64,000 bases of DNA, taken from Thalia democratica. Taxonomy: Eukaryota. Positions 1 to 64,000 of this stretch are shown in pieces. The position numbers and the translations under genes were made by a program. Where the stretch lies: positions 68,138,001-68,202,000 of the forward strand of contig OZ241830.1 in NCBI GenBank assembly GCA_965202585.1, written 5' to 3'. The notes below the pieces were generated by a model. That model searched no databases and had not been told where the DNA came from. It saw only the letters and a program-made list of their open reading frames with translations. Each line of letters opens with the position of its first letter. Position 1 is the first letter of the stretch.

Positions 1-2213
1 ATTTTTATGTACGGTATTAAACAGTGTTTTGGATACCGCTCTGTCACTCACTACAACTGTCAGCTGTGTAAGAATGCTAAAAGATGTTTCAAAAAGCAAG
101 GCAAGTTTTTACAAAAGTAGATACTGCAGTCAAAATAATTTCTATACTGTACTAACTTGTAGCTATTTGTGGAATCAATAAGAAACAATATACGTACGTT
201 TCATTGACATTCAATAAAGCATTACCTGAAAAAAAATCTGATTTTTAGAAGACTTCTTTTATATTGACAATTATCTTGTTTATGTTTCTTAATTTCTACT
301 ACTATTTTATTAAACTACTGCTGTATTAATTACTATTAAAAAAAATAGACAAAAACTTTGAAATTAAGAGTTTTTCTAAGTAAAAAATTACAGTTGTTTC
401 ACTAAATAAATGATATTAAATACGTTTAGTAAAGAAGTAACAAGTGTATTTTATTGTTTGTATATAAAAATTGCTATCAGTTAAAAGAAGTGTGCTTAAA
501 AATTTGTCAAAATCTCATTAATTTTTTATTAATAAAAAAAAACTAGAAGAATACTTTACATGAGTTAATATTTTGTTAACATTAAATGTTTATTTTAGTG
601 CTTTTCTATTCAGCTGGTTACAAGTAAAATTTATTTAAAGTATTTATTACGTTTTATTAAATTAATCGAAACAATCGTTTTATTATAGTTGTTATCAGGT
701 GGTTAAAAAGCTTTATAGATGAAGTTTTAATTTAAAATTTTGTTTCTGATTTTAAAGTTAGTACTGCACTACTGTATATTTACTGTTTCTCATAGTTTTA
801 ATTAAAGCTTTTAGAAATGCTGCTTTGCCTAGAGCTTTGGCTTAGCTGTAACACCAAACTAATTTAAAACACTTTGTTTTAAAGCTAAGAAAGTAAGCTA
901 TAAAATATACAAGCGTATTGTGTTAGCTTATACAATAAACAATTTATAAAGTCATGAACTTGTACAAAATGAAGATGAGCGTTATTTTTTTCCTGCTTGG
1001 TCTATTATTTGTTTCTTTATTTTATTTGATACTCAAAATTTTTATAATGTCTGAGTTGTAACCTCAATATGTGTCTACTGCATCTTATACATGTTCAAAT
1101 TTTCAACACAAGACTTATTTGAGTAGCTTGATACTGGAGGTACATGAAATTCAGAACCATGTAAGTTTAAAGTTTAGCTTTTGAACATTATTTTTTGAAA
1201 AATTAAATGAAAATTAACAAACTATAAAAAATAAGCAATAAAATCGTAATATCTTATATTTTAGTTTTAATGTATTTTTTGATGATTAATACGTTTTAAA
1301 ATTTAAAAACCGTTATAAGTGAACATAAATTAAACTTAAGTTTTAAAACGTAATAAAAGTTTTTTCAACAATTTTTCACTTAATTAAAACTGTTTCATCT
1401 TGACAAGGCTTATCAGAGCTTATAAGTTACAAAATGAAATTTAAGCACACAAGTATATAACAACAGCAAATAAATCGATAAATAGATTAAGCAGTTTATA
1501 ACTAATAATTAAAAAAAAAGGTTTTAAAGATTATGAATTTAATAATTTTTCGAAAAAATACAGCTAAAAGATAAAAAATAATTTCATTACAAGTTCTTAT
1601 GATTGAGTTGTCGTACTTTGGTGAGCCGGAACAATCGTAATAGTAATCATCACATCTGTAGCATTTGTTGCAAGAAGAATTGTTTATAAACAAAATATGA
1701 CGGGGTAATATAAAAGTTAAATGTGTCTTTAAAATGAAAAGTGATTCAAAAACATTCTGATTTGTATATCAATGCTTACTCCTTTTTGTCATCTTATAAA
1801 ATTGATAAACATATAATTGGTCATTTAAAAAAAGATAAAATTTAGTATCTTTTTGAACATCAAAGGAACTATTATTGTCTTTATATGTTCTTAAAAAAAA
1901 ATTCCCAAAAAGTAAAAACTTTTAAGAAATTTAAACTTATTAGACAACAATCTAATTTTATTTTGACATTCTTTTGATACAATAACGATATAGGTTTTTG
2001 AGTTGTATAGAAAATTCACGATAACTATCTACAATCATTAGTAGACTGTTAGTAGACAATTATCACTGCTTAAAAATTAAATGTGTTAGTCTCAGTGTAA
2101 CGTTTGTTTATAGATATTAAAACAGTAAGTTAGTCCTTAAATAAACGATAAATCTTTATCACTTACACTGTTATTATCAGCAACGAACTTTAGACAAAAT
2201 TTTGAGTGTTTTA

Positions 2214-2362
2214 GAGAATTCTCACTGCGTTAACTGCTGCTTGGTGGTCAGTAAAATCCACGAATCCGAATCCTCTGCTGTTGCCAGCATTGTCCTTCAT
2301 TATCTTAACACTTGTCACTTCTCCGTGTACCTAAAATCATGAGTTGTGTTGTGAACTAACAT
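2214..2362 (-). repeat. Inverted 149-bp copy of PABP-like intron 4 3' end plus most of exon 5 (source 9949-10097)
   Basis: Its reverse complement matches 9949-10097 with 3 substitutions (GAT>GAC; GAT>AAC). It includes intronic bases and the TTTTAG acceptor, so it is a DNA-level copy, not a retrocopy. Confidence 0.95.
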
Positions 2363-3684
2363 TAGTTTTGATGAATATTTTATTGGTGACAACACAAACT
2401 ATTTAAATAAGCTTTCAACTCTAAATTGTATCTTTTTTTAGTAATTAATTTTGCTACTTTATAACTTTCCTCAACACAGTACTCTGTAGTTACTGAAAAT
2501 AATCATCTGCGTTGCTAAAACTGATTTATACGATTTTTTTTTCGTTTTTTCAATAATTCCAAACTAACGTATTATAGTTCTTATAGCTCATCTTGTAATT
2601 CACATTTGCTCTTTTTAAATGCAATATTTTCATTACTGATAAAGAATTGCTGTAATAATAAAAAAAAAAGGTTTTTCTAACATATTAATAGCTTAATAAA
2701 TTTTTATAAATTTATTGAAATGTTTAAAAACTTAATTGTCCATTCAAGCTAGCTGACTTATAATATTCTTTTTAGTTATATAGCTAATTCACTGTTAATA
2801 AACTTCGATATTTTTTTTGTGAACTTTATTTTAAACAGGATTGCCAAACAAACAGGTTAGTTTAAAAAAGTTTTTAAGTCAGACTAGATTAAGCTGTTTA
2901 AGAAATTGTTATAAAACTCAGGTGTACCTGAAACTTTCATTTCAAACACTTTGAATAAATCTTCAAATTCCCAGATGGTTTTCATGACTGTAGTGTAGTT
3001 TACTAATTGTAATTTTTTGTATATTTACATATTGTGCTTTTTTATAATAATGATATTTTAGTTATGTATTTAAGCTTGATTAACAAAAAGTTTTTAGCTA
3101 TTTTAACTTTTATTAAACTTTTCATATAATTCAAAAATTTCTAAAGTGACAACCTTGTAAAAGACTAATAAATTACCAATAAGGTAGTTTATTAAAGTAT
3201 TCGAGCAAAAATTATGTTGAAAAATTTGATTTAGCTTATCTACAGTATAAATAGGTAACAATTTTATTGATTACCTAATTGCTGAATTTTATAAAAAGTG
3301 GTGCTAACTATTTAAGATGCAAAAACTATTTTCAATAGTTAACATTTTCTTAAATATAAAAAGGTGGTTCATAATATTAAAAATGTATAAAAAGTATCCC
3401 ATACATGTTTGTCAAACTCAGTTTTTATAAAAAGTCAGGTTGTAAGTAAAAAAAAAACTTATTAAGTTTATTTTTTTAAGTGTTTAAGAAAATACATATT
3501 TCATTAAGACGTAAGCATATTAAGCATTGTAAATACTATTCCAATATATATATATGTTAAGTAGGCATTCCATGTGTAGTTAAAAGTTATTTAAAGTAAA
3601 AAAGTGAATAAAAGTAAAACTATCTGTGGTGTGACCAAAACTAAAGCCAAAAGATTATTCAAATATCACTAAAACTAAAACTGT

Positions 3685-3748
3685 AGGCCGTAAACATTTT
3701 GAAAACTTGAAATTTGGCCCGCAAGCACCAACTGCCTGCCGATCCCTG
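3685..3748 (-). mobile_element. End fragment of hAT-type MITE
   Basis: The minus strand reads CAGGGATCGGCA...GCGGGCC, resembling hAT-type termini with GGGCCGC subterminal motifs. Similar motifs occur at ~34146-34452, ~41470-41515 and ~45541. No partner end or TSD identified. Confidence 0.4.
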
Positions 3749-5173
3749 ATCTAGTTCATTTGAATGACATTTAAAACACTAATTTTAGTTAATATTTTTA
3801 TACGTTATAACATAAGAAAAAATTAGATATAGTCTTAATTTATCTAAAAAAATTTACATAGTCATCTGAACTAAGAATAAAAAATGTAACGTAAATAATT
3901 TGTTTCTTTGAAAAAACTTTTATGCAAAGTCTAACTTTCTTTTTTGTTAACCTGTTCTTAAAACCCATATTAAGCTTAGCAAGTTGGAAAAAATACATAA
4001 TATTTTAGTATTTTGATAGTCTTGTTTGACACAAAGGTGATTCCCTTAATATTTGTTGAGTCAGTTAAATAAAAATCTGTTTTACATAATTTTTAAATTT
4101 TAGTTATTTCAATGTTTTATTTTTGTCATTTAATATGTATGGCTAAGTAGGGTTTGAGGTAAAGGTATAAATAAATATAACATTTTAATAACCTATAAAA
4201 AATTTGTTGACTTAGCAAATATATGGGTAAACAACTCGATATTACAATAGGACTCTCATATACTAGTTCAAAAATGTCTTTTAGCCAGAATTTATTTTAA
4301 GCCAAAATAGTTCATGAGTTTAACAGTGTATTTTATAATCTGCATTTTGTTATAAATTTTAAGCAATAAGAAAGGTTAATGTTGCGTTTATTATTTATGA
4401 GTCTAGTAATACTATTTTACTTAGTTATTAAATATTAATTTACTGGATTGTTATTTAAATAGTTACAAGAATAAATGAATAGTATTTTCCACATAAAAAT
4501 CATAAAAATATTTAGCTTTGTTTAAATAAACATTTTAATTAAGTCAAATTTCCACATAATTATTATCACATTATTTTTTATCACGTTTGTTATATACATA
4601 GATGAATATTTAAATAGTTAAATTTTAGATAGTAGTGTTGTACTTAACATTAAAAAAAAATCTCAAAGAATTTACTTTAATTAAATTAATTATAAACTAA
4701 CTTTTTTATGGATATAAGTACAAAACTATACATTTAAAGTCTTAACATTAAACTAAACATAAGTAAAGGTTAGAATAAATATTACACTCATTAAAGGATA
4801 AAACTTTATAAATTTTATTTCAAATTAAGAAATAAGCTTTCATAAATTTTCAAGTATTTTAAATTTTATTTTGCTCTTTATATTTTTTTACAAAAATTTG
4901 AATTATATTTACTTTAGATGTCTTGTAAACTAAGTTAAAAAGTACTTTTACGTCCTTTTGGAAAACTGATTATAATAAATGTACATTAAATGATGAAAAA
5001 AAAGGATTATTGTTCATACATTGAATAGTTTAGTAATTTAAGTCTTTTTTTTTCAAAAAGGTTTCAATTATTTTGGCATTAAATAAAAAAAAGTAAATTA
5101 CAAGGTTTGAAATATTTAAATTCTATTTAATTCTTAAAAATGTTTTGTTAGTTTGTACTGAAATTGCACCTTA

Positions 5174-6094
5174 CAGGGTTGACAAAAAAACTTGAAAACC
5201 TTGAAAAACCTGGAATAAGAGAAGTTTTTAGAAATTAAATCTGAATAAACCTGGAAAAACCTGAAGTTTAAAACAATATTTATAATTTTAATAGAAAAAT
5301 TTTGATTTGATACAAATAGTCTACCATATAGAAAAAAATATTTTGTCAGTATCAAAAATGTTTTTTATCAAAAAACACATTTGAAGTAGGTTTACAGTAT
5401 ATTTTTATTTTTTATACTATTTAACACAGTTTTTTACCTTGTATTTAATGTTTAAATTAAAACAGACCCAAAAATACAAAACCTGGTAGATAATTTAAAT
5501 AACCTGGTAGAAAATTTGCCAACAAAATTTGAAAACCCTAACCTTAATGTGAACCATGAATAAAGTAAGCTTTTTATTTTCTGAATTATGAATCATAAAA
5601 AGTTGAATAAATGGTTTATAAAATCAATTTTGTTGAATGTGTAGTGTTTATTCAGTAAAAATAGTACAAAATTGAAATAAAAATTACCATAACAAAATTT
5701 TAAAAAGTTTAATTTTTATTTGACTACACTGGAAGTTTACAATTTAAGAAAAATCTGGAAAATTTAGAACTTTGAACAAATATCACTAAAACAACCTGGA
5801 AAAAATCTGAAAATTAAAAATCTTAACATGTTCAGTAGTAAAATTTAGACGTGACACAAAAAATCTATCATATATCATATAAACTTTTTGTCATCATCAA
5901 AACTTGTTTTTATTAAAAACACAACTTAATGTAGTTTTACAGTATCTTTTAAACATTTTTATACTGTTTAACACAGTTGTCACCTTAAACTTAACATTAA
6001 ACTTAAAATAGACCCAGAAGTGTGTACTTATAAAAATCTGGAAAAAATTTCAAAATCCTGGAATTTTTTTTTTTAAAGACTAGTGGCAACCCTG
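5174..6094. mobile_element. Non-autonomous DNA element (CAGGGTTGCCA-type TIR family)
   Basis: 5' CAGGGTTGACA (5174) and 3' TGGCAACCCTG (ends 6094), flanked by TA on both sides. Internal degenerate direct repeat at ~5342-5490 vs ~5887-6050. Recurrent AACCTGG motifs. Confidence 0.65.
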
Positions 6095-8090
6095 TAAATT
6101 TTTATGTATTTAAGTATTTTAAAAGTCTCTACAATTTTAACTTTACTATTTAAAATATGTTAAAAAATGTACAAACTCTTCAAATACAGTTCATTTAATA
6201 TATGGATGCTGTAAGTTTAACAGGCAGAAATTGTTTAAGAATTTTTTTATTTTTAAACTTTAAAAAAAAATACAAGTTTCTTTTTAGCCCTGGTTAGATG
6301 AAAAATTGTTTATAGTAGTACAAAAAGAAGAAAAAGTTTTTAATTTTATTGAACAACTGCTACCTCTTAAAGTTATAGTAACCTTATGTTGTATACACTT
6401 TATTTTTCACATATACTAAGAAGTATTGTATAAATGAACTAGGAACAATACTTTGTTAATATTTATTTAGTTTTGTTTAACTAACTTTATTAAAATGCTT
6501 GATAGTATTTTTTTTTAATTCCCAGTTGCTATCTCTTTTTACACTTTGACAAATTTTCACAAATAAGTTTAACGAGCATTAATTTAAGTACAATTTAAAT
6601 AATTTTTGCTATTTTCTACTAGAGAAAGGTTTAAAGGTATAAAATTGTAGAAAAAGGAATAACTCAGGCTTTTTTAGGTTACAAAGTATAGTTTTTATTA
6701 GTTTTTCAGAAAAGTTTTAAAGCTTAGAGAGGTAACCATAATTTAAATTTATGCTGAACATGCTGTTAATTTTTTTCTACACAGGATGCCCAAATAACCT
6801 GGAATTTAAAAATTGAGGAAAAATTGAAAAATCAGGTATTTTATACTAAATGAAAGAAAAACCTAGAAGTAAAGAAAAGTAATGGGATAACTTAGAGTTT
6901 TTAACACTATAATATCAGTGTTACTATTTTTAAAAAGTTTTAATTATTTATAGAAACAGCCTGAAGTTTAGGGAGTTAAAAAAAAGTAAGTATATTTTTT
7001 AGATATATTCAATATACAGTTAATTAAATTTTTTATAGTACTTTTTCACAGACCAAAATTGAACTACTGTTCTAAATTAACTCCTAATCCAAAATGTTGT
7101 TTAATATAAACTTAAGAAATATTCATCCAAAAGATATTCAAGTAGTATCTTCAATAATATTCAAATTTAGGTAATATAAATTTTTAATAATTGTTTTATG
7201 ATATATAAAACAATTTTTTTACTGATTATTATAAATAAAGTTATTTCATTTATGTTTTGAGTTTTACCAGGGTTTTAAGTATAAACTTGATACACATTAA
7301 GGGTTGCCAAACACTCAGAACCTTTTGTGTTTTTTTAAATCTCAGGCTGACTAAGGATAGTTTATTTCTTAATAATCTCAAAAATATTTCTTTTACCTAG
7401 GACAGTATTGGATCATATAAATGTCAACCATATACATTGTTTAAAAATAATGTTATATTATTATATTATATTTACTTCATGTTGATTCATAAAATATAAA
7501 TAACATTTAACTTTTTAAGTTTACAATAAGTAGAATTATTTTAAGTAGCAGTTTAATATAGAATTTTAGAAAAAAATTAAAACAAAAATTTGTTCGACAT
7601 TATATTTGTAATGTATGAATGTAAAATGTATAAGTTAAAATAGATTACCAAATAGTTGAATGTATAAGTCTAAATAGTCAGGTTATACAGGCTAGTTTGT
7701 CATATAGACTACATATATAAGTTTATATATATTATTATAATATATAAAATTTGTATAGAATACAAAATATCTCAGGTAAGTTTTTTTTTGAAATTCCGAC
7801 TGAATTAGGTAGATTGATCTTTGTTTTGTAGTTATTAAACTGGCACTTATAGGTATTTAATCTTGATTTACACCAACTATTATAACAATATGTTTTTCAG
7901 TTATACTAATAGAATAACTTAGGAACTCAGGCTAGCTTGATGTAAATCAGGGTAAGTTATTTCACTTAGGTTTGCTTCTTTTATTAATAAGGTAGCAAAT
8001 CTTAGCTTACTTACTAATGTATAATTTATAGTAGATATATGCTAGTAATAAAACTGGCTGGAAAATAAACTTTGAAAAACATAAAAAAAT

Positions 8091-11000
8091 ATGGAAAGTA
8101 CTGATAATTCGAATCACAGTTTGTGGGTTGGAGGCCTTCACCTAGATGTGCAGGAGGGTGACCTGATCAGCACTTTTACCAATGCTCACAACATCAGATT
8201 ATGTAGGGACATCTCAAGCAACGTGTCGCTCGGACACGCCTACTTGAACTACCACCAAGAAGCTGATGGTAAGATTGATGTATTTTATATAATGATGTTT
8301 GCATTTGTATAGGACTAACTAAATTTGTAAAACGATATCAAAATCTTCTTATAGAATCATACGTTTTTTATGTTATTAATTCATGTCTCCGTATATGTTT
8401 ATATTTGTTGTTAAGACGTTAAGTTATGTAAATTTTGTAAAGTTTTTAAAAATTTTTAAGAAGCTTCTATAAAACATGGTAATATAACAGCTGAAGCAGC
8501 CATTAAGAAGTTCAATGGGAGCATGATGAAAAGCCAGAAGATCCGAGTGATGTGGAGCTCCCACACTCTTACGTCAGGTATGCACAGTTGCAATGTGTTT
8601 GTGAAGAACTTTCCGAACAATTACGATGAGGGCAAGCTCAAGGAAACCTTCGAAACTTATGGCGCCCTGCTATCTTGTAAGGTACGTTTGCTTTAGTTTT
8701 ATTTGCAATTAATTTAATATTAAATTACGTAGCTTTTTAGGCAGTTTTTTTATTACTTTAGTGAAATGAATTAAACATCAACTTGGGCTTTTATACAAAA
8801 GAAATACTTGAGTATCACGGAAGTACAACACACTTATTAATTTTAATGATATCAGATCTGCTAAGGTTAGTGTTTAATATAAAATAAAACTTTGTTACCA
8901 CAAACAGATCATGCAAGGTCATTACCCGGACGGTACGCCATCTCAAAAGCACGGCTACGTCCAATTTGAAAAGGAAGAAGCTGCTTCTAACGCCATCGAA
9001 AAATTAAATGAGACTGAACTCGATGGAAAAAAGGTTTGTTTTAAATGAACGTATAATTCTACATTCCCATAACGGTTTATCTGCGAACTTTAGCAAGTTT
9101 GATATTATCTTCTAAAACTCAACTTCATTTTTGATAAAATATGTCTGAGACTACAACTTTTGTACTTGTTTCCTAAGTTTATAATTTTATTTAATCAGTT
9201 TTTAATCAGTAAGTAAATTTTGTTTCAAAAAGTAAATGGTTTCAAGTATATGTGTTGCTTTTAAATTATCTCTTCTTAAGTATAACTTAAAAATCCTAAA
9301 TGACTAATTGATCTTAAAAATAAGATAATTTTCTATATTTTTTAAAGATTAAAAATAGCGTAATTACTTATTTTGCTTGAACAAAATTATTTTTTTAAGT
9401 CAAAATATATCCATGGTTTTATATTTGATTGCAATCAGGCTATATAAACTGATTAGTATTACATAAAGCTAAAAAAACGAACATAAACTAAAAGTTCTGC
9501 GTATACTTTTATTTTAAGCCTTTACTCGACTGGGGCGTTAATTTTTTATGCTTTTACACAGTATATTTTATTATATCCTTTAGTTAAGACATTACTAAGT
9601 TGCTTCAAAGATAGTGACATTAATTGATTGTTATATAAAAGTTTACTTTGTCTTTTATTCATGTGGCTCATCTAAAACAAGTTTTGTACACTTTTGTAGG
9701 TTGTCGTTTGCCAATACAAACCTAGGAAGAGGCGAGCAAATAACAGTGACGAAACCTTCACCAACTGCTTTGTCAAAAACTTTGGCACCTCTCTAACTGA
9801 AGAGCAGTTGAAAGAATAGTTCGAAGTAAATAACTTTTTATTATCCTATTTTCATACTGAGATTTTTTTTAGTATTTATAGCAAGTCTTGTGGTATTTTT
9901 TAGCTACTTTGTTTTAAACTTGCGCGTAACTATATGCTTTTCAAATCGATGTTAGTTCACAACACAACTCATGATTTTAGGTACACGGAGAAGTGACAAG
10001 TGTTAAGATAATGAAGGACAATGCTGGCAACAGCAGAGGATTCGGATTCGTGGATTTTACTGATCACCAAGCAGCAGTTGATGCAGTGAGAATTCTCAAC
10101 AACAGTTTTGTTGGAGGTTTGTTAAATATTTTACTTAATGTAATGTTTAAGAAGTAGTTTCATTTTTTCACACAAACTACGTAAAACCAAAGCATACTTT
10201 TGGTACTTTTACTTATTTAAATGTACCCATTACATTTAAGTTCAATAAACAGAAAATAAGTTGTACGTTGGACGCGCCAAGAAAAAGACCGAGCGCAAAG
10301 TTGAGCTGACGAAGCAAAATGAGCAGAGGAAGGTCAACGCAAAGCACTGTACGCTATTCGTGAAGAACCTTGCGGCGTGGATGAGAGAGTACCATCTGCG
10401 ACCAATCTTCGAAACCCATGGGGCCCTCAATGATATTAAGGTTTGCCCAATCAGCTCGTTCAATTACTTGAAAACTAAATATAACAATTCTTAGTGTGTT
10501 TTATGTTATGTGTAAAAGTAGTTTTGATTATAAACTCAATAACAAATATAAACTGTTTGCCTTAAGTTTATGAAATAAACTCATTAGATTATAAGTGAAA
10601 ATTGTTTTTGTAACATTCCATAAAGATGTTAATACAAATCAATAAGTAACCTGGACATTTACTTGTAATTAAAATGATATAATAATTAAATACTACTTTT
10701 TAAGCTCTCAACATAAACAATTAAAAAAAAGTTTTCTATCTGTTGATTGTTTAAACCGAAGGTATTACTGATTTTGTAAGCAGTATTTTTTAAACTTTGT
10801 TTAATAAAACTAGTTTTGTCCTTAAAGGTTGTGTTCAGAAATGAAAAAGCAAGTTTTGCCTTTGTCCACTATGCCTTTGCTGACGATGCTAAAGCTGCCC
10901 TCACAGCAATTAACAACAGTGCAATGAGCATTAAAGTCGAAGCGTACAAGACGAGAGAGGAGGTGGAGCAAAGCAGGGCTGCAGTGCAATTGGAAGCAGA

Positions 11001-11373
11001 ACAATTGGCCCAAACATTGGGTAACATGGTGAGTCGGGTTGTTTAATAGATTTTTGGTCATGTGGGTGTCTGGATATAAAATTATATCCTGACATAGGAA
11101 ATAACATCCTAAATAATATATTGATTTTATCTCCCCTTTTACTTATTAGCTGCTTATTTTAAACTTTAAGACATTTTGTTGCAATAGGAGTATTGTTTTT
11201 CTACAAATATACTAATTTTAAAGTGTTATAAGTAAAGCAGTTGACCTGAGATTATGTCAAAATATTATAATCGATGTATTTTTTGCACTCAGAACCTGTA
11301 CCATGGGCTGAACCCAGTGCACAATCACCAGACGCACCCAGTGTATCCCGGAAACAACCCGATTTTTAGTTGA
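8091..11373 (+). CDS. PABP: Polyadenylate-binding protein-like, 4 RRMs, no MLLE domain; one in-frame TAG at 9817-9819 (possible young pseudogene or null allele)
   Basis: Exons 8091-8268, 8491-8681, 8908-9033, 9700-9825, 9981-10116, 10253-10440, 10828-11028, 11293-11373. All are GT..AG and phase-compatible, totalling 1227 nt = 409 codons ending in TGA. RRM motifs: SLWVGGL/LGHAYLNY, VFVKNF/KHGYVQF, CFVKNF/RGFGFVDF, LFVKNL/SFAFVHY. PABP-type linkers: IRVMWS, LLSCK, LYVGRAKKKTER. Codon 205 is TAG. Confidence 0.9.
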
Positions 11374-12850
11374 CATTTAGTGCGTTTAAATATTAATAAA
11401 TTTTAGAAAAAAAAAATTGTATTTATCCAGTCCACACCCTTGTTGAAAAATATTAATGTGTACCTTTGTTAAAGTTGAGAGAAACATCTCTAACAGATGA
11501 TTGTTGTATTAATTAATAATTTATGTTTTAAATGTATAGAGTTAGCCAATATCAATCCATAAAAGCAATCAAACTTCTTGAAAAATGTTAAGTTTTACTT
11601 TAATACCAATGCTTGATTCAGCAAAATGTAAAGAAAATACTAGAGTTGGTACTAACTATAACATGTCTTATAATAACCACTCTCACGCGTATTAGTATTG
11701 ATTATTTTTAAATATCTTCATATAAAACAGTATTTAAACCTTTTACTTAAAAAATACTAAAACTATGGTAACTCTGTTTGTTTTAAAATAACTGTTAACT
11801 AAGCAAAGCACTGTTCTTCACTGAAGATAACTAGAATTCATACTTGTAAGAAAACTAAGTTTACTAGTTGACGCTGTTGGCTTCAGCGTGTTTCATTTTA
11901 CTCTTTTATTTTATTTAAAAGTTTATAACTAAACTTATTCAAATATTTAGAGAAAACGACAAAACAAAATGTTCTTTAGCAATTCTGCTACAGTCGGTTA
12001 TGTTTATATTTTATTTTAGAATAATTTAAAGTTAGTTTTGTTTGGTGGTTAAGTTATTACTTAAAATTAAAAACGTTGCATATAATATTCCAGTAATTTG
12101 AAAATACTTTTTTTATAAAAAAATAAATTCTACATTAAGTTTAAAAGATTTTTAGTTTGGGCAAATACATACTTTTACTCATTTTAACGAACAGTATTAA
12201 ATAATATTTTTAAAAGTATTTTTTCAGCAAACTGATTTTTGCTCAAAGATTTTATCAGTACATTAAATAAGTCTGTAAAATTATGAAAAGGCAATAGAAG
12301 TAAAAATGTATAGAAAATAAATTATTATTCGGGCAATTATTCAATAAAAAACTGATTGTAAACAAAAGCGATGATAAAAAATGCTAACCAAACAAAGTTG
12401 TTATTTTCAGAAAAATCTAAAAGTGCAAACATACATTACTTTATAAAGTTGCAGATAAGATTTTTTTTTAGGTTTGAAATTATTTAAGTCAAATATAAAT
12501 ATATATTTTGCAAAATAAAAGTTTTTTATTGGCTGATGTTTTGCAAATTTGTATACTAAAAGAAGTTAACTATATATTGCTATTAACAAATAAATTATAT
12601 AACAAATTTTAATTGAGAACCATAAGTTTAAAACAATAAAGTTAAGCTTTGTTAAATGTACTTACATAAGTTTTAAACATTTTGTTTTAATTGGTGCGCT
12701 TCAAGGGCATAAACTAGCTGATTTACTGTCTAAAAAGATTCTGCTTAAAAGTTTAATATCTTTGTGTTACTTTGTATATAAAAGTTTACAGAAGGATCAA
12801 AAGTAACTGGTAGTATTTATAAGTAAAACTTTAGAAAAACCTGTATTCTA

Positions 12851-13324
12851 GGTAGTGGGTCAAAAATGCACAAATACATTTTTGCACGAAGGGTCAAACA
12901 TGCACGAAAGAACACTTTAATAAGAAGACATTTTTTAATGAAGACACTTTTGCACGAAAGTAAAAAAAAACATTATAATTTTTTTAAAATAAAAAGATTA
13001 AATAGTAAAAAATAAAGTACCGACCGAGGATAAGGATTAGGAAACTGAGAAAAATAAATTAAACTTATAAAGAAACAAAAAAAATTACTGACCGAGGATA
13101 AAAGTTATGGGTTACAGTGATAACAAAAGATATAAATAAAAACCTAATAAAACTTATTAATGAAAGAAAAAATGGAAAAGAAAGAAAAAAAAAATACTGA
13201 TCGAGGGTAAGGGTTAGGGATGTTCGTGATAGACGAAAAAATAATAAACAAAATTAATAAATAAAAAATTACCAATTTTTTAACCTGCGCAAAAGAACCC
13301 TTCGTGCATATTAGACTCTTACCC
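12851..13324. mobile_element. MITE with TGCACGAA subterminal repeats and internal GGGTAAGGGTTAGGG motif
   Basis: Imperfect TIRs GGTAGTGGGTCAAAAATGCAC / GTGCATATTAGACTCTTACCC with TA on both flanks. Three internal (G)ACCGAGGRTAA(G/A)..TTA(T)GG motifs at ~13020, ~13090 and ~13198. Confidence 0.65.
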
Positions 13325-15273
13325 TACTCTTTAAGCTATTGTACTAGTTAATTATTAAGATTAAAAGTAGTTTTTACCGTTAGTATATTGTAACGAAATT
13401 AACATTTAATTTTGTTATTTTAAAGCTCGTGAATGGTAAGGAAAATTTTGTAACAATAAAAGCATTTGATAAATTTTCTCAAAACAATTTTCCAAAACGA
13501 TATACAACATTGTTTATTGAAAGGAGTTAATTTCTTTTCAACAAATACGTGAGAAAAAGGAAGGTTTTTTGCGTTTGATATAAAGTAAAACAACATTTTG
13601 AAAGTTATGAGCATTCAGCAGGGCATTCGGCAGTTATTAGTGTGCTTAAGTATGATGCATTACAAACACGTTAAATTTAAGATACTCTCTTGATTAAGTT
13701 CTAGGACACTTGTTAGTATTTTAGTATCATTTGTATTTAACTGTAGTTTTAGTATAGTGTGATGTAGTTATGATGTATCATTGTGTTTCTTTAGTTCGTG
13801 TAAATAAAAAAATAAGTTTTGTTTCGATTGTTGTATTAATCTGCTATACTATTCCCTATTATTTTTTAAGAATTTATTTTATTGAGATAATATTTTAACC
13901 GCATTGTAAGAGGTCTAATCTCATAGTAATTAACAAAGAATACGCACTTAATTGAAAAATGGTCAAAATTAAATTTAAACTCTAATAAAATGATATTATA
14001 CAAACAAATTAAAAACAAACTTTCATTTTGTTTAGGGTAAATGGAAAAGAGTCAACTTTGCATATACCATCTATATCAAAACTTTTCAATCAAGGTAATT
14101 TTTTTGAAAAATTTAAATTTTCATGTTTAAAGTACAGTTTACTATAACGAAACCGTTGTATCTACTACAAACGAGTAAAAATGTCACAATTTGCCAACAC
14201 ATGGTCGTATAACCACATGAAGAAACTTCGCTTCAGTACATCGACAAAAAGGGTGAACATGTAAAACACATTATATATGTGGTTAACAGCTTTTTGTGTT
14301 AAACGGTATGAAATTAGTGGAATAAGTCTTAAACGGGCCAAACTGAAGATAACGTTCTTCGCGGGTCATTTATGAAAAATATAGTTACATTTATTTACAA
14401 TATTATATTATTACAAAATAAGAAAAAACAAATACTTTTATTACTTAAATAAATCAGTATAAAATAAGCAGCACTGTATACTCACATGAAAAAACATAGC
14501 ATACTATATATTTTTTATTGAATAGTTTCAATTCTAAATTCTAGATTTCTTTATAGTCAAAAAAAAAAGCAACAAGCTAAATTTTTTTATGATAAGCCGC
14601 AGCTTGATGACCCTTGTTGTATAAAAGTAGTTATTTTAGTTGCTAATTGAAATTAAATGTTTTTTAGATATAGTTTATAACTTTTAGTTTTAATAAGTTA
14701 TAATAATTATATTTTAAACTAGTAACACGCAAACAACCGCAATCAATGTAAAAAATTTAATATAAACGCAAAAGATTCTCAAAAACATGCTGTTTAAGGA
14801 AAAATTATTTTCTTATAAAACTTAACTAAAATTGTGATACTAATATTTGAAGAGGTTTAATTCTGCAGAATTTGGTACTTTAACTCTTTAAAAAGTATAT
14901 TTTACTTAAAAATCAAACCTTTTATAAAAATTGACTTAAATATAATATATAAATCATCTATACATATATGTATACAAAACTTTTAGAAAATAGTTACCAA
15001 ATTATACACAAATTAGAAAAATTGTAACAAAAAAACAAATTAAGTTTTTTTTTACTATCTTGTAAAAATATTATAAAAACTTAAGGTATGTCTGTATAAA
15101 AAATTAAGCTAACATGTAAGATACAGTTATAAGGACTTTTCATTGAAAACTAGCAAAACAAAGTTGATATTTTTAACACAATTACGACAAACTTGACGTT
15201 TTTTTTCTTTGAATAAAATATTTTTTGTTTTTATTTCTATTTTTATTTATTTAATTTTGTTATTGTATTTTTT

Positions 15274-15438
15274 ACTCTCGTTCAAAGTTAACCCTTGGTG
15301 CAAAATCGTCTTTGTACAATTTTGTTTCCTCGTGCAATTTTGTGCCGTCGTGCAAATTTGGCTTCTTGCAATTTTGTGCAATAGTGTAATTTAGTCCCCT
15401 CATGCAATTTTGTCTTCGAGCAATTTAGACCTGTTTCC
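15274..15438 (-). mobile_element. Fragment of the same TGCACGAA MITE family
   Basis: Tandem ~20-bp GTGCAA(A/T)TTT units ending in GCAATTTAGACC, matching the reverse complement of the 12851 terminus. Confidence 0.55.
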
Positions 15439-16341
15439 ATAAAAGTTAGTTCAGGTTTTTTGTTTAGTGTTTTCAGTTTTTAACTATTTATTTGAAAACA
15501 ATAATTTAAGTATGACTAAAAATTCTATATAGTCTAGGAAAAAGAACATTTTGCTTCGCAGTGTGATAAATCTTAATTTTTTTTTTAACTTTGAAGACTT
15601 TTTAATGCCTTGTAAACTTGCTTATTTCATTATAAAGATAATAAGTTTTTTGTGTCTATTTAAATTTTACTACTTTACTAATAAAAGTTGTTTAGAATTT
15701 CAAGTTTTTTAAGGTTATTTTAGCCTAAATTGTCAAGTTAAATATTTTTCCAGTGTTCCAGATTTTTTGGCAAACCTAATTTCTACAACTAACCAATATA
15801 ACTTTTAAGTGAATTTCAAAACACCACATTATAGTTTCAATAAAATCTTATACTAAAACAAAAGATATTTGTTACTATATGAAATGGTGAATTAAGTCCA
15901 TAGGAATGTAAATAACCTACTTGATCTTATTCTTTTACTTTTGAATAAGCTACATGTTGCGTTGTGCATATTTTGATATTCGCACCATTTTTTTAGGAAC
16001 TGCCAGTTTAACTCATAGAGTACAAAATGTTTATAATAGTGGGAGAAAGCTAAAAAGTGAATAAATCGAAATCACAAAAAATTTGTCTTCTTCTACATTT
16101 TTTTCTGATATGTCAAATTTTTAAGAATTTTTTTTTGTACATTTTGAAGAATTTAAGAAAAAAAAAATTATGACACAAAAAAAAACAAAATATCTCTTTT
16201 TTTTTTTTTTTGAAAATAATATTTGTTATTTAAGTTTTTTACTATTTTTAATTTGTTATTCAGCTAGGAATGTTGCTGTTAATTTTAAAATTCAAATTTA
16301 TTATGTTATTTTAAGTATTTAAGATTATTTAAACAAAAACC

Positions 16342-19215
16342 ATGAATAGTAAAAAACCAGTTGAAATTTTAATCAAAATGATGAAAGTCAAAACAAGTTT
16401 ATTTATATCAATAAGCAGAAATGTCAATTTGCTGCGGATGAGTGCAAGATATAAAACAACTTATTGGAATTTGAAACAACATCAGAAACAGATATAAAAT
16501 TCTTTCTTGATTTGATGCAAATGAATGCAGATCAAACAGAAGCATTTGACAACGATACGAAAGATGAAAAAAAAACAATCTGCTTTGATTAAATTAGAAA
16601 ATAAAATATTGCATGGTTCAGAGGATAAGCATGTACAAACTGTTTTTAATAAAACAAATGATGGACAAATGTTAGATAGTGAAAACGTATCTTCATTAAT
16701 TTCAACTGGTGTTAATCCATCATATAAAATTGAAATACAACGTAAATTTTCTAATACTGAAGATAAAGCAGTACAAAATGATGGTCAACTTGAAACTTTG
16801 GAATCTGAAGTCTTATCATGTCTTGATCCATCGTTTTATAAACAATGTGAAACCGACACAGATCAATTTCATCTGTCCGTAAAAACAGAAGACGCTGTTT
16901 ATAATGGAGAAAATAAACCAAAAAAATCTGCTTTGTTTGCATTAGAGGATAAAATAGTACATGATTCAGAGGTTAGGCATGTACAAGCTGCTCTTAATAA
17001 AACAGATGATGGACAAATGTTTAATGGCCAAAACATATCTTCATTATTTTTGGCTAGTGTAAATCAATTATATAAAGCTAAAATACAAAATATTTTTTCT
17101 AATACTGAAGAAAAAGTGATACAAAATTATGGTCAAATACAATTTAATTCTTGTAAAGCTGAGCATGAAGTGCTACAACATGATGTATCAACTAATAATA
17201 AACAATTGTATGTTACATACGAATTAGACAAAGAAAATGAAAATGATATGGAGGTAGTAGATAAACCAGGGTTTAAGTTCAAGTCATTAGATTCAAAATC
17301 AAAAATAAAAAAAGGAATTATATCACTCCCTGGTCAACAACCAATAAAAAAGATAACTAAATAGGAAGTCAATAAAATGAAGAGAAAATAAAATCATCTA
17401 AAAAGAAAAACCTAATTAAAAGAAAAACGAAAGATTTGGACTTAAATCTGTACATTTTGTGATGAGTTTTTAAATTGTGAAGATAATAGTGAAATTGATC
17501 CGGTAATTTGATCAACTGATAAATTAAGTAAAAGAATATTTTTCATGAAATCATTGGATTGTTTCTTGCTGTGTAAAAACATAATGATTAAAAAAAATTA
17601 TACTCTACTTTAGACTTCTACCAACTTGAAACAGTTTTATAGAGAGTTTCTACAACACCACGGATGCCTACATAAAGAATTTCACTGCAATAAGTGTAAA
17701 AAAAGTGCAAGTAAGTTTTAATAACAGGGTTTTTCACTCATGATGTCATGTTGTATATATTTTGGATTGGTTTTTAATTTTATATAAATTCTTACTCAGC
17801 TAAGATTTTTTATAGCTGTCTCAATTAAAAATTGTAGTAAAGTTTGAGTAGTTTGTTTTTAAATACGTTTATTAAACTTGAATTATTTTCATGAAAATAT
17901 GTTGTTTGAAAACGGTATTATAAAATTAAGATAAAATGTCATTTTTGTAACTAAATTATAAGAAAAAAAACTTGAGTTATATCATTTAAGTTGAAAACTT
18001 TTTTTACAGCTTCAATATTAAAAAGCAACTCTGGAGGTGCAATAAACAGTACAACGGAAAAAGATGTAATTTTGATGTTTCTGAAAAGAAAAATACTATT
18101 TTTGTCGGTAAGTTAAGTTGATATTGAAAAATAAAACTGTCATAAATCCTTTTGAAACGGATTATTATTTTATAGTTATAATAATACTAAAATAGAAATA
18201 AATAACAATAAATAAATATAATAAATATAAAAATATGATAAATATATATCAAAAGAAATGTGATTTTTTTTTAGTTAACCGTACGTAAAACTATTATAAT
18301 AATTTTTGTAGGTTCAACGAAATGGCATACAAACAATATTTTCTTTTTAAATGAACTTACAAATGAAAAGTTTTCCTCAAAAGAAGCGAGTAGCAAATGT
18401 GGCTTTACAAAACAAAGTATTATTGTGGGTTCAAAAAATACCGCAAAGTAAGTACAAGTACCTCATTATTTACAATTTTCATTATCGATCGGTTAGTTAA
18501 ACTACTAAAGCTAAACTAATGAAAAAAAAATTAAAAATTTGACATTTTTGATAAATTTTCTTTTTAAATTGTTTTTGATTGAGTCTTTTTTTATGTTTAA
18601 AAATTATGAAATACATTTTCAAAGCATTTGACATTAATTTTTTTATAAGTTAAGTAGTTATAAGTTGCTTATATTTAGATTTGTGCTAATGCACTTGAAA
18701 ATGGTAAAATTGGAGGGTATGGTAAAACGGTGGAAATAGAAGAAATTGAATTAAAATTAAATAAAAATGCTCATAAAAGCAGTAAATCATTGAAATGTCA
18801 GTTGCTTGGAGGTGTTGAATTAGAAAGTTCTAAAGCCTTCGTAGTGTATTTGGATGATGAAAATAAGAACAGTCCATCAGTTGAGTCTCTGATTGTCAAA
18901 CATGTTATACCTGGGAGCATTATAAACTATAAAGGAGAAAAAGGACTTTTAGATATAACTAAATTGAAAGAATACTCTTTAATTAGTTTTTTTCAATCAG
19001 GTTTGTGTGAGAAGTTATGGGATGAAATAAGATCTAATGTAGCAAGAAAGGGATTGAAACTATCTTTAGTTGAGAACTATATAAATAGATATATGTTTTA
19101 CAGAAAATACCGTGATAATACTTTACATCAACTTCTAATCGAAATCAGTTTGGCTTACCCGTTGAAAAATAACAATAAAACATTATCAACAACACAAGCT
19201 GATCAATGTTTTTAG
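16342..19215 (+). pseudogene. Intron-containing gene derived from a Merlin/ISXO2 (IS1016-like) transposase, DDE motif lost, now disrupted
   Basis: Exons ~16342-17502, 17614-17710, 18010-18107, 18312-18447, 18679-19215, with GT..AG introns. Translation gives FLQHHGCL..CNKC, LWRC..KRC...KKNTIFVGS, KIGGYGKTVEIEEIE, LLGGVE, IVKHVIPGSII, CEKLW and YMFYRKY..LHQLLIEISLAYP, which follow the Merlin transposase layout. Frameshifts at ~16366, ~16570, ~17700 and ~18427, plus in-frame stops (e.g. ~16451 and 17362-17450). Confidence 0.8.
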
Positions 19216-22200
19216 TGCTGGACAAGAACATAAACTGTATCTGTTACGATAACCGAAAGGTTATTCCTTAGACCAAACCTTTTAACTTATGTGTGCTTTT
19301 ATTCTTGTTCGTAAAGTAGGCCATAGTAAAAATAAAAATACTTTATATTTTCTAAACTTATGTTATGTTGTTTAAAAACGCTGTTTTTAATATTGAATAA
19401 TATAGGTATAAGACATTTAATTTTTACGAATATTTTTCTAATTCATCATTATCTTTTTAATAGCAATCATTTGTCACATGCTCTCCTATTTAAATTTTGA
19501 AATATTTAATTTTGAGTTTTAAACAATAAGGTCAACCAATGGATCGCGTGATTAAACAAAAACATTAAAACAGACAATTCATGTGTAATATAGTACATAG
19601 ATATAGAACTTATATTGTGATATTGTTAAAAGTTAATAATAAACCTTATATAGTACTGCATATTAACCGTGAGTTTATTAACGTAAATGTTTTAAAGTTC
19701 TTTAAATATTTTATAATTTTCACATTGATTAATAAAGTAGTTCAAACTTAAATTGTTCTTAAATTATGTTTACCAACATTTGGTTCAAAAATTAACCTAT
19801 ATTATTGAAGTAAAGTTTTTTGTGTTATTGTTTTGTAGGTATTTTTAATTATCGATAATTGTCTTGTTTAATTTGTCTTGTCAGATTTATATAAATATCA
19901 TCAAGTATTTAAAAGATAATTATTAAATAAAAAAGGTAGTTAATGAGTATATCAACACCCTAATCCTACAGTTTCAATTGAATTTATCTTTGTTTTTTTT
20001 AATTTATTTATTGTTAAGACTTCAAAAAGGATAATTAGCTAAATCTCTAAAGTGTTTGTTTTGAATAGGGGTACTTAGAAGTATCTATAGTGAAGTAAGT
20101 TTTAACTTGCCCGAAAAAATTCTAAGCAGGACGAACAATCGAATACAGTTATTATTTTCATGATGTTGTCCAGCTGAATCCTACCATAAGTTGTATGTAT
20201 ATATGTATGCATGTCAAATATAAAAGAGCAATTTAATTTTGAAGTTGATATGCAGCTGACATGTTGTTTATATTAATGGACACAAGAAGTATATTTTGTT
20301 TATTTTGTCACTAAAACACAAAAACATTATAACTAAACATTATAAAAGTAAAATTAGCTCATAAGTTAATAAAAGTAAGCCTAACAAGCATTATGTCCTT
20401 TTTAATTATTTTGTTTTTTGCGTTTTATTCTCTAAAAAAAGAAGCTTTATAAATAACTGATAGAAAACACATGATAATTACCAAGTTCGTTTGTTTCAAG
20501 TATAAATTCTTTGTTTATACTACATTTCGTTTAAATTTAGTGTCTTTATTTATTTTTTAACATTATTCTTATTGTTCAGTTTGCTGAGAAAATTATAAAA
20601 AAAATTGTTGTGAATTTTGAATGATTTTTTGAAATACTAATTTTGTTCAATTGATAAGTTTCTTCATTGATTTTATAAGTACATTTTTTTCGGTCTATTT
20701 TTAGTTTAAGGTTAAAACTGTGTTAAGAAGTATAAAAACAATGAAAATATACTGTGAAATGACTTTAAACGTGTATTTAAATAACTGTGTAGTATAACCA
20801 GATTGCAAAGATACTGTAAAGCTACTAAAAATGTGTTGTTTACTAAAAAAAATTGATGATGACAAAAATTTACATATATGATAGGTATTGTATCAAACAA
20901 TTTTTTTTCTAGTTATAGGTTTTTCCGGGTACTTTTTCGAAATTTTTCATTTTCAAGATTTTTTAGACTGACTAGTCAAACTAAAGGTTTTTCCGGGATT
21001 CCAGGTTTTGTTGCAAACCTGACTTATACTAAAAATAACAAATACAACTAAATATTTTTATAAACATTTGTGAAAAATTAGCTTTTAATAATTATTACCT
21101 TTTATAGTTTGTTCAGCTTATAATTCTAACTTCAAATACGCTCATTTTTCCGCTTACTAAGGCTTTTATTTTTGTTTATTCGATTTCAAACAAGCTTTTT
21201 TTTTCTTGACTTTTATTTTTTTTTAAAAGATTAGTTTTAACTTGTTAGTTTAGGTTTTATACAAAATCTATCCAAAACTACCATAGCTTGCAAACTTTTA
21301 TCTCCTTAGTCAAGGCTGCAAATTATTATTACTGATAAAACTTGGTGGGCAACTTTTTTCAGCGCTTTATACTTCGTGAAAAGTTTAGGCTGACCCTAGG
21401 TGGTTTGATATTTTTATATTTTTAAGTATAATAGCTGCAGTTGTTGATTTTATTTTAGTCTATTTTCTTTCATACTCAGCTCTTTTTAAAATACAAGATG
21501 CAGTAATGCAGGAAGCATTTTTTATAAAATACAGTTATAATTTTCACTGTATTAATATTACAAAATCTAAAATAACTAAAATGAAGAATAAATATTTTTC
21601 AGACATTTTTTTGCAACCATTTATTTTTTACTGTTAAAATAAGTAACTTTTATAATACCTTCTGTAAAGATTATATAATATTTATTAAAGATAATGTTGA
21701 ATTTTATCTGTCAAATAGTATTCAACTACAATTCAGTACAAATTAAACAGCTAACAAATGAAAAAGAGTTAAGAAAAACGCAAAACAAAGTTTGAAATTT
21801 GAATTATAGAATAAATCAGTCCAGATCACGACATCAATGACGTGCGGTGGTAGGAAAACGCAAGACTTTTTACAATAACTACAAAAATAATTATTACAAT
21901 AATTTTAATACTTTTAAATACATTTAAGCTGGAAGATTAAAAAAAATTCAAAAGACTAGAAAAATAATAAAGGTGTTTCTAGTAATATAGAAAGTAGTGA
22001 TTTAAGGAAACCAAAAATTTTGGATTCGGCCGGATCCGAATCCGAGTCTTATTTTAAAACTTGAATTTGACCAAATCCGAATTCAAATTGGAATCCGAAT
22101 ATTTTAATACTTGGAATCCTAAAGATATAAGCTGAATGTAATTTAAATACAAACTCTTTATTTTTTCGAAAAACCTTAATAATAACGAAAAGTTATAAAA

Positions 22201-22996
22201 AATTACAGAAAATCTAAAAATACCTAAACGAAACTTTCTTTTTATGGTCTCGAAATGCGTAGAATGCGTTTAAGTGATGATTGCTACATGTAAAAAATTA
22301 TCAGCCAAAAACTTGAAAGTCGAAATTGTAAGGTCCTACAATTTACTTAGGGGTTATTTTTAGAAAAATTTAAACAGCGTATAAAACTTTTTGTTTTTAA
22401 ATTTATTACTTATTGTTCGGAAACTTTGACTGCTAAAAGTTTGTTCTGTTGACTTATATTACTAACTTCTGTTTAATTTGGTGATTTAGACTGAATTATA
22501 TCTGGTCTCGATAAATTTATAACATGTTAAACTATTTATATCAAATTAGTAAAAACTTCAATTTCTAAAGTTAATCTAAAGCCAGCAAAAAATTTTAAGT
22601 TACCTAGGCCAACATATATAAAGAGAATAACTTATTTACCTAAGCTTAAAATAATTTAATTTTTAACATTTATTTAGATATTTTTTGAATGAAAATTTCT
22701 AACAAATTTATCTTAAGTAGTTTTTCAAAATTTATCATTTCATCAGGAACTCAACATATGCTCAGGGTAGAACATTGATTAGTATCAATACTTTTAGGTT
22801 CAAGTTGTAGAAAGGTTAAGTTTAAGTTTCAAGTTTCTTTTTATCAAAGCCCAACTCACTCTCATACAAGGTTTACCAAAGTTGGCGGTACTGTCTCCTG
22901 GGGACGTTTTTAGTAAGTCGGGTCCATGGAAGCCGAGGGTAATAAGTAGTAAAGGAGCAGAAGGGAGGGCGTTTTAAAATTTTTTGAGAGTCATAA

Positions 22997-23160
22997 AATT
23001 TTGAAACTTACAATAGATATTTTTGGTTGCAGAGAAAGAGCAAAAGAAAACAAGATATTAAGTGTTTTTATTAGTAATTTTGAAACTTACAATAGATATT
23101 TTTGAGTTGCAGATGAAGAGAAAAAACTAAACAAAGTCTTGGGCGTTTTTATTAGTAATT
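22997..23160. repeat. Short degenerate tandem duplication, ~79-bp period
   Basis: AATTTTGAAACTTACAATAGATATTTTT occurs at 22997 and 23076, each followed by similar GTTGCAGA..GTTTTTATTAGTAATT. Confidence 0.75.
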
Positions 23161-23539
23161 TTTAGTCTTTTATACAAAACCCAAACTGAGCTTAGTCATC
23201 CTCAGTTTAACCAAAAGTTTTAACTAGCCAGAGTTATTCTGAGTTAATGGCAACCCTGATTACTACAAACTGCTACTTTGAGTCTGTTATGATATTAATA
23301 TTTAAATATTATCTTAGTACAAGTTGTTTTTTAAAGAAAATACTAAACTTTTTCAGGTTAAGCAAACAGTCGAATTAGAAATATCGCCCCTGTTAGATAA
23401 TTACTCATTTTGTATGAGACATTTGTTCTGCTTCAATAGTAATTTACGTTTTATAACTATACAGGAAACTTTTAAGATGTATATTATCTATACTTGCAAA
23501 TCTGACAAAATCTTTATGTTATAAATTTATAGTTCTATA

Positions 23540-24615
23540 CAGTGGCGTAGCGTGGTATTTTGGTCAGGGGGTGCGCAAACTTTTTTCTCAAAAAATCCTC
23601 TAAATTAAAACTTTTGTAATTAGCTATAAAAAAACTTTTTATAAGTAATATAATTGAAATAAACTTATTAAGTAAAATAAGTTCGTTTACTGTTTTAAAA
23701 AATATTTATATATTACAAAATTAAACAATTAAATAAAAGTATAAATTTCATTAGAATTACTTATACTTGCAAAAATGTAAACTTACTAAATATAAATTGT
23801 TTTTATTATTTATAGTAAACTTTATATCTTTAAAATATAATATATTCAATAAAACGAAAGTATCTGTTTTATTTACGAAAAAAATATCAATCTCTTTAAT
23901 ATACAATACAACAGTGATAACAACACCTCATTGCACATAATTTTAATAAAGTTACAGAGAAGTTAAAATAGACCAACTTTATAACTGTTATTACAGTTTA
24001 TTACAACTTTGTAAAATAGTTAAAAGTATACTTTTTAAATTTAATTAATTTGATTGTATTTGTTTAAAATAAAAATCACAAAAAAAGTTTATTTCTCATA
24101 GGCCGACACGCTTATCTTGTATGTTTACAAAAATAAAGTTCAGAAAACTAGAAGTAGTCTTAACAATGTAGCATAAAAAAAAAAATTGTAAAATTGTTTA
24201 ATTTTTCTTTAAGCGTGACGTAGTTTTGTAAACTTTTTGTAGAAAAATAGTTTGCCATAAGGTTATACTACACTTATGCGCTATACTAATTGCGTACTTT
24301 TTAAGTCTAAATTCTTTTGAAGTTAATAAACTTATAAAATTTTTCCTTATGGAGTTTTTCATCAACATCGGTGCGCATTTGCAATTACGCACCGAATCAG
24401 TATATTGAGTAATAACATGTACTTTCCTAACTTGTCACTAATTGATATTCAAAATTTCGTTTAACTTTTTGAATACTAGATTAACATAGTTGAAAAAAGG
24501 CAAATTAAGCAGAAAAAATAAACTATAAAGGATAAAGATATTACATTCTATTTTTTTACATTTTTTTTTTGGGTGGCACGCATGCGCCAGTGTCCCTCCC
24601 CACGCTACGCCCCTG
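23540..24615. mobile_element. Non-autonomous hAT element with intact ends
   Basis: 16-bp TIRs CAGTGGCGTAGCGTGG / CCACGCTACGCCCCTG (1 mismatch) and a perfect 8-bp TSD GTTCTATA at 23532-23539 and 24616-24623. A faint hAT C-terminal-like remnant (VNKLIKFFL..RICNY..PNLSLIDI) lies at ~24310-24450. Confidence 0.9.
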
Positions 24616-25099
24616 GTTCTATATAAACTTTTTGAAATCCTCTACCAATCTTGTTCTTGAGATTGCTTGTTGTTTGCTATCCTTTATGCTACATTTTATG
24701 TATTGATGATGTATGTTACCTTCTCTAAATAAGTGAGCACCTTATTTACTCTTTGTTGGTCATACTTCGCTTTATTATTTAATTTTTGAATTAATATCTG
24801 TGCATAACAATAGTAGTTGCTGCAAACTAAAAACAAATACGAAATTTATAAAAGCATAGTAAAGTATTTTTTATTCAAGTACGTAGCTGAGAAGATTTTT
24901 TTTAGAAAATATAAAAGCTTTCATACTTTGTAAATAAAACTCAAATCTATTATAAAAATTAACTAAATTTTTAAAACAAGTATAAAACAATGCTTTACTT
25001 AAAAATGTTCCTATGCAAACTTTTTCTAAAGTTATTTTGTTGCACCCTTATTAGAAAATAACTTATACATAATATTTCGTTTTAGCTAGAAAACATTAT

Positions 25100-25950
25100 T
25101 TCATGGTTAGAGTTCAAAAATGTTTATCTAGTAGCAGCTCTAATACGTAATGCTTACAAGCTCGCAAAAAATTTTGCTTACCAAAAAACTTTTGAAATAT
25201 CACACTAGCACTTAAGAGTTGCCCTGTTTCGTAGGTTGTAGTATCAAAAACTAAACATGTAATGCTATTTACGTACAGTTTGTTTTCATAAGAACAAAAA
25301 AACATTACTATTCAATTTAATTTCGCCGTAAATTTTAATTTTTTTTTAAATTTTTAATTTTGGAACTTTTAGATTTAACAAACTAATTTAAACGACAAGC
25401 GTTTTCTAATGTCATTCAATTTTAAATTAGTTTTGTCGTTCGAATGCACCAGGAGATTTTTCGAAGCATTATCTGTTTTGCATAATATTTGAAGACAATG
25501 TTTTAGTTTAACTAGTAAAGTTTGCATTTCCTTCATCAAAACTCATCTTAATCTTTGTTTACTACCACCAGATCACTTTTATTGCTTGTCTTTAATTTTT
25601 TGCTTTTATTCAGCGTGCACCTTACTAACTAATTTAAAATTGCTTTAGAGTTTCTTGATGTTGTCTTTATTCTAAACCCCAATCTTTGAAAACGACTGTT
25701 TGCGTAAATCTTGAGGTACTGACTAAGATGATAACTTTGTATTTTTGCTTAAACATTTTCTCGGTAGTGATATGTGAGCTTTAGAAAAAGGGAGTTTATC
25801 TATGCACTACGTTTAATCTGATAGTGTAAATACCAACTTTTTGTTGACTAACAAAAAACTTTTTATGCATCGCATTGATTAGACTTTTGTTTCAGACAAT
25901 TCGATTTAGAATAAATAATATTCAAAGTCTTGTCGTTTTAAGTTCACCTA
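25100..25950 (-). mobile_element. Degenerate hAT-superfamily (hATm-like) transposase remnant
   Basis: ORF 25114-25305 reads CLVFDTTTYETGQLLSASVIFQKFFGKQNFLRACKHYVLELLL, matching the FDTT.SNTG...GA...L.....ACRHH..E motif (with CxxH) of this family. Upstream LLVHSND (~25436-25456) resembles LVVHWDG. Many stops and frameshifts. Confidence 0.6.
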
Positions 25951-27520
25951 ATAACATTTTTTCTCGTTACTTTTAGTAGTGGATCGCTGAAAAGTAGTAA
26001 ATTTCTGAAACAAAATAACTATTTGTTTTGTTTATGATTACAACTAGTTTATTTTTTGTAAATATCCACTTTATAAATACAACTAATTTGTTGTAAAACA
26101 AAATTGCTGACCTTTGAAATTATTTTAGATCTTAACTAAATTAATTTTTTTTTTGTATTGGTTTATGCTTTACACATATAACGGAATAGTCAATAGTTTT
26201 TTAAGACAACAATAAAAAAAAACACATTAAATATGTAATCAGTAATGCATAAGTTTAGATAAGCATTATATAAAGGTTACTTCTGTTGGATTATAATTTT
26301 TTTATATAAATATTGTACTTGATTATTTTGTTTTTCCGTAAAACATATTATGTTAAGCTATGAATTTTTTAGTTATTATCAAGATAGTTTATTATTTTAA
26401 ACTAAACTTGTTTTACTTCTTGATAGTTGTTAAGCTATGAATACTTATGTTATTTAGAATAAGTTAACATTTTATTATTGTTTTAAAATTAATTTTTTAA
26501 TGGACTATTTAACAGTTGACGATAATTTGTCTCCGATGTCTATTCAAGTGTTACTTTTACCAAAGAGTTTTGTTATATACAAAAAGAAAATATTGACTTG
26601 CTATTTTTGCACTTATAAAATTTTAAATTTTCCTTAAAACTTTTGTATTTTTTAAAAGTGGTGAATTTTAACTTAAGGTTTAAGTAACTTTTGAAATAAA
26701 GTGTAAAAGTTTTGGTACTTTTTTTAGAAATCTACTTTAAACCCATATTTGTTTGTAGTTTTGTAAGAAAAGTACAAAAACAAATTATGTATTCTTATAA
26801 TAATAAAATAATTTCATAATTATACTTGGTTTTATAACGCAATAAAAAACACCTTACAAAGTATCAATATTATTAGAAACAATGATTAGCATTTATTTGT
26901 TTAGTCTTTAATATGGTCTAAGTTAAACTTAAAGTAAATTTTTACAGAATGTTTCATGAAATCAATCTTTATTTTTTTATTTCAGAAAGTAGTTGAATTA
27001 TAAGCATAATGTGGTAAAGTTTTGTTTTAGATAAATCATTGAAAATTAAGCTTATCAAGACAAAAACAATATTTTATATTTATTTTAACTTAATTTTACT
27101 GCAGTGATCTTCTCGGTATAAATAAATTTTTCACTAAATAAAAAATCCGAAATGAATTTTTTTTATTTTATTAATGAACTAAATTGCATAATAATTGAAA
27201 ACATTTATGAAACATTTATGAAAAAACATAAAATCAATCATGATAATTTATCTATTATAAGGTTTAAATATAGAATGTTTTAATTAGTTATCTTAACATA
27301 TATGCGTTCAACAACTTTTTGAGAGAAAAAGACATACTTTGAGTTATAAAAAATTATTACTGATAACTTGAAACTAATAAGATGTAACACATAAAGAAAT
27401 AGTATAAAACAAACTACAAAAACTAATTAGCCGAATGAAACAAAACTAAACTGAAATAGGTTCGAAAATCGATGAGAAACAAAGCTTGGAATGAAGATTA
27501 AAAATTATACTTTACTACTG

Positions 27521-29155
27521 TTAATATTTTTTAATGAGATAATGTGAGTAGTCTTCTTGAGGTCCAGATTTAAGTGGCGTCATTAAAACGATTGTGTACA
27601 GGTTTCGAATATCGTAACTAGCGAGAGTCCTATCATACTCCAATTGCTTCAACCGAGTTACAAAAATCAAACGTTGCTTTGATACTGGGAGACCTAAAAT
27701 TAACAGTTATTTTAACATTAGTTAGAGTGTTTAAATAAAAGCTTTATTATGTTTTGTGTTTTGCGTTTATGGTTTCCAAGATGATGTGATATCGAATATT
27801 TGTTTTGATTTCATGATGTTTTGACGGCATAATAATAAAATTATAGTTTACTTGTTAATTATGATAACTTTTCACTTTAAAACCTCGTTTGTCATTTTAG
27901 GTATACAATTTTTATTATCTTATTTGTTCTATCTTTCGTTTTAACTTTTTGTTTAAATACGTTATAAACTAATCTTAATGAGAATGGAATAAGAATTAAG
28001 AGCTCTGTAGCTAAACTAATATGTAATGTTTTTCACTATTAACTATTTTCTTTACCTTCTTGACTTTGAATTTTTTCTTTGACATTTTCAATAGTGTTTA
28101 AAAGATCAACTTCCAATGAGAATTGCATACCAGGTGGTAAACCCATTTTTGGGAAAGTTTCTACGAATATTCTTGTTGGTTCTTTTAGGCTGTTCATAAA
28201 TTAAATTAGTGCCACAAAAGATAAGTAGTTTATCAAACATATAACACTTAGTTGTAAAAAAATCAGTTAAATTTTAACATTAAGAAATCACAACAAACTA
28301 ACTTATCTAGGTAGTATTACTACTTTTATCTTAAAAAATGTTGTAAATTGCTCCTTAAACTTTTATATCTCAATTATAATCACTTAAAAATGTATTCAGT
28401 AATAAAAACGTTAAACCAAAAACAATAAATGCTTAATAAAAAGTATATAAAGTAAAGTAAACTTATATTTAATAATATTTAGTATTTTACCATTCAAACC
28501 TAAACAATTTTGCACAATTACTGTAACTTACAGGGTTAAGTTGAATTTGTATTTGTAATAACCCAAAGTAAAATTGTTCTCCTGCTTTAATATTTGATCA
28601 AAGTATAAACATTGCTGCTCTATGGAAGTTCCTAGTAATTAAAATAAGAGTTAGATACTTTTAATTCGTTTAGTATCAAATATAGTTAAGTATTTTATGT
28701 AAACATTTTTAAGTTATGTTTTATTGAAGTTCTTATTTTAAATAAAATACAGCTATATATGGTGTCCTTATACTCTTATACTTTTCTACATTATGAAGAA
28801 AGTGAATTTTAAGTATTTAGTGATAAAAATGCTCAAAAACTAACTACAAGAAATTGTATTTTGATACTTAACAAACTGAAAACGAACATTATTTTAATTT
28901 TTTCGTTTCAATTAAAGCAGCTTAACCTTAATTGGGCACAGAAAAATTAATTGTGAAATTAAGTTGTACTTGCATATTTAGATAAAAAATATTTGTAATA
29001 TCTTACAAAATGTACACAAGTTTAGTTACAATAAAAAAATAACCTTTCTGTTGACTTATATGACCTATGACTTGGTCAACTGACCGAAAAAACATTTGTT
29101 TTTCTATTTTTAACGTGAATGTTCTACCAGTGGTTGACTTCACAATAAAATACAT
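27521..29155 (-). CDS. Tandem di-ubiquitin-like protein, 172 aa, no C-terminal Gly-Gly
   Basis: Exons 29155-29044, 28631-28532, 28189-28056, 27693-27521, all GT..AG with phases 1,2,1. Total 519 nt, open, ending in TAA. Protein: MYFIVKSTTGRTFTLKIEKQMFFRSVDQVIGHISQQKGTSIEQQCLYFDQILKQENNFTLGYYKYKFNLTLLKEPTRIFVETFPKMGLPPGMQFSLEVDLLNTIENVKEKIQSQEGLPVSKQRLIFVTRLKQLEYDRTLASYDIRNLYTIVLMTPLKSGPQEDYSHYLIKKY. Both halves align by eye to ubiquitin (FVKT.TG.T.TL; LEV...TIENVK.KIQ..EG.P...QRLIF..KQLE..RTL..Y.I). Confidence 0.85.
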
Positions 29156-30453
29156 TTTGAATGAAGAGGCTGCTTATATAAAGTGTTATAAAACATGTAC
29201 AACTACTTTTTTTACAAACAATTGAAAACAATATATTCACTATCACAAGATGTCTAAATTTTGTTCTAGTAGTTAATATTTTAATCTAATTATTATTTTA
29301 TTTTCATTAACTTTTTGTTACTTAAAATAGCTTCTTTTGTAGATAATTATGTTCCAAGCATATTGAAACTTGTTACTTTAATTATAACTCATTTTTACAT
29401 AAGTTAAAATTTTAAACAATAAAAGGAAAAAAAAAATTTTTATAGTTTCATGTACTTTTACAAAAAAAAAACAGTTTAGTAGTTTTTAAAGTTAATTAAA
29501 GTAGTAGTAGTAGTTTAGTACTACTTTTAACTGAACTACTCTTGAAATGTTTGAAACATACTAGTTACACCTGTTAAGAAGTTAAAACAATCTATTACTT
29601 GATCTTAAAACGATAAGCAATCACCAATTAAAAATTTTGTGTTTGAATCATACATTTTAAACTTGTATTCTAAAACTACTTTGTAGTAAATCACTCGATA
29701 AAAAATTAAAAAATAATAACTATAGCTAAAATTATTTTAAAAAATGATTTCACAAGTTAATAAAAAGAATTAATTTTTTCACCTAGATTGTGTTAACTGC
29801 TTAAAATATTTTATAAACTTTTTATTTATAAGTTTTAAGTTTAGGTTTAAAATTTTACGCAAAATTAAACACCTATAAAACGTTTTAATGTGGTTTAGAG
29901 GCTATTTTAATGATTTAAAGTTTATATAGCATATTTTATTTATACTTATTATAAGTTTAGTCAAATTAACTAAACATTATACGTCTTAAATAATAAAGTA
30001 ATAGTTACAACGTTAAATAAAACTTTAAATAACTGTTGTGTTACACTAACTTTAATGAAAAAAAAATTGTTAAAGTTTTGTATTGTAGTCAACCTAAAGT
30101 TTCTTGATCTTATTATTAAAATATAATTAATTACCTTTTAAAAAAGTAATTATTATTTTTTAACTTTATACAAGTTGTCTATGATAAAACAAGTTGTCAT
30201 ATATAAAACAAGTAGTCAGAAAAGTATTAATTTAAATTGTTAAAACAGCAGATATAAAAATTATTTTTCTGTACTGTTATTATTAGATTCATTTTAGGTT
30301 TTTTAAAAGTTATTTTGATTTTAAAAATTTGTAATAAGTTGTCCCTGAAAATTTTTTTTATGAAAACAAAACCATTTAAGCCCATTTTAGTATGTATCAT
30401 TTTCATATTGTATTTAATGAAGTTTTAGATAAAGTTATACTGACTGGTAAAAT

Positions 30454-33400
30454 ATGATAGAAGAAGTTATTAGTACATTTCCTGTAATGGTTCGTTAAGT
30501 TATATTTCTCTAACACTGCATATATAAAATGTTTAACTAAATTTTTTTTATAAAAAAATAAATAATTTAGTTTTTATCTAAATAACTTTTATTTAACTTT
30601 TTAATCATGTTTAGTGAGAGTGTAGTGTGCAGAGTTTTTTTCTAGTGGTTAAACTCTTTTAGAAGTATAAACCAATGGTATTTTCTGAATTATTTAGTTT
30701 TTAACCACTTCATATTTTTATGTTTAGTTACTTGTATTAATTTTGAATTTTACTTTTTTCATTGACAAGTAATTTTTTACCAATAGTTATATTTCAGTAG
30801 CTAGAATTTTTAAAGTTTTTAAAGGTTAAAATAGTATGACTTTTATTTCAATTTTTTAGTATAAGTATTAAAAACTAAGTTTAACTTAAAACAATAAAGT
30901 AACTTTTTATTAGTTGAACAGAATGATAAATTTACCTGATTTTTTTTTCTGCAAAGTTATGAGGTTTTGCCTAGATAAGTATTAACTTAAATAACAAAAA
31001 TGTATACATTATTCAAAACATTGTTTACTCTATAACAATTTTGAATAGAATTACAGTATGCTTACACTTAATCATATTAAAATAGTTTTTTACGTTTGTT
31101 TAGTTTTTACTTAAATCAGAATACTTAATTTGAATTTAAAATATCCGGAAGGTTATAAGAAACACAAAATAATTTACTTAAAAAAAAACTTTGATAAGAA
31201 TTTGCATATTGAAATTAAAAGTAGGTATCATTAGGTTATTAAAACTTAGTTTTTATTATGATTATGGGTAAAATAACTAATTTCTTATGAAAACTTTTTA
31301 TTTAATCATTACATTAAAATTTTATCAAAATATATTTAATTATGTAATTTTTTTCATTTTTTTCTTATTTACTGTTACATCTTTAAAGCTTATATAAAGT
31401 TATTATATTATGTAAACCTACTTAAATTATGTAAAATAAAGAGGGGAAAACTAAGAAAGTTATAAATAGTTACTAAACTCTAAAACTCATTTAATAGAAA
31501 CTTGTCTCTTACAATAAATATAATATACCTTAATAATTTGAAGTTAAAAGCATGTTATATCTCTTATTTTTTAAGAGTTTATCTTAAGGATAATTTTACT
31601 AAATTATAACTTGTACTAAATCAATTGTTCAAAATAATTTAATTAGCAAATTACAATTTTAATATCAACTTGTATAATGATATAGAATTATGAAATTTAG
31701 TTATGTAAAATTTGAAATAAAAAAATTTAACAAATTTATTTTATAAATTTTATTAAGATAATGAAAATCAGTTGTAAATTATATAAGTATATCAATTTAG
31801 ATATTTATCTATCTTATTTTGAAAATGATCTATTAGATTTTATATAATTAGTCGTTAAAATTAAGAATTTTAATCATTATGTACTTTAAAAACACTTTTC
31901 AAATACATAAACACACACTTTAAGATTTGACCTTTATTTTTTGTGTATCAAACAAAAATGTTTAACTTATTCAATATACAAAGTTTAACTCTGTTTTCAA
32001 GTTATAATTAAAATTAGTTGACGAAGTTTGGCTAAAAATTGACTTGTAAGAAAAAATAAATACAAACGATTTTCATTAAAAAGTACATATGTATTCTATA
32101 GATGTGTGTTAATATTTTATATCAAAAACAGTTTTTAAACTTTTATAACTTTGATGGACTTTTAGTTAAAAAAAATTACTTAAATTTATCTAGATTTTCA
32201 CTAGCTTTGAATGTTAAACTTTTAATTATTATAGGTTTCACTTCATTTTATATTTCTAAGTTTGTTTTTAAAATTTTATTTAATAAATTTTTAATACAAA
32301 ATTTTAACAGGATTATCAGGGTCAAAAAGCTGCAGTAAAGCACTATAAAATCATTATTTGTTTATTTGGTGTAAGTTCAATTTTTAGTTGTTAATAAACA
32401 GATTGAAGTAGTTTGTATTAAATAATTTAAGTATGTACATTAAAAGTATTTATAACATTTACTTGTTTTAATCCAATGCATCAAACTAATTTATTTTCAT
32501 CTAAACGTTTTGTAAGTTAGTTTTAAGTTCTATCACTAACTATAATTGAATAAAGATTTCACAACTTGATTATTTTTCAGTGCTCTAATGTACATTTTAT
32601 TTTGTTTTTAATTTCTAACTATTAAGGCCTAATAAATAAGCAGCTTGATTTAGTTTATGTAGATTTGCTATATAAGTTATATAAGTAATGTGTTAAATTT
32701 TAGCATATGACGAACTGCTTTAAAATAAACAATAACCTCGCGTATTACTCTTAATCAGTTTCGATTATTTTATATAACAGATTTGAATTTTAAATTCTTT
32801 TATTTTGAATAATAATTTAAACACAAAACATACATAAAATAATGAAGAAGAAGAAGGTAATACAAATTAATGTATTTTTTTAAAGTTTAGAAAAATATTA
32901 TGATTTTATATTTTAGTGAATAATTAAGCACAAGTTTTTGTGTTTGTAAAAAACATACTAGATTAATCGGCTAGTCTACTTAAAGTAATTTAGTCTGAGC
33001 TGAACAAAAGCTAAGTCCGCAAAAAAAAACTTTTTTTTTGTTCTTTTAAATTTCAATTGGTTCAGCTTCATTTTTTGATATTTTTTTTTATATATTTGAA
33101 TAAAGTGGGTTGGGATTAAGTTAAAACTAATTTTTTTTTAAATGCTGACTCAGCATTTTTCAGCTATTTTTAGCTCAGAATGACCTTTAAGTATATTTTC
33201 CACATTAATCAAAATCATAATTCAATACAATTTATTTAAAAAAAACTATTTATATTTCATGTATAACATTTTACAAAGTAAATTAATTTCGTTAGCTTAA
33301 AAATCGTTAAAAACCTCATTTAAGTTGTGTAAAAATTATACAGCTTTTAAAAGAACAATATTCCAAGTTTATTTTAAGAAAAAACTTTAGTTTAATAAAA

Positions 33401-34022
33401 ACAACAACTATTGATAAAAAGGTTGTTGGGTTTCTTGAAGGATGTTTCACTCAACAGCTATCTCATACAATGATGATATTGTTTGCTGGTTTCGTTGTGG
33501 CTTCGATTGTGAGTTGTTGTTTAAATAACTTGTCAAAAATTGAAAATTCTTACCGCAATGATTAGTTAATATTTTTGTGAAAAGTTAGACGACGGCGATA
33601 AACAAAAATTTAAATCACTTTTTTATACAATTAAATTGTATTATAGACAAATAATTGTGTTTTTATAAAAAGTGGTCGAGATAATTAGTTTTAAACTATA
33701 TAGGAAAAACATTAAAAACACTTAGTTTTATGACTATAAAACCTTTTTCTAAAAGACATTTATTTTTTGTTATATAACCTACTAACTTTTGGTAAAGTTT
33801 AAATTTATGTTCGTTAGTAGATAAAGTACAGTAAAATAAAAACATTAGATGAAACCTCTAATATAACATACAAAATATATAGATTTAGTTGTTTAATTTA
33901 TTGTGTCACAGACAACACTACCTCCATGGCCTATGTACAGAAAAAATTCCATCAAATTTCTTGAACCTATCATAAACAGAATGCTGAAAACAAAATATGG
34001 TAAAAAGAACAGGAAAAACTAA
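30454..34022 (+). CDS. SPCS1: Signal peptidase complex subunit 1 (SPC12) homologue, 97 aa
   Basis: Exons 30454-30489, 32311-32370, 33422-33508, 33912-34022, all phase 0 and GT..AG. Protein: MIEEVISTFPVM|DYQGQKAAVKHYKIIICLFG|VVGFLEGCFTQQLSHTMMILFAGFVVASI|TTLPPWPMYRKNSIKFLEPIINRMLKTKYGKKNRKN. The DYxGQK, VGF and TLPPWPxYR motifs and the 12/20/29-codon exon sizes match SPCS1 as I recall it. Exon 1 is the least certain. Confidence 0.88.
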
Positions 34023-35434
34023 ACATTGACATTACTGCAAAATTTTTGTTTAATTTAAATAAAACTAAATAGACTAATTGCGTTTTACTACCTTGTATTA
34101 ATTTTGGTTAACAAAAGTGTATTTTATTATGCTATATACTAACGCTGGGGTAGGCAGCTTTTATGAGTTGCGTGCCAAATATCTTTAAAAAATTACTTGT
34201 GGGCCGCACTTATTAGAAAAATTATTTTTGTTCTTCATAGTTTTGAAACTATTTTAGTGTTCCGTATAAAGTATTATTTTAAAGCAAAACAAGCTATAAA
34301 ACAACGCTAGTTGTAATTAAACTACTCAAAAAAGATCACTTTAAATTACGAGCATTATGGAGTTATAATTACAAAAACTTTTCATTTTTTTTTGGTTTAA
34401 AGTTATTGTTGTAATCTGCCAAGTACCTCACGGGCCGCAGGTTTCGGCTTTAGAGCTTTAAGAAAGAAAAATTTTGTACTAGAGTGTTTTTTCTTGTAAT
34501 GTAACATTATATCTACAATATGCACAGTTTCTTAAAAATAATTTTTCCAACTACAACATGTATTGTTTTTTCTTTACATAAAAACTAATAGTTTTAATTT
34601 TTATCTAACAATTATTTTATCAGCGTCTAAGCTTATTAACACAAATATGTTTTAAATCTATACACATATATTAGATTACAAGACATAAACTTATTATTTT
34701 AAAATATTAGTGCTCTTTTTATTAATATAAAACACCTAAATTTTAGGAATTAAAATCAAGACAGTTTAAGTTGTCTATAAGAAATAAAATAAACATTCTA
34801 ATATGTGATGCACTTTTATTTTGACCTTCTATTGCAATTGTACAGTAAAAGTGATATATTTAAAACTGACGACAGTTTATTCTTATAGTTTCTAGGCAGC
34901 TATGAAAATAAATTTTAAGAGGGTTGTCAAATACTTATTACAAGATGTGAGTAATCCAGTTTATATTTATAAGTCATGTAAAAGCAACTAATTTCAATTT
35001 CAATGAGAGTTCTTTAATACCATTATTTATGAAAATTTCAAAGATGTTAAATAATATTGTTGTTGTAGCTTATAGAAAGATGAAAAACAAAAACAAATCA
35101 AAATATTTGTGAATATTATTTCTAATTTAGTAAAACCTGTGAAATAGTATAATAGTTTAATGAATAGAAAACTAGGGCTAGATTAAAACTTATAAAACAA
35201 AAATATGCTGTAATATTCTACTTGAGTACGCACATTGAACCCTGCCTAAAAGTGCGTACTCAACAAAAAGTGCGTATTTAATAAGTACCAGCAGTAGAAA
35301 CAAAGTACTTTTAACATAAACTTTTAAAAACAGAAAAAAAATTTCAATGCTGAGATCACCGATCAATACCAGCAAATAGTTGATTTATGCTTGCATTTAT
35401 GAATCATTCGTAAACTGACAACTACAGATTTTCG

Positions 35435-35490
35435 GTTGTGACTGACTGGAGAGTCCTAATTAGGATGAAACCGGTTATAGTCTAACGAAA
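35435..35490 (+). ncRNA. Degenerate minimal hammerhead ribozyme
   Basis: CTGGAGA-GTCCTAATTAGGAT-GAAA-CCGG-TT, with stem I GACT/AGTC. It shares stem II with the 36530 ribozyme, but the core CUGAUGA is mutated to CUGGAGA. Confidence 0.55.
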
Positions 35491-36331
35491 GCTTGTGATT
35501 AATGTTCGAATTTTGTATGACCAACCCTTTTGTTAAACTTGAGCTTGTCTCACGGCATACGATCGTCCACGCTTCTACTCTGCAGACTTTCCCCGGTGAT
35601 TTTGTTTTTTATCATACTTGAAAGAATGAAAGTATTTGACAATACAAATAAAAAAACAATAAGCCCTATGAACTTTTGCGAGTTGTTTTATTTTTTAAAC
35701 ATTCACACCATTTTTATTGGTGCTATGTACTTAAAGTTAATGCATATCATTCCTTCATTGTTCATGTTTATTTAATGATTAGACAATCTGGTCGATTAGA
35801 GGACTTTTGTTTGTAAAACATGGTCAAAATAATCAGCTTAGTCGGGATTTCCCAAGCTCACTTCTAATATTGCTCCTTTGGCAGAAGAACAAAACAAACT
35901 TCTTCCTATTTGTAAGTCTGTAGGTAGTCTTCAGTTTATCTGGTGGAATTTTTTAATATATAGTCAAATTAATCTCAGCCGTTTTTTACTTTTTCCCAAT
36001 CATCTAGCGTAAGTTAATTTTTGCCGCCTTATCATTTATCTTACCCTTAGTAAAGTTTTATAACATTTTTGACACCTGAACAAATGAGTGAATGATCATG
36101 CTCTGTAATGTGAATATCAAGAAAGCCAATAAAAACATAAATTTATGAGATGATAGATCATTAAGAAATTAAATTAGTTATTAGTTTAAAACCATGTTAC
36201 TCCGCTGTTTTGGTTATTTTATGAAAAATAACTTCTTTGCGTGTTTACTCAGTTCTCTAATAAATAATTTGCTAATATAAATAATAATAATAAACAATGA
36301 ACTTCACCGCACGATAAACAACAACAGCATC

Positions 36332-36391
36332 CGAGACAATCCTACGACCTGTTTCGTCCTAATTAGGACTCATCAGGCAGAAATAGTCGCG
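36332..36391 (-). ncRNA. Minimal type I hammerhead ribozyme (mirror copy)
   Basis: Exact reverse complement of the ribozyme at 36530-36589. Core on the minus strand starts at 36376; predicted cleavage after 36346. Confidence 0.85.
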
Positions 36392-36529
36392 AGAAACCGC
36401 TGTTGTGATCTAACCAAGCGGGCTAAAGTACGAAGTACTAAAGCGACCGTTTGTCGGTAAAGTCCGAAAAACCTTTACTTCAGTACTTCGTACTTTAGCC
36501 CGCTTGGTTAGATCACAACAGCGTTTTCT

Positions 36530-36589
36530 CGCGACTATTTCTGCCTGATGAGTCCTAATTAGGACGAAACAGGTCGTAGGATTGTCTCG
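36530..36589 (+). ncRNA. Minimal type I hammerhead ribozyme
   Basis: Stem I 5' TTCTGC; core CTGATGA (36545-36551); stem II GTCCTAATTAGGAC; GAAA (36566-36569); CAGG; TC, with predicted cleavage after 36575; stem I 3' GTAGGA, extendable with bulges. All invariant core nucleotides are present. Confidence 0.85.
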
Positions 36590-37849
36590 GATGCTGTTGT
36601 TGTTGATCTTGCGGTGAAGTTCATTGTTTATTATCGATAGCATAAAACACCTCAATTTTGTTGATGATGGCCGAAATAAATACTGGCTAAATATAACAAA
36701 TAAAGAAATACAAAACAATACTCTATAGCAGAATTTATTTCAGTGTTTTATTCCGCACGTTTTGTTATTACATGTACGTTAAGTTATCTGATTAAAATCT
36801 GGCAGCAGTGGCCTTCATTGCGTGCACAACAAATGTACGAATTTTTTTTTTTGATCCACATTAACTTGTTTAGGGTTAAAATAAAAAAACTAAATTTTTA
36901 GTATTTTATATTGATATTAAGCAATATGATTCCTGATAAAAACGAATCCGGTCATTTTGCCAACTAGCAAACAGGAGCACCATCTCAAAACATCTTCTCA
37001 GGTATGTATTGAAAGTTGGTTGTAATTGAAATAATACATGTTTTATGTAAGGTGTTTTAAAGGATTTATGGTTAAAATTACTATTTGCAGTTAATACATT
37101 TTTAAAGATACTACACACTTTTTTTTTTGTCTTAACACTTGTTGGAGTTTATAATTTTCTCAATTAAACCTTTATAATTTATTTTGTGTTCAAAACCTTT
37201 TTACAGAAAACAGTTTAGTATAAAAAATCAAACAAAAACTTTTTAAAAAGTTCTTGATAAAAGTGTTTAAATAAACAAACTAAAAAATTATACTTTTCAC
37301 ACAGCATCCGTTCAACAGAGCTCCACTGACAATGGAAGATGTAATTCCCACAACTCCTCAATCAACTCAAACTATGGCTGGCAGATAAAAAGAAATCCAT
37401 GCAGCAATATAGTTTTTTTATAGGACTTATTATGATAATTACTGGGAAATTAAATTAGTCTCTCTTTTGTAATTTTGTGTTTCATACATCATTTTTCAGT
37501 CTTAGATTTTGTAATATAATAAAATTGAAAGAATGTAAAAATTGTTTGTTAGTTTATTACCTTGTTTTGTTCTTTCATATTAATATACGGGCCAGGTTTG
37601 TAAGCATTAGAAAAAAAACTCAAAAGATGAAAACAGTATTATGTACCTTACTGTGATCTTAAGATAAAAACAAGAGACAGCAAAACTTCTTTCAATAATA
37701 GAATTAATGAAACAATTAATAACTAATATTTAGAAATGAAATATTTTAAACAAATTTTTGAAGAAATGTCACCTAAATGTTGAAAAGTTTTAGAAACAGC
37801 AGCATGTTAACCTTACTATTTTCTATGTAAACAACAATTAGTCGAAAGG

Positions 37850-38573
37850 CAGCGATTCTCAACCTGGGGTAATTTTCTTCCTTTTAGGGGGTAAATTTTC
37901 TTTATTATAAGTTAAGTATATTGATGTTTACCAATTGTCATTAAACGTTTATATTTAACTGTAATTTTCTAAATTTTAAGAAACTGTTTAAATTTAATGG
38001 TTTTTTATACTTAATAAGCTTAAAGTTAAAAAAAACAAATCATGTATTTTTTTCCTCAAAACCAACACTACTTTATATATTAGGGATAAGTCTGGTAAAT
38101 ACATTCCAAAAAATGGGAAAATTTGTTAAAAATCTTCTAAAAAGGGGTAAATTTGGTAACAATCTTCCAAAAAGGGGTAAATTTGGTAATAATCATCCAA
38201 AAAGGGGAAAATTTGGTAATAATCTTCCAAAAAGGGGTAAATTTGGTAATAATTATCAAAAAATGGTAAATTTGGTAAAAATTTTCTTAAAAGGGGTAAA
38301 TTTGGTAACAATCTTCCAAAAAGGAGTAAATTTGGTAATAATAATTAAAAAAAGGGAGTAAATTTGGTGATAATCTTCCAAAAAAAGGGGAAAATTTGGT
38401 AATAATCTTCCAAAAAGGGGTAAATTTGGTAATAATCTTCCAAAAAATGGTAAATTTGGTAAAAATTTTCTTAAAAGGGGTAAATTTGGTAACAATCTTC
38501 CAAAAAGGAGTAAAATTGGTAATAATAATTAAAAAAGGGTTAAACACAAAAAAAAAAAGGTTAAGAACCGCTG
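37850..38573. mobile_element. hAT-type MITE carrying an internal minisatellite
   Basis: TIRs CAGCGATTCTCAACCT / AGGTTAAGAACCGCTG (16 bp, 2 mismatches). No matching 8-bp TSD seen. Confidence 0.65.
38113..38540. repeat. 30-bp tandem minisatellite, ~14 copies
   Basis: Consensus AAAAGGGGTAAATTTGGTAATAATCTTCCA. A higher-order block (~185 bp) recurs at ~38250-38360 and ~38440-38540. Confidence 0.95.
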
Positions 38574-39996
38574 TTGTCGTTTCGGTTGAAGTATTTTTTT
38601 AAAGCACATTTAAAACAAGATTTTGTGTTTTCCTGTATGAATTATTTGCCCTATAAATTTTTAATTCTTAAATAGTGTCTGCTAGTTTTCAGATTAAAAA
38701 AAGAAAATTTTTTGAGCGCTTAACGATAATAAAACCGAAACAAGTAACAAAATTAGCATATAAATTGTACTAACTGTCTTGTAAGACATAATTGAAAAAA
38801 CTTATTTTTGTTTAATTTTCAATTTCATTGAATGAACAACGTTTTAGGTAAGAAACAAAAACAAACATTTTATTATGTTTATTCAAAAAAATACTCACCA
38901 GCTGTAACAGAAACAATTAAGCGTTTTCTTTGTTGAAAAAATATTAAAGTTATAATAAAATGCATAGTTACTTAAATATCAATATGTAAAAGCTCAACAT
39001 AGTACAAATTTTCGCATATTAAAACGTATTTCAGAGCAGTACATTCAAATTAAAACTTTAATTGAAAACATTTACATACTTTTTGAAATTCAAGAACACA
39101 ATATTTGGCAGTTTAAAAGAGTGAAACTAAACAGTTACAGCTTTGTCACAAAATTTCCTCGTTTAATTTTTAACAAACTTTTAGTGAGAGTTGACTTAAG
39201 TTCAAACCTAAACTTATTTTTATACATTTCAATAACATGCAATAAAGTAATTAAAAAAAAAGTTTATTAATAAAAATAAAAATGATAGTTTTAATAACTT
39301 TTTTTAAACTTGTACATAAGTTTGATAAACTCAATGGGTAAACTTAGAAAACGTTTTTTAAATTTTTAAATGTTGATAAAAATTTATCATAGAAAAATCA
39401 TAAAAAAAAAGCAAAGTAATATTATAATTATACAAGAGGCAAGAAATGTATTTTATAAAAATAAACTTATTTTTGTCGAATATTGGGCAGAAAAACAGAT
39501 TCGACCTAAAGCCTTGTAAAAAAAACAACAAACACAAAATTACATTTTCTAAAGTTTTCAATTTTCTAAGTTTAACTTTGATCAAAATTAAAATTTAACT
39601 TTATGATCGTATAAATGTTCTTCAAACTAGAAATTTTCAAGTGAATCAATTTAAAGTTACTCGAAACACATTAATTAGTATAAAGAATCATATTTACACT
39701 AGCTTACAAATTTTAGTGTTAAAATTAAAAATTCCAGCCGCTAACATTCAGATAAAATTTTATATTTAGAAATTCAGATCAAGGATCTGAACTCAAAAAC
39801 AGTGATGCAGACAGTGAAAATCGAAAAACTGTTTTAAATTAGTTTTCAATAAAATTGTTAAAACTAAAAACTTTTTGGGTCTAACTAAACTCAAAACTGG
39901 TTTCTAGCCTCCAAGACAAAAAGACTTGAAAAAGTCCCCGAACCTTGCTGAATTCTTATGCGATCAGGTCAAGAACTTCAACAAACATTTTTAGTT

Positions 39997-42900
39997 TCAT
40001 TCAAAAGTTGCATCCGGGTTGACCAGACGAGCGGCGCACGCCTTGAACTTGAGCTCGTTTCTGCCGATGTAGCTCCTCGCGTCCCTGACCAATCCGTCCA
40101 ACTTGGCCGGCTCATAATCGTCTATCATCAGTGGCTCTGTTGGCAATGTTTATCAAAAACCGTGAGATTTCAAATTGGGTAGTTTTGTTTATCAGCAGAT
40201 TTGTTGTTTACATAATCAGACCGAGATTTTTATAGTGTAGTTATAAAAAAAAAATAAACTTCAACAAGCATTTATTTTTAGTTTCATAATCATAAAAAAA
40301 TTTGTTATTTTGATGATTTTAAATAAATAGGCTATTTATGGTTCTATTTGTAAGAACTGTATAATTACTTTTATTTAGTATGAAAATTAAAAACAAAACG
40401 TTTTAAACAAAAGCCTACCATTAATGTAAGGATCGAATCGATAATAAGTTCCTTTTGGTAACAAATCGTATACTAATGAGTGCACACCTGAAAAATACAA
40501 ATTTGATTTAGTTACTACCAGTTATAAGACACCGTGTTTATCAATAAAAACTAAATAGATTTCTTTAAACAACTTTCAACATATTTTTTTTATTGAAATG
40601 AAATATTTTTCTGTGTGTTAACAAGTTAACACATTAATCGAAGCTCTGTAAAAAAATAATACTGCAAGAAAAGAATAGAAGCTAAAAGTAGGTGAGTATG
40701 TGTATTAACTAAAGACAAGCATAATTACTTTAGATGGTTCTACTACAATTAGCTACTATTCTTTTTTTTCAGTTTTTATTTTTTTACAGAGCTACGTTGA
40801 TGTAGAACACAAACTTCATATTTCAATAACATGTTTCAGTTCAATGATAAAAAGGACTGTGAAATTTGTTTTTATTATACATTCCTTGCTTCGCTAGGAT
40901 CTTAACTAACAAACGATGAGCTCTAATTTTTAAATATCTATATAGGATTTAACACCTTTTACTTTAAGCTTGTAGAAAAAAGCCTAATTTCATGGTGGAC
41001 ATAAATTCATACATTAACTAAAGTTTTCGTTTTTTTAAATTATTTTAAAAACTACAAATAAAGAAAACTTTATACTCAGTGTAATACAGAATACCGAGAA
41101 AAAGCGTCATTTAATTGTGGATCATGTGTAATTATGAGGTGGTTCTAAAAACTTAAAAAAATTAAAACTAGTAGAGTAATTTGAAGGATACCAATAAACA
41201 CATAAAACATTTATTTATAAAACCACTTAAGACCATAGTTTTTTTTTACAACAAAACAAAGTTATAAAAAATTTTTTGTACAAAAAAACTGCAAACCAGT
41301 GACATTAATGGTAAGTTCTTTAAAGTTATAAAGTGAATGTTTATAAACACGATTTGATTGTAACAGCTAGCATCTTTGACTAACTGCTAAACTAAAAGAA
41401 ACACCTAATTTCATTAAAACCTTTTTATTAACACAATGAGAACAAAAACAAAATGCTAAAGTATCTCGATGGCCGCATATACAGGCTTTGAGGGCCGCAT
41501 TTCGCCGACCTCTTTCCTAAACACTTAATCAAATAAAAACAGCACAATGTTGTGAATGATACCAGTAAACACATTTAGAATGTTTTACAAGTGCATTTAA
41601 GACAGCATTTTTTTCTTGAAACCATGAAAAAAAAAAATATTTCAGCATAAAAAACAAACCGGTGACGTTGGTGGCACCGTCCACCACCTTCATGAACTTC
41701 TCCCTCAACCCCAACTTGTTTCCGCTGGTGGGCCCCACCGAGGGCTCGTACCTGCCCGAACCGACGGAAACGACGCACTGCAGGGGAATTCCCCGCCACA
41801 GCACGTTGCACTCGTTGATGGCGATCCCCGTCGGGTTGTTGCTGAACATGGCGCCGTCCTGCGGATAAATATTTAAAAATTATATTTTTTCTTTTATAAG
41901 GGTCAAGAAAGATTTTAACAAATAATTTCGGTATGTTTTTTTTAGCTGTCATCGCATTGTTTTGTGAATGCATAGATTGAAATGAAGTACTTTAGTTTGT
42001 AATTAGAATATAATTAATTAAAATTTACGTTGTCAGATTATTTACTTGATAGAGAAAAGTGTTAATAAACGATTTTGTAGAATATTTTTTCAATAGCTTA
42101 TGTTATATAATGTTTAAATATAAACTAGTTGCTGAACATAGCCCCTGTGAGTGGGTAGGCGGAAATTAAAAAAAAACATTTTGTAAATAAATAGTAGTTA
42201 TTGCATACCAATGCTTCCAAAACGTATTTTCATAAATTCCCTCTCGGCAGCAGTTAAAAAAAAACTATTGCCCCATTTTTAGATATTGCCTCTTTACTAA
42301 TTAACAACAAATTTACATTTTTGCCGCCTTACTCATAAACACCCCGATACCCAAAATCACCCATAAAGACAATATTGTCCACATTCGGAAGTTCTGCTTT
42401 ATATTATATTTTCACTCTATTATAAAATAAAAATGCCGTGAAAACTTTTTATTTTATTCTAAATTTTATTTAGGTTTTCTATCGTGTTTTTGTAGCAAAA
42501 GAACAATTCTTTTGCTAGATCCATTATTTTTCTTGACCTATTTGAATTGGTTCCGTCCATACTTATCTGGACTAGTTTAAGTTAATCCAGGGGTTCTACA
42601 GCTGAAATAAGGTTTTCTTTGAGGTTCTTAGCGAAGGTGTGACCAAAAATTTTCGAAGTTAAGTATTGTGAAACCACTCGATTATTATTGCACTTGTACT
42701 GAACAACAATATCTATTTGGGCTTTATATAATGATGTCATTGCAGCTTCCTTCAAAAGATAATCTGCACCATCTTGATTTGTTTACTGCTTTAAGAAATG
42801 TGTTTAAGAAATGTGAACCGAGGCCAAAATTTACCAAGTGTGATAGCTTTGTTTGGGACATGTGGCATGTCTGTACTGACATGATCCATCTTTTTGTTGA

Positions 42901-45900
42901 GCTCTGCCGCTTTTTCACACGAACCGGCTGAGTAATTGTGCTTGACAGCGTGTGGAGCCCATAAGATTTTATCAGTTGCTGTTTGTGACAACCTATTGAT
43001 GGGCTCACACTGCTATCACTGCTCTCACAGCTTGCTAGTCTGCCGCTGCTCTCACCACACAGTAGCTTAACCCAGCACTGTAGAAGTATGAATGAATTTA
43101 GTTGGCCTTTTATTTCTACGTTCATATTCAGTCGTGTGGACAGTGAGCACCTGGATGAACAGTGAAAAGTACAGGAACACTAGGTTGCTTATAAATACAC
43201 CTTTGAGTTTTCAGTTAGAATTTCTTTTAAGTTTGGCAGGTACCACAAAAACAACCTGTAAAATTTCTAAATGATTTAAATAAACTTTCACCTTGTCGGA
43301 ATTCGATTTTCTGAAAACCACCTCAATGAAAATTTTATGAGACCCACAAAACGCAACCTTGGAGTTTTCAGCTCGTATATTTTTTACATGTGGCAGTTAT
43401 CATAAAAACACATTGTGCACAATTTAAGACAAACAGAAAGTTTTATGGGGTCAATCTTTGATAAGCATCACTTGCATTTAAAATTATTTCTATCATCTTC
43501 TTTAATGAAAGATTTAGAATAATATTTTTAAGTTAGTTGAATATTTTTTAAATACGTTGATTTTGGCTTTAAAATAATTAAAATATCATATATGTTTAAT
43601 AAATTTACCAATGTATTAGAAACGGACCTGGAAATAAAACAACAATGATTAGTTAGAGTGTGTAAACCTATACATAAAGTATTAGTTTTCTGTACAAGTA
43701 ATTCTAACTAAATACTCGAAACAGAAATAAAGTCACTCTTTTCCACATAGTAAAAACACACGTGAAATCTTAATAAAAAAATTTATTCTAAAAGTTTAAT
43801 TAGACCCTTAAAAAAATGAATTGCAAAAGAAAAACCGTTTATAAAATAAAATTAGAAAAATGCAGTTTTTAGTGATGATAAACTTCCTTTAAAACGAATG
43901 TTTATATCAAGTTTTCTGACTTTTCCTGAATTTTTTTAAAACCCCATTTGCTCCTGACTTTTGTCTTTTTTGTTTTTCCTGACTTTGTGGCAATCCTGTA
44001 CAGTTTATGAATAAAATTTTTGTAAAATTAAGTTATTACGTGAATTAAACACAGTATATGTTTCTGATGGTCAGTTTCTATTTTCAAAGTGACACAAAAC
44101 GTGCATTTAAACTCAACTAATACTTTTATATAAAAACAAAACATTCAAAACGAACCTGGTGGACGTTTCCCTTCCTGTGAAACTCTTCGAAGTAGCCGGG
44201 TGCGGCGGAGGACGCCCTGGCCGCCTCCCACAGCTGAGCCCTGCAGGTGCCCGGCCAGTGGGAGGTGCGCGTGCCAGGTATCACGCTGTTGCATGAAAAT
44301 TATCATAATTAGGCTAGTAGTTTAAGTTTTAGGTGCTTGAATGGGTGTTAGTGTTTTAAAAAGTCGTTACAAAATTGTTAAAGATTATCTTACTATTATC
44401 AGTAAAAACTATTGTGAGGTATCACGCTCTTGTAATGGTGGTTAGTAAATTGCTGGTATGCTTATGGTGGTGTTTTTGCAATGTGTTTTCAGTTGTAAAA
44501 AAATAAACCTAGTTTAAATAGTTATAAGGTTAGTAATTTACTTGATCAAAATGTTAAACTTTAAATTATAAATTACTTAAAACTTAAAATTTGCTTCGGA
44601 ATGGCACTAGTAAATTAAAAAGAGACTACCAAATTGAATTACACAATTTATGTTCAAGTTTGAGTAAGTTTATTTTACATCAGCGATTAAAACGTTTGGT
44701 CATAAATTAGGACATCTGCTGTTACTGTATCTTCAAAAAATATATACACTGACTTATCAAACAATAAACGTAAAATTATGTAATTTAATATCAACCAAGT
44801 TTACTTTGCACGCAAAATAGTCAATAAACTAACAAACTATTTAATTAGTAATGACATTAAACCTTGTGGCTCAAAACAAACCACAATTTGAGGTTGTTTA
44901 GTTTTATTGACTCACAAATGTTGAAGAGGGCAAATAAGTTACATCATTGTGAACACGTGATCGAAATAAACTCAAACAACATTAAAATTAAAAGCAATAT
45001 TTCTTAAACTAAATTAAATTATATTTAGTTATGACTTACATTATGAAACTAAGCACGAGTATAAACTTAAAAATAAAAAACCTTTTAATTTTAATTCAAC
45101 TATATTAGGATAAATCTTAACTAGAAAAAATAAAACATATCTCAAATACATGATTTATTAAAAACCTTGAACTACTCAACTAAAAACTGTTTTTGTTTTT
45201 AAGGAGTCCAAAACCAGATAGTTTGCATGAAGTACTTTTTTCTTAAACAACAGCTGTATATAGTTATTACAAAATGTAAACTTATAAAAACAGCCAAACA
45301 TTTTAACCAAAAATTTAATAGTGTAATATAACCCTAAGAAATACCTAATGACAACTACTATTTGAAATAATTTCTCTTAGATTCATAAGTGTGATCAAAG
45401 GAAAACCAAAAGTACAGTCGAATGAGTTCAGAAGTCTGTTTCAATCAAAAAAGAACCGCAAGAAATTAGGGATGTTGTCATATGGTTTATTTTAACTTGA
45501 GGTAAACTCAATATAATGTTTATGTCATTTGAGTGCATTTGGGCCGCAAAACAGTTGGTTAGAAACTTTGTGGGTTTTCAAAACAATTAAGCTGATTCAA
45601 AATGGTAATGCTAGTACTAAAAATGCGCGGTTTAAAAAACTCAATTGAACTTACAGACTTATAGATGTAAATTGAGTTCATTAAATCTGACAAAAATACT
45701 TTTGCTGTAATCCCAATAGCAAACATAGCTAAACTTAGAAAATTTAATCTTACCTTAACTTCGTACAGTCTTTTAAGTTTAATTTAAGCTGCCTAAAAAA
45801 AAATATTTACTACAATGTAGTTGTAACAGTTATAGTTTGGTGTGATGAAAATGAACTTTGTTTTCTGATTAATAACTTAAAACAATAAGAATATTAGATT

Positions 45901-48900
45901 AATTTTAATAAACACATTTAAGAAAAAAAAAAAAGTTTATAACTTTAAAAAAAAGCACAATAAAAGATATTATCAGTGTAACAATAGTTTTATATTAAAT
46001 CAAATAAAAGTAAATGCGGATATTAACACAAAAAACAATCTATTTTAAATAATTTAGTTTATGTTAAATTGTTGGAAAATGACATTATTTAAGTGTATAT
46101 TTGCTATCTAAAGTACTGTTTAAGTAGGTATGCACTTCAAAAAAAAGTTTAATATAATAAACAAAAAATAAATAACATTGAAGAAAAAGTAAGGCAGTGA
46201 TGAAAATATCAAAACTCTCAAAATGGATCGCAGATTTTATACTGAGAAATATAATTTGTATAGACAAATGTTATCTAATACGAATTAATCAATAACTTTT
46301 ATATCGACCAGTCTATAGTAAGTATAAAAACTATTTACATATCATAACACTGTTTGAATTTTGATTTTTTTGCATCAACCTTTTTTTGCCCACAAATGAC
46401 GTTCTACACAAAATATTTAAAGTATTAATTCAATTTAATTAAATAACTGAAGTGATGAGTGTTTTAGCTTAATGATAACAACTAATTAATGATTTAAATA
46501 AGCTTTTACTGTTCAACACAGTTCACAGAAAATAGGATTGAACTGAACACAAATTCAAAGTGATCTTACTAACATTCAATTAAGCTTTGACCACTTTTGT
46601 TAGGAAATAGTTATCTATGCAGTAAAGAAACATTATAAACATTACTTTTTGACGGTTGGAGATAGAAAACAAAAATTTCTTTTAGAACAAAAAAGAGTTT
46701 TTTTTGTTTTAACAGAAGTTTACATAAAGGCAAAACAATATATATATATATATTTATATATTATATATTTTGCCTATATATAATATATGTATACAAAGCA
46801 AAAAGTTTGGTAAAATTCTATTTGTAAGTTTTCAAAATACTTTTGTTTTTGGAAACTATATGTACAAACTAAAGGTTTTTAGTTACTTCTTCAAAGCTAA
46901 AATAACTATTTTGTGAGTTCTGAAAAAAAGTTTTATTAATATATATTTAAATTGCATGTTAAAACCTACTAAAAGTATTTGAATAAACATTTTTATTGTT
47001 TGTATGGAAGTACAGTTATGAAATCAATACTATACATAGATACACTTAATTCAGCTGCTTAAGATGTGATATTCAAAATTTTAAGAAAAATTAAGTTTCA
47101 AAAAACATAAATATAACAAAACAAAATCATTAGCAAAAAAAATTCCTATATATACGATTTTAATTATAAGCGATTATTTGTTTAACGTAAACAAAATACT
47201 TACTTAGTTGTTTTGCAAAAAAATATTTAATACACTTGAGAAGCTTTTTTAAATATCATGTAAAGTAGCAATTAAAATTATAATTCAGAATGCTTTGTCA
47301 TTGATATATTTTAGGTGTTGTTTGCTAAGTTAAGCATGTATATAGGGTTAAAAGTTTAAATAAATATCATTTAAAATTCATAATCAAAAACAAACTCCAA
47401 CACAATTTTAATCTTTCATTCGAAATTCAATTGAATTTTTCTTTTTAATAACTCAATTTTTTAAGGTATATATTTTTAATAATTTTAATTTTAGTCAGAT
47501 GAAGGTAGCTATAATTTCAATGTTTTTTTTTAATGATAAACTATCAGCATTGTGAAAAAATAAAAAAGTAAATAGTTATGAGAAAGTATTCGTAGAAATT
47601 TATTAAAAGTAGTAAAGTCTTAAAAGATCAATTATAACTTCGACTTGGATAAAATGTTGAAAAATCAAACTTTGACAATTTACAACACAACAAATAATTC
47701 ATTTAATCAAAATTTAGTTCATCTTACTACAAGTCATGATCAACTGCAGCAGTTCTTAACTTTACATGACGCACTTTACAGATTAGCGACTTAAAACCTT
47801 GTTTTAAACACCTAAAATTATATAGTAATTGAAGTGTTTAACTTACTTATCAACTAACTAAACGACCGCCGACTAGTTTCACTGTTACATAACTGAATTA
47901 CTATTTACTAAGCTGAATATTTGAACAGGTTATGTAACGAATGTTATAACTAGCTTTTTGTATAACTTCAAATTACAGTGTGGTGAGTAAATAATGTTTT
48001 AGTTTAATTAATCATATAGCAAAAAAAAAGTTTACTGTATGACGTAACACATAGCGTATATTACGTCTTATAAAGTAAACAAAATAGTTACTAAAGCTTT
48101 TTGATAGATTTTCTAAATATCTTTTTTAACTTTAAGTTAGGCTTCAACTATTTTAGCAAACTAAAAAAATAAAAATAAAAGTATACCCAGCTATAATAAA
48201 TAGTTTATAATGTTTTAGTTTAATTAATCATATAGCAGAAAAAAGTTACGCTTTACTTTATGACGTAACACATAGCGTATATTACGTCTTATAAAGTAAA
48301 CAAAATAGTTACTAAGGCTTTTTGATAGATTTTAAAATATTTTTTTTTAACTTTAAGTTATGCTTTAACTATTTTAGTAAACTAAAAAATAAATAAAGAA
48401 GTATTACCAACTATAAAAATACTAAATAGTTAATCAAAAAATACTTAATATCATGCTAAATTAGCCTAATACACTAAATCATATGGTAGATTAACAAAAT
48501 CTGTGTATAAATGTTTCTAATTAAATTCTAAAATCAATTGGTAACAAATAGATAAAAACCTGTAATTTCTCCAAATGTAAGGTTTGGCATTAATTCTGTT
48601 CACAAGAGCCGAAACAGCGCAGCATTTTGGAGTGTTTTCGTAAGTTGCTGTTTCTATTAGAAGCTCTTCACCTGTTGATACGAAATTTATGTTAAACAAA
48701 AATAAATACTTTGAATTTTTCAAATAGAGTTAATGGAATATAATCTAAGCTTACAGCAAACTAACTTTAGCTAAAATGCTAATTCACAAATCTTAAGATT
48801 TTTTATTAATCTATCTTAAGAAAAAAGTTATCATGAAACGCATGGTTTATAAATGTTTGGCATGCTAAAAATGTTTTGTTTAAATACTTAATATATTTAA

Positions 48901-51900
48901 AATTTCAAACAAACAGTTTCATACTTACTGTGTTTTGAGTATCAAAACAGTCATCTAATACAAAAAGTACAAGAAGATATTTACTAGTACATCATATTTT
49001 TAAATTGAAGTTTTCTATACAAAGAGCAAAACATTTAAATTATACTGTTTTTGATGAAGAAAGCTTGTTCGTAAAAAACAAAGCTAACGAATAAATAGTT
49101 ATGTGAAATTATTTTGGTAAAGATATAGACGTGTTAATAACAAACAAAAAAATTAAAATTACAAATTTAGAATAAAACAGCAACTTAATTAAGTTACTTT
49201 AAATAAAATCAAGTTTTAACACAAGTTTTTTTGTTCACAGAAGAAAAATAAACAACCAAAACATTCAATTCTCGCAACAAACAGCCAAACATTTGGACTT
49301 GAACTTGACAAACACGAAAAAGCAATCAAACAAAAAGAGCAGACAATCCAAGTACTGTTGGCTTTACAACCGCAAATTCCATTCACACGAGCACCACATG
49401 CTGAACAAATACTCAGCTCTCATTGGCTGACGAGCACATGCTATTCAATACTCGTATTTGATTGGTTGATACATTGTAAAGCACTTTAGCTGTTCAAACA
49501 CACTGGTTTTATTTTTGCGGGTTTCCATAAAGATCTCGTGTGGTTTATGGATTTAAACGGGTTCAATTAAGTTTGGTTTGTGTATGAAAAAATATTCATT
49601 TTATAGAGTACAAAATAAATATAAACTATTTTTAACGACTGACATAAATTTTTCTTGGTAATATTTGTTTTTATAAACTCGTAGTAACTTAAGATATTCA
49701 CTCTTGTATGTTTATATAAAGGACTACTTCATTTTAGTGAATTTTAAATAAAATGCATATAAGTTAGTTTTAAACGTGACCCCAAAAAGGTTTATTATTA
49801 ATTAATTAGTTATCTATTAGCTAATTTGAATTGATTTTTTACAGTTTTAAAGAATTTGTAGCATCAATGGATTTCCATCAATTAATCAAATTCAATCAAA
49901 ACATTGTAAACAGAAAACATAAATATTTTCATAAATTTTGTTTCTATATTAACTTGAACAAAAATATTGGTTTTATTTTAAAACACAATATTATTTAGTA
50001 ATGCTTTTCAATTCATGGCTTAAAACACACTTAAATACGATTTTTTTAAGTACCTTGATATTTTATCTTGCATTGTTTTTAAAATTCACAGTATTTAGAC
50101 GTATTAAAGTTAAAAAATACTTACAATATATTTTAAACATCACCTTTATTTTCGAGCACATACTTTAAAACAAATCAAGTTTGGTTTCTTTGAGCTGTAC
50201 ATTCAATGTTAAGTGTTTTTCAAACCTTTTAATTCCATAATTAAACTTTAAGAATTTTCAATCGAACAAAAAAAAAATATTTGGCTTTGTTTTAAATTAA
50301 TAATGTACATAATTATTTTTAAAACTTTAATATAAACACATTTTTTACTTAGTATAAATTCTACTGCTTTTATAACATTTTAAACTTATAATGGATGTAA
50401 TTTTAATTTCGAACTAGATCAATAAAAACAATTGAATATTTTACTTCAAGTGTTTTTTTTTTATAAATGTAAAACTTAAAAACACTTCAAAGGAAAATAA
50501 ATTGGAAAGTATCAACAAGACGTGGGTAGATTCAAAAATTTTTTTCATATTATATACGACTGTGTGAAATAGTGAAATTCGCTAACACGTTCAAGTTTTA
50601 AACTAGTTAAAATTTTATGTTTATATTCGAAATTTTTTATATTAGGTGCGTTTAATTTGTAATACATAATACTTTTTAAATACGTTAATCAGTTATTTAC
50701 AAAAAAATAAAATAAAAGGTACTTTAAAATAAACATATATAAAAGGGAGACAGATCTGAAATAATAACATTAAAAACATAAGTTAAAGTATGCATATAAA
50801 AAAAACAATAAAATATTGAAGCATAATAGAAAACTAATTTTCTCATACATGATTACTAATTTTAAAGAAACTTAAAAATGTAGCCAAAAAAATGCTGTTG
50901 CAATTTAAAAAATAAATTTTCAATTCTTTTAAACGTGATAGTTAGTACTTCGTATAAACTAAGTTGATATAAGGAGAAAAATACTTTATTAAACTAGTAC
51001 GAAGTAAATCAAGCTTCGAATTAAATGTAATAGTAATAAATTGGAAAAATTGCCTTTGGAAATATAAAGTAACAAAAGTACCAATTAAGGGCATAAGGAA
51101 GCGTTGAATCACTTTTATCACAGTCTGATCTTAGTTTGTTGAGTTTTAAATAAGCTACTTATTACTTTTTATACTTTTTTAAAAAGTACATTTATTTTTT
51201 TAGATATAGCCGGTCGATAGTACAATAGGTTCCTAATTGTAGGCACTAACTAAAAAGGCAAATAGCTAGAAATCACTAAAAATCTACCTTCTCCTACGTA
51301 TGTTGAGATAATTAGCTCTAACTTTCGGTAAATGTTCCTTGCAATATCTTGAAAAATATGTAGTCACAAAAAAAATAAAAAATAATAATTAGATTTTCGT
51401 GACAAAAAAATTGTTTTTTGGCTTAATTTTAACTATAAAATTCTTTTATTTTTCAAGTTTTGTAACTACAAAATTTTCAACATATTGCAAGGAACATTTC
51501 CTAAAAGTTAGAGCTGATTATATCAAAATATGTAGAAGAAGGTAGATTTTTAGTGATTTCTAGCTATTTGCCTTTTTAGTTAGTGCCTACAATTAGGAAC
51601 CTAATGTACTCTCGACCGGCTATATCTAAAAAAATAATTGGAGTTTTTAAAATCTATAAAAAGCAACTTAAAGCTTAGTTAACACTCAACAAAATAAGAT
51701 CAGTTTGTTAAAAAAATGATTGAAGTGCCTTTAAATAATTAATCTACTAAATTTTTTTATTGACAACATAAAACTTTACAATCGCTAATAATTCTAAAAA
51801 TTTATATCAAGCATTTTAAACAAATGTGTGATATCATATAATCAATTCAAACATACCGAATACTTGCTTGAGTATCTTGTTGTAGTTATCAGTGTTGTAG

Positions 51901-54900
51901 TAAGCATGTTGAGTGAACAATGTTCCAACACCTTCTATGCGACCCCTCGCAAACACCTGGCTTCCGAACTCTCTGTTAAAATTTATCAGTTTAAACTAAC
52001 GAGCAAAACGTAAAAGTTAGACTAAAAAATGACCAGAAGCTATAGCTTAAGCAGCATATTTTTAAACTACAAGGTATTAAAGTAAAAAGTTTGTATAAAA
52101 CAAGTCTAGTGATGCTAAACTTAAAAAATGAAATCTGCTTAGTTATTATTTGAAATGTTTACTAGAAAATTAAAAGTTATCAGTAAACATTTCATTTGTT
52201 TAAGTATTATGAAAATGCTTTCGAGTTTATATTTCACACTTTAAAACGCTTTTTTATTAAATTTTTATCAAAAAAATGGTGTAGTATAAAAAGAAAATTG
52301 TGTTTGAAATTTTTTAAAACTCAAATGACACCATAAATAGATATAATAAAATATATCTTATAAATTATTTATCTACCTAAACAAACACTTTTACCATGCA
52401 AAGTAATCGTAGTATAACTTGATAGCTCTTTTAATGCTTAAAGTTACACAAAGTTGCAAAAAAAAAATTAACAAAAAAAAAAAACTCCGCCGAATGATAA
52501 GAAAAACAATACAAATAAAAAAAAATCTGAAAAGCTTTATTGCCTTTTCTATTAATAGATAAATCGTTGTAATTTTCAAGTTCAAGTCATTGCAAGCGAA
52601 TTCCATATGCGGTTTTTGCAGCATATACTGCTAACTGATTAACATTACAGCAATGCAATGGTTTGTTTTACTGCATTTTATTTGAATACTTTCACAACCT
52701 TAGTTCAGAGTTATGTCTAGTGCTAAAAATAAAATAAAAACATTTTGTATGATGTAATTTGTTTGAAAACAAACTTTGGACACTTTTTTCTATTAAACCA
52801 GAGCGTATAACTTTTAGTTACTTGAAACTTATAGTTAAAACACGTGTTAAAAAAAATTACTCTAAGTATACAACAAATATGTTTTGTTTAAATATGTTTT
52901 GAAACTTAAAAGTTAGAAAAAACTAAAAAATTACTTAGCAAAAAAATGTATAATAACCAATACGATCTGATACATAAATATTTAATATTACCTTAAGATG
53001 TATAAAAAAATTAAGTACTTTAAAGCCTAACGAAAAAAATGAGACACAGAAAACATCTATGGAAAAGTTTTATTAATTTTAGCGTTATTCAACAGATCAA
53101 ATTAAGTTTCTGACTACAAGGCGTGATTAGCAAATTCCATACGCGGTTTTTGCAGCAACGTTAGCACTTAATCCTTTTATATAGGAATTTATATACATAA
53201 ATGATATATATCAAGTGGTTTGCTGCATTGTAATTTATTTAAATAATTTTAGAATATAAGTTGTTTCATAGCAACATCTTAAACTTAAAATTACATTTTA
53301 TAAACAAAACATTTTTAGTACCTATTTTCAAAGGAAATCTTTTAATTTTTATTTTGCTATTTAAAACTAACTAACAAAAATAAAATCTTAGATCTATCGT
53401 AGTTACTTTTTACATATTTATTAAAAAAACTATAAATACTGTTTACAAAGCAGTAAAAACTTATAATTATAAGTTGTAAATAAACATATTTGTAATCATA
53501 TTAAACTTGGTTAACTAATTATTACATTTCTTATAAACCATTGCATCATTGATAAACACAGTTTCCGCAGGTATTAATTGTAACATTTTGATTTGTAACT
53601 TTAAAATTTTTTTCTTTAAACAATCCTTAGATTTTAATACTTGCAGTTAAACATGAATGACATTAATAATTTTAAACAGTCTTTCAAAATAAATACAAAT
53701 TATAGCGAAATATAATGAAATAATGAAATAAATTTGATTTAATTACTTAACTACTATTTACAACTCTGGTAAACTTTAAACATAAAATATTTTTAGTTAT
53801 CATTAAGAAATATTTAGTTAAAAATTTGAAGTTGACAGTAAACATTTCAGTTAATTAAATACCATAAAAACTTTTTAAGTTTCTATATTTTATACTTTAC
53901 CTACAGAGTCACCAACAGTTTATTTATTTTTATTGTATTTATATTTTTAAAACTCAAATAACACAATATATCAACATAATATAACACATCTTAAAACTTA
54001 TCGATCTACTTAAATAAATATTTTTGAACATATAAGTTTACCTTGCTAAGTACTTTACTAGTATCTACTAGTGTAACTTAATAGTTTTTTTAATGCTTAA
54101 CTTTACTTAAAGTTGCAAAAAAATAACAACAAATAACCCTTACCGAACGATAAGAAAAGTGTTAAGTAAAAATAAAAACTCTGAATAATTTTTATTGACT
54201 TTTACACTAATAGATAATTCAATGTTAGTTTTCAAGTTCAAGGTAAACTCGATATGCGGTTTTTTTGCACACACACTGCTAATTAACTAACATTATAGCA
54301 ATGCAATAATAGTTTAAAACTGCATTTATTTATATACTTTCAAAACTTTTATTTGATTTATTTCTTGTACTAAAAACGAAACAACAACTGTAAAATAAAG
54401 TATGATATTTTATTATACCAGTGCGTATAACACTTTAGCTTCTAAAACCTATAGTTAAAACATTTGTTTATGTTTATAAATTACTCCAAGTATTCAACAT
54501 CATTATGTGCTTAAATATGTTTTGAAACTGAAATGATAGAAAAAAATATTAACTTACCTAAACACAAATATTTAAAATTAAAAAAAAAGTTAGCATAAAA
54601 ACCATAAGTAAGTTAAATATGGCCTGACATATAATTATTTAGAATGTTTAGTATTACCTAGTATTACTTAGTATCGATGAATAAATAATCTACCTACATA
54701 AAAGCCTAACGAACAAAAAAAATAATACACAGAAAACATATATGGACATTTTTATTGATTTCAGCATTATTCAATAAATCAAATTAAATTTCTGACTTCA
54801 AGGCGTGATTACCAAATTCCATACACGGTTTTTGCAGCAACGATAGCACTTAATCCTTTTATATTGGAATTCATATACAGGAATGCAATACAGTAAGTGG

Positions 54901-57900
54901 TTTGCAACATTGTAATTTATTTTATAAGTTTTATAATATTAAGTTGTTTGATAGCAACATGTAAAACTTAAAATTAAATTTTATAAACAAAACGTTTTTA
55001 GTACCTATTTTCAAAAGAAACTTTTTAACTTTTGTTTTGTTATTTAAAACAAACTATTAAAAATAATAACTAAGATATATTATAGTCACTGCATAAGTTG
55101 TTAACAAATATATTTGTAATCACATTAAACTTGGTTACTTAATTATTACACTTCATATTAATGTATGCATCATTGATAAAAAACCAATTGTTACACAGTT
55201 TCCTCAGGTATTTGATTGTAACATTTTGATTTGTAACTTAACCAAATCTTTTCTCAAAACAATCCTTAGATTTTAATTGTTGCAGTTAAACATAAATAAC
55301 ACTATGAACTTTTAACATTAAAAAAAAACAACTAGTAGCAAAAAATAAATCAAATTTTTAATCAATATATCACATATGCATAATTTTGACTAACGTGGCT
55401 AAAATTTCAAACCAGACAGATACGTGTTCAGTACTTTATAATATTTTAAGGTCGATTCAGAGCTTAATTTTATAAAAACAATAAAAATTGTTTCTAATAA
55501 ATTTATAATACCTTCTTTAATTAACAAAACTGTAACACATTTTAATTGTGGACTTAAAAAAATAACTTTAAACAATAGAATAGTAATTTTAAGTAAAATT
55601 TAGCATACAACTAAATTAAAAACTAATAAATGAAAACTTCTTTCACATAATAACCCCTTTTCTTTTTCAACCACTTGAGTCCAGCATAAAACAATTAAAT
55701 AACTGACAAGCTAACTTAATTTATGACACAATAAAATTATGCACTGTACATAAGTCAAACTAAATTAAAATTTGTGCCTTATTATTTACAAAAGGTTAAT
55801 GGTTTAGTGTTAAAATAAAAAACATAAATTAATAAACAAATTACAAATTATTGTGAGATACATTAGAAAATATAGTTCTTTTTTTTCTATACCTCATAAT
55901 AGCATGAAAAATTACACAGTAGAATATATAAAGCCTTTAAATATAGAATAAGAAATTAAAAAAGCTCTATTAGTAACAATTTAAAGTTTACAAAGGAAAA
56001 ACACAAACCTGTACAGCGTCACAAGTTCGTCGGTGTCATTCTTCTTAACGGCCAGGAGAAATGTCAACAGCGCGCCAGTGCTGACACCGCAGATGTAGTC
56101 GAACAAGAGGTGTATCGGTTGACCGGTCAGTTTCGTCAACTTGTCCAATATTTCCACTGACACCACGCCTCTGAAAAGTAAAACTTAAAACAGATGTAAT
56201 TTGGCTACCGTATCAAACATTAAACTGCTGATCAAAACTGAAAGTGAAAACAGGGGAGTTTAGCTCGTGATGTTTAAAATTAAGCATTTATTTAAGTGAT
56301 ACATGAATGAAAAAGTAATTCATGTTTTTCTATAACCGATGACACTACACCTCTATCATAGATATTGAATTAAATGTTTACTTATATTCAACAAGCAATT
56401 AATAATTAACATAATATGACTTTTGATGATTTGAAATTTATTGCATTTTGTTATATTCCGTCTCTTTTTTATCCTAGCTAAAAAAAAAAAACTTTTTAAA
56501 AACTATTAGCAGAAAACTTCGAATGAACAAAATTTGAAAAATCAACTCTGTTTTCAAAACATCATTTGTTATCAAATGCTTTGTGTTACATTATACATCA
56601 CTCAAGTCTATTTTACCTATTAATAAATTCATCAACACATATTAACTTTTATCAAAAACCAGCAAGCACAATAGGTAAAGCATTATGAAAAATTAGTAAA
56701 CAAATATGACTTTTATTCTATGAAATTCAATATACTTACGACGAAACGTACAAACCTGCAGCCACCTCCATCGATGGCCAGTATTCTCAACCCCCTACCC
56801 TTGGGAGGGTCCACATGACCAAGCATGGCCAAAGTCATCTTCAGTGTCTTGTTTATCTCGCTCCCCTTCGTGGAGTTGTGCACCTTCTTCAACTCTTCTA
56901 TTGCGTTTTGCTGTGAAGTATATTGCTTATATTAAATAAATCTAGATATTAAGAATGTATTATTGTTAAGTTTGTACTTCATTTACAAACTAGTGCTTTT
57001 TAATAGTGTTTAGAACTAGTAATTAAGTTTATTCATACTATCTATTATGGTTTACTATGCAAAAAAACTAGTTATAGTTTTAACTAAAAACATTTCTTAG
57101 AATGGATAAGTTTAGGGAATGTATGTTATACAACTTCTGTAAGCAACATTCTAATATTCAATTTAATTCACTACTTAAATGAAGAAAAAATTAAAATTTT
57201 AAGTAGTTTTTATTGTACAATTTATCATTAACTTATACTTATTTACTTCATCAAAATACGAAACACTCAACTTGGATAATTGAGTAAAATTATTTGAATC
57301 ACAAACATCAACACAGCAAAATGTATACCAATCAATTATAGATATGAATAATCAATACTCAGCATACTAATATTATACTAAACTATAATACTAACTTAAA
57401 ATAATTAAGTACTCTATAGTTTATGCATAGTAGTAATCAATTTTTTTAGTTTGTACGTCACCACAACCAATTTCAAAACACTTATTTTATTAAACAAAAG
57501 AAAACAAAGAAACCAACTTTGACGGCAGTTATGCGGGTGGTGGGGAAATGCAGGAGGTGGTCTTTCAAGTTGACAACGTGCTGGTCCCTGGTCGCATCGC
57601 TGGACGCGTTCTTGATGGCTTTTATCAGGTACCTGGCCCGCATGTTAATGTCTGCTCGGTGGGCAATTGTCTTTGGCGGTGGCTGTGGTGCCTGTGAAAA
57701 AATATATTTTCAATTTTTAAACTTTAGCAAACGTTTATCACTAAATGATGCACTTATACAATACATAAGTCTTAAATTTTGTAAATAACTTATGAACATG
57801 TTTATCAACAATTAGAAGAATTACCGTTGGTAGAGTTGGTGTAATGACTTTTTTGGTGTTGAGCATGTCAGACACATAGCTCTGAATTGAACCCAAACTA

Positions 57901-58643
57901 GAAGCAGGATTAGTTGCAGATGTTGCAGGCTTTTCTGGCTTCTTTACTTCAAGCTTATTGTCAGGAAAGGTAGGATTGCTGACTCCATAAACACTCACAT
58001 AAGTGTTCAATGGCGTGTCAATGAAAGTTTTAAGGATGCCAAACATCTTTGCATCTTTCTCTTTATTGACATCAAGCTGGGCCATCTTTTCAAGGATCAT
58101 CGTCTCGTCGTACTGGGACTGGATCCTCTGCTTTGTTTTAAACTTCATCATTTTCAATGAGGATCTTAATTTTGATGGAGCGCTGTTTTTGACTGGGACT
58201 TTGTTGATGGCTATGTTTCCGCTTGGCGTGTAGCTTGCTGTGTTCACAAAATTTGGGTCTGGGTCAACGTTGTTGACTCTCTCTTCTATCTTGTTAACAA
58301 GGGGGTTCTCTTCATACGAGTACTGGGGGTAGCTTGAAAAATCGATGCCCATCTCTTCTTTCATATCAGGCTGGTTGGAGAATTTTTTCAAGAAAATTTT
58401 GTTTTGCAGCTGCAGTTTCGAGTTGGTGTTGAAGAAGCGCAAAAAGTTCATTGACCTTTTGAGCTTTAGTGAACTCTTGTGCAGCTCCAGTTCACTGACT
58501 TCATCTTGGATGACCAGCGTCTGATCTGTGGATTTGTACCTTGAGTTAACAGCTGTTTGTTTGGACAGAATAACTTTTTCTGATTGGGCGATTGAGTGCA
58601 AGTGCTTGTTTACAAAGTAGTTGCGGTTTACTGAGCTTTTCAT
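39997..58643 (-). CDS. PNPLA8: Calcium-independent phospholipase A2-gamma (patatin-like), 691 aa
   Basis: Exons 58643-57825, 57691-57518, 56910-56756, 56170-56009, 51972-51857, 48671-48560, 44285-44156, 41858-41660, 40487-40419, 40136-39997. All are GT..AG and phase-compatible, totalling 2076 nt, open, ending in TGA. Motifs: [31 protein letters not shown] (GxSxG), [26 protein letters not shown]. An AG acceptor at 58664-58663 implies a 5'UTR intron (candidate donor at 59811). Confidence 0.96.
42586..43260 (-). mobile_element. Possible decayed hAT element (intronic GC-richer island)
   Basis: CAGGGGTTCT terminus-like motif at 42586. Minus-strand frames give [14 protein letters not shown] and ASCESS..LIKSY..STITQ, weakly like the hAT C-terminal dimerisation domain. 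Confidence 0.35.
47991..48415. repeat. Tandem duplication, 216-bp period, two copies
   Basis: ATAATGTTTTAGTTTAATTAATCATATAGC occurs at 47991 and 48207. The core TATGACGTAACACATAGCGTATATTACGTCTTATAAAGTAAACAAAATAGTTACTAA is identical in both copies. Confidence 0.9.
51089..51730. mobile_element. Foldback MITE with long TIRs and TTAA TSD (Kolobok-like)
   Basis: TTAA at 51085-51088 and 51731-51734; termini GGGCA / TGCCT. The arms are inverted over ~280 bp, including a ~98-bp core (~51195-51290 vs ~51535-51633) with 2 mismatches. Confidence 0.8.
52390..55310. repeat. Diverged tandem duplication, ~1.65-kb period, in PNPLA8 intron 4
   Basis: Colinear matches at 52390/54040, 53118/54799 (CAAGGCGTGATTA.CAAATTCCATAC.CGGTTTTTGCAGCAACG.TAGCACTTAATCC) and 53557/55194. 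Confidence 0.85.
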
Positions 58644-60337
58644 TGTTTGCTAATAATAATTTCTGTTGAAAATATTTGTGCAATTTATATTTAATTTTTT
58701 ACTTTTTATTTAAGCTGTTTAATTTAAGCTGTTATGTTTAATTTAATTTATTTTAAGCTGTTATGTATACTCTTTAAAAAATGGAAATTTAATAAAGTTG
58801 TTTTAACCTGGTTGTTAAAAAATGTTGAAATAAAAGAATACTGTTGAAATAATTACAAACATGTTATTTCTAACAACTATAAAAAAAAACAGTGTTACAA
58901 GTCTATCCAATTTTTTAGTAATTAATTATTATTTAACAAAATAACTAACTGAATACCACAAAACTCAAAAAAGTTAAAACTATCTTTGGAAAACGTAAAA
59001 TAAACTTAATACTTTCAAAGACTGCATAGTGAATGTAAATAAAAAGTTTATCATAAGCAGCAGGCAAACTTATCTAAAAAAGCTTGCAAGCCACACTACT
59101 TAAAAAAATAGTCTTTTGCGGGTCTCAAGTAGTTAAAATAGTTTTAATAGTCAGTAGAATGTACTATTTTAGACCAAAAATGTGTAAAAATAAGCTTTGA
59201 TAATGCACTAATATGCAGTAATTATTAGATTAAGAGCCTAATTGCAAGTGATTATCACAAAAACTTCGTTTAATGTAAAAAATATATTATTTGCTGAAAA
59301 AATCAATAATTAAGATTAAATCATATATAAAAACTAATTACATGAAGAAACACTAAACAGTTAGTATAGGGTTAGGTTAAAACTAATAATTCGTTTTTCA
59401 ACTTAAGATCTTACACACTATTTTAACCAAAAGAAGTTGATGGATCACTTATAAAGAACTATTGCTTGAAATATTTTCAATAGAGTTAATTAAATAATTA
59501 CATTTAAAGCTTGATAATATAACTCAAAAAAATCAGGACTTTTGTCAAAAATTAACTAAATTCAGCATTTACAAAAACAAAAATTAACTTAAGACTTTTC
59601 TGATAAGTTTGAATAAAAATGTAACCTACAGTAGCAATAAATAAATTTTCCTTAAATGACACATCAAAGCTAAAATTATCATTTTAAATTCTGTAAAGTT
59701 TTGGTAATTTTTAATGGCAATTTTTTTAAGCACTTTGAAATAAATATAAGTAGATGTTTAGTAAAATAAAAACAGTGATTAATTGCTCACAAAACACATA
59801 TATTAACTTACCTTTTCTTTTTTTTGACAATGATATTATATTTTATTAAGGAGAGTTTACTGTTTTATTGTTATTATCTAGAGATACCCAGTATAGTTGG
59901 AACCAGGAACAGTACAAGTTGAACAGTACAAGTTTGGAAAAAGTGTTAAAAGTTCATAGGGGTAGGTTAAACGCTTAATTTTAGTGGTAATTTTACATAA
60001 ATGACTAGACTAATCTTTAGTTTTTATTGCTTGTTTTAAAATTAAAACAAGTTTTGATGTGTAAGCAAACAAATTTTGACTGTTTCTTTTTAAAGAAAGA
60101 CTCAAACTAAAAAGAAAAAACTTTTTTTACTTAAAATCTAGTTATTCCCACATGAGTTTTTTTTATAAAAAAAATTAATCAACTTAGTTTCTTTATTTAT
60201 TTTGCTCTACTATTATTGTTACTCTTATCCTTGGTCAGCAGTTTTTTTTCAAAGTAATTTATTTCTATTTATTAATTTTTCTAGTTTTTTTAAATGATAA
60301 TTTTTATTAATTATATTTTTGTTTTAAATATCACTGT

Positions 60338-60491
60338 ACCATTACCCTTACCCAGTGACTTTTTTTTCTTTTTGTTTTTTTTTTTACTCTTGTGCAAAAA
60401 TGACCGTCTGTGCAAAACTGTCTTCATGTAAAAGTATCTTCATTCTGTGCTGTCGTACTATTTTGTCTTTGTGCAATTTTGACCCGATCCC
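60338..60491 (-). mobile_element. Fragment of the TGCACGAA MITE family
   Basis: Contains ATTACCCTTACCC and GTGCAAAA repeats, and ends in GTGCAATTTTGACCCGATCCC, the reverse complement of the 12851-type terminus. Confidence 0.6.
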
Positions 60492-61060
60492 TTTTAATGA
60501 TTATATAAGAAATCTATACTGTTTTAGATTAGTCTAGTGAAAAAATCTAACTTTGCACATTTTTTATACTTTATTACTTTTAAAACAAACCTAACTAAAA
60601 AAAATTAAATCAACATTAAAATTGATAACAAGTATGAAATTTAAATTAGATTAAAAAAATATATAAAATTGTTTACAAGCTTAGTGTTATGTTATCATTG
60701 TTTTAATATTTTGATGTTTGTCAAGTTGTCAATTTTAGTCACTTCAATTATTGGTGACTAAAAATACTTTAAATATCCTTTTTATAAAAAATATATGAAA
60801 AAAACAAAAAAATATATATATCTTAATTTAAAATAGAAAGCACAGCACACAATTATTGTTGTAGAGAAAATAATTAAACTAATATTGTTCTAACATAATA
60901 ACTAAAATAAATAACTAAAAAAAAATTAAGTGTTAAAATCTTTTTTAAATGTAATTAAAAAGATACTGAAATGTGAAATTTGTTTTGTTTTATACTGAAC
61001 AAAACTCAAAATAATAAAAATTAAGTTACTGTGTAAGACAGATATTTAGAATCTAATCTA

Positions 61061-61388
61061 CAGGGTTGCCACTCTATTAGTCAAAAATTTGTCCTGAGTG
61101 ACCTTAAACTGTCCTATGTCATCCTGAGTATTTTTTTTCAAATCCTAAAAAAAACTTTAAACTTTTTAAAACTAATAAAAGTTAAGTTATTCAACAAAAT
61201 TGGCCATATAATAACAAAGTACTCATAATAAATTACCACCTTAAAAATCTATAAAAAATTGGCCTTAAGAAATTTAAAAATCATTATGAGTTTGAAAAAA
61301 ATAAAAATGTTCTGAGTTATACTGAGTCAACCTGATATTTTCAAGAGTTTAAAAATATCCTGAGTATTTTGAGTGTGTGGTAACCCTG
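61061..61388. mobile_element. MITE, CAGGGTTGCCAC TIR family
   Basis: CAGGGTTGCCAC (61061) / GTGGTAACCCTG (ends 61388), with internal CCTGAGT motifs. Related ends occur at ~7299, ~21015, ~23250, ~43990 and ~62644. Confidence 0.7.
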
Positions 61389-61850
61389 AATCTTATTTTT
61401 ATTTATTTTGTACATAAAAATTTTACAATTATTTTCAATTTTCTTTGTAAAAATTTTAAGGTTTTTTAGAATTTTAAGGTTAAATAGCCACCTTGCTATT
61501 AGTATATAAATTAGATTATCAAAAAGTAAATATGTGGCTTATTAGTGTAGTGGTCCTTATGATAGCTTTGAAAATTCTATGAGTTAAATGATGCAAGATC
61601 AAAACTCAGAAATTGACACATTTACAAAAAATAATGCAAGTTAAACATTCAAAAGAAAAATATAAAAGTGAAGATTCTCACAGTTATGGCCAATGGATTA
61701 GTGTAGAGCTTTTGGTCGTTGAGCTGAACATTGTTTGCTCATAAACATTGTTTTGAGAATTTTTAATATTTTTAAATAATAATAAAATTAGTAAAAACTT
61801 TAATACTACTTTTACATACTTTTTGTTTTATAACTTAACCAAGAAAAAAA

Positions 61851-62245
61851 TTTGGTTATGGTTAACTTTAGGTGAGCATTAATATCAAACTGAAAATATA
61901 ATACATTGGTCTGCTTATTTAAATATAATTTTAGGCTAGAATAAACAATACTTTGTTTTAAACAAGCTATATAAATACATAGAACAAATTGAATTAATAT
62001 ATTATAGCTTCAAATACTAAACTAGAATATTCAACATAAACTACTGTATTGATATAATCACTTTATATTGTAAAATAAAAGCATTTAAATATTTAAGTTT
62101 ATTAGTTTATGATAAATAATTTAAATTTTATTCGTGTATTTATAAAGAATAAACTTTCAGCCTATAATTATGATTCAATAAGAAATTAAATGTATTATAA
62201 TTTCAGCTTGATATTGGTGCTCACCTAAAGTTAACCATAACCAAA
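61851..62245. repeat. Inverted repeat, 57-bp arms with ~280-bp spacer (MITE-like)
   Basis: 61851-61907 is the reverse complement of 62189-62245 with ~4 mismatches. Confidence 0.8.
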
Positions 62246-64000
62246 AATCTAAGTTCAAACATTGTAAGCAACTCTTTTTCAATCTTTAACTGCCAATTTT
62301 GACTGTAGAAGCCATAATTTACCATAGGCACCACACAGTCTTCTACAAAATGTATTGTTTTTTTCATTTTATAAAAGTATGTTTAGTTTAAATAAAACTT
62401 TATAAATTCTTATCATAAAAAATTTTCCTTATGACAAATTTTTAGGTGTTTAATGTTAAACAACAAACATTTGCCTCGTGACAGTCAAAATGAAATTCAT
62501 TATAATTAAATACTTTAAAGCCTCTAAAATTTAATTGAATACAGTTGCTTATTGTTTTGTAGTAGAAACTATAGAAATGAGAAGAGCATTGTAGGTTATT
62601 TCCCAAAAATTCGAAGTAGTTATGAACAAATAACCACCAGCACCAGGGTTGCCATAGTTTAAGATTATGTGAAACCATTGATTATAATTGCTACAATTTA
62701 TTTAACTTTTGTTGTCATTACTCATTAGTTAAATTGTAATAAAAATAAAAACAAATTCAAAATTAATAGCACCTTAATCAATATTTTTTTAATAGTTTTT
62801 ATAGTTTTTGCGGCCTGCTTTTAAAACAAATTAAATTTTTTTGAGCAAAACAGTCAAATATATTGCAACAACTTAATTTGTAAACCTTAGATGACGGTTT
62901 GTTTGTTTAAACAAATTATTTGTTTTACTAAAACTATCAGTGATACAGTCATGCAAGTTTTAATAGTCTTGATCATTATAGTTTTAAAACATTTTTAACA
63001 GTACATAACAAGAAGTCAGAAAAATTCTATAAGGCGTCATTTCTGAAAGCTCCTTAAGTAAATATAATTGTAAAAACTGTTATAAAAAGTTTGTATTCAG
63101 GGCCAGCTTAAGTTATTTTAGAAATTCTAAACGCTTTAGCTGCGTCAAAAATTTTCAATTGAACTTTATTTTACTATTTTGTAAGGATTTATACCCCGGA
63201 AAAGAATATAATACCGCATATTTTGATCACTTGTTTAAATAACTCAGTTAATTTTCATAAGTCTTAGTTTTTCTATAACCAGATTTATTCCGATTGTAAC
63301 ATCATTTTTAAAACATAGTTAGGATATAGTTTTTTTGTTTATTTAATTTTTAAAAACAACTAATGTTTTGAAAGTTGAGGACAACTAACAAAATTTTCAA
63401 CTACGTTGCAAATGCTTTCCATTATGATCGTTAAACTAAGTATGTGAAATAAACAAATTGCTTTTTAATGTTATATAAAGAGCTTATGAAAGGTTACTTT
63501 ACTGCTTAAAATCTAAATATTGCAGAGTTTTGTAAATTATTTTATCTTTAAGTAACACGATTGCAAAATAAAAAACGCTACTTTATAATTTCAAATTTTG
63601 CTAACAAGTCTGACTTCAGTATAACAAAATTGTTCGTTTTTGTTTTGTTAATTTCAAATTAATTACATTTTTTATGCCGAAAGCAACGCTGCATTATTTT
63701 GAAAAGGAATGTGAAGATAGATAGTGTTTAGAAGAATTCATTTTAGTAGCAATAGTATACTCATCTGATTGTTATCAAGAAACAGTATGTATAAAGTTTG
63801 TGTATGGATAACTAGGTTACAAGTTATTGCAAAAACAGTTTTTGTTTTTAATTTTTTAAGTTTTTTTTTAGATTTTTCAGTAACAAACTGTACAATTCTT
63901 TAAAGTTTATCGTTTGTGTGTCTATATTTAAACTAATTATTTTAGTAGTTTACTTTAAAATATTTTAATAGAAACAAACGTTAACTCCAATCCATTAAAT

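Follow-up and report, generated by a model that had tools for sequence, protein, structure and literature searches.

Tandem di-ubiquitin-like (di-UBL) proteins are, to our knowledge, otherwise known as immune modifiers of vertebrates, represented by ISG15 and FAT10. ISG15 itself is reported from vertebrates alone (PMC9722776). The predicted product of the locus described here shares with ISG15 two predicted ubiquitin folds placed head to tail in a protein of roughly 17 kDa, a first domain without a conjugatable end and an extension at the C-terminus, but ISG15 ends in LRLRGG and is conjugated, whereas the sequences reported here end in (R/P)L(R/K)SG followed by proline and a conserved tail. 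The LRLRGG end is thus replaced by PLKSG plus a tail in the copy under study (hereafter the window copy) and by RLRSG plus a tail in two of its paralogs. FAT10 (UBD), likewise a tandem di-UBL whose two units are diverged copies of ubiquitin, differs in its free C-terminal Gly-Gly, the lack of a tail and its proteasome-targeting role; the new protein has no Gly-Gly. Linear Met1-linked di-ubiquitin, polyubiquitin and UFD fusions have the same head-to-tail folds and the same intron, and their Ile44, Lys48, Lys27 and Lys29 are kept in domain 2 of the new protein. Unlike these chains, however, it has a junction without RLRGG that should not be cuttable into monomers, a six-residue insertion in the Leu8 loop and an additional phase-2 linker intron, and in place of near-identical repeats joined through GG-M it has a domain 1 and a domain 2 that are 35% and 50% identical to ubiquitin, respectively. 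Hub1 (UBL5) is also a ubiquitin fold without a di-Gly end and acts by non-covalent binding, but it consists of a single, universally conserved domain, and the likeness is one of description, no sequence relation being seen.

Judged from its sequences, the family described here is a lineage-specific, ubiquitin-derived set of predicted di-UBL proteins and a variation on the known two-domain layout. The same architecture would then have arisen a second time, from the lineage's own intron-bearing ubiquitin genes. We found no literature report of di-UBL families in tunicates. The reading that we prefer, with a probability of about 0.6, is that the locus is a selectively maintained spliced gene of this family, whose product would be an uncleaved, non-conjugated look-alike of di-ubiquitin.

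Exon structure and domains of the predicted gene

The window, that is the whole 64,000-nt stretch of DNA that was analysed (G000:C6:68138001-68202000), is AT-rich (GC 0.19-0.33) and eukaryotic. Four predicted minus-strand exons join in frame into 519 nt, corresponding to 172 codons and a TAA stop. All three introns are bordered by GT-AG (donors GTTATT, GTAAGT and GTAAAG; acceptors ..ACTAG, ..AACAG and ..TTTAG) and lie in phases 1, 2 and 1. The original prediction had assembled a 172-aa frame from four exons, and its coordinates, including the 28532/28189 junction, were recovered here. The features of the locus are listed below in window coordinates, in the order of transcription, with a slash marking a splice border.

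29170..29188, minus strand: TAAC, a pyrimidine-rich stretch and CAG, located 14 nt before the ATG; may serve as a 3' splice or spliced-leader acceptor
29044..29155, minus strand: exon 1, 112 nt; ATG and N-terminal half of putative UBL domain 1, comprising residues 1-37 plus the first base of the Gly38 codon
28632..29043, minus strand: intron 1, 412 nt, phase 1, GT-AG; falls in the Gly38 codon, the equivalent of ubiquitin Gly35 by profile alignment
28532..28631, minus strand: exon 2, 100 nt; C-terminal half of domain 1 up to the beta-5 equivalent, without RLRGG; contains the QQCLYFDQILKQEN motif
28190..28531, minus strand: intron 2, 342 nt, phase 2; falls in the inter-domain linker; donor CT/GTAAGT, acceptor AACAG/
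28195..28197, minus strand: in-frame ATG within intron 2, preceding the exon 3 acceptor by 6 nt; opens an ORF at 28039..28197; seen in the window copy
28056..28189, minus strand: exon 3, 134 nt; linker LKEPT and N-terminal half of domain 2
27694..28055, minus strand: intron 3, 362 nt, phase 1; falls in a Gly codon aligned to ubiquitin Gly35, split G/GT as in polyubiquitin
27521..27693, minus strand: exon 4, 173 nt including TAA; C-terminal half of domain 2, Ser-Gly end and 13-aa tail
27563..27568, minus strand: codons of Ser158-Gly159, aligned to ubiquitin Gly75-Gly76; Ser-Gly invariant in the window copy and two contig-2 paralogs
27524..27562, minus strand: conserved tail PQEDYSHYLIKKY at the C-terminus; the three SGPQ-type paralogs share P, Q, Y, L and K without exception

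Exon 1, which ends at a phase-1 donor G/GTTATT, has paralogous counterparts at six other loci, and the arrangement of TAAC, pyrimidine-rich stretch and CAG is found again at each of the seven family loci, 14-20 nt before the ATG, despite otherwise saturated introns. Exon 2 is the most conserved exon and specific to the family, with a length of 100 or 103 nt in every member, and the position and phase of intron 2 are common to the seven loci as well. According to the family alignment, exon 3 carries the six-residue insertion in the beta1-beta2 (Leu8) loop and has no Met at ubiquitin position 1. Each domain had been described as split by a phase-1 intron at the residue equivalent to ubiquitin Gly35, and it is: domain 2 aligns directly (QSQEG/LPVSKQ against QDKEG/IPPDQQ of ubiquitin) and domain 1 through its profile. 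The PLKSG end and the 13-aa tail that follows it are likewise as originally described. No families were returned when the seven longest ORFs of the window were searched with Pfam, and their genomic context gave no functional hint; contigs encoding two window ORFs were not found on record.

Single exons were compared with the ubiquitin family profile PF00240, for which the cut-off is 25.4 bits. Exon 3 matches profile positions 6-32 (E 1.6e-4, 21.8 bits) and exon 4 positions 35-69 (E 2.3e-5, 24.5 bits), each half falling singly just below the cut-off, and exons 1 and 2 taken singly have no Pfam match. The HMMER comparison that the original prediction had proposed as a check is therefore positive for the two exons of domain 2 and negative for the two exons of domain 1. 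Once spliced, the domain 2 profile aligns with ubiquitin over 76 columns in hhalign (99.8% probability, 50% identity), and with ubiquitin and other UBLs the probability is 99.8% at an E-value of 7e-30. For the domain 1 profile, built from five members, the alignment with ubiquitin covers 58 columns with a probability of 76.7% (E 2e-5), and identity to ubiquitin is 21-35%. When the exon 1 and exon 2 peptides were predicted as two separate chains, the score was 0.01 and pLDDT remained under 50, an outcome that weighs neither for nor against their folding together. By the profile comparisons the predicted domain 2 is clearly ubiquitin-like and domain 1 is far more diverged. The protein can be described, as it was at the outset, as a tandem of two probably ubiquitin-like halves with an ISG15/FAT10-like layout, in which domain 2 is the nearer to ubiquitin and domain 1 stops at the beta-5 equivalent without reaching RLRGG.

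The likeness to ISG15 is one of layout, and the closest sequences are those of ubiquitin. When the exon 4 profile is compared with solved structures, the 60 best matches consist of ubiquitin, polyubiquitin, variants of ubiquitin and ubiquitin-L40 fusions, with no ISG15 among them, and the nearest genomic relatives of exon 4 after the paralogs are canonical ubiquitin exons (56-63% identity). Domain 2 not only keeps Ile44, Lys27, Lys29 and Lys48 but is also still hydrophobic at positions 68 and 70; Lys63 is lost. The window copy is the most ubiquitin-divergent of the SGPQ members, with a 2-aa insertion at positions 46-48 and with Pro72 and Lys74 replacing Arg72 and Arg74 of ubiquitin.

Related loci and the junction between the domains

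The 802-Mb assembly was searched with single-exon queries for relatives of the window copy. Six further loci were found with an identical order of four exons, identical intron positions, phases 1, 2 and 1, and nearly equal exon lengths. Two of them, on contig 2, have an SGPQ tail, and the other four, on contig 7, have other tails, half of these four being decayed. The window copy itself has the exon order, the phases and the exon 2 motif by which members are recognized. The family loci are as follows.

C6, window copy: intact, 172 aa; end PLKSG-PQEDYSHYLIKKY
C2:10.85 Mb, paralog A (L037): intact, 171 aa; end RLRSG-PQENWCKYLTKKHW
C2:19.87 Mb, paralog B (L038): intact, 172 aa; end RLRSG-PQTDWCKYLIKEY
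C7:59.28 Mb, L061: intact, 187 aa; longer unrelated tail
C7:59.28 Mb, L065: intact, 178 aa; longer unrelated tail
C7:59.18 Mb, L063: broken by an in-frame TAA in exon 3
C7:59.18 Mb, L064: broken by a 1-nt deletion in exon 1

The family therefore comprises at least seven loci, five of them intact, and the window gene is neither a lone oddity nor a chance ORF. At the protein level the window copy shares 50-52% identity with paralogs A and B, and these two share 66%. Querying the genome with exon 2 gave nine matches, all to family members. Remnants were also found, with two stop-containing exon-2-like pieces at C2:75.67 and 75.71 Mb and, as judged from the search match alone, an exon-4-like piece at C5:21.47 Mb (C5:21467169) that includes the tail and contains two stops. 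A single genome thus displays the birth, divergence and death of family copies. Beyond this genome, a protein search with the exon 4 profile returned, within the length window that limited its results, only generic UBLs of 73-96 aa without a tail, and an exhaustive representative search with the same profile was uninformative, being dominated by polyubiquitins, whose repeat scores add up.

With the whole family in hand, the junction between exons 2 and 3 could be weighed against an arrangement in which it is not used. The locus would then hold two single-UBL genes, or a two-cistron operon of a type known in tunicates, with exons 1 and 2 ending at the TAA contained in GTAAGT, exons 3 and 4 starting from an ATG of their own, and the 28532/28189 junction left unspliced. 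In the window copy and the contig-2 paralogs, reading through the exon 2 donor does indeed meet a stop at once (CTG TAA, CTG TGA and CAG TAA), but an immediate stop is automatic at a phase-2 donor with GTAAGT or GTGAGT, and the contig-7 copies do not have it. An in-frame ATG lies 6 nt ahead of exon 3 in the window copy, and Met is retained at ubiquitin position 1 in paralogs A and B; however, domain 2 has no Met at that position in the window copy or in any contig-7 copy, the first ATG after the acceptor of paralog A is out of frame, and L061, the only contig-7 copy checked by eye, has no usable in-frame ATG for domain 2. Moreover, the 4-6 linker codons that separate the acceptor from the start of ubiquitin are open and in frame in all copies, and the pairing of the domains, their spacing (about 340-390 nt) and the phases are kept at seven loci on three contigs. 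We consider an arrangement into two products improbable. Splicing of exon 2 to exon 3 is favoured by the missing Met at position 1 of domain 2 in the window and contig-7 copies, together with the pyrimidine tract and CAG acceptor present at every locus, and the predicted di-UBL model is clearly the most economical reading of the middle junction.

Probable origin from ubiquitin genes

In the polyubiquitin arrays of this genome (for example L003), every repeat is cut by an intron of about 230 nt that splits the Gly35 codon as G/GT in phase 1, and each polyubiquitin exon consists of ubiquitin residues 36-76 followed by residues 1-35 of the next repeat. Intron 1 of the window gene matches these introns in position and phase. 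We found no literature report of Gly35 introns in every repeat. Since both domains of the family carry the same phase-1 Gly35 intron as the polyubiquitin genes of the genome, we infer that the family descends from the genome's own ubiquitin genes. The original prediction had pointed to an intron at this position in the fusion genes UBA52 and RPS27A. Support for the origin comes from the polyubiquitin repeats, all of which have the intron, and that of UBA52 and RPS27A is unneeded. One ubiquitin fusion gene of this genome, at C7:32055645, is intron-free over positions 1-71.

The Gly35 intron and the ubiquitin exons found as nearest relatives support, at the level of sequence, a lineage-specific origin from ubiquitin that would be independent of ISG15 and FAT10. 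This much of the evolutionary scenario first proposed is upheld. Its second element, the tandem duplication of a two-exon ubiquitin unit, is one of two routes to the phase-2 linker intron: either two two-exon units may have been fused, with a donor that cut off RLRGG, or an intron may have been gained within an exon of polyubiquitin type, and the linker intron fits with both. A candidate origin of the tail as a relic of the first strand of the next ubiquitin repeat was also considered and is no more than speculative. HMMER does extend the alignment of SGPQ onto GGMQ; shuffling gave p 0.01 only for paralog A, and p was 0.72 for the window copy and 0.91 for paralog B.

PF00240 has at least 152 matches in the genome, and the four-exon family is one within a large lineage-specific expansion of ubiquitin-like sequences. 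Other ubiquitin-like arrays of the expansion (L039-L058) are similarly ubiquitin-derived, carry Gly35 introns, often pair their domains and lack di-glycine. Unlike the four-exon family, however, they have the layout of polyubiquitin, with a C-terminal half and the next N-terminal half in one exon and no linker intron; the family is set apart from them by its own linker intron, a domain 1 found in the family only, and tails of its own. The family adds to what is an unusually large expansion, and that expansion, taken together, probably matters more than the family itself.

The C-terminal end and selection on the gene

Ser-Gly-Pro-Gln is invariant in the three SGPQ copies, with Ser at the position of ubiquitin Gly75 and Pro directly after the last Gly. 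The tails that follow Ser-Gly in these copies are 13-14 aa long, and in the contig-7 members the end is formed by 19-31 unrelated residues that lack a terminal Gly motif. A conjugatable type I modifier would show a C-terminal Gly-Gly or a processed terminal Gly, in place of which the window copy presents Ser-Gly, Pro and a tail. The E1 enzyme needs Arg72 and Gly75-Gly76. A proline after the last glycine is also the classic route to an uncleavable ubiquitin fusion, and in the ubiquitin-fusion work of Bachmair and Varshavsky, ubiquitin-Pro junctions are reportedly poor substrates of deubiquitylases. Altogether, the Pro after Gly, the replacement of Gly75 by Ser, the constraint on the tail and the Gly-less ends of the contig-7 relatives argue that trimming and conjugation are most likely absent. 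The predicted protein is thus most likely neither trimmed nor conjugated, even if a Ser-Gly end taken alone would leave conjugation possible.

The opposite case, in which the protein is a true modifier, would require a lineage-specific protease that removes the 13-aa tail after Ser-Gly and exposes a Gly for conjugation, making the family an independent analogue of ISG15 and FAT10. The paralogs do keep R72-L73-R74-S75-G76 almost as in ubiquitin, with Gly at the exact position; precursor tails are normal for UBLs, and non-di-Gly ends can be processed and conjugated, as is the case for UFM1 (Val-Gly) and ATG8. Each of the three copies nevertheless has Pro right after Gly, the tail shows a conservation that disposable propeptides do not (pN/pS 0.27 in the comparison with the paralogs), the window copy has Pro72 and Lys74 instead of Arg72 and Arg74, and the contig-7 relatives are entirely without a Gly end. 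A true modifier is in our view unlikely; were the protein conjugated after all, it would represent a new modifier system. An even stronger claim can be formulated, according to which a non-vertebrate chordate would have evolved its own ISG15/FAT10-like modifier system, the tail being a propeptide removed after Ser-Gly and this fast-evolving, copy-number-variable family being conjugated, for example in immunity, allorecognition or fertilisation. We hold that claim to be very unlikely. Both a non-conjugated adaptor or decoy and a modifier processed at Ser-Gly had been offered at the outset; the former fits better with the conserved Pro, the constrained tail and the Gly-less relatives.

The preferred reading, an uncleaved and non-conjugated product, could operate as follows. 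The protein would be a head-to-tail pair of ubiquitin folds in which domain 1, strongly diverged, lacks RLRGG and domain 2 has 50% identity with ubiquitin. With its C-terminus left uncleaved and in the absence of conjugation, it would persist as a stable look-alike of linear di-ubiquitin that might bind non-covalently to ubiquitin-recognising proteins. Binding would take place through the hydrophobic face that domain 2 has retained (Ile44 and positions 68 and 70), and the tail could serve as an extra docking or regulatory peptide. Lys48, Lys27 and Lys29 being kept in domain 2, the protein might also be a target of ubiquitylation, as uncleavable ubiquitin fusions are. Stable, uncleavable mimics of di-ubiquitin, if that is what the family members are, would constitute natural probes for ubiquitin readers or regulators of them.

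Selection on the window copy was estimated by comparison with its contig-2 paralogs. Using the method of Nei and Gojobori, dN/dS was 0.34 against paralog A and 0.31 against paralog B, with dS at about 1.0-1.25, and none of 1000 codon bootstraps reached pN>=pS. A ratio near 1 had been named in the original prediction as evidence against the gene; the values obtained lie below it. Nucleotide identity to A and B is 60-76% in exons and about 50% in introns, which is the saturated background, and every exon gap is a multiple of 3. The contig-7 duplicates provide a scale for decay, as dS is 0.06 for the pair L065/L063 and the younger duplicates L063 and L064 are already broken while their partners are intact. 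Since unneeded copies decay this fast and the frame and six splice sites of the window copy are intact at dS of about 1, long-term selection is indicated.

Sequence variation within the species was read from DNA runs. A search of the indexed sequencing runs for RNA, made for the window locus and for paralog A, returned DNA contig runs only, and three of these, compared with the window locus, showed haplotype differences but no splice joints. Two haplotypes were found in runs X1 and X2, which differ by K37R, E55D, L101S, N102D, E109L and one silent change, the frame being open in both; E55D was read from contigs of high depth and could be due to cross-mapping between paralogs. Two adjacent changes, each of which alone would make a stop, jointly give Leu. 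Exon 3 differs between the haplotypes about as much as the flanking introns do. These counts are small and without a sign of strong present-day constraint, which may now be weak. In run X3, 0.85 of the words of paralog A were present as compared to only 0.29 of those of the window locus, the latter being just repeat fragments, and this sample may lack the window copy or carry a highly diverged one.

Part of these data would be expected if the window copy were dying or neutral, namely an unprocessed pseudogene with a frame that is still open, the other members being perhaps functional. The five replacements to one silent change, an exon 3 about as divergent as its flanking introns, a locus that seems to be lacking from X3, or present in strongly diverged form, in spite of paralog A being there at 0.85, and the position of the window copy as the SGPQ member most divergent from ubiquitin would all agree with such a state, and decay does occur in the family. 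On the other hand, at dS of about 1 the copy still has its 172-codon frame, ATG, stop, six splice sites and only 3n indels, with dN/dS at 0.31-0.34, whereas the far younger contig-7 duplicates are already broken at dS 0.06 (L065/L063). The second haplotype is open too, and its adjacent stop-making changes combine into a Leu codon. We therefore see little likelihood in a pseudogene, and a gene maintained by selection is the reading retained here. The haplotype differences and the gap in X3 suggest that this gene is fast-evolving and possibly copy-number-variable. Separately, it is to be noted that the contig-7 pair has an omega of 0.75, a value that fits the picture of a fast-evolving family.

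Polyubiquitin genes and the ubiquitin-like expansion

In the polyubiquitin genes of the T. democratica assembly, every repeat is interrupted in its Gly35 codon by an intron in phase 1, roughly 230 nt long, as in the following array:

C9:6903071-6906202, polyubiquitin array L003, Gly35-codon intron in each repeat

Further arrays with the same intron in each repeat are carried by contigs C9, C5 and C10. Because each polyubiquitin repeat is split at Gly35, one exon comprises ubiquitin residues 36-76 together with residues 1-35 of the following repeat. No description of this per-repeat layout was found in the literature searched. The ubiquitin-like expansion in this genome is very large, with at least 152 matches to the Pfam ubiquitin family (PF00240) among 648 first-look candidates genome-wide. 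Diverged ubiquitin-like arrays (loci L039-L058) are sited on C1, C2, C4, C7, C10 and C262; they mostly retain the polyubiquitin exon layout, and the Gly-Gly is often absent. Among the ORFs of the window, the seven longest match no Pfam family at E ≤ 0.01; the regions without a family include:

window 16525-17364, ORF region
window 18730-19215, ORF region
window 41529-43125, ORF region
window 57741-58643, ORF region

Intact, disabled and decayed members of the di-UBL family

On C7 a pair of di-UBL genes has been duplicated, and the two copies of the pair lie about 100 kb apart (59.18 vs 59.28 Mb). At 59.18 Mb both genes are disabled, L063 by a TAA in exon 3 and L064 by a 1-nt deletion in exon 1. 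At 59.28 Mb both genes, L065 and L061, are intact. Decayed family members were also detected:

C5:21467169-21467345, exon-4-like remnant including the tail, with two stops
C2:75.67 and 75.71 Mb, exon-2-like remnants L066 and L067, with a stop

In all seven di-UBL family loci, TAAC followed by pyrimidines and (C/T)AG is present 14-20 nt 5' of the ATG:

window 29170-29188, element of the window gene
equivalent site in paralogs A (L037) and B (L038), L061 and L063-L065

This element looks like a branch point with a 3' splice acceptor, which possibly serves the spliced leader.

Variation of the window gene between samples

In sequencing run X3, whose sample carries the label of a different organism (B), the paralog A locus was almost completely present, and only repeat fragments were recovered over the window gene (window 26800-29900). 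The window gene may be hypervariable, or present in some samples and absent from others. Heterozygosity at this gene is very high: in contigs of runs X1 and X2, haplotypes differ by about 2.6-6% in and around it (window 27738-28342). Codon 109 carries two neighbouring haplotype changes, which would singly give a stop or Val and jointly give Leu.
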